DNA from: a virus | Lineage: Duplodnaviria; Caudoviricetes | Reading direction: 5' to 3' (one strand) | Virus record (IMG/VR): IMGVR_UViG_3300037463_000060 | Location: 1 to 43,819 of that record | DNA length: 43,819 nt | Part shown: positions 1 to 43,819 of the stretch, piece by piece | Numbering within the stretch: the stretch's first letter is position 1 | Layout of the letters: the number at the start of each line of letters is the position of its first letter | The notes under the pieces: generated by a model | The model's input: only the letters and a program-made list of their open reading frames with translations | Databases searched by the model: none | Told to the model about the DNA's origin: nothing | Made by a program: the position numbers and the translations under genes

Positions 1-1950
1 ATGAGCGCCGACGGAACGCCCCCGACCCATACCATCAACCTCCCCCTCGCCGACCTCCGCGAGAGCCGCTGGCAGCCGGCCGGGCGCTCGGAGCGGAACA
101 TCGACGAGATCGCCGCGAGCATCGCCGCCCATGGCATCCTCGAGCCGCTCACCGTCCGGCAGGTGGACGGGCACCACGAGATCGTGAAGGGCCATCGCCG
201 ACGCGCTGGTGGGCTCCGGGCCGGCCTCGTCGAAGTCCCGTGCGTCGTCCGCGAGCTCACCGACGAGAAGGCCCTGGAGCTCTTCGTGGTCTCGAACGGC
301 CACGAGGAGATGACGCCGGTCGAAGAGGCCGACGTGTTCGGGCGCGCGCAGGCCGACTTCGGGTGGACGCCCGAGAAGATCGCCGACCGGTTCGGGAAGA
401 GCCCGGCGACCGTCCACAAGCGCCTCATCCTGCTCCGGCTGATCGAGCCGGCGCGGGCGGCGCTGGTGGCCAAGAAGCTCCTCGTCGGCGTCGCCGAGCA
501 CCTCGCCCTCCTTCCGGAGGCCGATCAGGCCCAGGCGGTCCCGAAGCTCACCGCGGGCGAGGAGCCGGCCGGGCGCCGGGTCGGGCTGCAGATCCTGTCG
601 GCTTATCAGCGCTCGCTCGCCGACGTACCGTGGCAGCTTGGGGACGCGCTCCTCGTCGCAAAGGCGGGCGCGTGCACGGCATGCCCCAAGAGGACAGGCG
701 CCCAGCTCCCGCTCCTCGCGGATCAGGCACCCGACGGCGACCGCCTTGACGCGGCTTGCTTCGACGAGAAGTGGAAGGCCGAGGCGGGCGAGGAGCAGGC
801 CGAGGAAGAAGCCCGGCCGTCGCGCTCGAAGGCGCGGAAGAGCGCGCCGCCCCCCGGCCCGGTAACGCGCCCCGAACCGCTGGCGCCGCCGGTCGACCTG
901 GAGAAGATCGCCACCGAGGCCGCGATCAAGCGCGCGGTCGCCGAGGTCGTCGCTGCGGCGGGCAGGAAAAAGAAGATCGACGTGAAGGCGCTCCGCTTCC
1001 TCGTGAGTCTCTTTGCGCGGGCGGCCTACGACGAGGCGATCGACGAGATCGCGATCCACCGCATCGGGCCCGGGCTTAGCGCGGGCGAGCAGCGCAACGG
1101 CATCTTGTCGGTGATCGCGGCTGAGGAGCGGGAGCCCGCCCTGTATGCGATCGGTGTCGAGCTCGCGGTCGTCGGCGACCCGAACTTGACAAGCCTCTCC
1201 GAGGACGGGTGCCTCGTTCTTGCGGCGCGCCATTTCGGGGTCGACCTCGACGCCATCCGGGCCGAGGAGCTCAAGCGCCTGAAGAAGGAGGCGAAGGCGG
1301 ACAAGCCGATCCCCGGTGAACGGGCGGTATCGACGCCCATGGAGCGAGTGCGCGAGGAGGAGGAGGCGGCGGTGGGCCGGTGCCGGGTGTGCCGGTGCAC
1401 GGACGAAACGCCGTGCGCGGGGGCGACCGGCCCGTGCGGATGGGCGAACGTCGAGGAGGATCTGTGCTCGGTGTGCGCGGACATCCTGGACGGCTTCGAG
1501 GATCGGCTTGAGCACCGCGCGCGACCGGCGAGCGAGGTGATCGACGAGATCCTCGAGACCACCGACAGCCCCGGCGTGTCGCGGGAGAGGGTGCTGCGGG
1601 CGCTGGACGATCTTAAGAAGGTCGGCGTCGTGGTCTTAGCCGACGTGGACCCGAAGAGCGGCGCGATCCTCGCCCTGGCCAAGAAGCCGAAGCCCGTCCC
1701 GAAGGAGCCAGACCGCGAGCGCTCCGAGGTCGAGAAGACAGCCCGGTCGAAGAGCGTGAAGTCCGATGTGCACATCCTCGTGAAGCTGCCCACCGGCAAG
1801 AGGGGGAAGCCGCCGGTGAAGAAGGTGTGCGAGCTCGACGAGGTGCCCGCGGACGCGACGCCGACGAACCGGCCCGATGATTCGACGTGCACCGGGTGCC
1901 GGACGGCGTGGGCACTCACCGAGCAGACGCGGAAGGAAGCGGGGCTATGA
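1..1950 (+). CDS. ParB/RepB/Spo0J-family protein with long C-terminal extension containing Cys clusters
   Basis: IAASIAAHGILEPLTVR, EIVKGHRR (GxRR motif), VPCVVRE, TPVEEA plus HTH (WTPEKIADRFGKSPATVHKRL); later CTACPK and CRVCRC...C...C...CSVC. Confidence 0.85.
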   Translation: MSADGTPPTHTINLPLADLRESRWQPAGRSERNIDEIAASIAAHGILEPLTVRQVDGHHEIVKGHRRRAGGLRAGLVEVPCVVRELTDEKALELFVVSNGHEEMTPVEEADVFGRAQADFGWTPEKIADRFGKSPATVHKRLILLRLIEPARAALVAKKLLVGVAEHLALLPEADQAQAVPKLTAGEEPAGRRVGLQILSAYQRSLADVPWQLGDALLVAKAGACTACPKRTGAQLPLLADQAPDGDRLDAACFDEKWKAEAGEEQAEEEARPSRSKARKSAPPPGPVTRPEPLAPPVDLEKIATEAAIKRAVAEVVAAAGRKKKIDVKALRFLVSLFARAAYDEAIDEIAIHRIGPGLSAGEQRNGILSVIAAEEREPALYAIGVELAVVGDPNLTSLSEDGCLVLAARHFGVDLDAIRAEELKRLKKEAKADKPIPGERAVSTPMERVREEEEAAVGRCRVCRCTDETPCAGATGPCGWANVEEDLCSVCADILDGFEDRLEHRARPASEVIDEILETTDSPGVSRERVLRALDDLKKVGVVVLADVDPKSGAILALAKKPKPVPKEPDRERSEVEKTARSKSVKSDVHILVKLPTGKRGKPPVKKVCELDEVPADATPTNRPDDSTCTGCRTAWALTEQTRKEAGL

Positions 1951-2408
1951 TCACCGAGCGCTCCCAGCTCGATGCCATCGCCGCCGTGCTCCCGAAGAGG
2001 GTGATCGCAGGCGAGGCTGGGCCGTACCTTGAGCGCTACACGCTGCGCACGTTCCCGGACGGCGCGCAGATATACCTCCACCACTTCCTGCGCGGCGACG
2101 AGGACGAGGCGCTCCACAGCCACCCTTGGGCGGGAGAGAGCCTCGTTCTGGCAGGCGGGTACCGCGAAGAGCGGCGGGTGGAGGGCGACGGGATCGAGGT
2201 GCGGACGCTGGGGCCCGGCGATCGGAGCATCATCGCCCCCGACACGTTCCATCGCGTCGATCTGCTCGACGGGGAGACGTGCTGGACGCTGTTCTCCGCC
2301 GGCCCGCGCGTCCAGTCGTGGGGGTTTTGGGACCGGCGGACGAAGGTCTTCACGCCGTGGACCGAGTACCTCGCGAAGCGCGGCCTGTTTTCGATGGGTG
2401 GCCCATGA
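1947..2408 (+). CDS. Cupin-like phage protein
   Basis: ATG overlaps the ParB stop (ATGA); LHHF...LHSHPW...SLVLAGGYREE...FHRV His pattern resembles cupin folds. Confidence 0.6.
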   Translation: MITERSQLDAIAAVLPKRVIAGEAGPYLERYTLRTFPDGAQIYLHHFLRGDEDEALHSHPWAGESLVLAGGYREERRVEGDGIEVRTLGPGDRSIIAPDTFHRVDLLDGETCWTLFSAGPRVQSWGFWDRRTKVFTPWTEYLAKRGLFSMGGP

Positions 2409-2779
2409 GCCGCGCCTTCTACTTCGGCTGCTGGGAGAGCACCGGGCACTACCTGTATCTCCCGTCGGGAGCGCACGCATGGAATGCGGAGCTCGATCTG
2501 CCGTGGGGCTACGACCTCGACGGTGCGCTCGCCCCGCAGGTTGCCCGCGGCGAGCAGGAGCAGGGGCACGCGCGCCTCCACCACAAGGACGGGTGGACGG
2601 CGCTGGCCTTCTGGGATCGGTCGGCCGATCGTCGGTACGGTTCGAATAGCGCCTTCATCGCGGAGGGCACGCACGACTTCGCCGCGATGTGCGCGCTCGC
2701 CGAGCGGCAGTTCCCGGCGGTCTGGAAGCGGATCACGGACGCGTTCAAGATCGTCCTCGTCGATGGGGGTGCCTCGTGA
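2405..2779 (+). CDS. Hypothetical phage protein (MSRAFYFGCW...WTALAFWDRSAD...)
   Basis: ATGA coupling to the upstream gene, globular composition, GC-rich third codon positions. Confidence 0.7.
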   Translation: MSRAFYFGCWESTGHYLYLPSGAHAWNAELDLPWGYDLDGALAPQVARGEQEQGHARLHHKDGWTALAFWDRSADRRYGSNSAFIAEGTHDFAAMCALAERQFPAVWKRITDAFKIVLVDGGAS

Positions 2780-2851
2780 GCGGCTTCCTGCGGTTCTTCC
2801 GCGAGCTGCTCGGCGAGTCCTCGGTGAAGGTCAACCTGGGGCCCGCTCGTC

Positions 2852-3522
2852 GTGGTCGCTAGGCACGAGACCATTGAGGGCCGGAGCATGGCCTTCGTCG
2901 AAGGCGTCGAGGAGCCTCTCATCGAGGACGACGAGCTTGCCACGCCCGGCGGGGGCCGTCCGGAAAAGCCCTACCTGTTCACGGAAGAGCAGGCCTACAC
3001 GCTCATCTCCCAGAGCCGCTCGCCGCTCGCGCCGCAGCTCACCCGGAGCATGTCCGCGGTATATCGGGCTTGGCGGCGCGGCCTACTCGCGCCGGGCCCG
3101 GGGCTCGCCAAGGTGGAGGCGCCCCACGTCGACCTTGCTCCTGTGGTTGCTCGGTTCGAAGCCGTCGAGCAGAGCTTGACCACGTTCTCGTTCGTCGCGG
3201 TCTGGACGGTGACGCTGGCCGTCACCCCGGTGAGGAGGGCGTCCACCTTCGCCTCGATGCGCCCTTGGCTGATCTCGGGCTCGCACCGAAGCCCACGAGG
3301 CGCAGCGCCGCCATGGTCATCCTCCACGAGCTCTACGCCTTCGTCGGGTGGGGCTACGTCGGAACGGCCATCGCGTACATGCCCGCCCACCTCTACGGTC
3401 GCGCCCTCGCGCGGTTGGCGAGCCTCTGGAAGGAGGTTGAGCGGCACCGGGGGCGCGGCCCGAAGAAGGTGGCGCCCGTCGTGCCCCTCAAGAAGGCCGA
3501 GCCGGCACCGGGGGCATCGTGA
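2852..3522 (+). pseudogene. Disrupted antirepressor-like gene with an internal inversion and apparent deletions
   Basis: N-terminus resembles 31852..32655. The GLAKVEAPHVDLAP linker and the C-terminus (HELYAFVGWG..., different frame, stop at 3522) resemble 11979..12815. The ~3170-3275 segment codes on the opposite strand. Confidence 0.7.
3104..3138 (+). repeat. 35-bp direct repeat shared with 12330..12364 (2 mismatches)
   Basis: ctcgccaaggtggaggcgccc(cac/gcc)gtcgaccttgc at both sites, encoding LAKVEAPxVDLA. Confidence 0.9.
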
Positions 3523-3684
3523 GCGGCGCGCAAGGCGGCCCGGCGCCGCCCCCCGGGTCAAGGTTCGCATCGTCACCGGCGAGGATCAGGCCAAAGAGGG
3601 CTTCATATCAATGCAGGATCTGCACACGTCACCACTAAAAGCAGCGAACCCATAGCACCCAGAAAAAAAATCGACACGACCCAC

Positions 3685-3715
3685 TTGTCTATAGGTAACA
3701 CGCGTGTGACCTATA
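3685..3715 (+). promoter_or_regulatory. Probable promoter with a 26-bp near-perfect palindromic operator
   Basis: TTGTCT (3685-3690) overlapping tataggtaacacgcgtgtgacctata (3690-3715, one mismatched pair), 4 nt before ATG 3720. Confidence 0.6.
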
Positions 3716-3719
3716 CCGC

Positions 3720-3908
3720 ATGAACACGACGGCGAGCAAGACCAGGGACGGCAAGGCGGCATTGGAAGCGATGAAGTGTGGCGAGCGGCAGGCCCTCGCG
3801 GCGGACCTCTGGAAGGCGGTTATCGACGCCCCCGAGGGCAGCCGGGAGCGGGCCGAGGCCAAGGCGGTCTGGAGGTGGGCCCACGACGTGTGGAGCGGCC
3901 GGGCCTGA
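3720..3908 (+). CDS. Small hypothetical protein (62 aa)
   Basis: ATG directly after the palindrome, helical composition, GC-rich hairpins follow the stop. Confidence 0.6.
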   Translation: MNTTASKTRDGKAALEAMKCGERQALAADLWKAVIDAPEGSRERAEAKAVWRWAHDVWSGRA

Positions 3909-3974
3909 GGGGGAGCTCGGGGGGCTCCCGCCCGGGAGGCGCCGCGCCCGCGGTGCCCCGGGGCCGGGCCCGTA

Positions 3975-4196
3975 GTGACCCCCCTCCACGCCATCCTCGC
4001 CGCCGCCATCGACCGCGCCCAGGCCGTCCGCCCGAGCCTCACCCTCGCCGAGATCGCCGCCGCCGCCGGCCTGCACAAGCAGGCGCTCTACCGGGCGCGC
4101 GCAGCGTGCAGCGAGGAGACGCTTGGGAAGGTGCTGGCCGCCATCGAGCAGCTCGTCGGGCTCCGGCTCGACGTCGGGCTCGTCGAGCGCGAGTAG
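3975..4196 (+). CDS. Small HTH DNA-binding protein (73 aa)
   Basis: LTLAEIAAAAGLHKQALYRA is an HTH pattern. Confidence 0.65.
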   Translation: MTPLHAILAAAIDRAQAVRPSLTLAEIAAAAGLHKQALYRARAACSEETLGKVLAAIEQLVGLRLDVGLVERE

Positions 4197-4315
4197 GCCC
4201 ATCCCCCATCCGTCCAGGCCCACCACGCGAGTACCGCCGCGGCGTAGAGGAAGAGCACGATCAGCAGGCAGCCGCACCCGCCGATCATGCGGTCGGGGTC
4301 GCGCGGGCCGATCAC
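4088..4315 (-). CDS. Small membrane protein, last gene of the late operon
   Basis: GTGA coupling to the upstream ORF; one hydrophobic helix (CLLIVLFLYAAAVLAWWAW); 3' end overlaps the HTH gene. Confidence 0.4.
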   Translation of the reverse strand: MIGPRDPDRMIGGCGCLLIVLFLYAAAVLAWWAWTDGGWAYSRSTSPTSSRSPTSCSMAASTFPSVSSLHAARAR

Positions 4316-4644
4316 GGCCGCCGTCTCATCGCGTCGAAGAAGAGCCCCTGAAAGGCACAGGGGTCGTCACGGCGAGGGCGGGATTCAATCTTGATGGGCG
4401 GCGCCGGCCGGGGGACTCGCACCGGGCTCGGAGGGGTCGGCTCGTCCCACACCTTCGAGATGCGCTGGTGACCATCCGGCGGGAAATCGAACTCGTGCTC
4501 GCGAGCTCCCGGCGGCGGGGGCGCCGGAATGGTCTTTGGCGACTCGAATGCCTCGTCGATAAGCTGGCTGTCACGCCGGCACGGCGGGCAATCCCCATCC
4601 TCGTCCAGGGTTAGGCGGCACTTCGGGCAGAGCGGGCGCGTCAC
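4312..4644 (-). CDS. Hypothetical protein with N-terminal CxxC...CxxC and Pro-rich tail
   Basis: GTG at 4644 overlaps the lipoprotein stop; LCPKC...DCPPC. Confidence 0.5.
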   Translation of the reverse strand: MTRPLCPKCRLTLDEDGDCPPCRRDSQLIDEAFESPKTIPAPPPPGAREHEFDFPPDGHQRISKVWDEPTPPSPVRVPRPAPPIKIESRPRRDDPCAFQGLFFDAMRRRP

Positions 4645-5195
4645 AGCGCTCTGTATTCGGGCGGGAGCGGCATGGTCCCGCAATACCGCCACGGGTACCA
4701 CTGCCCCTGGGTCAGGGTCCACGGGACGCAGGCGCCGCCCTTTTGCCAATCCCGGTAGTAGACCTGCGTCACGGGCGGCTCGTCGAGGTCGGCGCAGAAC
4801 ACCTCGCCGACCTTCGTGATGTTGCCGATCGGCTGCGTCGGGAACGTGACCGGGTGGAACTGGGCGCATCGACGGGGCACGGTGTCAGGCCACGCGACGA
4901 TGCCAGCGGTCGCGTAGCCAACGCCGGTGCAATCCGGTGTCGCCCATCTCTGGAACGTGGGCCCGCCTTGCAGCCAGGGGAAGATCACCGGGTCGGCGCC
5001 GACGTAATACCCGAGCGCGGCGAAGGGGCGCTGCATCGAGCACGCCGGCTCCTCGCTCGGCGGCACGGGGTTGGCGAGCGCCTCCGCCTGGGCGACCTCC
5101 TCCACGCCCCTCGCATCGTCGGACGGCACCTCGCCGACGCACGCCGCCAGGGCCACAGACACCAAGAGAACCAAACGACGAATGTATGCATTCAT
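4641..5195 (-). CDS. Putative lipoprotein
   Basis: MNAYIRRLVLLVSVALAAC lipobox; six further Cys residues. Confidence 0.75.
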   Translation of the reverse strand: MNAYIRRLVLLVSVALAACVGEVPSDDARGVEEVAQAEALANPVPPSEEPACSMQRPFAALGYYVGADPVIFPWLQGGPTFQRWATPDCTGVGYATAGIVAWPDTVPRRCAQFHPVTFPTQPIGNITKVGEVFCADLDEPPVTQVYYRDWQKGGACVPWTLTQGQWYPWRYCGTMPLPPEYRAL

Positions 5196-5758
5196 GATAA
5201 CGACTTAACCTCCTGAACGATCAGTTTCGATCCCCCGTAGATAAAAAACTCCTCGCCGTCATTGGGCTCCGCTGTGATCGACACCGTGTATTCGATACCT
5301 GGCTCAACAGGACTGATAACGAAGTCAGGGAAAATGCCATTGATTGCAGCGGGGGCGAACACCCCTACAATTTCAATGAGCGCGTCAGAGAAATCTCCGC
5401 CGTTGACTCGGCACCGCACGAAAGTCGACGACACGGTCGACGCTATGAAAAGCGTAAGCGAGGCGATCAGGGATCCGCCACGCGTGGGCGTGATGGCAAC
5501 CGAACCCAGAGTGGTAAGAGCCGACCCCTCCGTTATCTCGATGGGCGCGTACTCAATCGCGCGCTCCGGCGGCGCCGCCGACGGGCCTTCGGGATTGACC
5601 TTCAGGACGAGGTAGCTCACCTCGCCCGGCGCCTGGTTCGGCGGGACGCGCTCGGCGATCAGATCCGAGCTGAGCTTCACGAGCGTCGACGCCTGGACCT
5701 TGGACCCGTCCGCGTTTTCGAACACACGCGGGCTATCGAATTGAATGAGCGGGTTCAC
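5192..5758 (-). CDS. Tail-fibre-associated beta-rich protein (second fibre or chaperone candidate)
   Basis: GTG at 5758 overlaps the fibre stop; beta-strand-rich C-terminal half, locally lower GC. Confidence 0.6.
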   Translation of the reverse strand: MNPLIQFDSPRVFENADGSKVQASTLVKLSSDLIAERVPPNQAPGEVSYLVLKVNPEGPSAAPPERAIEYAPIEITEGSALTTLGSVAITPTRGGSLIASLTLFIASTVSSTFVRCRVNGGDFSDALIEIVGVFAPAAINGIFPDFVISPVEPGIEYTVSITAEPNDGEEFFIYGGSKLIVQEVKSLS

Positions 5759-6708
5759 GTGTGCCTTCCGTTCACCGCGATAGAAAATCGGAATTCTGTC
5801 GCCTGCGGGTTCACCCACACATTGGTTGCGACATTCCGAAAATAGATCCTGGTTTTCGTCGTTGTCTGATCGTCGTAACCGATCCCCCCGACAAAGTGCG
5901 TGGTGTTGCCCCCGCTCGATCCCGTAACTTGAGGACAGTAATTCGCGTTCATGAAAGGGTGTGCCCAGGTGACCTCGACGAATTGGTTCGCCAGCGTAAC
6001 AGAGGCGATGTTTTCGCCATCGAGAACGCTCGCGTTCCCCGCGCCGTCCACGTTGATCGTGGCCCACGCCTTTTGAATGTTCGTCGAGTGGACGATGTTC
6101 GTGCCAGGGTTGGCAGAGGGCGTCGGCTGCGTCCCATTCAAATGGATGCCGCTCACCTGGAAGCGGGCCGCCGGGGCCGTGCCTGTCGGAAAGCTCTCCA
6201 GGCCAGGATTGTTTCCGCCGCCCGCGGACACCTTAAGCCCGGCCCCGTTCGCCCCGCCCTGAATCCACGCTCCCTCGCCGGTGCCAGTCCCCTTGGCCTC
6301 CAGCGCAATCCCATTAGGACCGCCGCCCAGAAAAAACCCAGCAGTCCCGCTCGCCGCACCACCCGTGGCCGTGATCCCCCGGCCCGTGCCATTCCCGACG
6401 GCGCCGATCGCGTCACCGTTCGGCGTGGAGTTCGATACGTTGATGCCCTCGGTGAAGTTCACCGTGGCATTGGGGAAATTGGTGAGCTCTTGCAGGATGT
6501 GTTCATCATTGGCGAGGGCGGCGGCAGCTACCCGCTGGACATCCTCCGCCGTCGCCTCCGCATCGTCGGTCGGGCACTCGATCTGAGTAAACGGGGCGCC
6601 CGGCCCCGCGTCGGCGGCGCTGATAAATACATGATCGGGCGGGATGGGCATGTCAGTAACTCCACAAGAGGCTATGGCGAGGAAGGATATGAGAATCGCA
6701 CGTCGCAT
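5755..6708 (-). CDS. Tail fibre / receptor-binding protein (alternative start at 6651)
   Basis: Follows the baseplate genes; Gly-rich beta-helix-like repeats (GDAIGAVGNGTGRGITATGG); C-terminal KAWATINVDG...NIASV...EVTWAHPFMNANY fibre-tip-like domain. Confidence 0.75.
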   Translation of the reverse strand: MRRAILISFLAIASCGVTDMPIPPDHVFISAADAGPGAPFTQIECPTDDAEATAEDVQRVAAAALANDEHILQELTNFPNATVNFTEGINVSNSTPNGDAIGAVGNGTGRGITATGGAASGTAGFFLGGGPNGIALEAKGTGTGEGAWIQGGANGAGLKVSAGGGNNPGLESFPTGTAPAARFQVSGIHLNGTQPTPSANPGTNIVHSTNIQKAWATINVDGAGNASVLDGENIASVTLANQFVEVTWAHPFMNANYCPQVTGSSGGNTTHFVGGIGYDDQTTTKTRIYFRNVATNVWVNPQATEFRFSIAVNGRHT

Positions 6709-7623
6709 TTAGTCGCCCTCTTTGCTCGCGAAATACCGCAGGTCGGTCCGTCGGGCGGCAACAGCGCCGCCCGTACCGTCGCTCTTGGTAGCCCACCCCC
6801 ATTGACCATCTGGCCACCCGAAGGCTGGGTCCCCAGCGTTCGCGTCGTTCGGGTCAAAGTCGGCCTCGCTCGGGGATATCACGATGGTGTGCGGCCGGGT
6901 CTCGTGCGGCGCGAAATCGCGGACGATCTGCCGGAGGACGGCGAGATCGCCGTGCGGGTAGACGCAGCCCCACGACTTGCCGTCGTCGCCGTACTTGACG
7001 CCGGAATTGTATTTCCAGTGGGTCGACAGCGGAAGGCCGTGAATCGTGGGCCAGAAATGCCATCGCCGCGGCGCGTAGCCGGGGTTCGATATCGAATACC
7101 AGTCCCACGTCCCGACCGGCTTGACGACGCGCTCGATAACGCCCGACCATCGCAGGCGCTCTCCGAGGGCGGTGTCCCCGTCGGGCCCGAGCGCGAGGGG
7201 TTCGTATCCCTGGAGCGCGAGCGCACGCCCGACGGTCCCCCGCGCGATGGTGTAGCAGACGGAGCGCTGCGTCCAGATTCGCACCTGCGGGTACTCGGGC
7301 GCAAGAAAGGCCTGGATCGCGAGGAGGAGCCCGGGGAAGAGGCCCGCGAGCTGCCATTGATCCATCCACAGCCGGAGGTACCGGCGCACGGCGATCTCGC
7401 TCGTGAACGGCCCGCGCCGGAGCCGGCGATCGAGGAGGAGGAGCGGGAGTGCGGTCTCGTCGCAGGTCGACGGGTACTTGTTGAGCAGCGCCTCCTGCAT
7501 CCATGCCGCGTCCACGTCGTAGAGGACCGCGAGCCCCTCGGTGTAGAAGCTGTGCACGTTCGGGCCGTTCAGCCACCCAGGCGGGAGGGCGCGAGCGAGC
7601 GCGTGGCGATATTGGAGCGTCAC
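6709..7623 (-). CDS. Baseplate wedge protein (P2 gpI / Mu gp48-like position)
   Basis: Follows the J-like gene; LPPGW...YPSTCDETALPLL...DRRLRRG...GLLLAIQAFL pattern. Confidence 0.65.
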   Translation of the reverse strand: MTLQYRHALARALPPGWLNGPNVHSFYTEGLAVLYDVDAAWMQEALLNKYPSTCDETALPLLLLDRRLRRGPFTSEIAVRRYLRLWMDQWQLAGLFPGLLLAIQAFLAPEYPQVRIWTQRSVCYTIARGTVGRALALQGYEPLALGPDGDTALGERLRWSGVIERVVKPVGTWDWYSISNPGYAPRRWHFWPTIHGLPLSTHWKYNSGVKYGDDGKSWGCVYPHGDLAVLRQIVRDFAPHETRPHTIVISPSEADFDPNDANAGDPAFGWPDGQWGWATKSDGTGGAVAARRTDLRYFASKEGD

Positions 7624-8846
7624 GAGATCCTCGATATCGAGTACGTCCCTAGGACGAACTCAACAATCGCGTTCGCGGCGGTCAGAACGGGGCCCGCTGG
7701 CGTGCTGACCTCGATCTCGACGATCTGCCACCGCCCGAGCGCTGCGCCTCTAATCGCACCTTCAATGTATTCGACGGGCACGGCGTTGTCCGGTGAGACC
7801 GCGAACCCTCCGATCGGGACCGCGAGCGCCGCCTCCGGAAACGCATCCTTAATGGCCTGTTTGATTTGGCCATCAGTGAGCGTCGTTCTGCGGATCGTCA
7901 TGGAGAAGCCCACGGTAATCGTGAGCTTCGCGACGTTTTCGACGTCCACTTGCGAGCAAACGCGCTCCGCGTACCACTGCACCTCCGCCGCCACCGCGGT
8001 CAGATCGGACGGCTCAACCGCGCCGTCATTGTCACCCACGTAGAGCTTGGAAACGCCGGTCGCGTCGTTCCGAACGAGCTTGGTCCGCGTCACCTGCACG
8101 CGGGAGCCGTCCGCCCGAAGCACGCCGCCCTGGCCGTCTCGGCCGGAGAGGGCGATCGACTCCACCGCCGACGACGGCCCCCCGCTGGATAGCCCGTCGG
8201 CGCCAGCGACGCCGAAAAGCCCAATCCGCGCGTCGATGCGTCTGTTTATTGACTCGGCGGTCTCGTCGTCCACCGTGCGCGCGGCTTGGGTGCTTGCGAC
8301 CGCGACGCCTTCGAGCGCGGACTCCAGGCGATCGATCTCCCCTATCCCAGAATTCGAAGCTGTGCCCGGATCGACGGCTCGCACCCCGAACGTCCCCATC
8401 GATGGGACCAGCGACGGCGTGAGCTGCGCCGGCAGGATCGTGACCGATTCGGTGTTTTCGTAGAGCGCCTTCGTGGCGTCGTTCACCACCCGGAGCTCGC
8501 CAGGTTCATAGGGGCCGTAGCTGTTTCCGCTCACGTTCTCGACGTGCATGATCGTGGTCGCGTACCCAGCGACCTGCACGGGGAGCCCGAAGAATTCGAT
8601 CGCTATGAGCCGGAGCCATTCAATTGGCGCCGTCGACCGGAAGCCTGCGAGCGCGTAATTCGCCCGGTCGGCGCTTCGGTTTTCCTCGGCGAGCGCGAGC
8701 CCGTGGAGGAACGCGTTCTCCGGCGTCCCGGGCGTCTCCAGCGTCACGAGTTCGGGAGGCGACGGCGCCGACAGGATCCACCCCTTGAGCGCCTCAAGGG
8801 CCTGCTCCTGCGTTACCGGCGTTTGCAGGATGTCCACGGCGGTCAT
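7620..8846 (-). CDS. Baseplate J / Mu gp47-like protein
   Basis: TAPIEWLRLIAIEFFG...AGYATT...VRAVDPGTASN...VDDETAESINRR; size and position fit. Confidence 0.75.
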   Translation of the reverse strand: MTAVDILQTPVTQEQALEALKGWILSAPSPPELVTLETPGTPENAFLHGLALAEENRSADRANYALAGFRSTAPIEWLRLIAIEFFGLPVQVAGYATTIMHVENVSGNSYGPYEPGELRVVNDATKALYENTESVTILPAQLTPSLVPSMGTFGVRAVDPGTASNSGIGEIDRLESALEGVAVASTQAARTVDDETAESINRRIDARIGLFGVAGADGLSSGGPSSAVESIALSGRDGQGGVLRADGSRVQVTRTKLVRNDATGVSKLYVGDNDGAVEPSDLTAVAAEVQWYAERVCSQVDVENVAKLTITVGFSMTIRRTTLTDGQIKQAIKDAFPEAALAVPIGGFAVSPDNAVPVEYIEGAIRGAALGRWQIVEIEVSTPAGPVLTAANAIVEFVLGTYSISRIS

Positions 8847-9178
8847 TCGATCACCGCTTCGAGCTCGGCCGCCGTTCCGTCGTTCGCGGTGAACGTGCCG
8901 GCGTATTTGAGCTTCTCCTCGTAGGCGGTGATATTGACGGTTGCCTCGGCGGTCTCTGGGTCGGTCTTGTGCTGCGCCTCCGCGATGGCCGCGAGGGAGG
9001 CCGTGTCGAGATCGTTCACTCCGAGCACGCTATCGAGACCGATGCCCCATTCCGCATCGGCGAGGAGGTCGCCGGGCGTGGTGTGGAGCATGTGTTCTTG
9101 GCGCTGGACGAGCGCGGTCCCGCCGGACACCTGCCGCCCGAACACGATATCACCGTTCCGCGTGGCCCATTGCCTCAT
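8843..9178 (-). CDS. Baseplate wedge protein, gp25 / Mu gp46-like
   Basis: ATGA-coupled start at 9178; LHTTPGDLLADAEWGIGL motif; 111 aa. Confidence 0.7.
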   Translation of the reverse strand: MRQWATRNGDIVFGRQVSGGTALVQRQEHMLHTTPGDLLADAEWGIGLDSVLGVNDLDTASLAAIAEAQHKTDPETAEATVNITAYEEKLKYAGTFTANDGTAAELEAVIE

Positions 9179-10476
9179 TGGGCCTCCAGCTTCGTCGACC
9201 TGTACCCGGCCGGGTATGGCGCTGAAAGCGCTGCAATCGCGGTGAGGATTGGGCTGAGGGCCGACACCAACGCCGTCGCGGCTGGAAGCGTCGCCGGGGA
9301 GACCGCGGTGACGGCGGACGCGTAGGTGGCAACGGCGGTAAACCCCACAACGACCTGCGCGAGTACCAAGTCGATCTGGGGCGCGAGCGCGACCGGCGCG
9401 GGCGGTGCCGGCACATCCAGCCCGACGAGCACCTTTGCCGCTGGCGAGCTCGCGCCGAGCAGACGGATCTCCTCGTGCGCCTCGTGAAAAACCCTCTTTG
9501 GGACGTGCCCGGTCTGCCCGTACGGGCTCCAGAGCGCCGAGAGCGGGTTCGTCGCGTCGGCCCGGTCGAAGGCGAGGAGCGTCCGCGTCCCCGAGAACAC
9601 CTCCGCGGAGACCCCAGGGACGCCGCACCACGACGGGACGGGGAGCGGGTCGCCGAGTTCCTTGTCGCGCTCCTCGAGCCTCAGGGAGGCCCGGCGTTGG
9701 GCGTCCTGGGATTGTACCGTCGCCGCCCTCCATGTCGCGTGGGGCGCTGGCCCCGAGGGGCGCCCCACGGCCTCCACGAGGGAGGCGAGGCGCGGGGCGG
9801 TGCTCTCCGGGAGCGCGAACGAGACCCAGGCCTCCACGCCCTCCTCGTCGGCCATCATGTCGAGCGAGCGGATCCGCTGCGGCCCGGAGAACCGCTCACC
9901 GGCGCCCGGGATTTGCCCCCCGATGGGGGCCTGCGAGGGCTCCTCCACGTCCAGGCGGGCCGAGCGCTCGTCCGCCCGGTGTTCAAGCACGAGGTCAGCC
10001 GAGAGCGTCGGCGAGGGCCGGTCAGGGGCCGCCTGCGTCACCCCGTCGAAGCCGACCCACCAAAGCGCGCCCTCGGCGAGGAGGGAGATCAGCGTTTGGC
10101 TCGCGGGCTGCTCAGCGCGGGCGAAGGCGGCGCGGCCGGGCCGGAGCGCGCCCGGGGCGATCACGAGGGTCTCTCCGACCGCCTGGGCGAGCTGCTGAGC
10201 GACCCGCGCCGGCGCCGCCATCGCATCGACGAGCCACGTCGCCGGCGGGGTCTCGTGCCAGCCCGCCCCGCCGACGATCGTGGCGACGCCCTCGCCGACC
10301 ACGGCGCCGCTCTTCGTGGGGAGCACGGCGCCCGGGAGCGCGGTCCTGCCCCATTGCACCGTCACGCGCCCCGACGGCGCCGCGCCGTCGAACCACACGT
10401 GGAGCACCCAGCGCCCGGCCCACGGGACGTGGAGCCGAGCGCGGTGGACGAGCCGGGCGCCGAGCGTGATCGTCAC
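9175..10476 (-). CDS. Baseplate hub with fused OB-fold/spike-like C-terminal region
   Basis: GGAGG RBS and GTG at 10476; hub-like N-terminal part (ASQTLISLL...WWVGFDGVT), gp5-OB-like part (WRAATVQSQD...WCGVPGVSAEV...LLAFDRAD); position. Confidence 0.6.
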   Translation of the reverse strand: MTITLGARLVHRARLHVPWAGRWVLHVWFDGAAPSGRVTVQWGRTALPGAVLPTKSGAVVGEGVATIVGGAGWHETPPATWLVDAMAAPARVAQQLAQAVGETLVIAPGALRPGRAAFARAEQPASQTLISLLAEGALWWVGFDGVTQAAPDRPSPTLSADLVLEHRADERSARLDVEEPSQAPIGGQIPGAGERFSGPQRIRSLDMMADEEGVEAWVSFALPESTAPRLASLVEAVGRPSGPAPHATWRAATVQSQDAQRRASLRLEERDKELGDPLPVPSWCGVPGVSAEVFSGTRTLLAFDRADATNPLSALWSPYGQTGHVPKRVFHEAHEEIRLLGASSPAAKVLVGLDVPAPPAPVALAPQIDLVLAQVVVGFTAVATYASAVTAVSPATLPAATALVSALSPILTAIAALSAPYPAGYRSTKLEAQ

Positions 10477-10507
10477 GCTGCCCTCCGGTGCCCGTCCTCG
10501 AAGGACG

Positions 10508-11065
10508 CTAGAAGGGCGGGGCCGTATCCATCGTGGGTGCGGGCGCGGGCTTCTTCGATACCGGCCGAGGTCTCGCGGGGCTCGGCTTGGCCGGCGCCTT
10601 TTGCCGCTCGGCCTCCGCCTGCTGCGCAACCTGCACTGCGCCCTCTGCCACCGACAACGCGCGCGTCATGTCGTACGGGCCCGCCTTGGGGGGCGTTTGC
10701 CCGCTCATGACCCCAAACACCACCAAACCCACGAAGAGCATGGCGGACACCACAAACAGCTTCTTCCGGCGCCTCCCCGCCTCCTCTGCCTCCGCCGCCG
10801 CACAGGCGGAATGCAGCCACATTGGGCCGTGCCACACGTGCGGATCGTCGCTGAAAGTACCCCCGCAGTGTGGACAGTAAATTTGAGGCGTCCCGGGCAC
10901 CGAGGCCGCCCGTGGGCGCCCGCCTCCCGATCCCGCCCGCTGCCCTATCCGCAGGCCGCCCACTCCCCAAGACCACCCCACGCCTGATTTGGAGAGGTTC
11001 AGGCGAAACCCGCCCGGGCCCTTGATGCTCTTCCCGAACGAGAAGAACGACTTCTTGCGCGCCAT
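10508..11065 (-). CDS. DUF4236-like membrane protein (moron)
   Basis: FSFGKSIKGPGGFRLNLSKSGVGWSWGVGGLRIG signature, CPHC, one transmembrane helix. Confidence 0.8.
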   Translation of the reverse strand: MARKKSFFSFGKSIKGPGGFRLNLSKSGVGWSWGVGGLRIGQRAGSGGGRPRAASVPGTPQIYCPHCGGTFSDDPHVWHGPMWLHSACAAAEAEEAGRRRKKLFVVSAMLFVGLVVFGVMSGQTPPKAGPYDMTRALSVAEGAVQVAQQAEAERQKAPAKPSPARPRPVSKKPAPAPTMDTAPPF

Positions 11066-11143
11066 GCGCGGGAGGCTTGCCGTCGCCTACCCCGCCGTCA
11101 ATCCAGGGCGCGCGTTCAGGGAGCCCCGTGCCGTCCATTTGTG

Positions 11144-11172
11144 TTGACGGGGTTGGCGTCTGCTGGCACCGT
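11144..11172 (+). promoter_or_regulatory. Sigma70-type promoter, probably giving a leaderless transcript
   Basis: TTGACG, 17-bp spacer, TGg-CACCGT, then GTG start 6 nt downstream at 11179. Confidence 0.55.
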
Positions 11173-11178
11173 TGGTGC

Positions 11179-11400
11179 GTGGGCAGAGAGAAAACGATCC
11201 AACTCGCTCTCCGCGTCACGCCTGCCTTCGCCGCCCGGATCGACAAGATCGCGGCCGCGATGAGCGCTCGTGCGTTTGGCGCTGAGATTACGAGATCCGA
11301 GGCCGCCCGCCTCACCATGGAGAGAGGAGCACCGTCAATCGAGGCCGAGCTCGGCCTGGCCGCGCCGGAGGCAGATAAGCCACCCAAGCGCTCAAAATAA
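11179..11400 (+). CDS. Ribbon-helix-helix (Arc/CopG-like) regulator
   Basis: KTIQLALRVTPAFAARIDKIA...ITRSEAARLTMERG fits the strand-helix-helix pattern. Confidence 0.7.
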   Translation: MGREKTIQLALRVTPAFAARIDKIAAAMSARAFGAEITRSEAARLTMERGAPSIEAELGLAAPEADKPPKRSK

Positions 11401-11474
11401 AGGCGGGGCCGAGCCGGGAGCCTAACCCCGGCCCGAACCCCTAGATCGTCACCTTGCAGAAGAAGGTTCCGACC

Positions 11475-11972
11475 ATGAAAACACGTGTATCGAAAGGCCG
11501 CGCTGCGGCCAAGACCCCCGCTCGTAAAACGTCCCGCCGCGTCGCCGAGAAGCGCCCCGGCGCGCTCGCCGACGTGGACACCCCTCTCGCCTCCGGCGCC
11601 GCCGTCGCCGTCCTCAACGCGCTCGCTCCCGAGGCCGAGGGGGAAGAGGCGCAGGGCGACGTTCTCGACCTCGACAGGGCGCTCGGGCGCTCCGGCGACT
11701 CGCCGAGCGGAGGGCGTCTCCCCCGCCTCGTCCCTGCCGCCGCGATCGAGACGTGCACGATGGAGGAGCTGCTCCTCATGGCCATCGCGGGCGAGAAGGG
11801 GGAGATGGCTCAGGAACGCCCGCTTGAGGCGATCTCGCTGCGGCTCGCGGTCGAGCTTCAGGCGATCACCTCGACGACCGGTCTCGAGGCCGACGTGGCC
11901 GGAGACCTGATCTTCCACGCGGCGGGCCGCGCCCGCGTCCTCGCGGAGTTGATCCGCCGAGCGGGGAGGTGA
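11475..11972 (+). CDS. Hypothetical protein with basic disordered N-terminus
   Basis: AAGG RBS, ATG at 11475, GC-rich third positions. Confidence 0.6.
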   Translation: MKTRVSKGRAAAKTPARKTSRRVAEKRPGALADVDTPLASGAAVAVLNALAPEAEGEEAQGDVLDLDRALGRSGDSPSGGRLPRLVPAAAIETCTMEELLLMAIAGEKGEMAQERPLEAISLRLAVELQAITSTTGLEADVAGDLIFHAAGRARVLAELIRRAGR

Positions 11973-11978
11973 GGCGTC

Positions 11979-12815
11979 ATGACCGAACTCGTGAAATTTG
12001 ACTTCCACGGCGACGCGCTCGACGTGGTGAAGGACGACGGCGGCAAGGTGTGGGTCGGCGTGCGGCGCGTGTGCGACGTGCTCGGTCTCGACGTCGAGGG
12101 GCAGCGTAAGAAGCTGAAATCCAAGGCCTGGGCAGGAGCGGAGATGATCTCCGTCCCTTCGCCGGGAGGCGCCCAGACCACCTACTGCATCGACCTCGAC
12201 AGTCTGCCGATGTGGCTGGCCACGATCGAGGTGGCCAAGGTGAACGCGTCGATCCGGGAGAAGCTCGTCCGCTACCAGAAGGAGGCCGCGCGCGTCCTCG
12301 CCGAGCACTTCCTGCCCCGTCCGTCCGGCCTCGCCAAGGTGGAGGCGCCCGCCGTCGACCTTGCCCCGATCGTTACCCGGCTCGACGTGTTCGAGGCCAA
12401 GCTTGACGCCCTGGCCGAGGGATCCGGCCAGATCGCCGCCGGGGTCTCCCTCACCCTGACGGTCCTCCGCACCCAAGACGAGCGGGTCACCGACCTCGCC
12501 CGCGTCCTCGCGGAGACCCGAGAGCACCTCGCGAAAACCGCCGTCCAGAAGGGCATGATCAGCGAGGAGCAGGCCGCGCACCTCCGGCGCGAGGTCGACG
12601 CGCTTGCCAAGGCCTGGACCGAGGCGGGTTGGGCGCGCAGCGTCAAGGCCGCCTTCGGGGAGATCGTTCAGGAGTTCTTCGGCTACGTCGGCTGGGGCCG
12701 CATCGGGGAGCGCATTGACGGGCTCCCCGAGGACAGGTTCCCCCGAGCGCAGGCCTTCATCGAGGCCCAGCGCCGGGCCCTCCGCCGCAGGGGTGGGCCG
12801 AGGAAATCCGTTTAG
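11979..12815 (+). CDS. ant: Phage antirepressor with P22 Ant N-terminal-type domain
   Basis: FDFHGDAL...VWVGVRRVCDVLGLDVEGQRKKL...CIDLDSLPMWLATI...KV...IREKLVRYQKEAARVLAEHF. Confidence 0.85.
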   Translation: MTELVKFDFHGDALDVVKDDGGKVWVGVRRVCDVLGLDVEGQRKKLKSKAWAGAEMISVPSPGGAQTTYCIDLDSLPMWLATIEVAKVNASIREKLVRYQKEAARVLAEHFLPRPSGLAKVEAPAVDLAPIVTRLDVFEAKLDALAEGSGQIAAGVSLTLTVLRTQDERVTDLARVLAETREHLAKTAVQKGMISEEQAAHLRREVDALAKAWTEAGWARSVKAAFGEIVQEFFGYVGWGRIGERIDGLPEDRFPRAQAFIEAQRRALRRRGGPRKSV

Positions 12816-12817
12816 CC

Positions 12818-13429
12818 TCACGGCGCTCCCGATCCGGCCGCAAGGCCTTGCAGGGTTTTCCCGTCCCTATCGATATCCGCCAAAACCTCGGCTCGTCGTG
12901 CGTCACACGCCGCCGTTGCCTTCGCCTTAGCGGTCGCGCCGTCTTTCGTGGCCCCGGCCGTGGTGGGGCTCGATAGCGTCGGAAGCGGCTTCCGGTGTTC
13001 CTGCCACGAATAGACGACCGTCTCGATCTGCGTCTGCTCGTTCCAGTCCCCGGCCGGTTCGTCCTCCAAGTGGATCTGGGAAATGCCCAGGCGCGCGAGG
13101 CGCGGGTGCTCCACCTTAAATATCTTTTCCGACTGGGCCTGAGCCGGCGCCGCCAAATAGATTTTGCATTCCGAGTCGAACTCGACTCGATGCTCGACCG
13201 TGGCCATCGTGAGCGTGATCGTGCCGCTCGAAAGCCCGAGGCCCGTGAAGCGCGCCGTAGCGCCGGACATGCCGAGCCCCTGCACCACCTGCCAGATCCG
13301 CGGGCGTGGCTTCGCGACCACCTTCGCGCATCGCGGCGTCGCGAAGTCGATCTTCTTGCCCTTCGCGTCCGAGGTTTGAAACTTCACGACGTCCATCGCC
13401 GCGAGCTCCTCTTTGGACCAATACGTCAC
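12818..13429 (-). CDS. Tail tube initiator-like protein (P2 gpU-like position)
   Basis: GTGA-coupled to the tape measure gene; WQVVQGLGMSGATARFTGLGLSSGTITL and EHPRLARLGI. Confidence 0.6.
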   Translation of the reverse strand: MTYWSKEELAAMDVVKFQTSDAKGKKIDFATPRCAKVVAKPRPRIWQVVQGLGMSGATARFTGLGLSSGTITLTMATVEHRVEFDSECKIYLAAPAQAQSEKIFKVEHPRLARLGISQIHLEDEPAGDWNEQTQIETVVYSWQEHRKPLPTLSSPTTAGATKDGATAKAKATAACDARRAEVLADIDRDGKTLQGLAAGSGAP

Positions 13430-15609
13430 GCCGGTAGCCCCTTCGCCAGGGTGGCCGTCTCGAGCTCGTCGACGAGCCATTGCCCGAAGCGGCGAGCGTC
13501 GCTGCGCGTCCCGCCGCCGTTGTAGTTCACGACGAGGTTGATGCTCCGATCCTCGGAGCTGGATTTGTTCTCGACGACCGTTCCGCCGGCGCCGCTCATG
13601 TCCGGCGGCTCCGCCATCTTCGAGAGGGCGCGCGCCACGCCTGGGGTCTCGTCCTCGATCCCCAATTTTGCCCCACGCGGTATTTCGCGGGACGTGCGGC
13701 GGTACAGCGCCGACGGCGAGTGGATCTCGGCGGCCTTGGTGAATCCGGCCTGCATCGCGGCGGACAGCTCGGTCATCGCTTTAACCGCGTCCGGAATGCC
13801 TGCTCTCACGCCCTCCGCGACTCCATCGGTGATTGCGGAGCCTGCCGCGTTGGCGTCCTTGGTCAGGCCCGCGAGTGGATTCAGCGCCTCCAGTGACTTC
13901 CCCATCTGATTGGCCTCGGCCGCAGTTTTGGGGCCATCGAAGGCCAGCTTGAAGGCGCGATCCTCCGCCGCCTTTTGGTCGGCCTTCGCCCGGTCGGCTA
14001 TTTTACGGAAATTCGCCAGCGGGTCGTCCTTCTTTATGACGAACAGGCTCAAAGCGTCTTTCACGAACCCGGCGGTCTCGCTCATGACTTTAAGCGTGTC
14101 TGCGATGCCCTTGAGCGTGTCCCAGAGCCCCTCGGCACTGGCTTTCACGTTATCGAAAACCACCTTAGCGCCGCCAGCCCGGTAGAATTCGATCGCGAGC
14201 TTTTGAACCCAGTTTACGCCCTTCAAAATGGCCAGCTCTAGAAGTGGCAACGACGCCGTGGCCGAATCGACGAGGGGCTGAAAGATCGAGCCCAGTGCCT
14301 GTTTGATAGCCTTGCCCGTCTCGCTCGTCTCGTTAAAGATATCGAGCACGTCGGCGAGCTTTTCGAGGAAGGGCTCGATCTTCACCCCGTCGAAGAGCCG
14401 CCCGATGTTCGCCTTCGCCCGGTCGAACTGGACCCCGAGCGCGAGGGCCTGCTTTTTCGCGATGGCGCCGAGCGGGCTGGCTTCGAAGGCCGCGCCCATG
14501 GCCTTCACGCCGTCCTCAATCTTGACGACGCCCTGGCGGAGCGCGGTCTCGGCCGCCCCCACACCGATCTTCATTTGCTTGCCGAGCTGCACGGCCACGT
14601 CGCGGATGGCGATCCCGGTGCCCTTCAGGTCGAGCGGGTTGAGCCAGAACCGCTTGGCCACCATCCCCCTGTCGATGAGCCCCTTAATGGTCGACCCGAC
14701 CTGCGAGCCCATCGTCTGCGTCGCGATCGTCACGGCCGTCGTGGCGCCCTCGATCGCGCCCAGCGAGAACTTCATGCGCGCGTATTCGTTCGCGAGCTCC
14801 GTCACGGCCTCGCGCGTCGCGCTCGTCTTGCCCTCGACGCGGAGGGTCGCCGCGTAGAGGCCCTCGGCCTTCTCGGCGCCGCCCGCGGCGGCCTCTCGCA
14901 GAAGGCGCGCGGATCTTGCAGAATCGGCCGCCCATAACGCGAAGCCTCCAGCTGCCCCGCCTATCAGCGTCACCGCGACGATGGCCGCAGCCACGCCCTT
15001 GAGGACCACGCCCAGCGCCTTGAGCTGGCCCTCGGTGCCGATCAGGGACTTGACCTTCTTGACGGCGGCGTCTGCGCCCGCGGACATCTTCCCGAAGGCC
15101 GTCTGCGTCTTGAGCTCCTTCATCGTCCCCCCGAGCCGGGAGAGCGATGTTTGAGACGCCCCGAGCTGCTGTTTGAGCTTTTCAGCGCCGGCCTTCAGAT
15201 CCTCGAATGCGCGCACCGGCTCGCTCTTCGCGAGCTTGTCCCGCTCCACCTTCAGCGCCGCCAGCCTCTTCGTGGTCTGTTCTAGCTCGGCATTCGTCTG
15301 GAGGCCCTTCGCGAAGATCCCTTCCTTCTTTTCCGCGGGCGCTTTCTCGAAATCCGCCTTGAGCTTGGCCATCTGGGCGGCGAGCTTCACCACCTCGTTC
15401 TCGGCCTTCGAGATGTCCCTGGGGAGCGCCTCCCACCGGATCACCTCCGCGGTGCCTTTGAGGCGCTGCATCGCGTCGCTGATCTCTTTGAGCGCGGACG
15501 TGCCTTCGGTGATCGACTCCTTCAGCCCGTCCATGGATGACTTCGACCGGTCGATGCCGCTGGTGTCGGCGTCGAAGTTGATCACGAATCTGGCGCTCGG
15601 AGTCGTCAT
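13426..15609 (-). CDS. Tail tape measure protein
   Basis: 727 aa, Ala/Lys/Glu coiled coil, hydrophobic segment, C-terminal EIHSPS motif, follows the chaperones. Confidence 0.88.
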   Translation of the reverse strand: MTTPSARFVINFDADTSGIDRSKSSMDGLKESITEGTSALKEISDAMQRLKGTAEVIRWEALPRDISKAENEVVKLAAQMAKLKADFEKAPAEKKEGIFAKGLQTNAELEQTTKRLAALKVERDKLAKSEPVRAFEDLKAGAEKLKQQLGASQTSLSRLGGTMKELKTQTAFGKMSAGADAAVKKVKSLIGTEGQLKALGVVLKGVAAAIVAVTLIGGAAGGFALWAADSARSARLLREAAAGGAEKAEGLYAATLRVEGKTSATREAVTELANEYARMKFSLGAIEGATTAVTIATQTMGSQVGSTIKGLIDRGMVAKRFWLNPLDLKGTGIAIRDVAVQLGKQMKIGVGAAETALRQGVVKIEDGVKAMGAAFEASPLGAIAKKQALALGVQFDRAKANIGRLFDGVKIEPFLEKLADVLDIFNETSETGKAIKQALGSIFQPLVDSATASLPLLELAILKGVNWVQKLAIEFYRAGGAKVVFDNVKASAEGLWDTLKGIADTLKVMSETAGFVKDALSLFVIKKDDPLANFRKIADRAKADQKAAEDRAFKLAFDGPKTAAEANQMGKSLEALNPLAGLTKDANAAGSAITDGVAEGVRAGIPDAVKAMTELSAAMQAGFTKAAEIHSPSALYRRTSREIPRGAKLGIEDETPGVARALSKMAEPPDMSGAGGTVVENKSSSEDRSINLVVNYNGGGTRSDARRFGQWLVDELETATLAKGLPA

Positions 15610-15615
15610 TCTCTC

Positions 15616-15828
15616 TCAAGGGTCCCTTACGCCTAGTCCGGCGGCGCATTTTCGCAGGAGCTCAATCTGCCTCGCCGTCGCCCACACCATCCATTGCACC
15701 GCGGCCCTGGCGTCGATCCAGTCATCCGGCGACCGGTCAAGGCCGCCTCGGATCAGCGCCTCGATCAGGGGAGGGGCGGCGACGTGGTTTTTAATCGCCG
15801 CGTCGGCCCGCTCCCCGATTATTTTCCC
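15616..15828 (-). CDS. Frameshifted C-terminal extension of the tail assembly chaperone (gpGT-like)
   Basis: The -1 frame after GGGAAAA stays open (IIGERADAAIK...VRDP) to a stop just before the tape measure start. Confidence 0.75.
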   Translation of the reverse strand, partial: GKIIGERADAAIKNHVAAPPLIEALIRGGLDRSPDDWIDARAAVQWMVWATARQIELLRKCAAGLGVRDP

Positions 15829-16265
15829 TCTTCGTTCAGCCTCCCCTTCATGCGCGCGACCATCGCCGTGCCGAATTGCACGATTGCGTGCGTATTGCGC
15901 TTCCGAGCCTCCTCGAGGAACGTCTTGCCGTCGGGGACGAGCATGCAGTTCATCGCGAGCTTCTCGTGCACAGCGATATCGTTCACGAGCTCGCCCGTGA
16001 GCATTCCGCTCTTGTGGGCATACTCCTTGTAGATTGCCTCCGATGGCGTGCGCGCGAGGCACCGACCGATCCCGGGCCACTCCGGCTCGAGGAGCTGCTC
16101 GGGGAGGAGCCCGGCGTCGTAGGCCTCCTTGCGCTTGTCCTCGATGAGGATCTGGCGCTCGAGGCCCGCGATCTCCACCTCTTCGTCGCGGGCCGTCTCA
16201 ATGACCGCGTTCGCCGACCGCTTCGCGGCGAGCTTGGCCAACAACTCTTCTTTTTTTGAGTTCAT
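15819..16265 (-). CDS. Tail assembly chaperone (gpG-like)
   Basis: Between tube and tape measure genes; ends G-GGA-AAA-TAA (EEGK*). Confidence 0.8.
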   Translation of the reverse strand: MNSKKEELLAKLAAKRSANAVIETARDEEVEIAGLERQILIEDKRKEAYDAGLLPEQLLEPEWPGIGRCLARTPSEAIYKEYAHKSGMLTGELVNDIAVHEKLAMNCMLVPDGKTFLEEARKRNTHAIVQFGTAMVARMKGRLNEEGK

Positions 16266-16266
16266 A

Positions 16267-16731
16267 TCAGGTCACCGTCGGGATGTTTTGCTGTTTCCAC
16301 ACGATCGTACACTTCGAGCCGCTCGCCGCCGTCTCCGTCTGCCAGCTCATGACGGTGAGCTTCATCGTCTCGGTGTGCGGCGGCGCAAGGGGGTTACCGC
16401 TTATGACCTGGGTTACGACCGTCACTGGAACGTCCATCCAAGCGTCATTCCCCGTGAGACCGCGCGCGACCGCCGCGACCTGGAGTTGCGCTTTCAGGAG
16501 CTTGAAGGACCCGAGCGTCGTCACCGTGGTGAAGTCCTGCGGCGTTTTGATGCCTCGGGATTGATAGAGAATCGACCCGTCGGAGCCCCTGACGTATTCC
16601 TGTCCTTCCTTCGTCACGCCGCCGCCGGTGAGATCCCCGAGCCCGATAAACGGCACGCCATCGACCTCGACCCGTCTCCCAACAACGCTGTATTCGTCGG
16701 TGGCGACCGCTGCGTCAAATCCGAGTCCCAT
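16267..16731 (-). CDS. Tail tube protein
   Basis: 154 aa, beta-rich, directly after the sheath; YVRGSDGSILYQSRG. Confidence 0.7.
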   Translation of the reverse strand: MGLGFDAAVATDEYSVVGRRVEVDGVPFIGLGDLTGGGVTKEGQEYVRGSDGSILYQSRGIKTPQDFTTVTTLGSFKLLKAQLQVAAVARGLTGNDAWMDVPVTVVTQVISGNPLAPPHTETMKLTVMSWQTETAASGSKCTIVWKQQNIPTVT

Positions 16732-16739
16732 AATTCACC

Positions 16740-18632
16740 TCACCCAAGCGCCAAAGAAATGGTCGCCTCGATCGCGTTGATCGTGCCGAGCGGCACCACG
16801 TAGATCGCGGCCTTCACGAGCTTCGTTCCCACGCCAGAAACCACCGAGGTCGGGTCAATGACGATGTACGCGTCCGAGCAGTGCTTTCCGGCGTACACGT
16901 CGCGCAGGGACTTCGTAATCGACGCATCGATCCGCTTCTTCTCGTTCGGGTCGATAATGACGGTCCCGGGCTTGGCGGCGACATTCTGGCCGAGCCGCGC
17001 GTCGAGCAGCTTATGGGCCGACTTCCGAACCGCATCGACCACGCGCCCGTTCTGGATCGTCTCGTAATCGCTCTCGTCGGGTGCGAGCGTGACCGCGAGC
17101 GAGGGCTGAATCCCGCTCGGGCGCGTCATGGGGGCCCACAGCCTGACCGGCGTGCACACCCCCGCGAACGACTCGTCCACCGCTCGCGGGAGCACGTCGG
17201 TCCCGTTCGCGGCGCGGATCGCCCCGCGGATGGTGCCGAAGTCGGCGGTGTTGATGGGGTTTGTCGCGAGTTTTGTGCGAGCGAGCCGAGGGGCGAGCGC
17301 GAACGAAGCCGGGCGTGCCGTGGTCGCCCCCACGACGAGCTGCGAGGGCAGGTACATCGAGGCGCAGAGGGTCAGGCGCCCGAGCCGACCCGAGGAGCTC
17401 GCGAGCGGGTGCGCGAGGGCGTACGCAGCCGCGTACGCCTGGAGGCTCTCGCCTTCGTTGCGCAGCCTGAAGTGGCCGACGATCCGCACGTCGCGATACT
17501 TCGAAGCAATGTACGCCCCGGCGTCCTCAATGGCGCTCGCCTCGCCGTTGGTCAGGACGGCCCCCGCGATCTCAAGAACGCCGTTGACAGGCACTGTCGA
17601 ATCGCCAGCCAGCTCCAGCGCCTCGACGAGCTTATCGATGTTCCAGCGCGGAGCCTTCGTCGTGAGATAGAACATGTCGCCCGCGACCACATCGCCAGCG
17701 ACGGCCGGATCGCTCGTGAGGACGTTCGCGCTGTCCACCGCGCCGTGGAGGCTGCTCGCGGTCCGGAGGGTGTGCCCCGAGTTCACCGTCGATCCGTCGC
17801 CGAAGAAGATGGCGACGAAATCCTCGATGAACTCGATCGCTGCGGCGCGCGTGGCCGGCGCGACGAGCGCGGTCAGCGCGGTCTGCGCGGTCGTGTCAGC
17901 GGCCCCGTGGATGCCCGGCGTACCGCTCACCTTCACCACGTGCGCGAGGGCGACCGTCCTAAGGTCCGCGCAGCACGTCAGGGCGGACGCGTCGTTCGTC
18001 GGGGCCGTGATGGTGTACGGGCCGGCGTCGGCGCTCCCATGCACGCTCCCCACGAGCGCCACGTGGTCGAGCACCTGGGCCCGCACATCCACGAGCCGCG
18101 CGAGGAGCAGCGGTAGCTCCTGCCCGACAAGGTTGTATTTACCCCCCCCGAACGGGAGCGTGATGGACGTGTCCGTCCCGAGCTCGCGCTCCCCGGAGTA
18201 CTTGTTCCCGTTGTCGAGGCTGTACCTGTATTTGATACCGGTGGCGCCGATCGTGCCCCCCACCGGGAATTCAATGACCGGCTGCCAGTCGTCGCCCGGC
18301 TTCACCGAGCCGTCGCCCGTCGCCGTGAACCCGGCCCCCTGGGCTTCGACGGTGATCGCCCCGTACACGCCGGCGGCCTGATCGGTCGGATCGACGCGCA
18401 GGAACGTCACCGAGTCGACCTCGTTGTTGAGCGCGTAGAGCGCGGCCTCCACCCCGTCGCCGTGGCCGAATGTGGATTTGAGGTCCGTGCTGTTCGACGT
18501 CGTGAACGGCGTGAGCGGGCCGGTGGAGGCCAGCCCGAGGACCCAAAACACCCCGTCATCCGGAGCAATGGACCCAGCGGAGAGGCCGCCGTCCCGGACC
18601 TGAATCTCGACAGAAGGGGGCGACAAACTCAT
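16740..18632 (-). CDS. Contractile tail sheath protein (DUF2586-like)
   Basis: PSVEIQVRDGGL...VLGLASTGP...FGHG at the N-terminus; SDYETIQNGRVVD...YVVPLGTINAIEATISL at the C-terminus. Confidence 0.85.
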   Translation of the reverse strand: MSLSPPSVEIQVRDGGLSAGSIAPDDGVFWVLGLASTGPLTPFTTSNSTDLKSTFGHGDGVEAALYALNNEVDSVTFLRVDPTDQAAGVYGAITVEAQGAGFTATGDGSVKPGDDWQPVIEFPVGGTIGATGIKYRYSLDNGNKYSGERELGTDTSITLPFGGGKYNLVGQELPLLLARLVDVRAQVLDHVALVGSVHGSADAGPYTITAPTNDASALTCCADLRTVALAHVVKVSGTPGIHGAADTTAQTALTALVAPATRAAAIEFIEDFVAIFFGDGSTVNSGHTLRTASSLHGAVDSANVLTSDPAVAGDVVAGDMFYLTTKAPRWNIDKLVEALELAGDSTVPVNGVLEIAGAVLTNGEASAIEDAGAYIASKYRDVRIVGHFRLRNEGESLQAYAAAYALAHPLASSSGRLGRLTLCASMYLPSQLVVGATTARPASFALAPRLARTKLATNPINTADFGTIRGAIRAANGTDVLPRAVDESFAGVCTPVRLWAPMTRPSGIQPSLAVTLAPDESDYETIQNGRVVDAVRKSAHKLLDARLGQNVAAKPGTVIIDPNEKKRIDASITKSLRDVYAGKHCSDAYIVIDPTSVVSGVGTKLVKAAIYVVPLGTINAIEATISLALG

Positions 18633-19174
18633 GATGTGACCTCGGCTGTGAGCTCAAGGGGTGGATTCTCTACGGTCGTGGGTTCGAGCTCGCGGATGGC
18701 GAAATCGATCCAGAACGTCGTTATCGACTTGGCCCCGACGTTCCTCTCCGTCGGGGTCGGAATCGCCTTCGTCCGCGCCTGATAGATGCCGGGCTGCTCA
18801 CCCGGAGCGATGTGGTTGTTCGCCCGCACGATGGCCTGGGCGTTCCTCCACATCGCCTGCCGGAGCGCGGTCAGGGCGTCGTTCTGCTTGGCGCGGTCGA
18901 TGGGCGCCGTGGTGTCGTAGGCCCAGCATTCGACAGCGACCCATTGCCGCTCAACACCGATATCAGCGGGGACCCGGTTGGCATGTCGCGGAGGGCCGAT
19001 GGTCCCGAGCTCTCCGTCGACGGTGTGCGGGACGACCACGACGCGGTTCGCGATGGGCTCGCCCTGAAGGTCTCGGCGCCCAAGAAACTCGGCCCCGAAA
19101 ACCACGCTCACGCCCGACACCTCGGCGACGAGGGCGGCCTTGAGGAGGTCGTGGAACTGGCCGACGCTCCTCAC
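18629..19174 (-). CDS. Tail terminator / completion protein
   Basis: Between morphogenesis gene and sheath; size fits; coupled start and stop. Confidence 0.55.
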   Translation of the reverse strand: MRSVGQFHDLLKAALVAEVSGVSVVFGAEFLGRRDLQGEPIANRVVVVPHTVDGELGTIGPPRHANRVPADIGVERQWVAVECWAYDTTAPIDRAKQNDALTALRQAMWRNAQAIVRANNHIAPGEQPGIYQARTKAIPTPTERNVGAKSITTFWIDFAIRELEPTTVENPPLELTAEVTS

Positions 19175-19551
19175 TTCGAGCGCTCCTTGAACGGCTTGAC
19201 GACGCCTCGGCGGATCGCGTTGCCGAGGCTCTCGTCGATCTCTTTGGGGATGATCTCGCGCGCCTCATTCCCCCTGGCGGGGTAATGATGAAAGACGTGA
19301 TGCCCGGTGAGCTCGACGACGATCGTCGTCCCGGCCACCCGCACATCGACGGCGGCAGCCGCATTCTTGAGCGGCTTTCCCCCGTCGCTCTTCCTCGGCT
19401 TCCACGCCTTGCCGCTCGGGCTCGTCCCAGCCGCGATCGTCTTGTCGAGGTGCTTCTTCACCTCCTGCGCGGCCGGCGGCAGGTACTGCGAGGGCTCAGC
19501 CAACGCTTCGACCTCCGCATGCATCGGCGCGAGGGATCCCCGGATCACCAC
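19171..19551 (-). CDS. Virion morphogenesis protein (P2 gpS / Mu gpG-like)
   Basis: TSPSGKAWKPRK...KPL...H...AREIIP motif. Confidence 0.7.
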   Translation of the reverse strand: MVIRGSLAPMHAEVEALAEPSQYLPPAAQEVKKHLDKTIAAGTSPSGKAWKPRKSDGGKPLKNAAAAVDVRVAGTTIVVELTGHHVFHHYPARGNEAREIIPKEIDESLGNAIRRGVVKPFKERSK

Positions 19552-20027
19552 CCCTCCTCATCTCGCTGCGCCTGCTGAGCGTCGAAGAACCCGTGGATGG
19601 TGACGACCGAAGCGACGAACGGGCCGCCCTTCGATACGCCGCTCAAATCGAGGTCCGCGCGCAGCGGGAGCTCCGGGTGCGCTGGCGCTTCCGGATTGGC
19701 CGCGTTCTCTATCTCCCGCGTGGCCTCACTCGCTTCGAGCGTGTTATCCGTGTCGCCCGCCTCCACCTCGCTCCCCGGGTCTCGGCGGGCGCGCATCAGG
19801 CGCGCGTCGAGGTAGGCCGTTAACCAGTCCTTGACAGCCTCGGGCGCCAGTTCGGGGAACGGCACCAGATATCGGCGCCGGAGCTTGTCGTCGATTTTCC
19901 TCGCGCTGAGGGTCCTCTCCCACACCGCGAACCTGTTGGTCAGCCCCGGGCGACCGAAGTACTCGTCTATCTCCGCGGGGTCATAGACCGAACGGTCCTT
20001 ATATTCGGCGAGGGAGAGGTACGGCAC
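19545..20027 (-). CDS. Head-tail adaptor (Mu gp36 / DUF1320-like)
   Basis: MPYLSLAEY...SARKIDDKLRRRYLVPF...PEAVK; directly after the capsid gene. Confidence 0.75.
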   Translation of the reverse strand: MPYLSLAEYKDRSVYDPAEIDEYFGRPGLTNRFAVWERTLSARKIDDKLRRRYLVPFPELAPEAVKDWLTAYLDARLMRARRDPGSEVEAGDTDNTLEASEATREIENAANPEAPAHPELPLRADLDLSGVSKGGPFVASVVTIHGFFDAQQAQRDEEGW

Positions 20028-20036
20028 AGGTAGACC

Positions 20037-21017
20037 TCAGAACGTGACCTTGTGAAGGCACATCGGCTCGCCGTACCGCATTGCGACCCGGCCGTCTTTT
20101 TGCCATTCGGTCCGATTCGACCGCCCGAGGATCACCTGATCGGCCTTCGTGTACATGCGCATTTGGATCATCTCGCGGATGACCCGAACGAACGGCGTCT
20201 CGTACGGGGAGCGCCCCATCACGCGGCACTCGACGTAATAGCTGTCCTCCATCGGGTGGTCCTGCATGAGCCGGACGCCGCCGTCCCAGCCGAAGGCATT
20301 CTTAAAGGCCTTCTGGGCGAGCACGTTCGTCCTCGAGCCGTTGATGCCGTCCGCCTGCAGGTTGCCGATGATCTCGGCGCCGAGGAGCTCCGCTCCGGCG
20401 AACTCCGTCTGGGGGTTCAGCCAGAGCCGGAACGGCCGGATATACCCGTTCGGGAGGTTGTGCGTCTTGAGCGTGCCCTTGATGTCCGCCGTCAGCGCCT
20501 TCAGGCCGGCTGGCGTGAGGTCGTACCCCGACCACAAGTTTTTATTGGTACCCTCGTCCGCGTTCATGAGGACCGGGTGGTTCGCGGAGAAGAAAGGAAC
20601 GTCGTCGTAGCCTTTAAGGACGGTGCCCTGCGCGAGGAGCTCGAGCAGGAGCACCTGCCAGAACAGCGCCTCGTAGTTCGCGATGTCGCGCGCCCACGCC
20701 GCCGCGTGATCCAGATCGTCGTCGGCGTAATCGTGGTTGTGCACTTCGAGCGAAGCCTCGTAATCGTCCGACGTGAGCTCGGCCGAGGCGTCCACCTGAT
20801 CGTCATAGCGGCGCGAAGCGCCCTCGGCGCTCTTGCGGAGGACCGCTATGCTCTGGATCCAGTTCATCACGCGCTTCCGCTTCGTGATGGTGAAATCGGA
20901 GGTCAGCTCGTCCCACCAGAGGATATTCGGGTCGGAGAGGAGTTGGTCGTACTTGTTCACCTGGACGGCCACGAGCTCGTCCTGCGTCGTAATGACGTTA
21001 TCGATGTTGAACTCCAC
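20037..21017 (-). CDS. Major capsid protein, Mu gpT-like
   Basis: GGAGG RBS and GTG at 21017; W...LRK...DYEASLEV...DYADDDL and GYDDVPFFSANHPV motifs. Confidence 0.85.
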   Translation of the reverse strand: MEFNIDNVITTQDELVAVQVNKYDQLLSDPNILWWDELTSDFTITKRKRVMNWIQSIAVLRKSAEGASRRYDDQVDASAELTSDDYEASLEVHNHDYADDDLDHAAAWARDIANYEALFWQVLLLELLAQGTVLKGYDDVPFFSANHPVLMNADEGTNKNLWSGYDLTPAGLKALTADIKGTLKTHNLPNGYIRPFRLWLNPQTEFAGAELLGAEIIGNLQADGINGSRTNVLAQKAFKNAFGWDGGVRLMQDHPMEDSYYVECRVMGRSPYETPFVRVIREMIQMRMYTKADQVILGRSNRTEWQKDGRVAMRYGEPMCLHKVTF

Positions 21018-21018
21018 C

Positions 21019-21444
21019 TCACACCTCCGACAGCGGCTCGACCGCGATTTTGCCGTCCGCCTCGATCGTCCAGACCCGCCCCGCGAGCGTCCTCGCTCCG
21101 CTCTTATCGTCCGGGGAGACCGTGTTTGCCGCCGACCAGTAGACGAGGCCGAAGACGTTCGCCGCCCCAACCGGCGCCGTCCCATCGTTCTTGAGCAGCC
21201 AGCAAAAGACCTCGCGGCCGGTGTCCACGAAGAACTTCTTCGCGCCGTTGGCGCCGCCCGTGTTGTCCACGGTGGTCCTCGCGCGGCCCAGCGGCACGAT
21301 GCCGACGGCGGCCGTGATCGTCTTGGCGTAGCCGTTGCCGCCGCTGTATGACCCGACGTGATCGCCCTTGGTGACGATCGTATTCGCGGCGATCCCGACC
21401 TCGACCTCGTAAAGGCGGCGCTTGCCGCCAAGCGTGACGTTCAT
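21019..21444 (-). CDS. Head decoration / capsid cement protein
   Basis: 141 aa between scaffold and capsid; IAANTIVTKGDHV...GR...VDNTGGANG...VYW...TV...AGRV. Confidence 0.7.
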   Translation of the reverse strand: MNVTLGGKRRLYEVEVGIAANTIVTKGDHVGSYSGGNGYAKTITAAVGIVPLGRARTTVDNTGGANGAKKFFVDTGREVFCWLLKNDGTAPVGAANVFGLVYWSAANTVSPDDKSGARTLAGRVWTIEADGKIAVEPLSEV

Positions 21445-22478
21445 TGCATTGCCTCACTTGCCAGAGGGAACTCGTTGCGCGGGTCCCAGCCGGTCGCCCG
21501 CTTCGCCCGGTACTCCTTCGGGGTCATGGACCCGAGGGTGAAATACCTCCCGCCGCCCCCCGGCTTGTCGATGATCGCGGGGCCCACCTTCGGCTCGGTG
21601 GCCTGCCCCATCGCCTTCGCGACGACCAGGCGGTCGCTCTTCTTCGAGAGCAGCTTGCTGCTGGTGTTGTTCGCCCCGCCGCGGGGCGCCTCGTCGAGGG
21701 GCGCGGCGGGCCGGGCCTGCGGCGCTCTGGGCGCGGGCGCCGGGAGCTCGATGGAGGCGATGTATTCGGCGGCCGACTCGACCGTTTTGCAGTGCGTCTT
21801 GACGTACGAGCGGTGCTTCTCGGTCAGGTCCGGCCGCGCTCCAAAGAGCACCTCCACGCTCTTCGCGTACCCCGGCTCGAGAGGCGCGACGGCTGCCGCG
21901 GCGGGCACAACCGGCTCCACCGGCAAGACTTCGGTCGCGTCGTCCGGCGCCGCACTCGCCTCGGCCAATACAGGCTCGATGAGAGCCTTGGCCTCAGGCG
22001 GCAGATCCGCCACACCCATCAGCCCCTGGCAAAGGGCCAGCAGGAGCTTCGTTGCGTCCATTTTTGATCTCTCCTTCGCCCTACTGGGCAATTGCCGAAC
22101 CGCCTTTGCGAATGATTTCGCCCGCGGTGTATTCCGAATTTTTACCATCGCCGGCGCGAGCACCTCGGCCAGGTACTCGTGGGCGTCCACCTCTCGGCCA
22201 GCCTCGAGCAGCGCGTGCATCCGGGCCCCGAGGCAGTGCACTGCCTCGTGCGCGCAGGTGTCCTGGAACTCGATTGGATTGGCGGCCGCGCGGCGAGCAT
22301 CGATCAGCACGTCCGACTTCTTCGCGCCACCATCGACCGAGTTCAGGCCGAAGAGTGGGTTACCTTCGCGGTCCCGTAGGTCGTTTACAAACTGCCACGA
22401 TACTTCCCAGCCGTTGGCCGGCGTGAGCCCGAGCAGCTCGCACCAGTACGCCATTTCCCTGTCCAGGTCCGGGATCAC
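21441..22478 (-). CDS. Putative prohead protease-scaffold fusion with HExxH metallopeptidase N-terminal domain; nested scaffold start at 22061
   Basis: GGAGGG RBS and GTGA coupling to the portal; TCAHEAVHCL and a later HEYLAE; internal GAAGGAG RBS before MDATKLL...; Ala/Pro/Glu-rich C-terminal part. Confidence 0.7.
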   Translation of the reverse strand: MIPDLDREMAYWCELLGLTPANGWEVSWQFVNDLRDREGNPLFGLNSVDGGAKKSDVLIDARRAAANPIEFQDTCAHEAVHCLGARMHALLEAGREVDAHEYLAEVLAPAMVKIRNTPRAKSFAKAVRQLPSRAKERSKMDATKLLLALCQGLMGVADLPPEAKALIEPVLAEASAAPDDATEVLPVEPVVPAAAAVAPLEPGYAKSVEVLFGARPDLTEKHRSYVKTHCKTVESAAEYIASIELPAPAPRAPQARPAAPLDEAPRGGANNTSSKLLSKKSDRLVVAKAMGQATEPKVGPAIIDKPGGGGRYFTLGSMTPKEYRAKRATGWDPRNEFPLASEAMQ

Positions 22479-24091
22479 GCCGCCCTCCGTCGCAGAGGAC
22501 GCCACGCGACCCGCCAACCCTTCGCCCCGTCCGGCCCGACCTGGACGCCGCGATCACGCTCGACGCCGCACCTGTAACATCGGCCGAAGCCGTGCTCGCA
22601 CGTCTCCATGCGATGCTCGGTCATCTCGGCGGCCAGGCGCACGGCGTGGTCGACGTCCAGCTCGTCGGGCTCGGAGATTCCTCCACTTTCCAGCGCACCG
22701 CCGTTCACGTTCTGAGCTCGGAGGCCGTCGAGGAGGGCCCGCCTCTCCTCGGCCGTGAGGGATCGTATCGCCGCGTGCGCCGCCGCCAGGGCCACGCCGC
22801 CCTCGCTCGCGACGGGGAGCCGGAAGCGGGCCCGGTACTCCTCGGGGTCCGGGCGAAGACGTGGATCTCCCGCCTTCTCGGCGGCGTCCCATTGAGCGAT
22901 AAACGCCTTCATTGCCGATTCGATGGCCTCGGCCTCGGCCTTGCGCGCCTGCGGCGGTGTGGTGTCGTATCCGAGGAGAAGGGGCGAGTCGTCCTCGATC
23001 CATCCCTCCTCGCAGCCCAGCTGGATTATCTGCGGTATGCCTTGCTCATTCAGCGTCCTTGCCAGATCCTGGGCCGTCCTGGCCACCAGATGCGACACGA
23101 TCTGCGCGAATATCTCAGCGTTCGCGAACCCGGGTCCGCCTAGCGACGTGACGATCTGCCCACAGATCCGCATCATGGCACGCCGCTCGACTTTACTCTC
23201 CGCGTCGACGAAGACCTCGCGGCCCTCGGCGCGTGGCTGAAGGAGGTCGACCTTGTGGCCCGGCGTGACGCCGGCGAAACCCATGGTCCACTGCATAACT
23301 GAGCGCCAAAATGGGATCTTCTGGTGCTCTGCCTGCCCCTGCGGCGACGTGGCAATCACGAACGGATTGCCGTATTTCATTATGAACGCGTCGCGGTGCA
23401 TGCCCGCGGCGTCCTCCGAGCACTGATCACGGCCGAGGTCCGCCCAAATGCCGCGGCCCCAAGGATCGATATGTCCGTTGCTGTGGGTCACCCACGTTCC
23501 ACCACCGGGCTCGATCGAGTATAGCTTGTTGTATCCTTGATAAACCCACCTGTTTTCGGCTACGCGGTAGCTCGACCATTGCGGGTCCAGCCGCACCAGC
23601 ATGGGCCATTTCGACCTGGGCGGGCGCACGAACACGGCGTGGCCAAAACCGTCCACAAGATGATCGATGGCCAGCTCTTCGAGCTCGGTTGGCGGGAAGA
23701 TGGTGTCGAAAAGGCCCGGCGTCTTACCCTCGCCCTCGAGCCATTGCCTACCCTGCTCGTTTCCTCGCCAGATTCGCGGAAGACGGGGCACAGAACACCG
23801 CGTGGATAGAAGTCCGCCGACGGTCAGATCGCCTCGGACCCATGCCCCTATCTGGGCAAGGTGGCGCACGTTTCCCGCGTTGGCCTCGTCCTCGGCGTCC
23901 TCGATGTCCTTCCGGAGCCACCGGGTCTGCTTTACGCCGATGGGGGATATCCGCTCGCCACGTCGGCGCCGTCTTACCTCATCCCGCGTCCGCCTCCCCG
24001 TGGGCCCGGGCGGCGCCGAGGGGGGCCGCTGGAGCACCGTCGGTGCGGCGAACGCAGAGAAGGCTCTAGATAGGCGCTCCCCGAGGCTCAT
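22475..24091 (-). CDS. Portal protein (Mu gp29 / DUF935-like)
   Basis: Follows TerL; DLTVGGLLSTR, PWGRGIW...FIMKYGNP, RICGQIVTS...GFANAE. Confidence 0.8.
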   Translation of the reverse strand: MSLGERLSRAFSAFAAPTVLQRPPSAPPGPTGRRTRDEVRRRRRGERISPIGVKQTRWLRKDIEDAEDEANAGNVRHLAQIGAWVRGDLTVGGLLSTRCSVPRLPRIWRGNEQGRQWLEGEGKTPGLFDTIFPPTELEELAIDHLVDGFGHAVFVRPPRSKWPMLVRLDPQWSSYRVAENRWVYQGYNKLYSIEPGGGTWVTHSNGHIDPWGRGIWADLGRDQCSEDAAGMHRDAFIMKYGNPFVIATSPQGQAEHQKIPFWRSVMQWTMGFAGVTPGHKVDLLQPRAEGREVFVDAESKVERRAMMRICGQIVTSLGGPGFANAEIFAQIVSHLVARTAQDLARTLNEQGIPQIIQLGCEEGWIEDDSPLLLGYDTTPPQARKAEAEAIESAMKAFIAQWDAAEKAGDPRLRPDPEEYRARFRLPVASEGGVALAAAHAAIRSLTAEERRALLDGLRAQNVNGGALESGGISEPDELDVDHAVRLAAEMTEHRMETCEHGFGRCYRCGVERDRGVQVGPDGAKGWRVAWRPLRRRAA

Positions 24092-25983
24092 TGATACCCC
24101 CAGAGCGCCTGCAGCGCGTTGTCGGCGGCGGCCATGGGGTTGAACTCAGCCACATCCGGGTCGTCTGTCTCCACCGCCGCGACTAGCGAGCGAGGCGCGG
24201 ACGCTCCCGCTTGGACCGGCTCCGGACGTTGCTCTTCGGGGGCCACGTCGTCGCCATCAACGTCGACCACCGCCAGCTTGCAGGCGTCGAGCCTATTGGG
24301 GCTCCTCCCGAGCGTCTTCCGGAGCGTGTCGTTGTCGACGTACCGAATGACCTCCCATTTCATTCCGGAGGCGCCGTAGGACACCTCGACGCGCGCCCCC
24401 ACGGTCGCCTCGATCTCCGCCTCGAGCTCGCCGTCGGGCGGTATCGCGCCGCCGGCCTTGAGCCATGCCGCGAACCCGTGGGTGAGCTCGTCCCGGCGTT
24501 TATCGAAGAGCTTTCGATTTCGCGGCGGGTGCCCGAACTGGACGCCGATGATCTCCACGTCGTCGCGCGGGTCCTTCGATGCCGCGACGTACCGCCGGAG
24601 CTCCTTCCCGAAGCGGCTGCCCTCGGGGCCGGTCTCGTCGAACACGATGCGCGGGCGGCGCTCGTGCGGCCGGCGCCGCTCCCGCACCATCCCCATAAGA
24701 ATCTCGACGCCCCGGCAGTGGTCCTCCTCGCCGAGCACCTCTGCATAGATCTGCCGGATCTTTCGCCCGCGACGCTCGGCTATGGCCAGCGGATCGCGCG
24801 CGCGCCCGACGTCGACGCCGAACTGCAGCACGCCCGTGCCGTCGTCGGAAGGCGACCATTTCGACTCGGCCTCCCTGACGACCTCGGACCCGACGAACTG
24901 CCCCTCGACGATCGCCGGCGGGATCGCGTCGACGCGCGCGCCAATGAGGTCCGTGCCTTTCCACGCGCGCAGGTTCGCCTCAATGCCATCGCGGTTTGCC
25001 ATCCCCCGCACGGGGCGGTCGTCCACCTGGTGCGGGCAATCAACCAGCCCAGGGGGCCTTTTGTCGGTGCCGCCCGGGAACCTGATCCATCGGCCGTTCT
25101 CGGTGATCGCCCCGTCGCTCCACTCGATTCGCCCTCGGCAATTCGGAGAGAGGCGGGAGCTCCGCTGGACGACCTTGGTGTACCGACCCTTCTCGCTCCC
25201 GAACGCGCGATAAAACCACCCGTGTCGGTAGAGCATATTGCCGTATGCAACGACCTTCCCGCCGCCCGACAGGTTGCCGCCGATGGTATCGCGGGTCGCG
25301 TCGTCGATATCGCTGCTCTCGTCACAATAGAAACGGACCTTCCCGGAGAGCCCGCCCTTGCCGCCGAGCTTTCTGGCCGCGTAGCCACGGACGGCCCGTC
25401 CGTCCGGCGCGTGGAGTCCGCCGGCGGAGGTCTGCGCGTCAATCCAGTCGCTCGCGCGGCCCTTCTCGGGGTGGGCCGGGTCGTTGGGCTCCGACGGGAT
25501 GAGCGGGCTGCAGTTCGAGCAGCGCTCCGGGCGGGGGGTCTCGTCCAGCGGGTCGGCCTCGACGAGGTCGCACCAGGCCTCGTGCGCGGGACGGCAAGCA
25601 GCGCACGGGTAACAGGCGCTGGTCGCCGCGATCGACAGGCGCGGCCAGATCGCCTCGTCGATCCATTCGAGCTTCGGGCCGTAAATAAACCCATTCAGCT
25701 TCGCCTCGGTCGCGAAGTCGAACAGGATAATGACGATGAGTGTCTCGGTTTTGCCCTGCTTTTGGCCGGTGCAAACTGCCATCTCGACGCGCTCGCGGGA
25801 GTAATAATCGTCGAGATCCTCTTTTTGATGGCTCGCGAGGCTGCGGATCCCGAGGACGTCGCGGGCGAACTCTACGTGGCGGCCGCGCCACGACGGCGCC
25901 GGCCACATCACCCGGGAGCGACGAGCGCCGGCGGCCCGGAGCTTGTCCCCGATCCGTCGAGCGGCTGCGGGCGCCGCCGTCAC
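24088..25983 (-). CDS. terL: Terminase large subunit
   Basis: GGAGGG RBS and GTG at 25983; Walker A CTGQKQGKT, Walker B FYCDES, YGN, nuclease FGVDVGRARD, C-terminal LGRSPNRLDA. Confidence 0.88.
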   Translation of the reverse strand: MTAAPAAARRIGDKLRAAGARRSRVMWPAPSWRGRHVEFARDVLGIRSLASHQKEDLDDYYSRERVEMAVCTGQKQGKTETLIVIILFDFATEAKLNGFIYGPKLEWIDEAIWPRLSIAATSACYPCAACRPAHEAWCDLVEADPLDETPRPERCSNCSPLIPSEPNDPAHPEKGRASDWIDAQTSAGGLHAPDGRAVRGYAARKLGGKGGLSGKVRFYCDESSDIDDATRDTIGGNLSGGGKVVAYGNMLYRHGWFYRAFGSEKGRYTKVVQRSSRLSPNCRGRIEWSDGAITENGRWIRFPGGTDKRPPGLVDCPHQVDDRPVRGMANRDGIEANLRAWKGTDLIGARVDAIPPAIVEGQFVGSEVVREAESKWSPSDDGTGVLQFGVDVGRARDPLAIAERRGRKIRQIYAEVLGEEDHCRGVEILMGMVRERRRPHERRPRIVFDETGPEGSRFGKELRRYVAASKDPRDDVEIIGVQFGHPPRNRKLFDKRRDELTHGFAAWLKAGGAIPPDGELEAEIEATVGARVEVSYGASGMKWEVIRYVDNDTLRKTLGRSPNRLDACKLAVVDVDGDDVAPEEQRPEPVQAGASAPRSLVAAVETDDPDVAEFNPMAAADNALQALWGYQ

Positions 25984-26105
25984 GCTGCCCTCCACGGCCT
26001 GACGCGCCACAGGAGTCGCCAGGTCACCCGCAGGGGGGAAAGGGTTCTCCGCTCGACGACCTCGGTCAGGCCCACGGACACGATGAACCAGATCCAGCGG
26101 ATCAA
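25980..26105 (-). CDS. Small ORF (41 aa) coupled to both TerS and TerL
   Basis: TTGA overlap with the upstream stop and GTGA overlap with terL. Confidence 0.4.
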   Translation of the reverse strand: MIRWIWFIVSVGLTEVVERRTLSPLRVTWRLLWRVRPWRAA

Positions 26106-26665
26106 GCCGCCCGCCGTTTCTGTGAACCCGCCTCGGCCCGGCGGGCCTGCAACTCCTCGAACCGCTCCGCGATGCGCCACTCAATGCCGTCCGGGGCGTC
26201 CGGGCCGAGCTCCTCCACCACCGCGGCCACCATGTCCTCCGCGAGCCCGTCGAAGGCCTCGTGGTCGTGGATCGGAGCCTGCTCCCGAACGGCGGTCATC
26301 TGCCGATGCAGCGCCCGGAGGGCGTTCGAGACCTGGGCGAGTTGGGTGGGGGTGAGGTCCGGCCGCTCCAACTGCCTCGTCAGGAGCTGGGCTTGGTGGC
26401 GGAGCTCCTCAAGGGGGCCGCGAAGCTCTCGAAGTGGCGGCAACGGGTCGACCGGTGTCTCTCGCCCGCGGGCCTCTCCGGCGACGCCGTTGTGGGAGGC
26501 GGCCTCGAGCCCGAGGCACTTTGCGAGGTGCCGCTCGATCACCTGCCTCGACGCCTTGTGCCTAGCCGCGACCTCGAGCCGCTCTTCGAGCGAGGTTGCC
26601 TCCGAGGCCTCCTTCTCGATTTCGACGCGGTTGGGATGCGCGCAAACGGCGCAGCGGCGGGGCAC
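26102..26665 (-). CDS. Probable terminase small subunit
   Basis: Upstream of terL; CAVCAHP...HTH-like (VAARHKASRQVIERH)...C, then coiled coil. Confidence 0.55.
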   Translation of the reverse strand: MPRRCAVCAHPNRVEIEKEASEATSLEERLEVAARHKASRQVIERHLAKCLGLEAASHNGVAGEARGRETPVDPLPPLRELRGPLEELRHQAQLLTRQLERPDLTPTQLAQVSNALRALHRQMTAVREQAPIHDHEAFDGLAEDMVAAVVEELGPDAPDGIEWRIAERFEELQARRAEAGSQKRRAA

Positions 26666-26710
26666 CCCTGCGAGGGTGCGGCAACCGAATATCCGTCAGC
26701 GGATGAGGCG

Positions 26711-26917
26711 CTACGCGGCCGCGCTCTGGGCCGGCTCGTCCCACGAAAACAGCGGGATTCCGTAGCGCGCGAAGAGGACCTGACGGTTCGCCAAGCTCGG
26801 CTTGAACACGCCGTTCTTCCAGTCGCTCACCCGACCCTGAGCCACGCCGCAGTGCCGCGCGATAACCGTTTGATTATCTTTAACTTTTCGCAGCGCCCGC
26901 ATTCCGGCCGTTATCAC
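26711..26917 (-). CDS. XRE-family HTH regulator
   Basis: NQTVIARHCGVAQGRVSDWKNGVFKPS...YGIPLFSW. Confidence 0.8.
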   Translation of the reverse strand: MITAGMRALRKVKDNQTVIARHCGVAQGRVSDWKNGVFKPSLANRQVLFARYGIPLFSWDEPAQSAAA

Positions 26918-26995
26918 ACCACGAGACTTAGCACAAGCCCATTATCCCCAAACAGATAATCGTGGATCGGGCTGGTCCGGGTGTGCGGGAAAGTC

Positions 26996-27280
26996 GGGTC
27001 CCATTGGCCTGGACTTTGCCCTATACTGTTTATGTCGCTCGGTGGGACATCCGCAAAAGGTTGTCCCATAGGTTGTCCCATGGTCAACGCGTCGTATCTA
27101 TTAACTAATTATAAATGGGACAACCTTAGTGCCAGATCCTGAGCAACACCTGAGAGGCATACATCTCGATCCTCCTCGAGGGTATGTGTCTAATGTGATG
27201 GGACGGGCCGGATCGATGTCCCGGTTGTCCCAGAAGCGCGTCAATCAGCGTGTTGGATGCCGAATCGCGTGGGACAATCT
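26996..27280. repeat. Iteron cluster around an AT-rich core; putative replication origin
   Basis: AGGTTGTCCCAT tandem at 27058-27069 and 27070-27081, inverted copy at 27115-27126, partial copies at 27043, 27198, 27223 and 27270; TATCTATTAACTAATTATAAAT lies between the converging copies. Confidence 0.75.
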
Positions 27281-27456
27281 GCGCGTCGCGTCATGCTAGG
27301 CACGCTGCTCCTCCCGGGGAGGGCTGGGCGAGTGCCGACAACCCGCCCGCCGACGCCATCGGACTGGCCGACGTCGGGCTCGGGCAAGGCCGGAATGGCC
27401 CCGTGGCTCAAGGGGCGCGTTCATGTCCATCGCCCCGGAGTAGGCGCCCCTGTGGC

Positions 27457-29160
27457 CTACGCCTCTGGCGGCGGGAAATACGGTCTGATGCGGCTTCCCG
27501 CGACACGAAGCCGGGCTTTGTTGGGGTCGTCAGGTCGCTTCCATCCGAGCCGCCGGAGGATGGCGGCCCCTCTCATCTCGGCCTGACGGTTCGCCTGGGC
27601 GCGGGGCATCTTGAGGGCGCCCTCGAGGCATGCCGCGACGGAGCGGCCGACGCACCGTGGGCATATGCAGCGGTCGGCCACGCCCCTCCGCGTGAAGTCC
27701 CCGTGCTCCTGGGCGCTCTCGGCCATCTGGCGGTCGAGCCACTCGGAGAAGTAAGCCTCCCAGGGGTCGGCCTGGCTCCGATGCTCCTGCTCGATGCGGC
27801 AGAGCTCAGCGAGTTCGGGGGAGTCGATGTGCCATTTCGCTCCCGCGCGGAGGCGGAAGACGGCCTCGCCCCAGATCTGGTCCCGGTCGCGCGCGACGGC
27901 GCCGACGTCGATCTTCTGGACCGAGACGGGGAGGAAGCGGCGGTTATCCTCGTCGGTGAAGGGCTCGGGGTTGTTCGTGGAGCCGCCGAAGATGCAGCGC
28001 CGAGGGAAGTCGCGGGAGCGGCGGGCGAGCGTGGGGCGGTACGAATCGACGCGCCTGGTGATGAACGCCTTCACCGCCTCGAGCTGGCCGCGGTTGAGGG
28101 AGGACAGCTCCGAGATCTCGATGATCCACTTCCCGCGGAGCGACTGCGCCGCGTCCTTGTCGCCGATCTTGAGCTCGTCGTCGAAAAACCACGATTCGTC
28201 GTGGCACAGGCCATCTCGATAAAGGGAACTCTTGCCCGTCCCCTGAAGTATCGAAATCAGCGTGAGCATGTTATCGGCCTGGCACCCGGGGTTGAATGCG
28301 CGTGCGACGGCGGCGACGAGCCAGCGGTAGCCGATCTCCCGAGCGTACGGCGTGTCAGGCGCGCCCATATACGTCGACAGCCAGCCGGCGTGATCCCCGC
28401 CGCCGATGCGCATCGTCCCGTCCCAGCTCTTCCCGACGCGATCCAGGTACTCCTTCACGGGGTTGATCACCCGCCGGCGGGCGACGGTTTCGGCCGCCTC
28501 CTCGGCGATCTTGCTATGGACGTCGATCTCCCAAGTGCGGGCGAGCCACGCGGCGAGCCGCGTCGAGTCCTGCTGCGTCCAGTCCCCGAGCTCCGCGGAG
28601 CCGGAGGCGTCGTCAGGGTGCCACGCGATCTGCGCCGTCTTGAACTCAGCCTCGCGGAGCTCGTGGTAGGCCAGCCTGCCCTCAAATACGGGGTCGTGGA
28701 CGAGGATGGTGATCACGTTCGCGAGATTGGGCCGCGGCTGACCGTTCGGGCCGGGCAGGAGCTTCGACGAGATCCAATTTCGCATGGTCTCGAGGCTCGA
28801 CTTCGAGGGCGGCTTCGCCATGTCCGACGCGCGCTTGGTGGCCTCGACGCGGGCCTTCGCGCGCGCGTCACGCACCTGCTTGACAGCGCGCTCCCAGTCG
28901 CTGATCCGCACCTTCAGGGCCCGCAGCTTGGGGATGAGCGCCTGGTACACGCGCGACGTTTTCTCAAACCCGGCCGCGAGCTCGATCACGTCCGGGTCGA
29001 AGGCCTTGGCGGCGTCCTGCCCGGCCGCGCCAACGATAAGATCGGATGCTGCCTGGGCGTCGCGGTCGTCCTGCCCCTCGCCGCTGGGCTGCTCCGTGTT
29101 TGCGGCGATGATGTTGCCGTCCGCGTCTCTGGCGTATTCGACGTCCTTGGGCTCGGTCAT
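27457..29160 (-). CDS. VirE/VapE-family P-loop helicase
   Basis: NPVKEYL...WDG, PGCQADNML, QGTGKSS, WIIEISEL, DSYRP...FPRRCIFGGSTN, NRRFLPV, RDQIWGEA. Confidence 0.9.
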   Translation of the reverse strand: MTEPKDVEYARDADGNIIAANTEQPSGEGQDDRDAQAASDLIVGAAGQDAAKAFDPDVIELAAGFEKTSRVYQALIPKLRALKVRISDWERAVKQVRDARAKARVEATKRASDMAKPPSKSSLETMRNWISSKLLPGPNGQPRPNLANVITILVHDPVFEGRLAYHELREAEFKTAQIAWHPDDASGSAELGDWTQQDSTRLAAWLARTWEIDVHSKIAEEAAETVARRRVINPVKEYLDRVGKSWDGTMRIGGGDHAGWLSTYMGAPDTPYAREIGYRWLVAAVARAFNPGCQADNMLTLISILQGTGKSSLYRDGLCHDESWFFDDELKIGDKDAAQSLRGKWIIEISELSSLNRGQLEAVKAFITRRVDSYRPTLARRSRDFPRRCIFGGSTNNPEPFTDEDNRRFLPVSVQKIDVGAVARDRDQIWGEAVFRLRAGAKWHIDSPELAELCRIEQEHRSQADPWEAYFSEWLDRQMAESAQEHGDFTRRGVADRCICPRCVGRSVAACLEGALKMPRAQANRQAEMRGAAILRRLGWKRPDDPNKARLRVAGSRIRPYFPPPEA

Positions 29161-29390
29161 GCGGCCTCAGAGAGCAGGAGGGCGGCGGCGCGGCGGAAGG
29201 CGTCCGCGATTTTGCGGTGGGGGCGGGTGTCGTGCGGGAACCGGATGGCCGCGAGCGCGTGGACGTCGGCGAGGGCGCGGAGGGTGTCGGCGAGCTCAGG
29301 GCGGGGCTCGCGCTCCCAGGCCCGGAGCGCCTGGGAGACCGAGGGGAAGCCGGCGGCATCGGCGCGATCGGCGATCTCGCGGGGGCTCAC
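29157..29390 (-). CDS. Hypothetical protein (77 aa)
   Basis: Start and stop overlaps on both sides. Confidence 0.55.
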   Translation of the reverse strand: MSPREIADRADAAGFPSVSQALRAWEREPRPELADTLRALADVHALAAIRFPHDTRPHRKIADAFRRAAALLLSEAA

Positions 29391-29839
29391 GCGACCCTCG
29401 TCCGGTGGACCTCTTCAGCCGCCGCGAGGGCCTCCTGCTCGGCCTCCAAGTCCGGCGCGGTCTCGCGCGGCTCAACGGGGATGGCGACGCGCACCTCGGG
29501 CCGGTCCGCGACCCGGAGCCCGCGCCGCCGTGCCTGTCGGTCCTCCCGCCGCTCGCGGGCGACCGTCGCAGAGGCCTTTGAGGCCCGGTCCGGAATGGGG
29601 CGCGTCCCCTCCGGCGCTAGACCGTCGGCGAGGAGCCCGTCCATGTAGTCGGGGACCTGGACCTCGGGGCCGTCAACGCGAACGAGGCGGGTAGCGGCGT
29701 AGCTGATCCCCGTGCGCGGCAGGATATCGAAGTATCTGGCCCGGGCGACGTCCCCGGAGCGGTCCTCAAAGACCACGCGCCACGGCGCGCCGACCCGCCC
29801 GTTGTGCCTCCAGACCTGAAATAGGTGCCAGCCGCTCAC
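29387..29839 (-). CDS. Hypothetical protein
   Basis: GTGA coupling on both sides. Confidence 0.55.
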   Translation of the reverse strand: MSGWHLFQVWRHNGRVGAPWRVVFEDRSGDVARARYFDILPRTGISYAATRLVRVDGPEVQVPDYMDGLLADGLAPEGTRPIPDRASKASATVARERREDRQARRRGLRVADRPEVRVAIPVEPRETAPDLEAEQEALAAAEEVHRTRVA

Positions 29840-30084
29840 GCCGCCCGCCCCTCGCAGCCGTCCGTCTCGGGCCCGAGCTCACGAACCGCAACCTTCACGC
29901 ACGGGGCCCGCTCGGGCACGATCTCGGATGGCCCGCGGTCCCAGTCCTCCGACCAAATCGGGTCGTAAAGCCCAGAACACCAGGCGCGCTCACCGACATA
30001 GAGGGCGCGGGCCGGGATGATGGTGCGGAACGAGGCTTCCACAGGGCTCGAGATGGGGGCGACGCCGACGAGTCCCTTGAGCAC
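29836..30084 (-). CDS. Hypothetical protein; start uncertain, frame open up to ~30195
   Basis: Ends in the GRAA* coupling motif; fills the gap in the operon. Confidence 0.4.
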   Translation of the reverse strand: MLKGLVGVAPISSPVEASFRTIIPARALYVGERAWCSGLYDPIWSEDWDRGPSEIVPERAPCVKVAVRELGPETDGCEGRAA

Positions 30085-30191
30085 CCATCGCGCCCCCTCG
30101 GCGTTGATGGCGCGCTGGCGGGGCGAATACTGGACGGCGAGCGGACCCTCGATGCGCCGAGGCCCGCCGGGGGGACGCGGGGCGAATGCGC

Positions 30192-30818
30192 TCAGTTGGA
30201 TTTAAGCCTCCCACAGGAGCAGATACCGGGCGCCAATGGCTTCGGGCGCGAACCCGGGCGCCGGCCGCAGTCGACGCAGATCCCGAACAGCGACGCGAGG
30301 GCGGCCGCGCGCAGAGCGGCGCCGGAGGAGTAGGGGCCCGCGAGGCGGGCGATCTCCTCGCACCGGGCGAGCCGCTCGGGCGCGTAGTCTTCGACGGCGG
30401 ACCTGAGAAGCTTCACCACCCGCCGCGCGGCCCCCTCCCGATCTCCCGCGAAATAGATCGGGATCCGACCCGTCCATGTCAATTCTGCAATCAGGTCGAG
30501 GTAGGACAGGATCTCCTTTTCGTCGCATAGCCCGACCGCTCTGGCCGCCGCGACGGGCGATCGAGCGTCGTCCACTACGATCGCAGCCCGCGGTACGTCA
30601 CCGAGCCTCGACAACTCGTGATTAAACCGATCGTGGCCTTGGTGGACCGTTCCCCATAGATCGGTGGAGCTCTTGCGCTCGATGCGAGCGTATTGCTCGA
30701 CGCCTACGGCGGTGTAATCGCCGGCATTAATGGTCGCCGAGCGGACCTCGATGTCGGGCGGGAACGCGAGGGGTCGCTGCTCGCGCGTGTCGACGAGGAC
30801 GACGAGGGGCGCGGTCAC
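30192..30818 (-). CDS. ERCC4/XPF-type nuclease
   Basis: VLVDTREQRP, AGDY, IERKSSTDL, RFNHELSRL; C-terminal CVDC...CSC. Confidence 0.88.
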   Translation of the reverse strand: MTAPLVVLVDTREQRPLAFPPDIEVRSATINAGDYTAVGVEQYARIERKSSTDLWGTVHQGHDRFNHELSRLGDVPRAAIVVDDARSPVAAARAVGLCDEKEILSYLDLIAELTWTGRIPIYFAGDREGAARRVVKLLRSAVEDYAPERLARCEEIARLAGPYSSGAALRAAALASLFGICVDCGRRPGSRPKPLAPGICSCGRLKSN

Positions 30819-31639
30819 TTCCCATCTCCGAAAAGAGGAAGCTGGGCGTTCCTACCAACGTCCGCCCGATCAAGCCAGGCCCGGAGGTCGGCGCCCGGGA
30901 GGGGAGCCTGTCGAGCGGCGGCGAGGGCGGGCTCGATGCGGTATTTGATCACCGTGTCGAGGTGCTCGCGCTCGACGTCGATTCCCACGTGGTCGAGCCC
31001 GAATTCGATGGCCACCCGCGCCTCGGGGTCGGATCCGCAGTACGGGGAGACGATGATATCGCCCGCCTTGACGACCGGCTTGCCGCGCCCTCGCCCCGAG
31101 AACAGCCACCGATAGAAGGCCTCGGGCTTCTGGGTGGGGTGGAGGTGCGGGGCGGTCTCCTTCTCGCTGCGCCGGAGGGCGCCCTTCCAGAAGTGCCCGA
31201 ACACCCGGACAGCCCCCCCGAATGAGGTCCATGCGATCTCGGCGTCGGCGCCATCGTCCGGGCCGAGGCCCTCGCGCTTGTCCCAGACTACGAGCGCGCG
31301 GGACGCGGGGAGCTGCGGGGAGAAGGCGTGGAAACCCCAGACGAGCCGCCGCTCGTAGGCCGCTAGGTGGGCGATATCGGGCGTCGCGTCGTCCCCAGCG
31401 ATCGGCTTGTGGGCTTTGGCCTTCGCCAGCGCCCGGACGTGGCCCCGTTGCATGATCGTGCCTGAGTGCGCCCGCGCTGCGCTGTCCTTCGCCTGCCCAT
31501 AGGGCGGGTCGGCGATGAGGACGACGCGGCGAGTTGGTGGCGCGACGAGGGGCAGGATCTTGCGACAGTCCCCGAGGAACAAGCGCACCTTGCACGGGGC
31601 GCCCGCGGGGGTCTCGTAGTACGGCTTCGGCGCGCTCAT
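30815..31639 (-). CDS. Beta-class N6-adenine/N4-cytosine DNA methyltransferase with degenerate SAM-binding motif
   Basis: LFLGDC, IADPPYG, VWDK, HPTQKP; SPYCGSDPE where DPFxGSGTT is expected. Confidence 0.8.
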   Translation of the reverse strand: MSAPKPYYETPAGAPCKVRLFLGDCRKILPLVAPPTRRVVLIADPPYGQAKDSAARAHSGTIMQRGHVRALAKAKAHKPIAGDDATPDIAHLAAYERRLVWGFHAFSPQLPASRALVVWDKREGLGPDDGADAEIAWTSFGGAVRVFGHFWKGALRRSEKETAPHLHPTQKPEAFYRWLFSGRGRGKPVVKAGDIIVSPYCGSDPEARVAIEFGLDHVGIDVEREHLDTVIKYRIEPALAAARQAPLPGADLRAWLDRADVGRNAQLPLFGDGK

Positions 31640-31848
31640 GACCGCCGTGTGGCCGAGGGCGAGAGCATCGTGGAGACCGGCCCGTCGGCGACGCGCGCCT
31701 TGACGGCGAGGTCGAGCGAGCAGAGTACCTCGGCGGGCTCGGTGAGCGCGAAGGGGACCGGCTCATCGGCCTCCGGGGCGGGGTCGACGAGGGCGGCGTA
31801 GAGGGCGCGCTCGGAGGCGAACCCGTTGGGCGGCGTGGGCCAGGGCAT
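31636..31848 (-). CDS. Hypothetical protein (70 aa)
   Basis: In operon; ATGA overlap with the methyltransferase start. Confidence 0.45.
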   Translation of the reverse strand: MPWPTPPNGFASERALYAALVDPAPEADEPVPFALTEPAEVLCSLDLAVKARVADGPVSTMLSPSATRRS

Positions 31849-31851
31849 GGG

Positions 31852-32655
31852 CTACGCGCTCCCCTGGTGTGCTCGGACGTAGTGGCGGACGCGCCCGCGC
31901 TCCGTGGGTCGGCGTCGCTCGACCACCCAGCCCGCGCCGCGGAGCAGCCCCCCGATGCGGGTAGAGGCCTCGCGCCCGCACTCGTCGGTCGGACGGCCGA
32001 GGGCGTGGGTGAAAACGTCGAACGTGGTGACGGCCGCGCCTGGGGCGAGGCCGGCGAGGTACGCCTCGACGGCGCCTCGCCACGGCTCCGGCCTGGGCTC
32101 GCGGCGCGGGCCCCCGGCGTCATGGCGGCCGAGGTGGGTGAAGAGGTCGCCCTGAGCCGGCGCGGGGGCTCGGCGGCGCCCGCCCTTGCTCGATGCGACC
32201 ACGTCGGCGGCGACGGTGGCGGCGACGCGGGCGACGAGGAGGACGATCTGCTCGACGTCCAGGGGCGGGGCGGCGGGAGGCGCGCCCGCGACGGCCCCGG
32301 CCTCGCCGAGCCTCCCCTCCCTGGCGAGCCGGAAGACGTGGATGAGCCGCTTGAGGACGGCGGCGCCCGCGGGGGTCTCGGACCGGGCGGCGACGAAGAG
32401 GGCCTCGTCGAGGGTGAGCAGGTACTCCTCGCCCTCGGTCTCCCGCTCGCCTCCGCGCGGCATCGATGTGCGCGACACCGTGCCGCGCACATAAATCCCC
32501 GGCAAATCGTCAAGGTTCCGCTCGATCAGCGGGCGAATGTCCCGCGGTCGGCCGTAGCCGAGCACCTCCCCGAGGGCCACGTCCCGCACCCGCTCCTCCC
32601 CAGCGAGCAATTCGAAGGGCACCCCCTCCACCTCGAGCACACGAATCACGCTCAT
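31852..32655 (-). CDS. Antirepressor-like (Bro-N/Rha-like) protein with C-terminal winged-helix-like domain
   Basis: RVRDVALGEVLGYGRPRDIRPLIERN...EYLLTLDEALFVAARSETP; C-terminus resembles the VirE C-terminus. Confidence 0.7.
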   Translation of the reverse strand: MSVIRVLEVEGVPFELLAGEERVRDVALGEVLGYGRPRDIRPLIERNLDDLPGIYVRGTVSRTSMPRGGERETEGEEYLLTLDEALFVAARSETPAGAAVLKRLIHVFRLAREGRLGEAGAVAGAPPAAPPLDVEQIVLLVARVAATVAADVVASSKGGRRRAPAPAQGDLFTHLGRHDAGGPRREPRPEPWRGAVEAYLAGLAPGAAVTTFDVFTHALGRPTDECGREASTRIGGLLRGAGWVVERRRPTERGRVRHYVRAHQGSA

Positions 32656-32945
32656 CGTGACACCTGCGCACTCTTTTGGGTTGACACGACCGCCAGCCCC
32701 GATGCAATTCTATCGGCATGACCCGACGCTCTCTTGGATGTCACCGGAAGATCCCACGCGTCGACCGGGATCTCGAACGCCCGGAGGAGCGCCAAGGCAA
32801 CGGTGCGCTCGGGGTGCCGCTCCCCGCTTAGGTACCGGCTGATAGAGCCGCCGCCGATCTGGGCGCGGACCTCTTTGTGGGTGAGGTTCTTCGTCTCGAT
32901 CGCGAGGCGCAGAAGTCGTGCGCCCTCGTTGGGATCTTTTGCCAT
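32652..32945 (-). CDS. Cro-like HTH regulator
   Basis: LTHKEVRAQIGGGSISRYLSGERHP...FEIPVDAW; divergent from the repressor. Confidence 0.75.
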   Translation of the reverse strand: MAKDPNEGARLLRLAIETKNLTHKEVRAQIGGGSISRYLSGERHPERTVALALLRAFEIPVDAWDLPVTSKRASGHADRIASGLAVVSTQKSAQVSR

Positions 32946-32991
32946 GGTCTCGGAGGGTGATGCAACGTGGCACCGGGTGTCAAGTGGCCTC
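32943..32991 (-). promoter_or_regulatory. Leftward lytic promoter/operator
   Basis: TTGACA (32983-32978), 18-bp spacer, CACCCT; homologous to 33587-33635. Confidence 0.7.
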
Positions 32992-33031
32992 GGTTGGCGC
33001 GGGGTGAAATACCGGGAAATATGGCGCCCAA

Positions 33032-33538
33032 ATGAAGACGTTCGCCGAACGCCTCCGACACGCTCTTGACGTGCGAGGCAAATCTCAGCACGCGCTCGCG
33101 CGTCTCCTCGGCATCACGCAGGGAGAGGTGAGCCGGCTGTGCGGCGGGCGCCGCGGCGCCTACGTCTCCTATGCCAAGGTCGTTCAGATCGCGCGGGCGC
33201 TCAACGTCTCCGCCGAGTGGTTGGGGGAAGGAGCTGGCGACCCTCCGACCGAACGCGATCCGCTCGATGAGAGATATCCCCGCCGGGCCGAGGCTGCGCG
33301 CATCGCGCGCGACGGTGGGATCCCGACATACGCGATCGACTACGTGTGCCGCCAGGACCCACCAGACGAAGCGGCCGAATGGTCGGTGTTACGCTGGATC
33401 GACACGATGAAGCTCGCGGCTGCCTTGCCACGCACCGAGCCGCCGCCGTCGCCTCCGGTGTCCACCCAGAAGCGGTCGCACACGCGAGCGCGCGCGGATA
33501 TCGCCCCTCCCACGGTTCGGTCAACGAAAATAAAATAG
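33032..33538 (+). CDS. CI-like XRE repressor without a recognisable S24 peptidase domain
   Basis: TFAERLRHAL...SQHALARLLGITQGEVSRL...IARALNVSAEWLGEG. Confidence 0.85.
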   Translation: MKTFAERLRHALDVRGKSQHALARLLGITQGEVSRLCGGRRGAYVSYAKVVQIARALNVSAEWLGEGAGDPPTERDPLDERYPRRAEAARIARDGGIPTYAIDYVCRQDPPDEAAEWSVLRWIDTMKLAAALPRTEPPPSPPVSTQKRSHTRARADIAPPTVRSTKIK

Positions 33539-33569
33539 GGCCTCATCGCTCCTTATGAGCGACGGGGCC
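33538..33569 (+). terminator. Hairpin after the repressor gene
   Basis: gggcctcatcgctc-cttat-gagcgacggggcc stem-loop; no U-tract on the plus strand. Confidence 0.35.
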
Positions 33570-33586
33570 GATCCGTCCGCGAGAGG

Positions 33587-33635
33587 TGATGCCACTTGAC
33601 GTTTGGTGCTTGGTGGCATCATCCTCCGGGCCATG
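33587..33635 (+). promoter_or_regulatory. Rightward early promoter/operator
   Basis: TTGACG (33596-33601), 18-bp spacer, CATCCT; inverted repeat TGATGCCAC (33587-33595) / GTGGCATCA (33613-33621). Confidence 0.7.
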
Positions 33636-34040
33636 ACCTCGCCGCTCCTCGCCTACCCCGACGCGCGCCTCTTCGCGGGCCCGCACCGGACGGACGGGCG
33701 CCGCCACGCGCATCGCTCTCTTGGTGAGGCGCTGCTCTGGGCGGCCGAGCGGGGTCGCCACGAGGAGGATGCCGTGCCGAGAACACACATCGAGCTGACG
33801 AACGCGACGATCGACTTGATGGCCCGCCTGCTGCGCGCGGCTGGGCGAGACGTGAGCGACCTGCGCGACGAGGGGGTCGCGCTGCTTGAAGAGATTGAGA
33901 CGCAGATGGCCGTGTTCGGGCGGTCGAACGGGCCGTCCGTCGGGGACCCCGTCACCAGGGCCTGGTACCTGCTCCGCGAGTCCCTCAAGCACGCGACCCT
34001 GCTCGGCCCTCGCGGAGGATCCGAGGTGCGTGATGGGTGA
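33633..34040 (+). CDS. Hypothetical early protein
   Basis: ATG right after the promoter; GC-rich third positions. Confidence 0.6.
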   Translation: MTSPLLAYPDARLFAGPHRTDGRRHAHRSLGEALLWAAERGRHEEDAVPRTHIELTNATIDLMARLLRAAGRDVSDLRDEGVALLEEIETQMAVFGRSNGPSVGDPVTRAWYLLRESLKHATLLGPRGGSEVRDG

Positions 34041-34374
34041 TTTTCGTGTGGGCCCTGACGGCCGGTGTTTCGTGTGCGACGCGGCCGAGGGCGAGGAGCA
34101 CGTCGTCGAACGGCACATCGAGGCCTTCAAGGGTCCGGTCAAGCCGAGGTTCGAGCCCAAGATCGTCGCCGCGCCCGGGACGACCCCCGACGCGCCGTGC
34201 AAAGAGCCCTGCTCTCACGAGGGCTGCCTCGCGCAGAGGGCCACCGCCTCGCGCCCGTGCGCAGGGTGCGCCGAGCGTGTCGGCTTCGATGAGCCCTATT
34301 GCGTGGTCGGCGATCGGCTCGCCCACGAGAAGTGCCTCATCGGCATCGGCACGGCACTGCGAGGCGCGGCGTGA
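34033..34374 (+). CDS. Cys/His-rich hypothetical protein
   Basis: GAGG RBS; CFVC, C...CSHEGC, CAGC...HEKC. Confidence 0.6.
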   Translation: MGDFRVGPDGRCFVCDAAEGEEHVVERHIEAFKGPVKPRFEPKIVAAPGTTPDAPCKEPCSHEGCLAQRATASRPCAGCAERVGFDEPYCVVGDRLAHEKCLIGIGTALRGAA

Positions 34375-34571
34375 GCGAGATCGAGGCCCTGCTCACCAGC
34401 GCGCTCCCGTGCGACCGCATGTGGATTGCCGAGACGCTCCGACGAGCGGCATCGGAGGAGCTCGAGGACCAGGAGACTTTCGGCCGTTGTGGCGGCCACA
34501 CCATGCACGGCCCCCGGGCGAGGCTGGCGAGCTCTCTGGCCGAGCACGTCGAGAGGCTGGGCGCAAAATGA
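34371..34571 (+). CDS. Hypothetical protein
   Basis: GTGA and ATGA coupling. Confidence 0.5.
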   Translation: MSEIEALLTSALPCDRMWIAETLRRAASEELEDQETFGRCGGHTMHGPRARLASSLAEHVERLGAK

Positions 34572-35032
34572 GGGCGCAGCGCGATTGGATTCACCCCCGG
34601 AGCACGGCGGACATCCGCGCCGCCACGCGCTCGCCCACGGGGCTCGAGGAGCTGGGGACGGCAGCGGAGGACCTCGGGGACATCGACCCCCTTGAGATGT
34701 TCGTCCACGTGCCCGACGACCACGACGTCGAGGGAGCAGACCGACCGGCGGTTAACCACAGAAAGGATCCTTCGAGCGCCCCGCCATCGGCCTGCTCCCT
34801 CGGCGGCGTCGACCGGGCGGCGGACACCGCGCGCGCCGTGCGGAGGCCCGGCGTCTACCACCTCGCCGCCAACATCGTCCGCCTCGTCCAGGTGTCGACG
34901 AGGGCGCGGCTCCGGCAGCATCCCGAAGAGCTCAACGTCCACGGCGAGGAGCTCCCGGCGAACCACGGTGAGCTCGAGGTGCAGGTGGCCGACCTGCTCA
35001 AGGGGTGGGACCGAGATCGAGGTGCCGCGTGA
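34568..35032 (+). CDS. Hypothetical protein
   Basis: ATGA and GTGA coupling. Confidence 0.55.
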   Translation: MRAQRDWIHPRSTADIRAATRSPTGLEELGTAAEDLGDIDPLEMFVHVPDDHDVEGADRPAVNHRKDPSSAPPSACSLGGVDRAADTARAVRRPGVYHLAANIVRLVQVSTRARLRQHPEELNVHGEELPANHGELEVQVADLLKGWDRDRGAA

Positions 35033-35418
35033 GCGCGGCGCTTCTCGCGGAGGCGCTGCGGGCGCTCATGCCTCTGGCCAGGGTGGGTGACCTCGCGGCA
35101 CGTGGCGACCTGACGCCGCTCAACCACGAGCACGTGACGGCCGCGCGCGACGCCCTCCGGAAGGCGGCGCCGTGCGAGGTGTGCGGCAGCAAATGCCTGA
35201 CGTATTGCACGCGATGCTCCGGCGCCGGGTGGACGCCCGCGAGCGTCGAGGCGGCCATCGCGCGCGCGGCGGAGCGGGAGCGGCGCGACCAGGCGCTGAT
35301 CGACGCCGCGTCTCGATGGTGTGCCGCCGAGGGCGGCGCCATCGCAGAGAACGACGCGCATATCGAATTGATTGAGGCCTACGGAGAGCGGCAGGCCTTG
35401 GGTGCGTCGCGTGGGTGA
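35029..35418 (+). CDS. Hypothetical protein with DnaJ-like Zn finger
   Basis: CEVCGS...CTRCSGAG; coupled start. Confidence 0.55.
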   Translation: MSAALLAEALRALMPLARVGDLAARGDLTPLNHEHVTAARDALRKAAPCEVCGSKCLTYCTRCSGAGWTPASVEAAIARAAERERRDQALIDAASRWCAAEGGAIAENDAHIELIEAYGERQALGASRG

Positions 35419-35788
35419 CCTCGCCCGCCTCGAACAGGTCGCGCTCGACGTGGCCCAGGCCAGCGAGGCGCTCGGCGTGAAGCCGAAACCTGGGGAGGAT
35501 GCCGGCGAGGCGGCGCACCGGACGGCGTGGGAGGAGGAGACAGCGCTTCTCAACCCAGGGCTCGCCGATCTCCGAGGGCTCGCGCGCGGCGAACCGCTGC
35601 CAGGGTCGGACCGGCGCCGGGCGCTGCATAAAATCGCGTGCGCGAACGGCGAGCGGGCGCGGTTGCTCCGCCGCATCGACCGGACGTGGGGGCAATCGAT
35701 CGAATGGCACATACGCGAGGCGGAGCGAGAGCGCGATGAAATGGTGCGGCTGGTGGGTGAATTGACGATGGCAAAGGCGGCTGAGTAG
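35411..35788 (+). CDS. Hypothetical protein
   Basis: Overlaps the upstream stop; helical composition. Confidence 0.5.
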   Translation: MGDLARLEQVALDVAQASEALGVKPKPGEDAGEAAHRTAWEEETALLNPGLADLRGLARGEPLPGSDRRRALHKIACANGERARLLRRIDRTWGQSIEWHIREAERERDEMVRLVGELTMAKAAE

Positions 35789-35797
35789 GAGGTAATC

Positions 35798-36037
35798 GTG
35801 GAAGAAGAAATCGAACGCGAGCGCGATATTGACTTGCCGAGCGTGATCGGCAGCAAGTGGCGCCTGGACCTTGAGCGGAGGTGGCAGGAGGCGGTCAGGG
35901 TGGCCGAGCGCGGTTGGCCGGAAGCGACGCGTATTCTCTACGTAATCGGCGCGGAGCTCCGATCCGCGCACCCCCGGACGGGCCGCCGTCTGAGCCTTGA
36001 TTCCTCAACGTCGGCGGTGATGGCGGTGCTCAAATGA
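35798..36037 (+). CDS. Hypothetical protein (79 aa)
   Basis: Strong AGGAGG RBS. Confidence 0.55.
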   Translation: MEEEIERERDIDLPSVIGSKWRLDLERRWQEAVRVAERGWPEATRILYVIGAELRSAHPRTGRRLSLDSSTSAVMAVLK

Positions 36038-36516
36038 GGCGGGCGCGCTTCATCGCTGTGGCTCTGCTCGCGTGGATCAGCCTGGGGGCCAAAGACTGCG
36101 AGTGGCCTGAAGGCGTCAGCGCCCCGCCGGCCCTGAAGAACGAGGCGAGCGGCAAGGTGGACGACGTATCGGAGTGCGAAGACGATACCGCGATCCCTTG
36201 TATTGATCAGTGCTCCAGGGACTTTACTTACGACGATCCAGGCCGGTCGTGCTGCGAATGGGCGTGCCGCTGCTCGTATTCGTGCGCGAAGTACATCGAT
36301 CCATACCTCAACATCCCGCACTGCTACAGCATGTTTTATTGCAAGGAGGCCGCCAGGATATGCGGGCGGTGCTTTGATGCGGAGCCTTTTCAGGCGGTGT
36401 TGGACGCGGCGCGATTTGGATCCATTGCCAAGCTGAAAAGCAGAAAGGGGGGCGACCTCGACGAGTTGCCCCCGGACCTGCGCATCCGGGAGATGCCGGA
36501 GGTGCGCCGTGCCTAG
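36034..36516 (+). CDS. Cys-rich exported or lipoprotein-like protein
   Basis: MRRARFIAVALLAWISLGAKDC signal-like N-terminus; 13 Cys. Confidence 0.65.
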   Translation: MRRARFIAVALLAWISLGAKDCEWPEGVSAPPALKNEASGKVDDVSECEDDTAIPCIDQCSRDFTYDDPGRSCCEWACRCSYSCAKYIDPYLNIPHCYSMFYCKEAARICGRCFDAEPFQAVLDAARFGSIAKLKSRKGGDLDELPPDLRIREMPEVRRA

Positions 36517-37330
36517 CCTCCTCACCAACAGGCTGTCCTTCGACGAGTACGACGCGCTCCCCGGCGAGCACTTCTCCGGGCTCAAGGCGCTCGACACATC
36601 CCCGCTTCATTACAACGCGGCGATCCGCAAAAACGACACGCAGGCTATGCGCCTCGGGCGGACGCTGCACGCCCTCGCGCTCGACCCCGGCAGCGTCGAT
36701 TACGTGGTGTGGTCGGGCGACAAGAGGGGCAAGGCGTGGGAGACATTTAAAGGCGACCACGCCGGGTCGACGATCCTGACCCAGGACGAGCTCGACCGGG
36801 CCCTCGGCATGAGGCGCGCGCTCAACGCCCACCCCGTCGCGAGCCCGCTGCTCGCGGCTGGACATGGCGAGGTGACGGCGGCGTGGGATCTTGATGGGGT
36901 CGCGTGCCGCGCGCGGCTCGACTGGGTGCTCCCGGATGGGGGCCTGCTCGAGCTCAAAACAACCCGCAGGATTCACCCGGTCGCATTTTCGCGGGAGGTG
37001 GTCTCGCGGCTATATCACGCGCAGATCGCTTTCTATTCCTCGGGGCTAGAGGCGGCGCGCGGCGAGCGGTCCCCTCGCCACGTCCTGATCGCCGCGGAGA
37101 ATGAGCCGCCGCACGATATCGCCGTCTACAACGTACCGGCCGAGGTCCTCGACGCGGGGTGGCGCAAGGTCGCCGGGTGGTTGCGGACCCTCCAGGACTG
37201 CCGCGCTTCGGGGCGCTGGCCAGGCGTGGGGGGCAGCGAACTGCTCGACCTCAAATTGCCGGATTGGGCGCTGGCGGAAGGGCTGCCCGAGGTGGACCTC
37301 GGCGGAATCGGAGAACACGGCGATGGGTAA
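36509..37330 (+). CDS. RecE / exonuclease VIII-like PD-(D/E)xK nuclease (DUF3799-like)
   Basis: FSGLK...SPLHY, AMRLGRTLHALAL, CRARLDW, LELKTT, YHAQIAFY, ENEPPH, GRWPG. Confidence 0.85.
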   Translation: MPSLLTNRLSFDEYDALPGEHFSGLKALDTSPLHYNAAIRKNDTQAMRLGRTLHALALDPGSVDYVVWSGDKRGKAWETFKGDHAGSTILTQDELDRALGMRRALNAHPVASPLLAAGHGEVTAAWDLDGVACRARLDWVLPDGGLLELKTTRRIHPVAFSREVVSRLYHAQIAFYSSGLEAARGERSPRHVLIAAENEPPHDIAVYNVPAEVLDAGWRKVAGWLRTLQDCRASGRWPGVGGSELLDLKLPDWALAEGLPEVDLGGIGEHGDG

Positions 37331-37775
37331 GGCGATCACCGGGCACTTGGAGCTTCTGTACCCGAGCCAATATGTGAAGGCGGCCGACCTTCGCGGGAAG
37401 GATGTCACGGTCGTTATCGACCACGCGGAATGGGAAAACCTCGTGATGGCGGGTGGCAAGAAGGATCGGAAGGTGGTGATCCACCTCCGGTCGGTGACGG
37501 GGCAGAAGCTCGGGAAGCGGTGGGTCGTGGGCAAGACGGTGCTCCGGCAGATCGCCGCCGCGACGGGTACGAACGACGTGGGGCAATGGTCCGAGAAGCG
37601 GGTGACGCTTTTCCCCACCACGTGCCGAGGCAAAGAGGCCCGCGAGGTTGAATGCATTCGCGTCCGGCTCAAGACGGGGGCCCCCGAGGAGCTCCCCGCT
37701 GAGATGACCGAGGAGCCAGAGCCCATGCCCGCGTTCGTGGACGAGGCGGGGGGCGGGGCGGAAGGGTCGGCCTGA
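37323..37775 (+). CDS. Putative ssDNA-binding or annealing partner of the nuclease
   Basis: YPSQYVKAADL...VTVVI...W..KRVTLFP...CIRVR plus acidic tail; follows the RecE-like gene. Confidence 0.55.
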   Translation: MGKAITGHLELLYPSQYVKAADLRGKDVTVVIDHAEWENLVMAGGKKDRKVVIHLRSVTGQKLGKRWVVGKTVLRQIAAATGTNDVGQWSEKRVTLFPTTCRGKEAREVECIRVRLKTGAPEELPAEMTEEPEPMPAFVDEAGGGAEGSA

Positions 37776-38116
37776 TGCGCCCTGGACGAGGCAATGGTGC
37801 GGCTGTCGAGCGAGAGTTGCTCGCGCACGCGACCGAGGCGAAGAGGTTGGGTTACGCGATCATCTTCGGGGCCTTCGATGGGAAGACGGCCTCGGGGCAG
37901 AAGGCCGTCTGCGCGCTCGGGGCACACGATGTTGTTGCGAGGTACTGGCCGTACCCGCGGCTTTCTCTGCCGAGCCGTTCGAAGGAGCTCGCCGCTGCGT
38001 GTGAGGCGATCGAGGTCGGTTTCGACGGGGAGCCCCGTCGCCGCCGGTCGAAGCGTTGGTGGAACGTGGGGAGGCGACTGCGGCGGGCGCTCCGGCCCGA
38101 GAAGGCGGTGGGCTGA
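37775..38116 (+). CDS. Hypothetical protein
   Basis: TGATG overlaps at both ends. Confidence 0.5.
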   Translation: MRPGRGNGAAVERELLAHATEAKRLGYAIIFGAFDGKTASGQKAVCALGAHDVVARYWPYPRLSLPSRSKELAAACEAIEVGFDGEPRRRRSKRWWNVGRRLRRALRPEKAVG

Positions 38117-38475
38117 TGGCGACTCAAAAGGTGTTCGCGCAGGGGACGAGCGTGGCGGTTGAGACGAGTAAGACCGAGATCAATCGGCTGCTCGCGAGGC
38201 ACGGGGCACTCGAGGCGAAGATGATCGCCGTCGAGGCCGCGCTGTTCGGCATCACCAAGCAGATGGCGCGCGTCCACGGCTGGATCGGCCGGATGAAACA
38301 GCTCGGCCGCGTCGCCGCGACGCAGCTCAGCCTCTTCGATGAGCGGCCCGTCCCCGACGAGGCGATCGTCGACCACGTGCTCGACATCGAGAAGGAGATC
38401 GACCGCGGGCTCGGTCGCCGCGAGCGCGCGGGCATCATCGTCTCGACCATCCGCCGCTTCCTTCGGGGGCGGTGA
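38116..38475 (+). CDS. Hypothetical protein, possibly an internally deleted or fused gene
   Basis: TGATG coupling; the start FAQGTSVAVETSKTEINRLLARHGA resembles a longer common phage protein. Confidence 0.5.
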   Translation: MATQKVFAQGTSVAVETSKTEINRLLARHGALEAKMIAVEAALFGITKQMARVHGWIGRMKQLGRVAATQLSLFDERPVPDEAIVDHVLDIEKEIDRGLGRRERAGIIVSTIRRFLRGR

Positions 38476-39062
38476 TGGAGAAGCCCACCCGCGCCGAGCT
38501 CGAAAAGCTCCTCTGGGACGTGCACGCCGCCGACTGCTTTGAGCGGGACGCGCTCGATATCCTCGCCCAGGCTGAGGGGACGAAGATCGACAAGCTCCAG
38601 GAGCTGATCGAGGTGGTCGGCTCCGAGACCGGCATGCTCGAGCTGGATGGGGACGACCGGGAGGACCTCCGGAACATGCGCACGACGGCGCTCCGGGGCG
38701 CGATCCTGCTCCTCTACGCCGCGTGGTTCGCCGACCATCGCGAGCGCCGCGCCCGGAAGCCAGACGATAAGCAGACCGCGATCCCGGGGGTCAGCGCTCG
38801 AGGCAGTCGGCGAGGACGGCTCATGATGAAGGCCGCCGTGCTGAGCGCCGTGCGCGCCGCGGAGCCCGACGGGACCGCCTTCGACGCGCTGGCGAAGCGC
38901 CTCGCTTCCCTCGCGGGCCCGGACGGGGTGTCGCTCAGGGCGCTGGCCAAGGCGGTCGAAGCCCTCGAAGAAGAGGGCCGCGTCCGCTGGAACAAATGGG
39001 ACGGCTGGAAGCTGCGCCTCACGGCGTGCCAGCGCGAACTCGACGTTGAGGCCGGGATATGA
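38472..39062 (+). CDS. Hypothetical protein with C-terminal winged-helix-like region
   Basis: Coupled; AVLSAVRA...FDALAKRL...LAKAVEALEEEGRVRW. Confidence 0.6.
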   Translation: MMEKPTRAELEKLLWDVHAADCFERDALDILAQAEGTKIDKLQELIEVVGSETGMLELDGDDREDLRNMRTTALRGAILLLYAAWFADHRERRARKPDDKQTAIPGVSARGSRRGRLMMKAAVLSAVRAAEPDGTAFDALAKRLASLAGPDGVSLRALAKAVEALEEEGRVRWNKWDGWKLRLTACQRELDVEAGI

Positions 39063-40693
39063 GCCGCGCGCCCGAGATCCGTCTTTTCGAGGACGAGATC
39101 ATCGTCGACAACTTCGCCGGCGGAGGTGGCGCGTCGACCGGGATCGAGTGGGCCACCGGCCGATCCCCTGACATCGCGATCAACCACGACGCGCAGGCCG
39201 TCGCAATGCACGCGGTCAATCATCCGCGGACACGGCACATCGTCGGCGACATCTGGGACCAGCGCCCTCGGGAGGTGTGCGCCGGGCGCCCGGTGGGGCT
39301 CGCGTGGTTCTCGCCCGACTGCAAGCATTTCTCCAAGGCCAAAGGAGGGAAGCCGGTGGAGAAGAAGATTCGCGGGCTCGCGTGGGTGGTGATCCGGTGG
39401 GCCCGCGAGGTGAAGCCGCGGATCATCATGCTCGAGAACGTGGAGGAGTTCGCCGACTGGGGCCCGCTCCTCAATGACGGGAAGCCGTGCCCAGCTCGTC
39501 GCGGGCTCACGTTCCGCCGGTGGCTCGGCTCCATCAAGACCGCCGGGTACGCGGTCGAGTACCGCGAGCTTCGCGCGAGCGACTACGGCGCGCCGACGAT
39601 CCGCAAACGCCTCATCGTGATCGCGCGACGGGACGGGCAGCCGATCGTGTGGCCGACGCCGACGCACGGCCGCGGGCTGGCGCCGTACCGCACGGCTGCC
39701 GATTGCATCGACTGGACCCTCGCCTGCCCGTCGATCTTCGAGCGCTCGAAGCCGCTGGCGGACAAGACGCTCCGGCGCGTTGCCCGCGGGGTCGTGCGCT
39801 ACGTGATCGAGGCGGCGCAGCCATTCATCGTGCCCGTCACGCACGGCGGGGATGACCGGGTGCATTCGATCGCGGAGCCCCTCCGGACCATCACAGGGGC
39901 GCACCGGGGCGAGCACGCGCTCGTCGTACCCACGGTGATCAGCCATTACGGCGAGTCCGTGGGGCGAGCCGTCACCGAGCCGCTCCCGACGATCACCGCG
40001 GGCGGCATGGGGCATCAGGGGCTCGCGAGCGCGACGCTGATCCAGACCGGCTACGGGGAGCGACCCGGGCAGGCGCCGCGCGTCCCTGGGCTCGACAAGC
40101 CCCTCGGGACGATCATGGGCGGCGGCTGCAAACACGCGCTCGTCTCGGCCTTTCTCGCGAAGCACTACGGCGGCGTCACCGGCCAGTCCGTCCAGCTCCC
40201 GCTCGGCACCGTCACGACCGTGGATCACCATTCGGTGGTCGCCGCGCACATGCTGCTCCTCCACGGCTCCCGCGCCGACGGGCAGCCCGTCGAGCGGCCG
40301 CTTCCGACCGTCCGCGCCGGCGGCACCCACCTCGCCGAGGTCCGCGCCTTCCTGACCCGCTACAACGGCGATGGGGAGAACGGGCTCCCGCGCGCAGGGC
40401 AGTCGCTCACCCTGCCGTTCGGCACGCTCACGACTGCGCGGCGCTTCGGCCTTGTAACTGTCCACGGCGAGGAATACGCGATCTCCGACATCGGTCTCCG
40501 GATGCTCACGCCGCGCGAGCTCTTCCGCGCGCAGGGCTTTCCCGACACATACGTGATTGACCCGGTGGTGAACGGGAAGCCGCTCACCAAAGAGGCTCAG
40601 GTCAGGATGTGCGGCAACAGCGTGTCGCCTGTCGTGGCCCGCGCGCTCGTCGAGGCGAACCTCGGCGTCGGCGCGGCGCGGAGAGTGGCGTGA
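39059..40693 (+). CDS. C5-cytosine DNA methyltransferase with repeat-expanded variable region
   Basis: DNFAGGGG (motif I), SPDC (IV), LENV (VI), RKRL (VIII), RMLTPRELFRAQGFP (IX), GNSV (X). Confidence 0.93.
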   Translation: MSRAPEIRLFEDEIIVDNFAGGGGASTGIEWATGRSPDIAINHDAQAVAMHAVNHPRTRHIVGDIWDQRPREVCAGRPVGLAWFSPDCKHFSKAKGGKPVEKKIRGLAWVVIRWAREVKPRIIMLENVEEFADWGPLLNDGKPCPARRGLTFRRWLGSIKTAGYAVEYRELRASDYGAPTIRKRLIVIARRDGQPIVWPTPTHGRGLAPYRTAADCIDWTLACPSIFERSKPLADKTLRRVARGVVRYVIEAAQPFIVPVTHGGDDRVHSIAEPLRTITGAHRGEHALVVPTVISHYGESVGRAVTEPLPTITAGGMGHQGLASATLIQTGYGERPGQAPRVPGLDKPLGTIMGGGCKHALVSAFLAKHYGGVTGQSVQLPLGTVTTVDHHSVVAAHMLLLHGSRADGQPVERPLPTVRAGGTHLAEVRAFLTRYNGDGENGLPRAGQSLTLPFGTLTTARRFGLVTVHGEEYAISDIGLRMLTPRELFRAQGFPDTYVIDPVVNGKPLTKEAQVRMCGNSVSPVVARALVEANLGVGAARRVA

Positions 40694-40871
40694 GCGCCCA
40701 GCCCCGAGAGCGCGCCCTCACGGCCGAGGACATCGCCGCCGAACTCGGGGTGAGCGTCCCTACCGCGTACCGCCTCATGGCCCAAATGGTCCGACTCAAG
40801 CTCGGGCGCTGCGTCCGCGTCCGCCGTGAAGCCCTCGACGCGTTCCTTCGACAGCGAGAGGTCAGGCCCGA

Positions 40872-42101
<1,230 letters not shown>

Positions 42102-42283
42102 GCCACTGCTCAAACCCGAAGATCCGGCAGCCCCCTCTCCGCGAGGGACCGGGAACATAGATCGCGATCGGCCCCTGATGCAACCCGGTTCGAGACCGGC
42201 GCGGGCGCGGTGACCGGGCTCCGTGCGGACGCGACCTCGACCCGAGCTCTCCAAAAATCGGAGCGCCCGCCCATTCGAGCGAA

Positions 42284-42907
42284 TCAGAAGACGATCGCGG
42301 CCCCGATCGATTCTTCGATGGTGTGGATCATGGTCCCCTCAATAAAAACCGGAGCGTAGGACACGCCCGCTTTAATGGGGAGGAAGCTCGTCAGCCAAAA
42401 CTCGATTTTGAACGTCCCCTCGGGCGTCAGCGGAAACCCGTTCACCGTCGCCGCCGGGTCGCTGTTCTGGATCCCCACGAGCTCGGGCCTCGCCGAGAAC
42501 AGCCCGATGCGAGCCCCGGCCCCGAAGCAGAACGCCAAGGGCCACTCGGCCTCCCGGAACTTCAAGAACAGCCCCGGGGCCACCGTGACCTGCGCCATAT
42601 CCGACACGCCCTCGTCGGGCTTCGCCTTGATTCGGCTCATCACGTAGAGCGAAAAATGGCTGCTTAGCTCGATCTCGGCGCCTATCCTCGGATAAATCCC
42701 CGGCACGAGCTCGCGCTGGCCGAGCACCTGATAAACGCCGAGGCCCCCCTCGACGTGGAAGCCCGCCCCGAAGAGGCCATAGGGACCGGGCTCCTCGCCG
42801 CCCGCCTCCTGCGCGAGCGCGTTCGTTGAATTGAGCAGAGCTCCCGCCCCGAGCAGCGCGCCGAGCGCGACCGTTTGGAGCGTCCGGAGGCGATTGGCTC
42901 GTCGCAT
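42284..42907 (-). CDS. Host exported protein, probable small outer-membrane beta-barrel
   Basis: Signal peptide ending ALA-Q, alternating amphipathic strands, terminal Phe. Confidence 0.65.
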   Translation of the reverse strand: MRRANRLRTLQTVALGALLGAGALLNSTNALAQEAGGEEPGPYGLFGAGFHVEGGLGVYQVLGQRELVPGIYPRIGAEIELSSHFSLYVMSRIKAKPDEGVSDMAQVTVAPGLFLKFREAEWPLAFCFGAGARIGLFSARPELVGIQNSDPAATVNGFPLTPEGTFKIEFWLTSFLPIKAGVSYAPVFIEGTMIHTIEESIGAAIVF

Positions 42908-43045
42908 AATCTTTGTGTCGCAGAACAGGGGGGCTCCGTCAAGCGCGGGAACCCCAGAAGCACGTCCCCGCTCCCGGTATTGCTCCCCAATGGAATCGCG
43001 CCGCCCGGTCCGCGGCAGCGCGTGACGGCGCGCCCGAGCGGCGCG

Positions 43046-43819
43046 TCATCGAGCCCGCAAGAGATAGAACACGTACCCGTAGCTCCGGCAAAACCGGCGA
43101 TAGAGCTCGATCTCCCGCTCGGTCTCGGCGATGGCGAGGGCCAGGTCCGAGGGCTCCTTCGCGCGCGGGCGCAGGATTTCAACGCGCGCGAGGAGCGGCG
43201 CGTAATAGTCGTCCCACCACGCCGACTCGGGGAGCTCAAACGAGCCCACCACCTCAAAGCCCGCCTCGCGCGCGGCGGCGCTGTTGGACGCGACCGTCCC
43301 CATGGTCGGGTAGGCCTCAGCCCAGAACGCCGCGGGCTCGGGCTCCGGCGCGGCGGTGAGCCAGGTGGCTTCGCTCACCGCGGCGAGCCCGCCTTCCCGG
43401 AGGAGAGGGCGCCACAGCTCGAGGCCCGCTCGAAAGCCGAGCGTGTAGATGGCTCCCTCCGACCACAAAAGATCGACGCTCCCGGGCGGCTCGGCGAGCT
43501 CGCTGAAATCGCCGAGGCGAGCGTCCACGAGCGAGGTGAGGCCCTGCTCGTCCGCGGCGACCCGGAGCGCGTCCAGAAAGGGCGCGTGCCGATCGATGGC
43601 CGTGATCACCACGCCGAGCCCGCGCGCGAGCTCGAGCGTCTGCCGCCCGGGGCCGCAGCCCAGATCGAGGACGCGCGGGCGGCCCTGCGCCTTGAGGAGA
43701 TCATCGAGCCCGGCGCGCCTCAATCGCGTGAGGGCCTCGCGCGTCGCCTCGTCGCTCCCTGGGGCCTCGCGCGGGAGCCCTTGGTGGATCAAAAAGAAGG
43801 CCTCGGCGAGCCCGCTCAC
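43046..43819 (-). CDS. Host class I SAM-dependent methyltransferase
   Basis: REAPGSDEAT, VLDLGCGPGRQT, DLLWSEGAIY, YGYVFY. Confidence 0.88.
   Translation of the reverse strand: MSGLAEAFFLIHQGLPREAPGSDEATREALTRLRRAGLDDLLKAQGRPRVLDLGCGPGRQTLELARGLGVVITAIDRHAPFLDALRVAADEQGLTSLVDARLGDFSELAEPPGSVDLLWSEGAIYTLGFRAGLELWRPLLREGGLAAVSEATWLTAAPEPEPAAFWAEAYPTMGTVASNSAAAREAGFEVVGSFELPESAWWDDYYAPLLARVEILRPRAKEPSDLALAIAETEREIELYRRFCRSYGYVFYLLRAR

Follow-up and report, generated by a model that had tools for sequence, protein, structure and literature searches.

All prohead proteases characterized in tailed phages are, to our knowledge, serine enzymes. Among these is gpI of Mu, which has the herpes/HK97 fold, and C/Nu3 of lambda forms a parallel nested protease-scaffold layout. 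A capsid protein without a delta domain needs a separate scaffold, and P22 and T7 clear their scaffold without any protease. The excerpts of PMC7411985 and PMC7824862 used here are consistent with the serine type, and excerpts of two further papers describe a nested Mu-type layout in KS10 (PMC2628397) and a Mu virion portal that lacks its last 124 residues, a loss ascribed to protease I (PMC11915804).

According to the portions of the sources used here, gp46 of Vibrio phage XM1, a Spartan-like protein, is put forward as one that might act as the prohead protease (PMC10457771), and a jumbo-phage group 1 zincin is suggested to add maturation cuts in phages that keep their serine protease (PMC7824862). 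Neither a demonstrated case of metalloprotease head maturation in a tailed phage nor a description of the gene family presented below was found in the literature, supplements aside. An earlier, sequence-only reading of the DNA studied here had set a metalloprotease against characterized serine proteases only; a claim of no precedent is to be softened, as the idea was anticipated as a proposal in the excerpts of the two papers just cited.

The head module and its slot gene

The window covers the whole of a 43,819-base provirus record (G+C 68%, completeness rating 53%). Searches of Pfam and PHROGs placed on it genes for an integrase, for repressor-type proteins and for replication and, on the minus strand, a contractile-tail late operon. 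The contigs with six relatives of the gene in focus here, gene X, measure 41-45 kb, and given these lengths the provirus may be near-complete despite its rating. Of the relatives, only P0029 has a named source, Sorangium sp. So ce119, where it is a hypothetical protein; it shares about a quarter of its residues with X, and a myxobacterium is a plausible host. The left end (1-2408, plus strand) carries a gene for a 649-aa ParB-domain protein, followed by a match to phrog_4786 (label cysteine dioxygenase, E 6e-41). The tail gene block is interrupted at 10508-12815 by an anti-repressor Ant-like gene on the plus strand and a DUF4236 gene. The tail sheath (DUF2586, 16740-18632) has 630 aa against a family profile of 376-386 positions, implying a large insertion; the sheath of a related locus, L002, has 634 aa.

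The genes of the head module are all on the minus strand. The portal (22475-24091) belongs to Portal_Mu (PF06074, E 2e-18), the decoration/cement-like virion protein of 141 aa (21019-21444) matches phrog_1731 (E 3e-18), and the major capsid protein of 326 aa (20037-21017) is of the Mu gpT type (PF10124, E 3e-9), has no N-terminal delta domain and aligns to gpT of D108 with an offset of 5 residues. Upstream of the portal lies a likely large terminase (24088-26184, start not fixed), labeled from its position and from a Walker-A-like motif that we take to be a terminase sign. This product had no match in Pfam or PHROGs, and shares 54% identity with the gene preceding the portal in the locus L002 and 32% with its counterpart in L011. 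It also has a cysteine-rich insertion (C..C...C..C), which is common to L002 and partly to L011.

Gene X itself (21441-22478, minus strand) encodes 345 aa from a GTG start at 22478, with a zincin domain in frame ahead of a likely scaffold. At its start it shares 4 nt (GTGA) with the end of the portal gene, and at its stop 4 nt (ATGA) with the beginning of the decoration gene, so there is no room for another gene between the three, as the sequence-only reading had held in placing X alone between the portal and the decoration and capsid genes. A reading of gene X as an opposite-strand shadow ORF was rejected.

The order terminase, portal, X, decoration, gpT and gp36-like was found in all three examined loci with a full-length gene, namely L002, L003 and L011. 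As L002 and L003 are near-identical and were counted as one lineage, the proposed portal-X-decoration-capsid synteny is kept in two further lineages. Of these, L011 is distant, with 28% identity to the window in the N-domain of X, 36% in the portal and 28% in the capsid protein. In L002, the decoration protein (L002:5162-5944) carries an additional domain at its C-terminus and is 260 aa long, where that of the window has 141 aa. Past its conserved part, the window portal has a poorly conserved C-terminal tail of 112 residues, a candidate substrate, which compares with 81 residues in L002 and 42 in L011. A Cys/His motif (C..H..C.RC) at the portal C-terminus (22475-22620) is kept in L002 and L003 and absent from L011; a zinc ribbon on the portal tail is possible.

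Cultured phages for comparison were reached through a match of the decoration protein. A Mu-like_Pro gene of 326-349 aa directly precedes the decoration gene in Myxococcus phage Mx4, Pseudomonas phage MP29 and Rhodovulum phage RS1. In D108, the gene before gpT is annotated I, with Z nested in frame, and the I-type genes of all four phages span 326-361 aa. The Mx4 neighbors are homologous to those of the window in pairwise comparison (E 6e-6 for the portal, 2.6e-7 for decoration and 2e-8 for the capsid protein), and those of MP29, RS1 and D108 are homologous by family. The slot gene differs: the Mx4 protease showed no homology to X (E 0.84), and against seven gpI proteins hhalign gave probabilities of 0.2% for the N-half and 1.9% for the C-half, with homology of the latter to gpZ not detectable. 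In six frames, neither PF10123 nor PF04586 was found in the provirus, while Mx4 scores for PF10123 and MuF. No peptidase family was found in the 94 of the 280 listed window ORFs that were scanned against Pfam and PHROGs, in line with the earlier claim that there is no other protease candidate; many ORFs have no family at all, so the provirus could encode an unrecognized protease elsewhere. No serine is invariant among the relatives of gene X, and an identity as an HK97/Mu serine protease was rejected. Since the neighbors are homologous, the slot gene is not and the Mu-type protease is undetected, the pattern is one of non-orthologous displacement. Judged on sequence, gene X is a counterpart of Mu gpI/gpZ in position and layout, yet lies outside that family; the resemblance to gpI/gpZ claimed for the nested layout extends to slot, size and in-frame internal start signal.

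No MuF/gpF gene was found in the head module (20037-24091), nor MuF in a six-frame search of the provirus; Mx4, MP29 and D108 have one. The MuF protein of Mx4 (L005:6118-7527) is fused to a zincin-family domain that is unannotated in the record (Pfam ATLF, E 2e-6, just above the cut-off; HEVGH). This zincin is likely a head-packaged effector.

The predicted N-terminal zincin domain and its relatives

The N-terminal domain of gene X (aa 1-139; 22062-22478) was modeled by AlphaFold2 with a pLDDT of 88.8 and a pTM of 0.83. The model consists of a helix (5-16), three strands (25-31, 44-49 and 54-60), the HExxH helix (68-92) and a helix with the following Glu (96-113). Among 48,161 solved chains, the best fold match was SPRTN (6mdx; rmsd 3.9, 102 aligned) with Z 7.7, a value below the tool's caution line of 8, whereby the zincin call depends on fold and motif jointly. 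Projannalysin (4jix) came second (Z 6.1), followed at Z 5.0-5.7 by aminopeptidase N, YbeY (5.5-5.7), proabylysin (4jiu), selecase (4qhf), HtpX and Wss1 (5xbn). By our own assignment, 10 of the top 11 rows are zincin-fold proteins. The proposed zincin fold was thereby borne out by structure prediction, with the zincin layout and with SPRTN and a minigluzincin as top matches, and the layout agrees with the zincin core as given in the excerpted section 8 of PMC5512222.

Profile searches placed the domain less firmly. The best BFVD match was SprT-like at E 1.9e-3, with none at E 0.001 or below. The cut-off of Pfam SprT-like (PF10263) was not reached: three of 15 members matched, at best with E 0.041, and gene X itself had no match. 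PF18818 appeared only at E 0.052, in two of the 15, and neither Pfam nor PHROGs gave gene X a name. By motif and predicted fold the domain is a zincin, though under every Pfam family cut-off. Designed armadillo repeats, the sole PDB sequence matches of the whole-family profile, were set aside as an artefact of helical composition.

The HExxH motif reported at 22236-22250 is there as HEAVH, residues 77-81, and comprises predicted zinc ligands (H77, H81) and a catalytic Glu (E78); HEYLAE follows at residues 100-105. The gene X family, found in temperate, uncultured phages whose heads are of the Mu type, was gathered by three protein searches and two locus translations, which gave 40 full-length sequences of 345-394 aa, and 33 representatives with less than 90% identity were drawn from these for the conservation count. 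Left out of the count were P0002 (the window's own shorter call), P0027 (a 102-aa fragment, carrying HEAAH), and P0017 and P0018, which start at the internal Met and come from contigs of 957 and 1356 bp, hence not being taken as proof of that start. Only eight of the 345 positions were invariant, namely W12, W24, G44, L45, H77, E78, H81 and E101, and the zinc-protease set H77, E78, H81 and E101 makes up four of them. Conservation of HExxH in homologs, syntenic ones included, thus proved complete (33/33). The gluzincin-like third ligand proposed within HEYLAE was upheld as an invariant Glu on the next helix, and could be refined to E101 (22176-22178; helix 96-113), which lies twenty residues past the second His of HEAVH and is kept in all 33 representatives, as against E105, kept in only 27. 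From composition alone, 0.008 copies of HExxH would be expected in the gene X protein, and two of the 174 window ORFs of at least 100 aa have the motif; a chance motif was rejected.

The nearest relatives of the domain in a language-model search were unnamed viral clusters of 115-158 aa (score 0.95), the nearest named families being SprT-like and M78. One stand-alone relative is a 142-aa gene (L012:7938-8366) on a 118-kb viral contig, flanked by metallophosphoesterase-like and PhoH-like genes, which gave a profile match of E 1e-9 in a test with four sequences. The viral-cluster score and this match suggest that the zincin domain of gene X is likely derived from a family of stand-alone phage zincins. 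No short protein (76-244 aa) closely related to the N-domain was found, none of 50,697 GenBank phages matched the N-domain, the capsid protein or the portal by tblastn, and some locus scans of viral contigs and of GTDB genomes were empty.

The putative nested start and the C-terminal half

The internal start pointed out in the sequence-only reading, i.e. ATG 22061 (codon 140) with the Shine-Dalgarno sequence GAAGGAG 9 nt upstream (22071-22077, minus strand), was recovered as described. With -8.8 kcal/mol, this Shine-Dalgarno ranks first among the 21 internal in-frame starts of the gene and is comparable to those of the operon's real starts. The corresponding signal ranks first of 15 in L011 (-10.3 kcal/mol) and second of 24 in each of L002 and L003, and in 30 of the 33 representatives a Met precedes the alignment column of the domain boundary by no more than four residues. 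Weak RNA structure at the internal start was unsupported (local folding rank 83/325). As far as such signals go, a nested in-frame start for a separate C-terminal product is likely. The product would comprise aa 140-345 (206 aa; 21441-22061, minus strand) and is a likely scaffold.

This product had been described as low-complexity, and the C-half is indeed rich in Ala (17%) and Pro (11%), but it is not simply low-complexity, as short helical units are modeled in it. In the full-length model (pTM 0.44), the confident N-domain is followed by a low-confidence linker (aa 134-139) and by short helical units split by Pro/Ala-rich linkers, which is how a scaffold would look. The capsid protein has no delta domain and would thus require a separate scaffold, for which the C-half is the sole candidate in the head module.

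When the capsid protein was modeled together with aa 195-345 of X, the predicted complex scored 0.66, against 0.00 for the best of three controls; this mark is reached by 116 of 157 solved pairs and two of 215 mismatched ones. At least 17% of the contacts recur across the runs, and the partner pLDDT is at least 54. In the prediction, aa 310-340 of X touch the capsid protein at its N-terminal helix region. Binding of the C-terminal tip of X to the capsid protein is thereby supported as a prediction, with the reservation that the score may mirror likeness to solved scaffold-capsid pairs. Atlas leads for the C-half all stayed below 0.9, among them Mu-like_Pro (0.82; 35% of members) and T4 scaffold (0.80), and no structure in the atlas matched the C-half with a TM above 0.3.

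The two-domain layout of zincin and C-half was present in all 40 full-length sequences, most of which were found by queries with the N-domain and are therefore biased toward it. A scaffold-only profile, with which 7,997 candidate proteins of 113-422 aa were scored, had 14 matches (four of them already in the query). Thirteen of these were fusions with the zincin, and the remaining one, on a contig of 957 bp, consisted of the C-half alone. No other N-terminal partner occurred among them.

Proposed function, rival readings and known systems

We consider it probable that gene X is a prohead protease-plus-scaffold gene in which a recruited phage zincin has non-orthologously replaced the prohead serine protease. 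The gene would give two products: scaffold in abundance, started at ATG 22061, and a minor amount of the full-length protein, started at GTG 22478. Via their common tip (aa 310-340), scaffold and protease-scaffold fusion would dock on the inner side of the capsid protein, and this docking would carry the protease into the prohead. Zn would be bound by H77, H81 and E101, with E78 as general base, and the site would cut the Pro/Ala linkers of the scaffold, while the protease would release itself at the 134-139 linker. The portal tail may be trimmed as well, as by Mu gpI, but this is the weaker part of the model since the tail in L011 has only 42 aa. The zincin would have been recruited from small stand-alone phage zincins by fusion ahead of a scaffold gene. 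We also lean toward the wider view that the X family is a zinc-dependent prohead maturation protease, i.e. a third chemistry beside the herpes/HK97-fold and ClpP-type serine proteases, and that with the fusion of a stand-alone zincin before a scaffold gene the nested gpI/gpZ layout was rebuilt independently.

The idea that a metalloprotease stands in for the serine protease in capsid maturation, already put forward from the sequence, is supported by the occurrence of gpI/gpZ in the same slot, the conserved nested start signal and the predicted capsid contact; catalysis, substrates and a requirement for the enzyme in maturation are what we infer. Weighing against a prohead protease are the modest top Z of 7.7, the lack of detectable homology between the C-half and gpZ, the completeness rating of 53% and the ORFs without a family. 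Moreover, the slot need not hold a protease at all, as P22 and T7 dispense with one. Patchily distributed SprT-like phage proteases are interpreted as host-targeting in the excerpts of PMC7824862, which counts against a role in maturation.

The main rival, which we hold to be unlikely, is that the zincin is a head-packaged cargo: it would be carried by the scaffold, release itself, be kept in the virion and be ejected to cut a host protein, with maturation being protease-free. The Mx4 MuF bears a zincin-family domain, and in a provirus without MuF the scaffold could serve as carrier; stand-alone relatives of the domain are located in non-virion regions. Effector domains are typically swapped among relatives, whereas here the same domain is retained in all 40 full-length sequences. 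Furthermore, the serine protease is missing exactly where the zincin occurs, an N-terminal protease with a nested scaffold mirrors gpI/gpZ, and beyond the motif the X zincin is unrelated to that of Mx4 MuF (hhalign 2.8%; hmmsearch E 0.12). In favor of cargo, according to the excerpted section 8 of PMC5512222, zincins are often carried in phage heads as cargo and occur in phage polyvalent effectors more often than any other domain.

Two further readings are rated less likely than cargo. That the zincin cuts only its own fusion or scaffold (for recycling or release), or acts on the cell side late in infection, with portal and capsid uncut and heads maturing regardless, is improbable. The low-confidence linker directly after the domain (aa 134-139), the variable portal tail (42-112 aa) and a capsid protein without a removable delta domain would fit such self-processing, but the internal start would already give free scaffold, and self-release alone leaves the strict retention of the catalytic residues unexplained. 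Most improbable is a zinc-binding domain that is no peptidase, i.e. a structural one or a YbeY-like nuclease: YbeY is among the fold matches (Z 5.5-5.7), but the best of these are peptidases, and the general-base Glu78 is invariant (33/33), whereas the YbeY active site consists of three His without a general-base Glu at that place.

If the zincin does act as a prohead protease, the maturation step would be independent of a particular chemistry, a nested protease-scaffold gene could emerge by convergence, and annotators should seek metalloproteases in many head modules that apparently have no protease. The gene X module is a compact testable case, with four adjacent genes, one catalytic mutation and one chelator.

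Among known systems, gp46 of XM1 and the jumbo-phage zincin are similar to X in being metalloproteases proposed for head maturation, and are set apart from it by description, as neither is presented as a nested protease-scaffold gene in the excerpts of PMC10457771 and PMC7824862. The metallopeptidases of polyvalent proteins and the MuF-fused zincins (PF18818; Mx4 MuF) share the HExxH zincin core, the Glu on the next helix and the association with the head (PMC5512222, section 8, in excerpt), while X is a fixed two-domain protein without MuF or effector domains. With SprT-like and minigluzincin zincins, X has in common the helix, the three-strand sheet, the HExxH helix and the helix that follows (Z 5.0-7.7), at an identity of only 6-14%; it differs in its predicted third ligand, a Glu, and in being joined to what is likely a capsid scaffold. 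The small stand-alone phage zincins share the pattern W..L.L..W.I...G...A.I.I...T..HE..HC with X but are unfused, and the L012 copy lies outside a head module. Mu/D108 gpI-gpZ (PF10123; also in Mx4, MP29, RS1 and KS10) come closest in arrangement. They occupy the same slot before decoration/gpT in a Portal_Mu module, are of similar length (326-361 aa, against 345 aa in X) and likewise have an enzyme in the N-terminal part and a C-terminal product nested in the same frame. The X module differs from theirs in having no MuF gene between portal and protease, and X itself has no detectable sequence relationship to them in its N- or C-half, with a zincin in the place of the serine protease.
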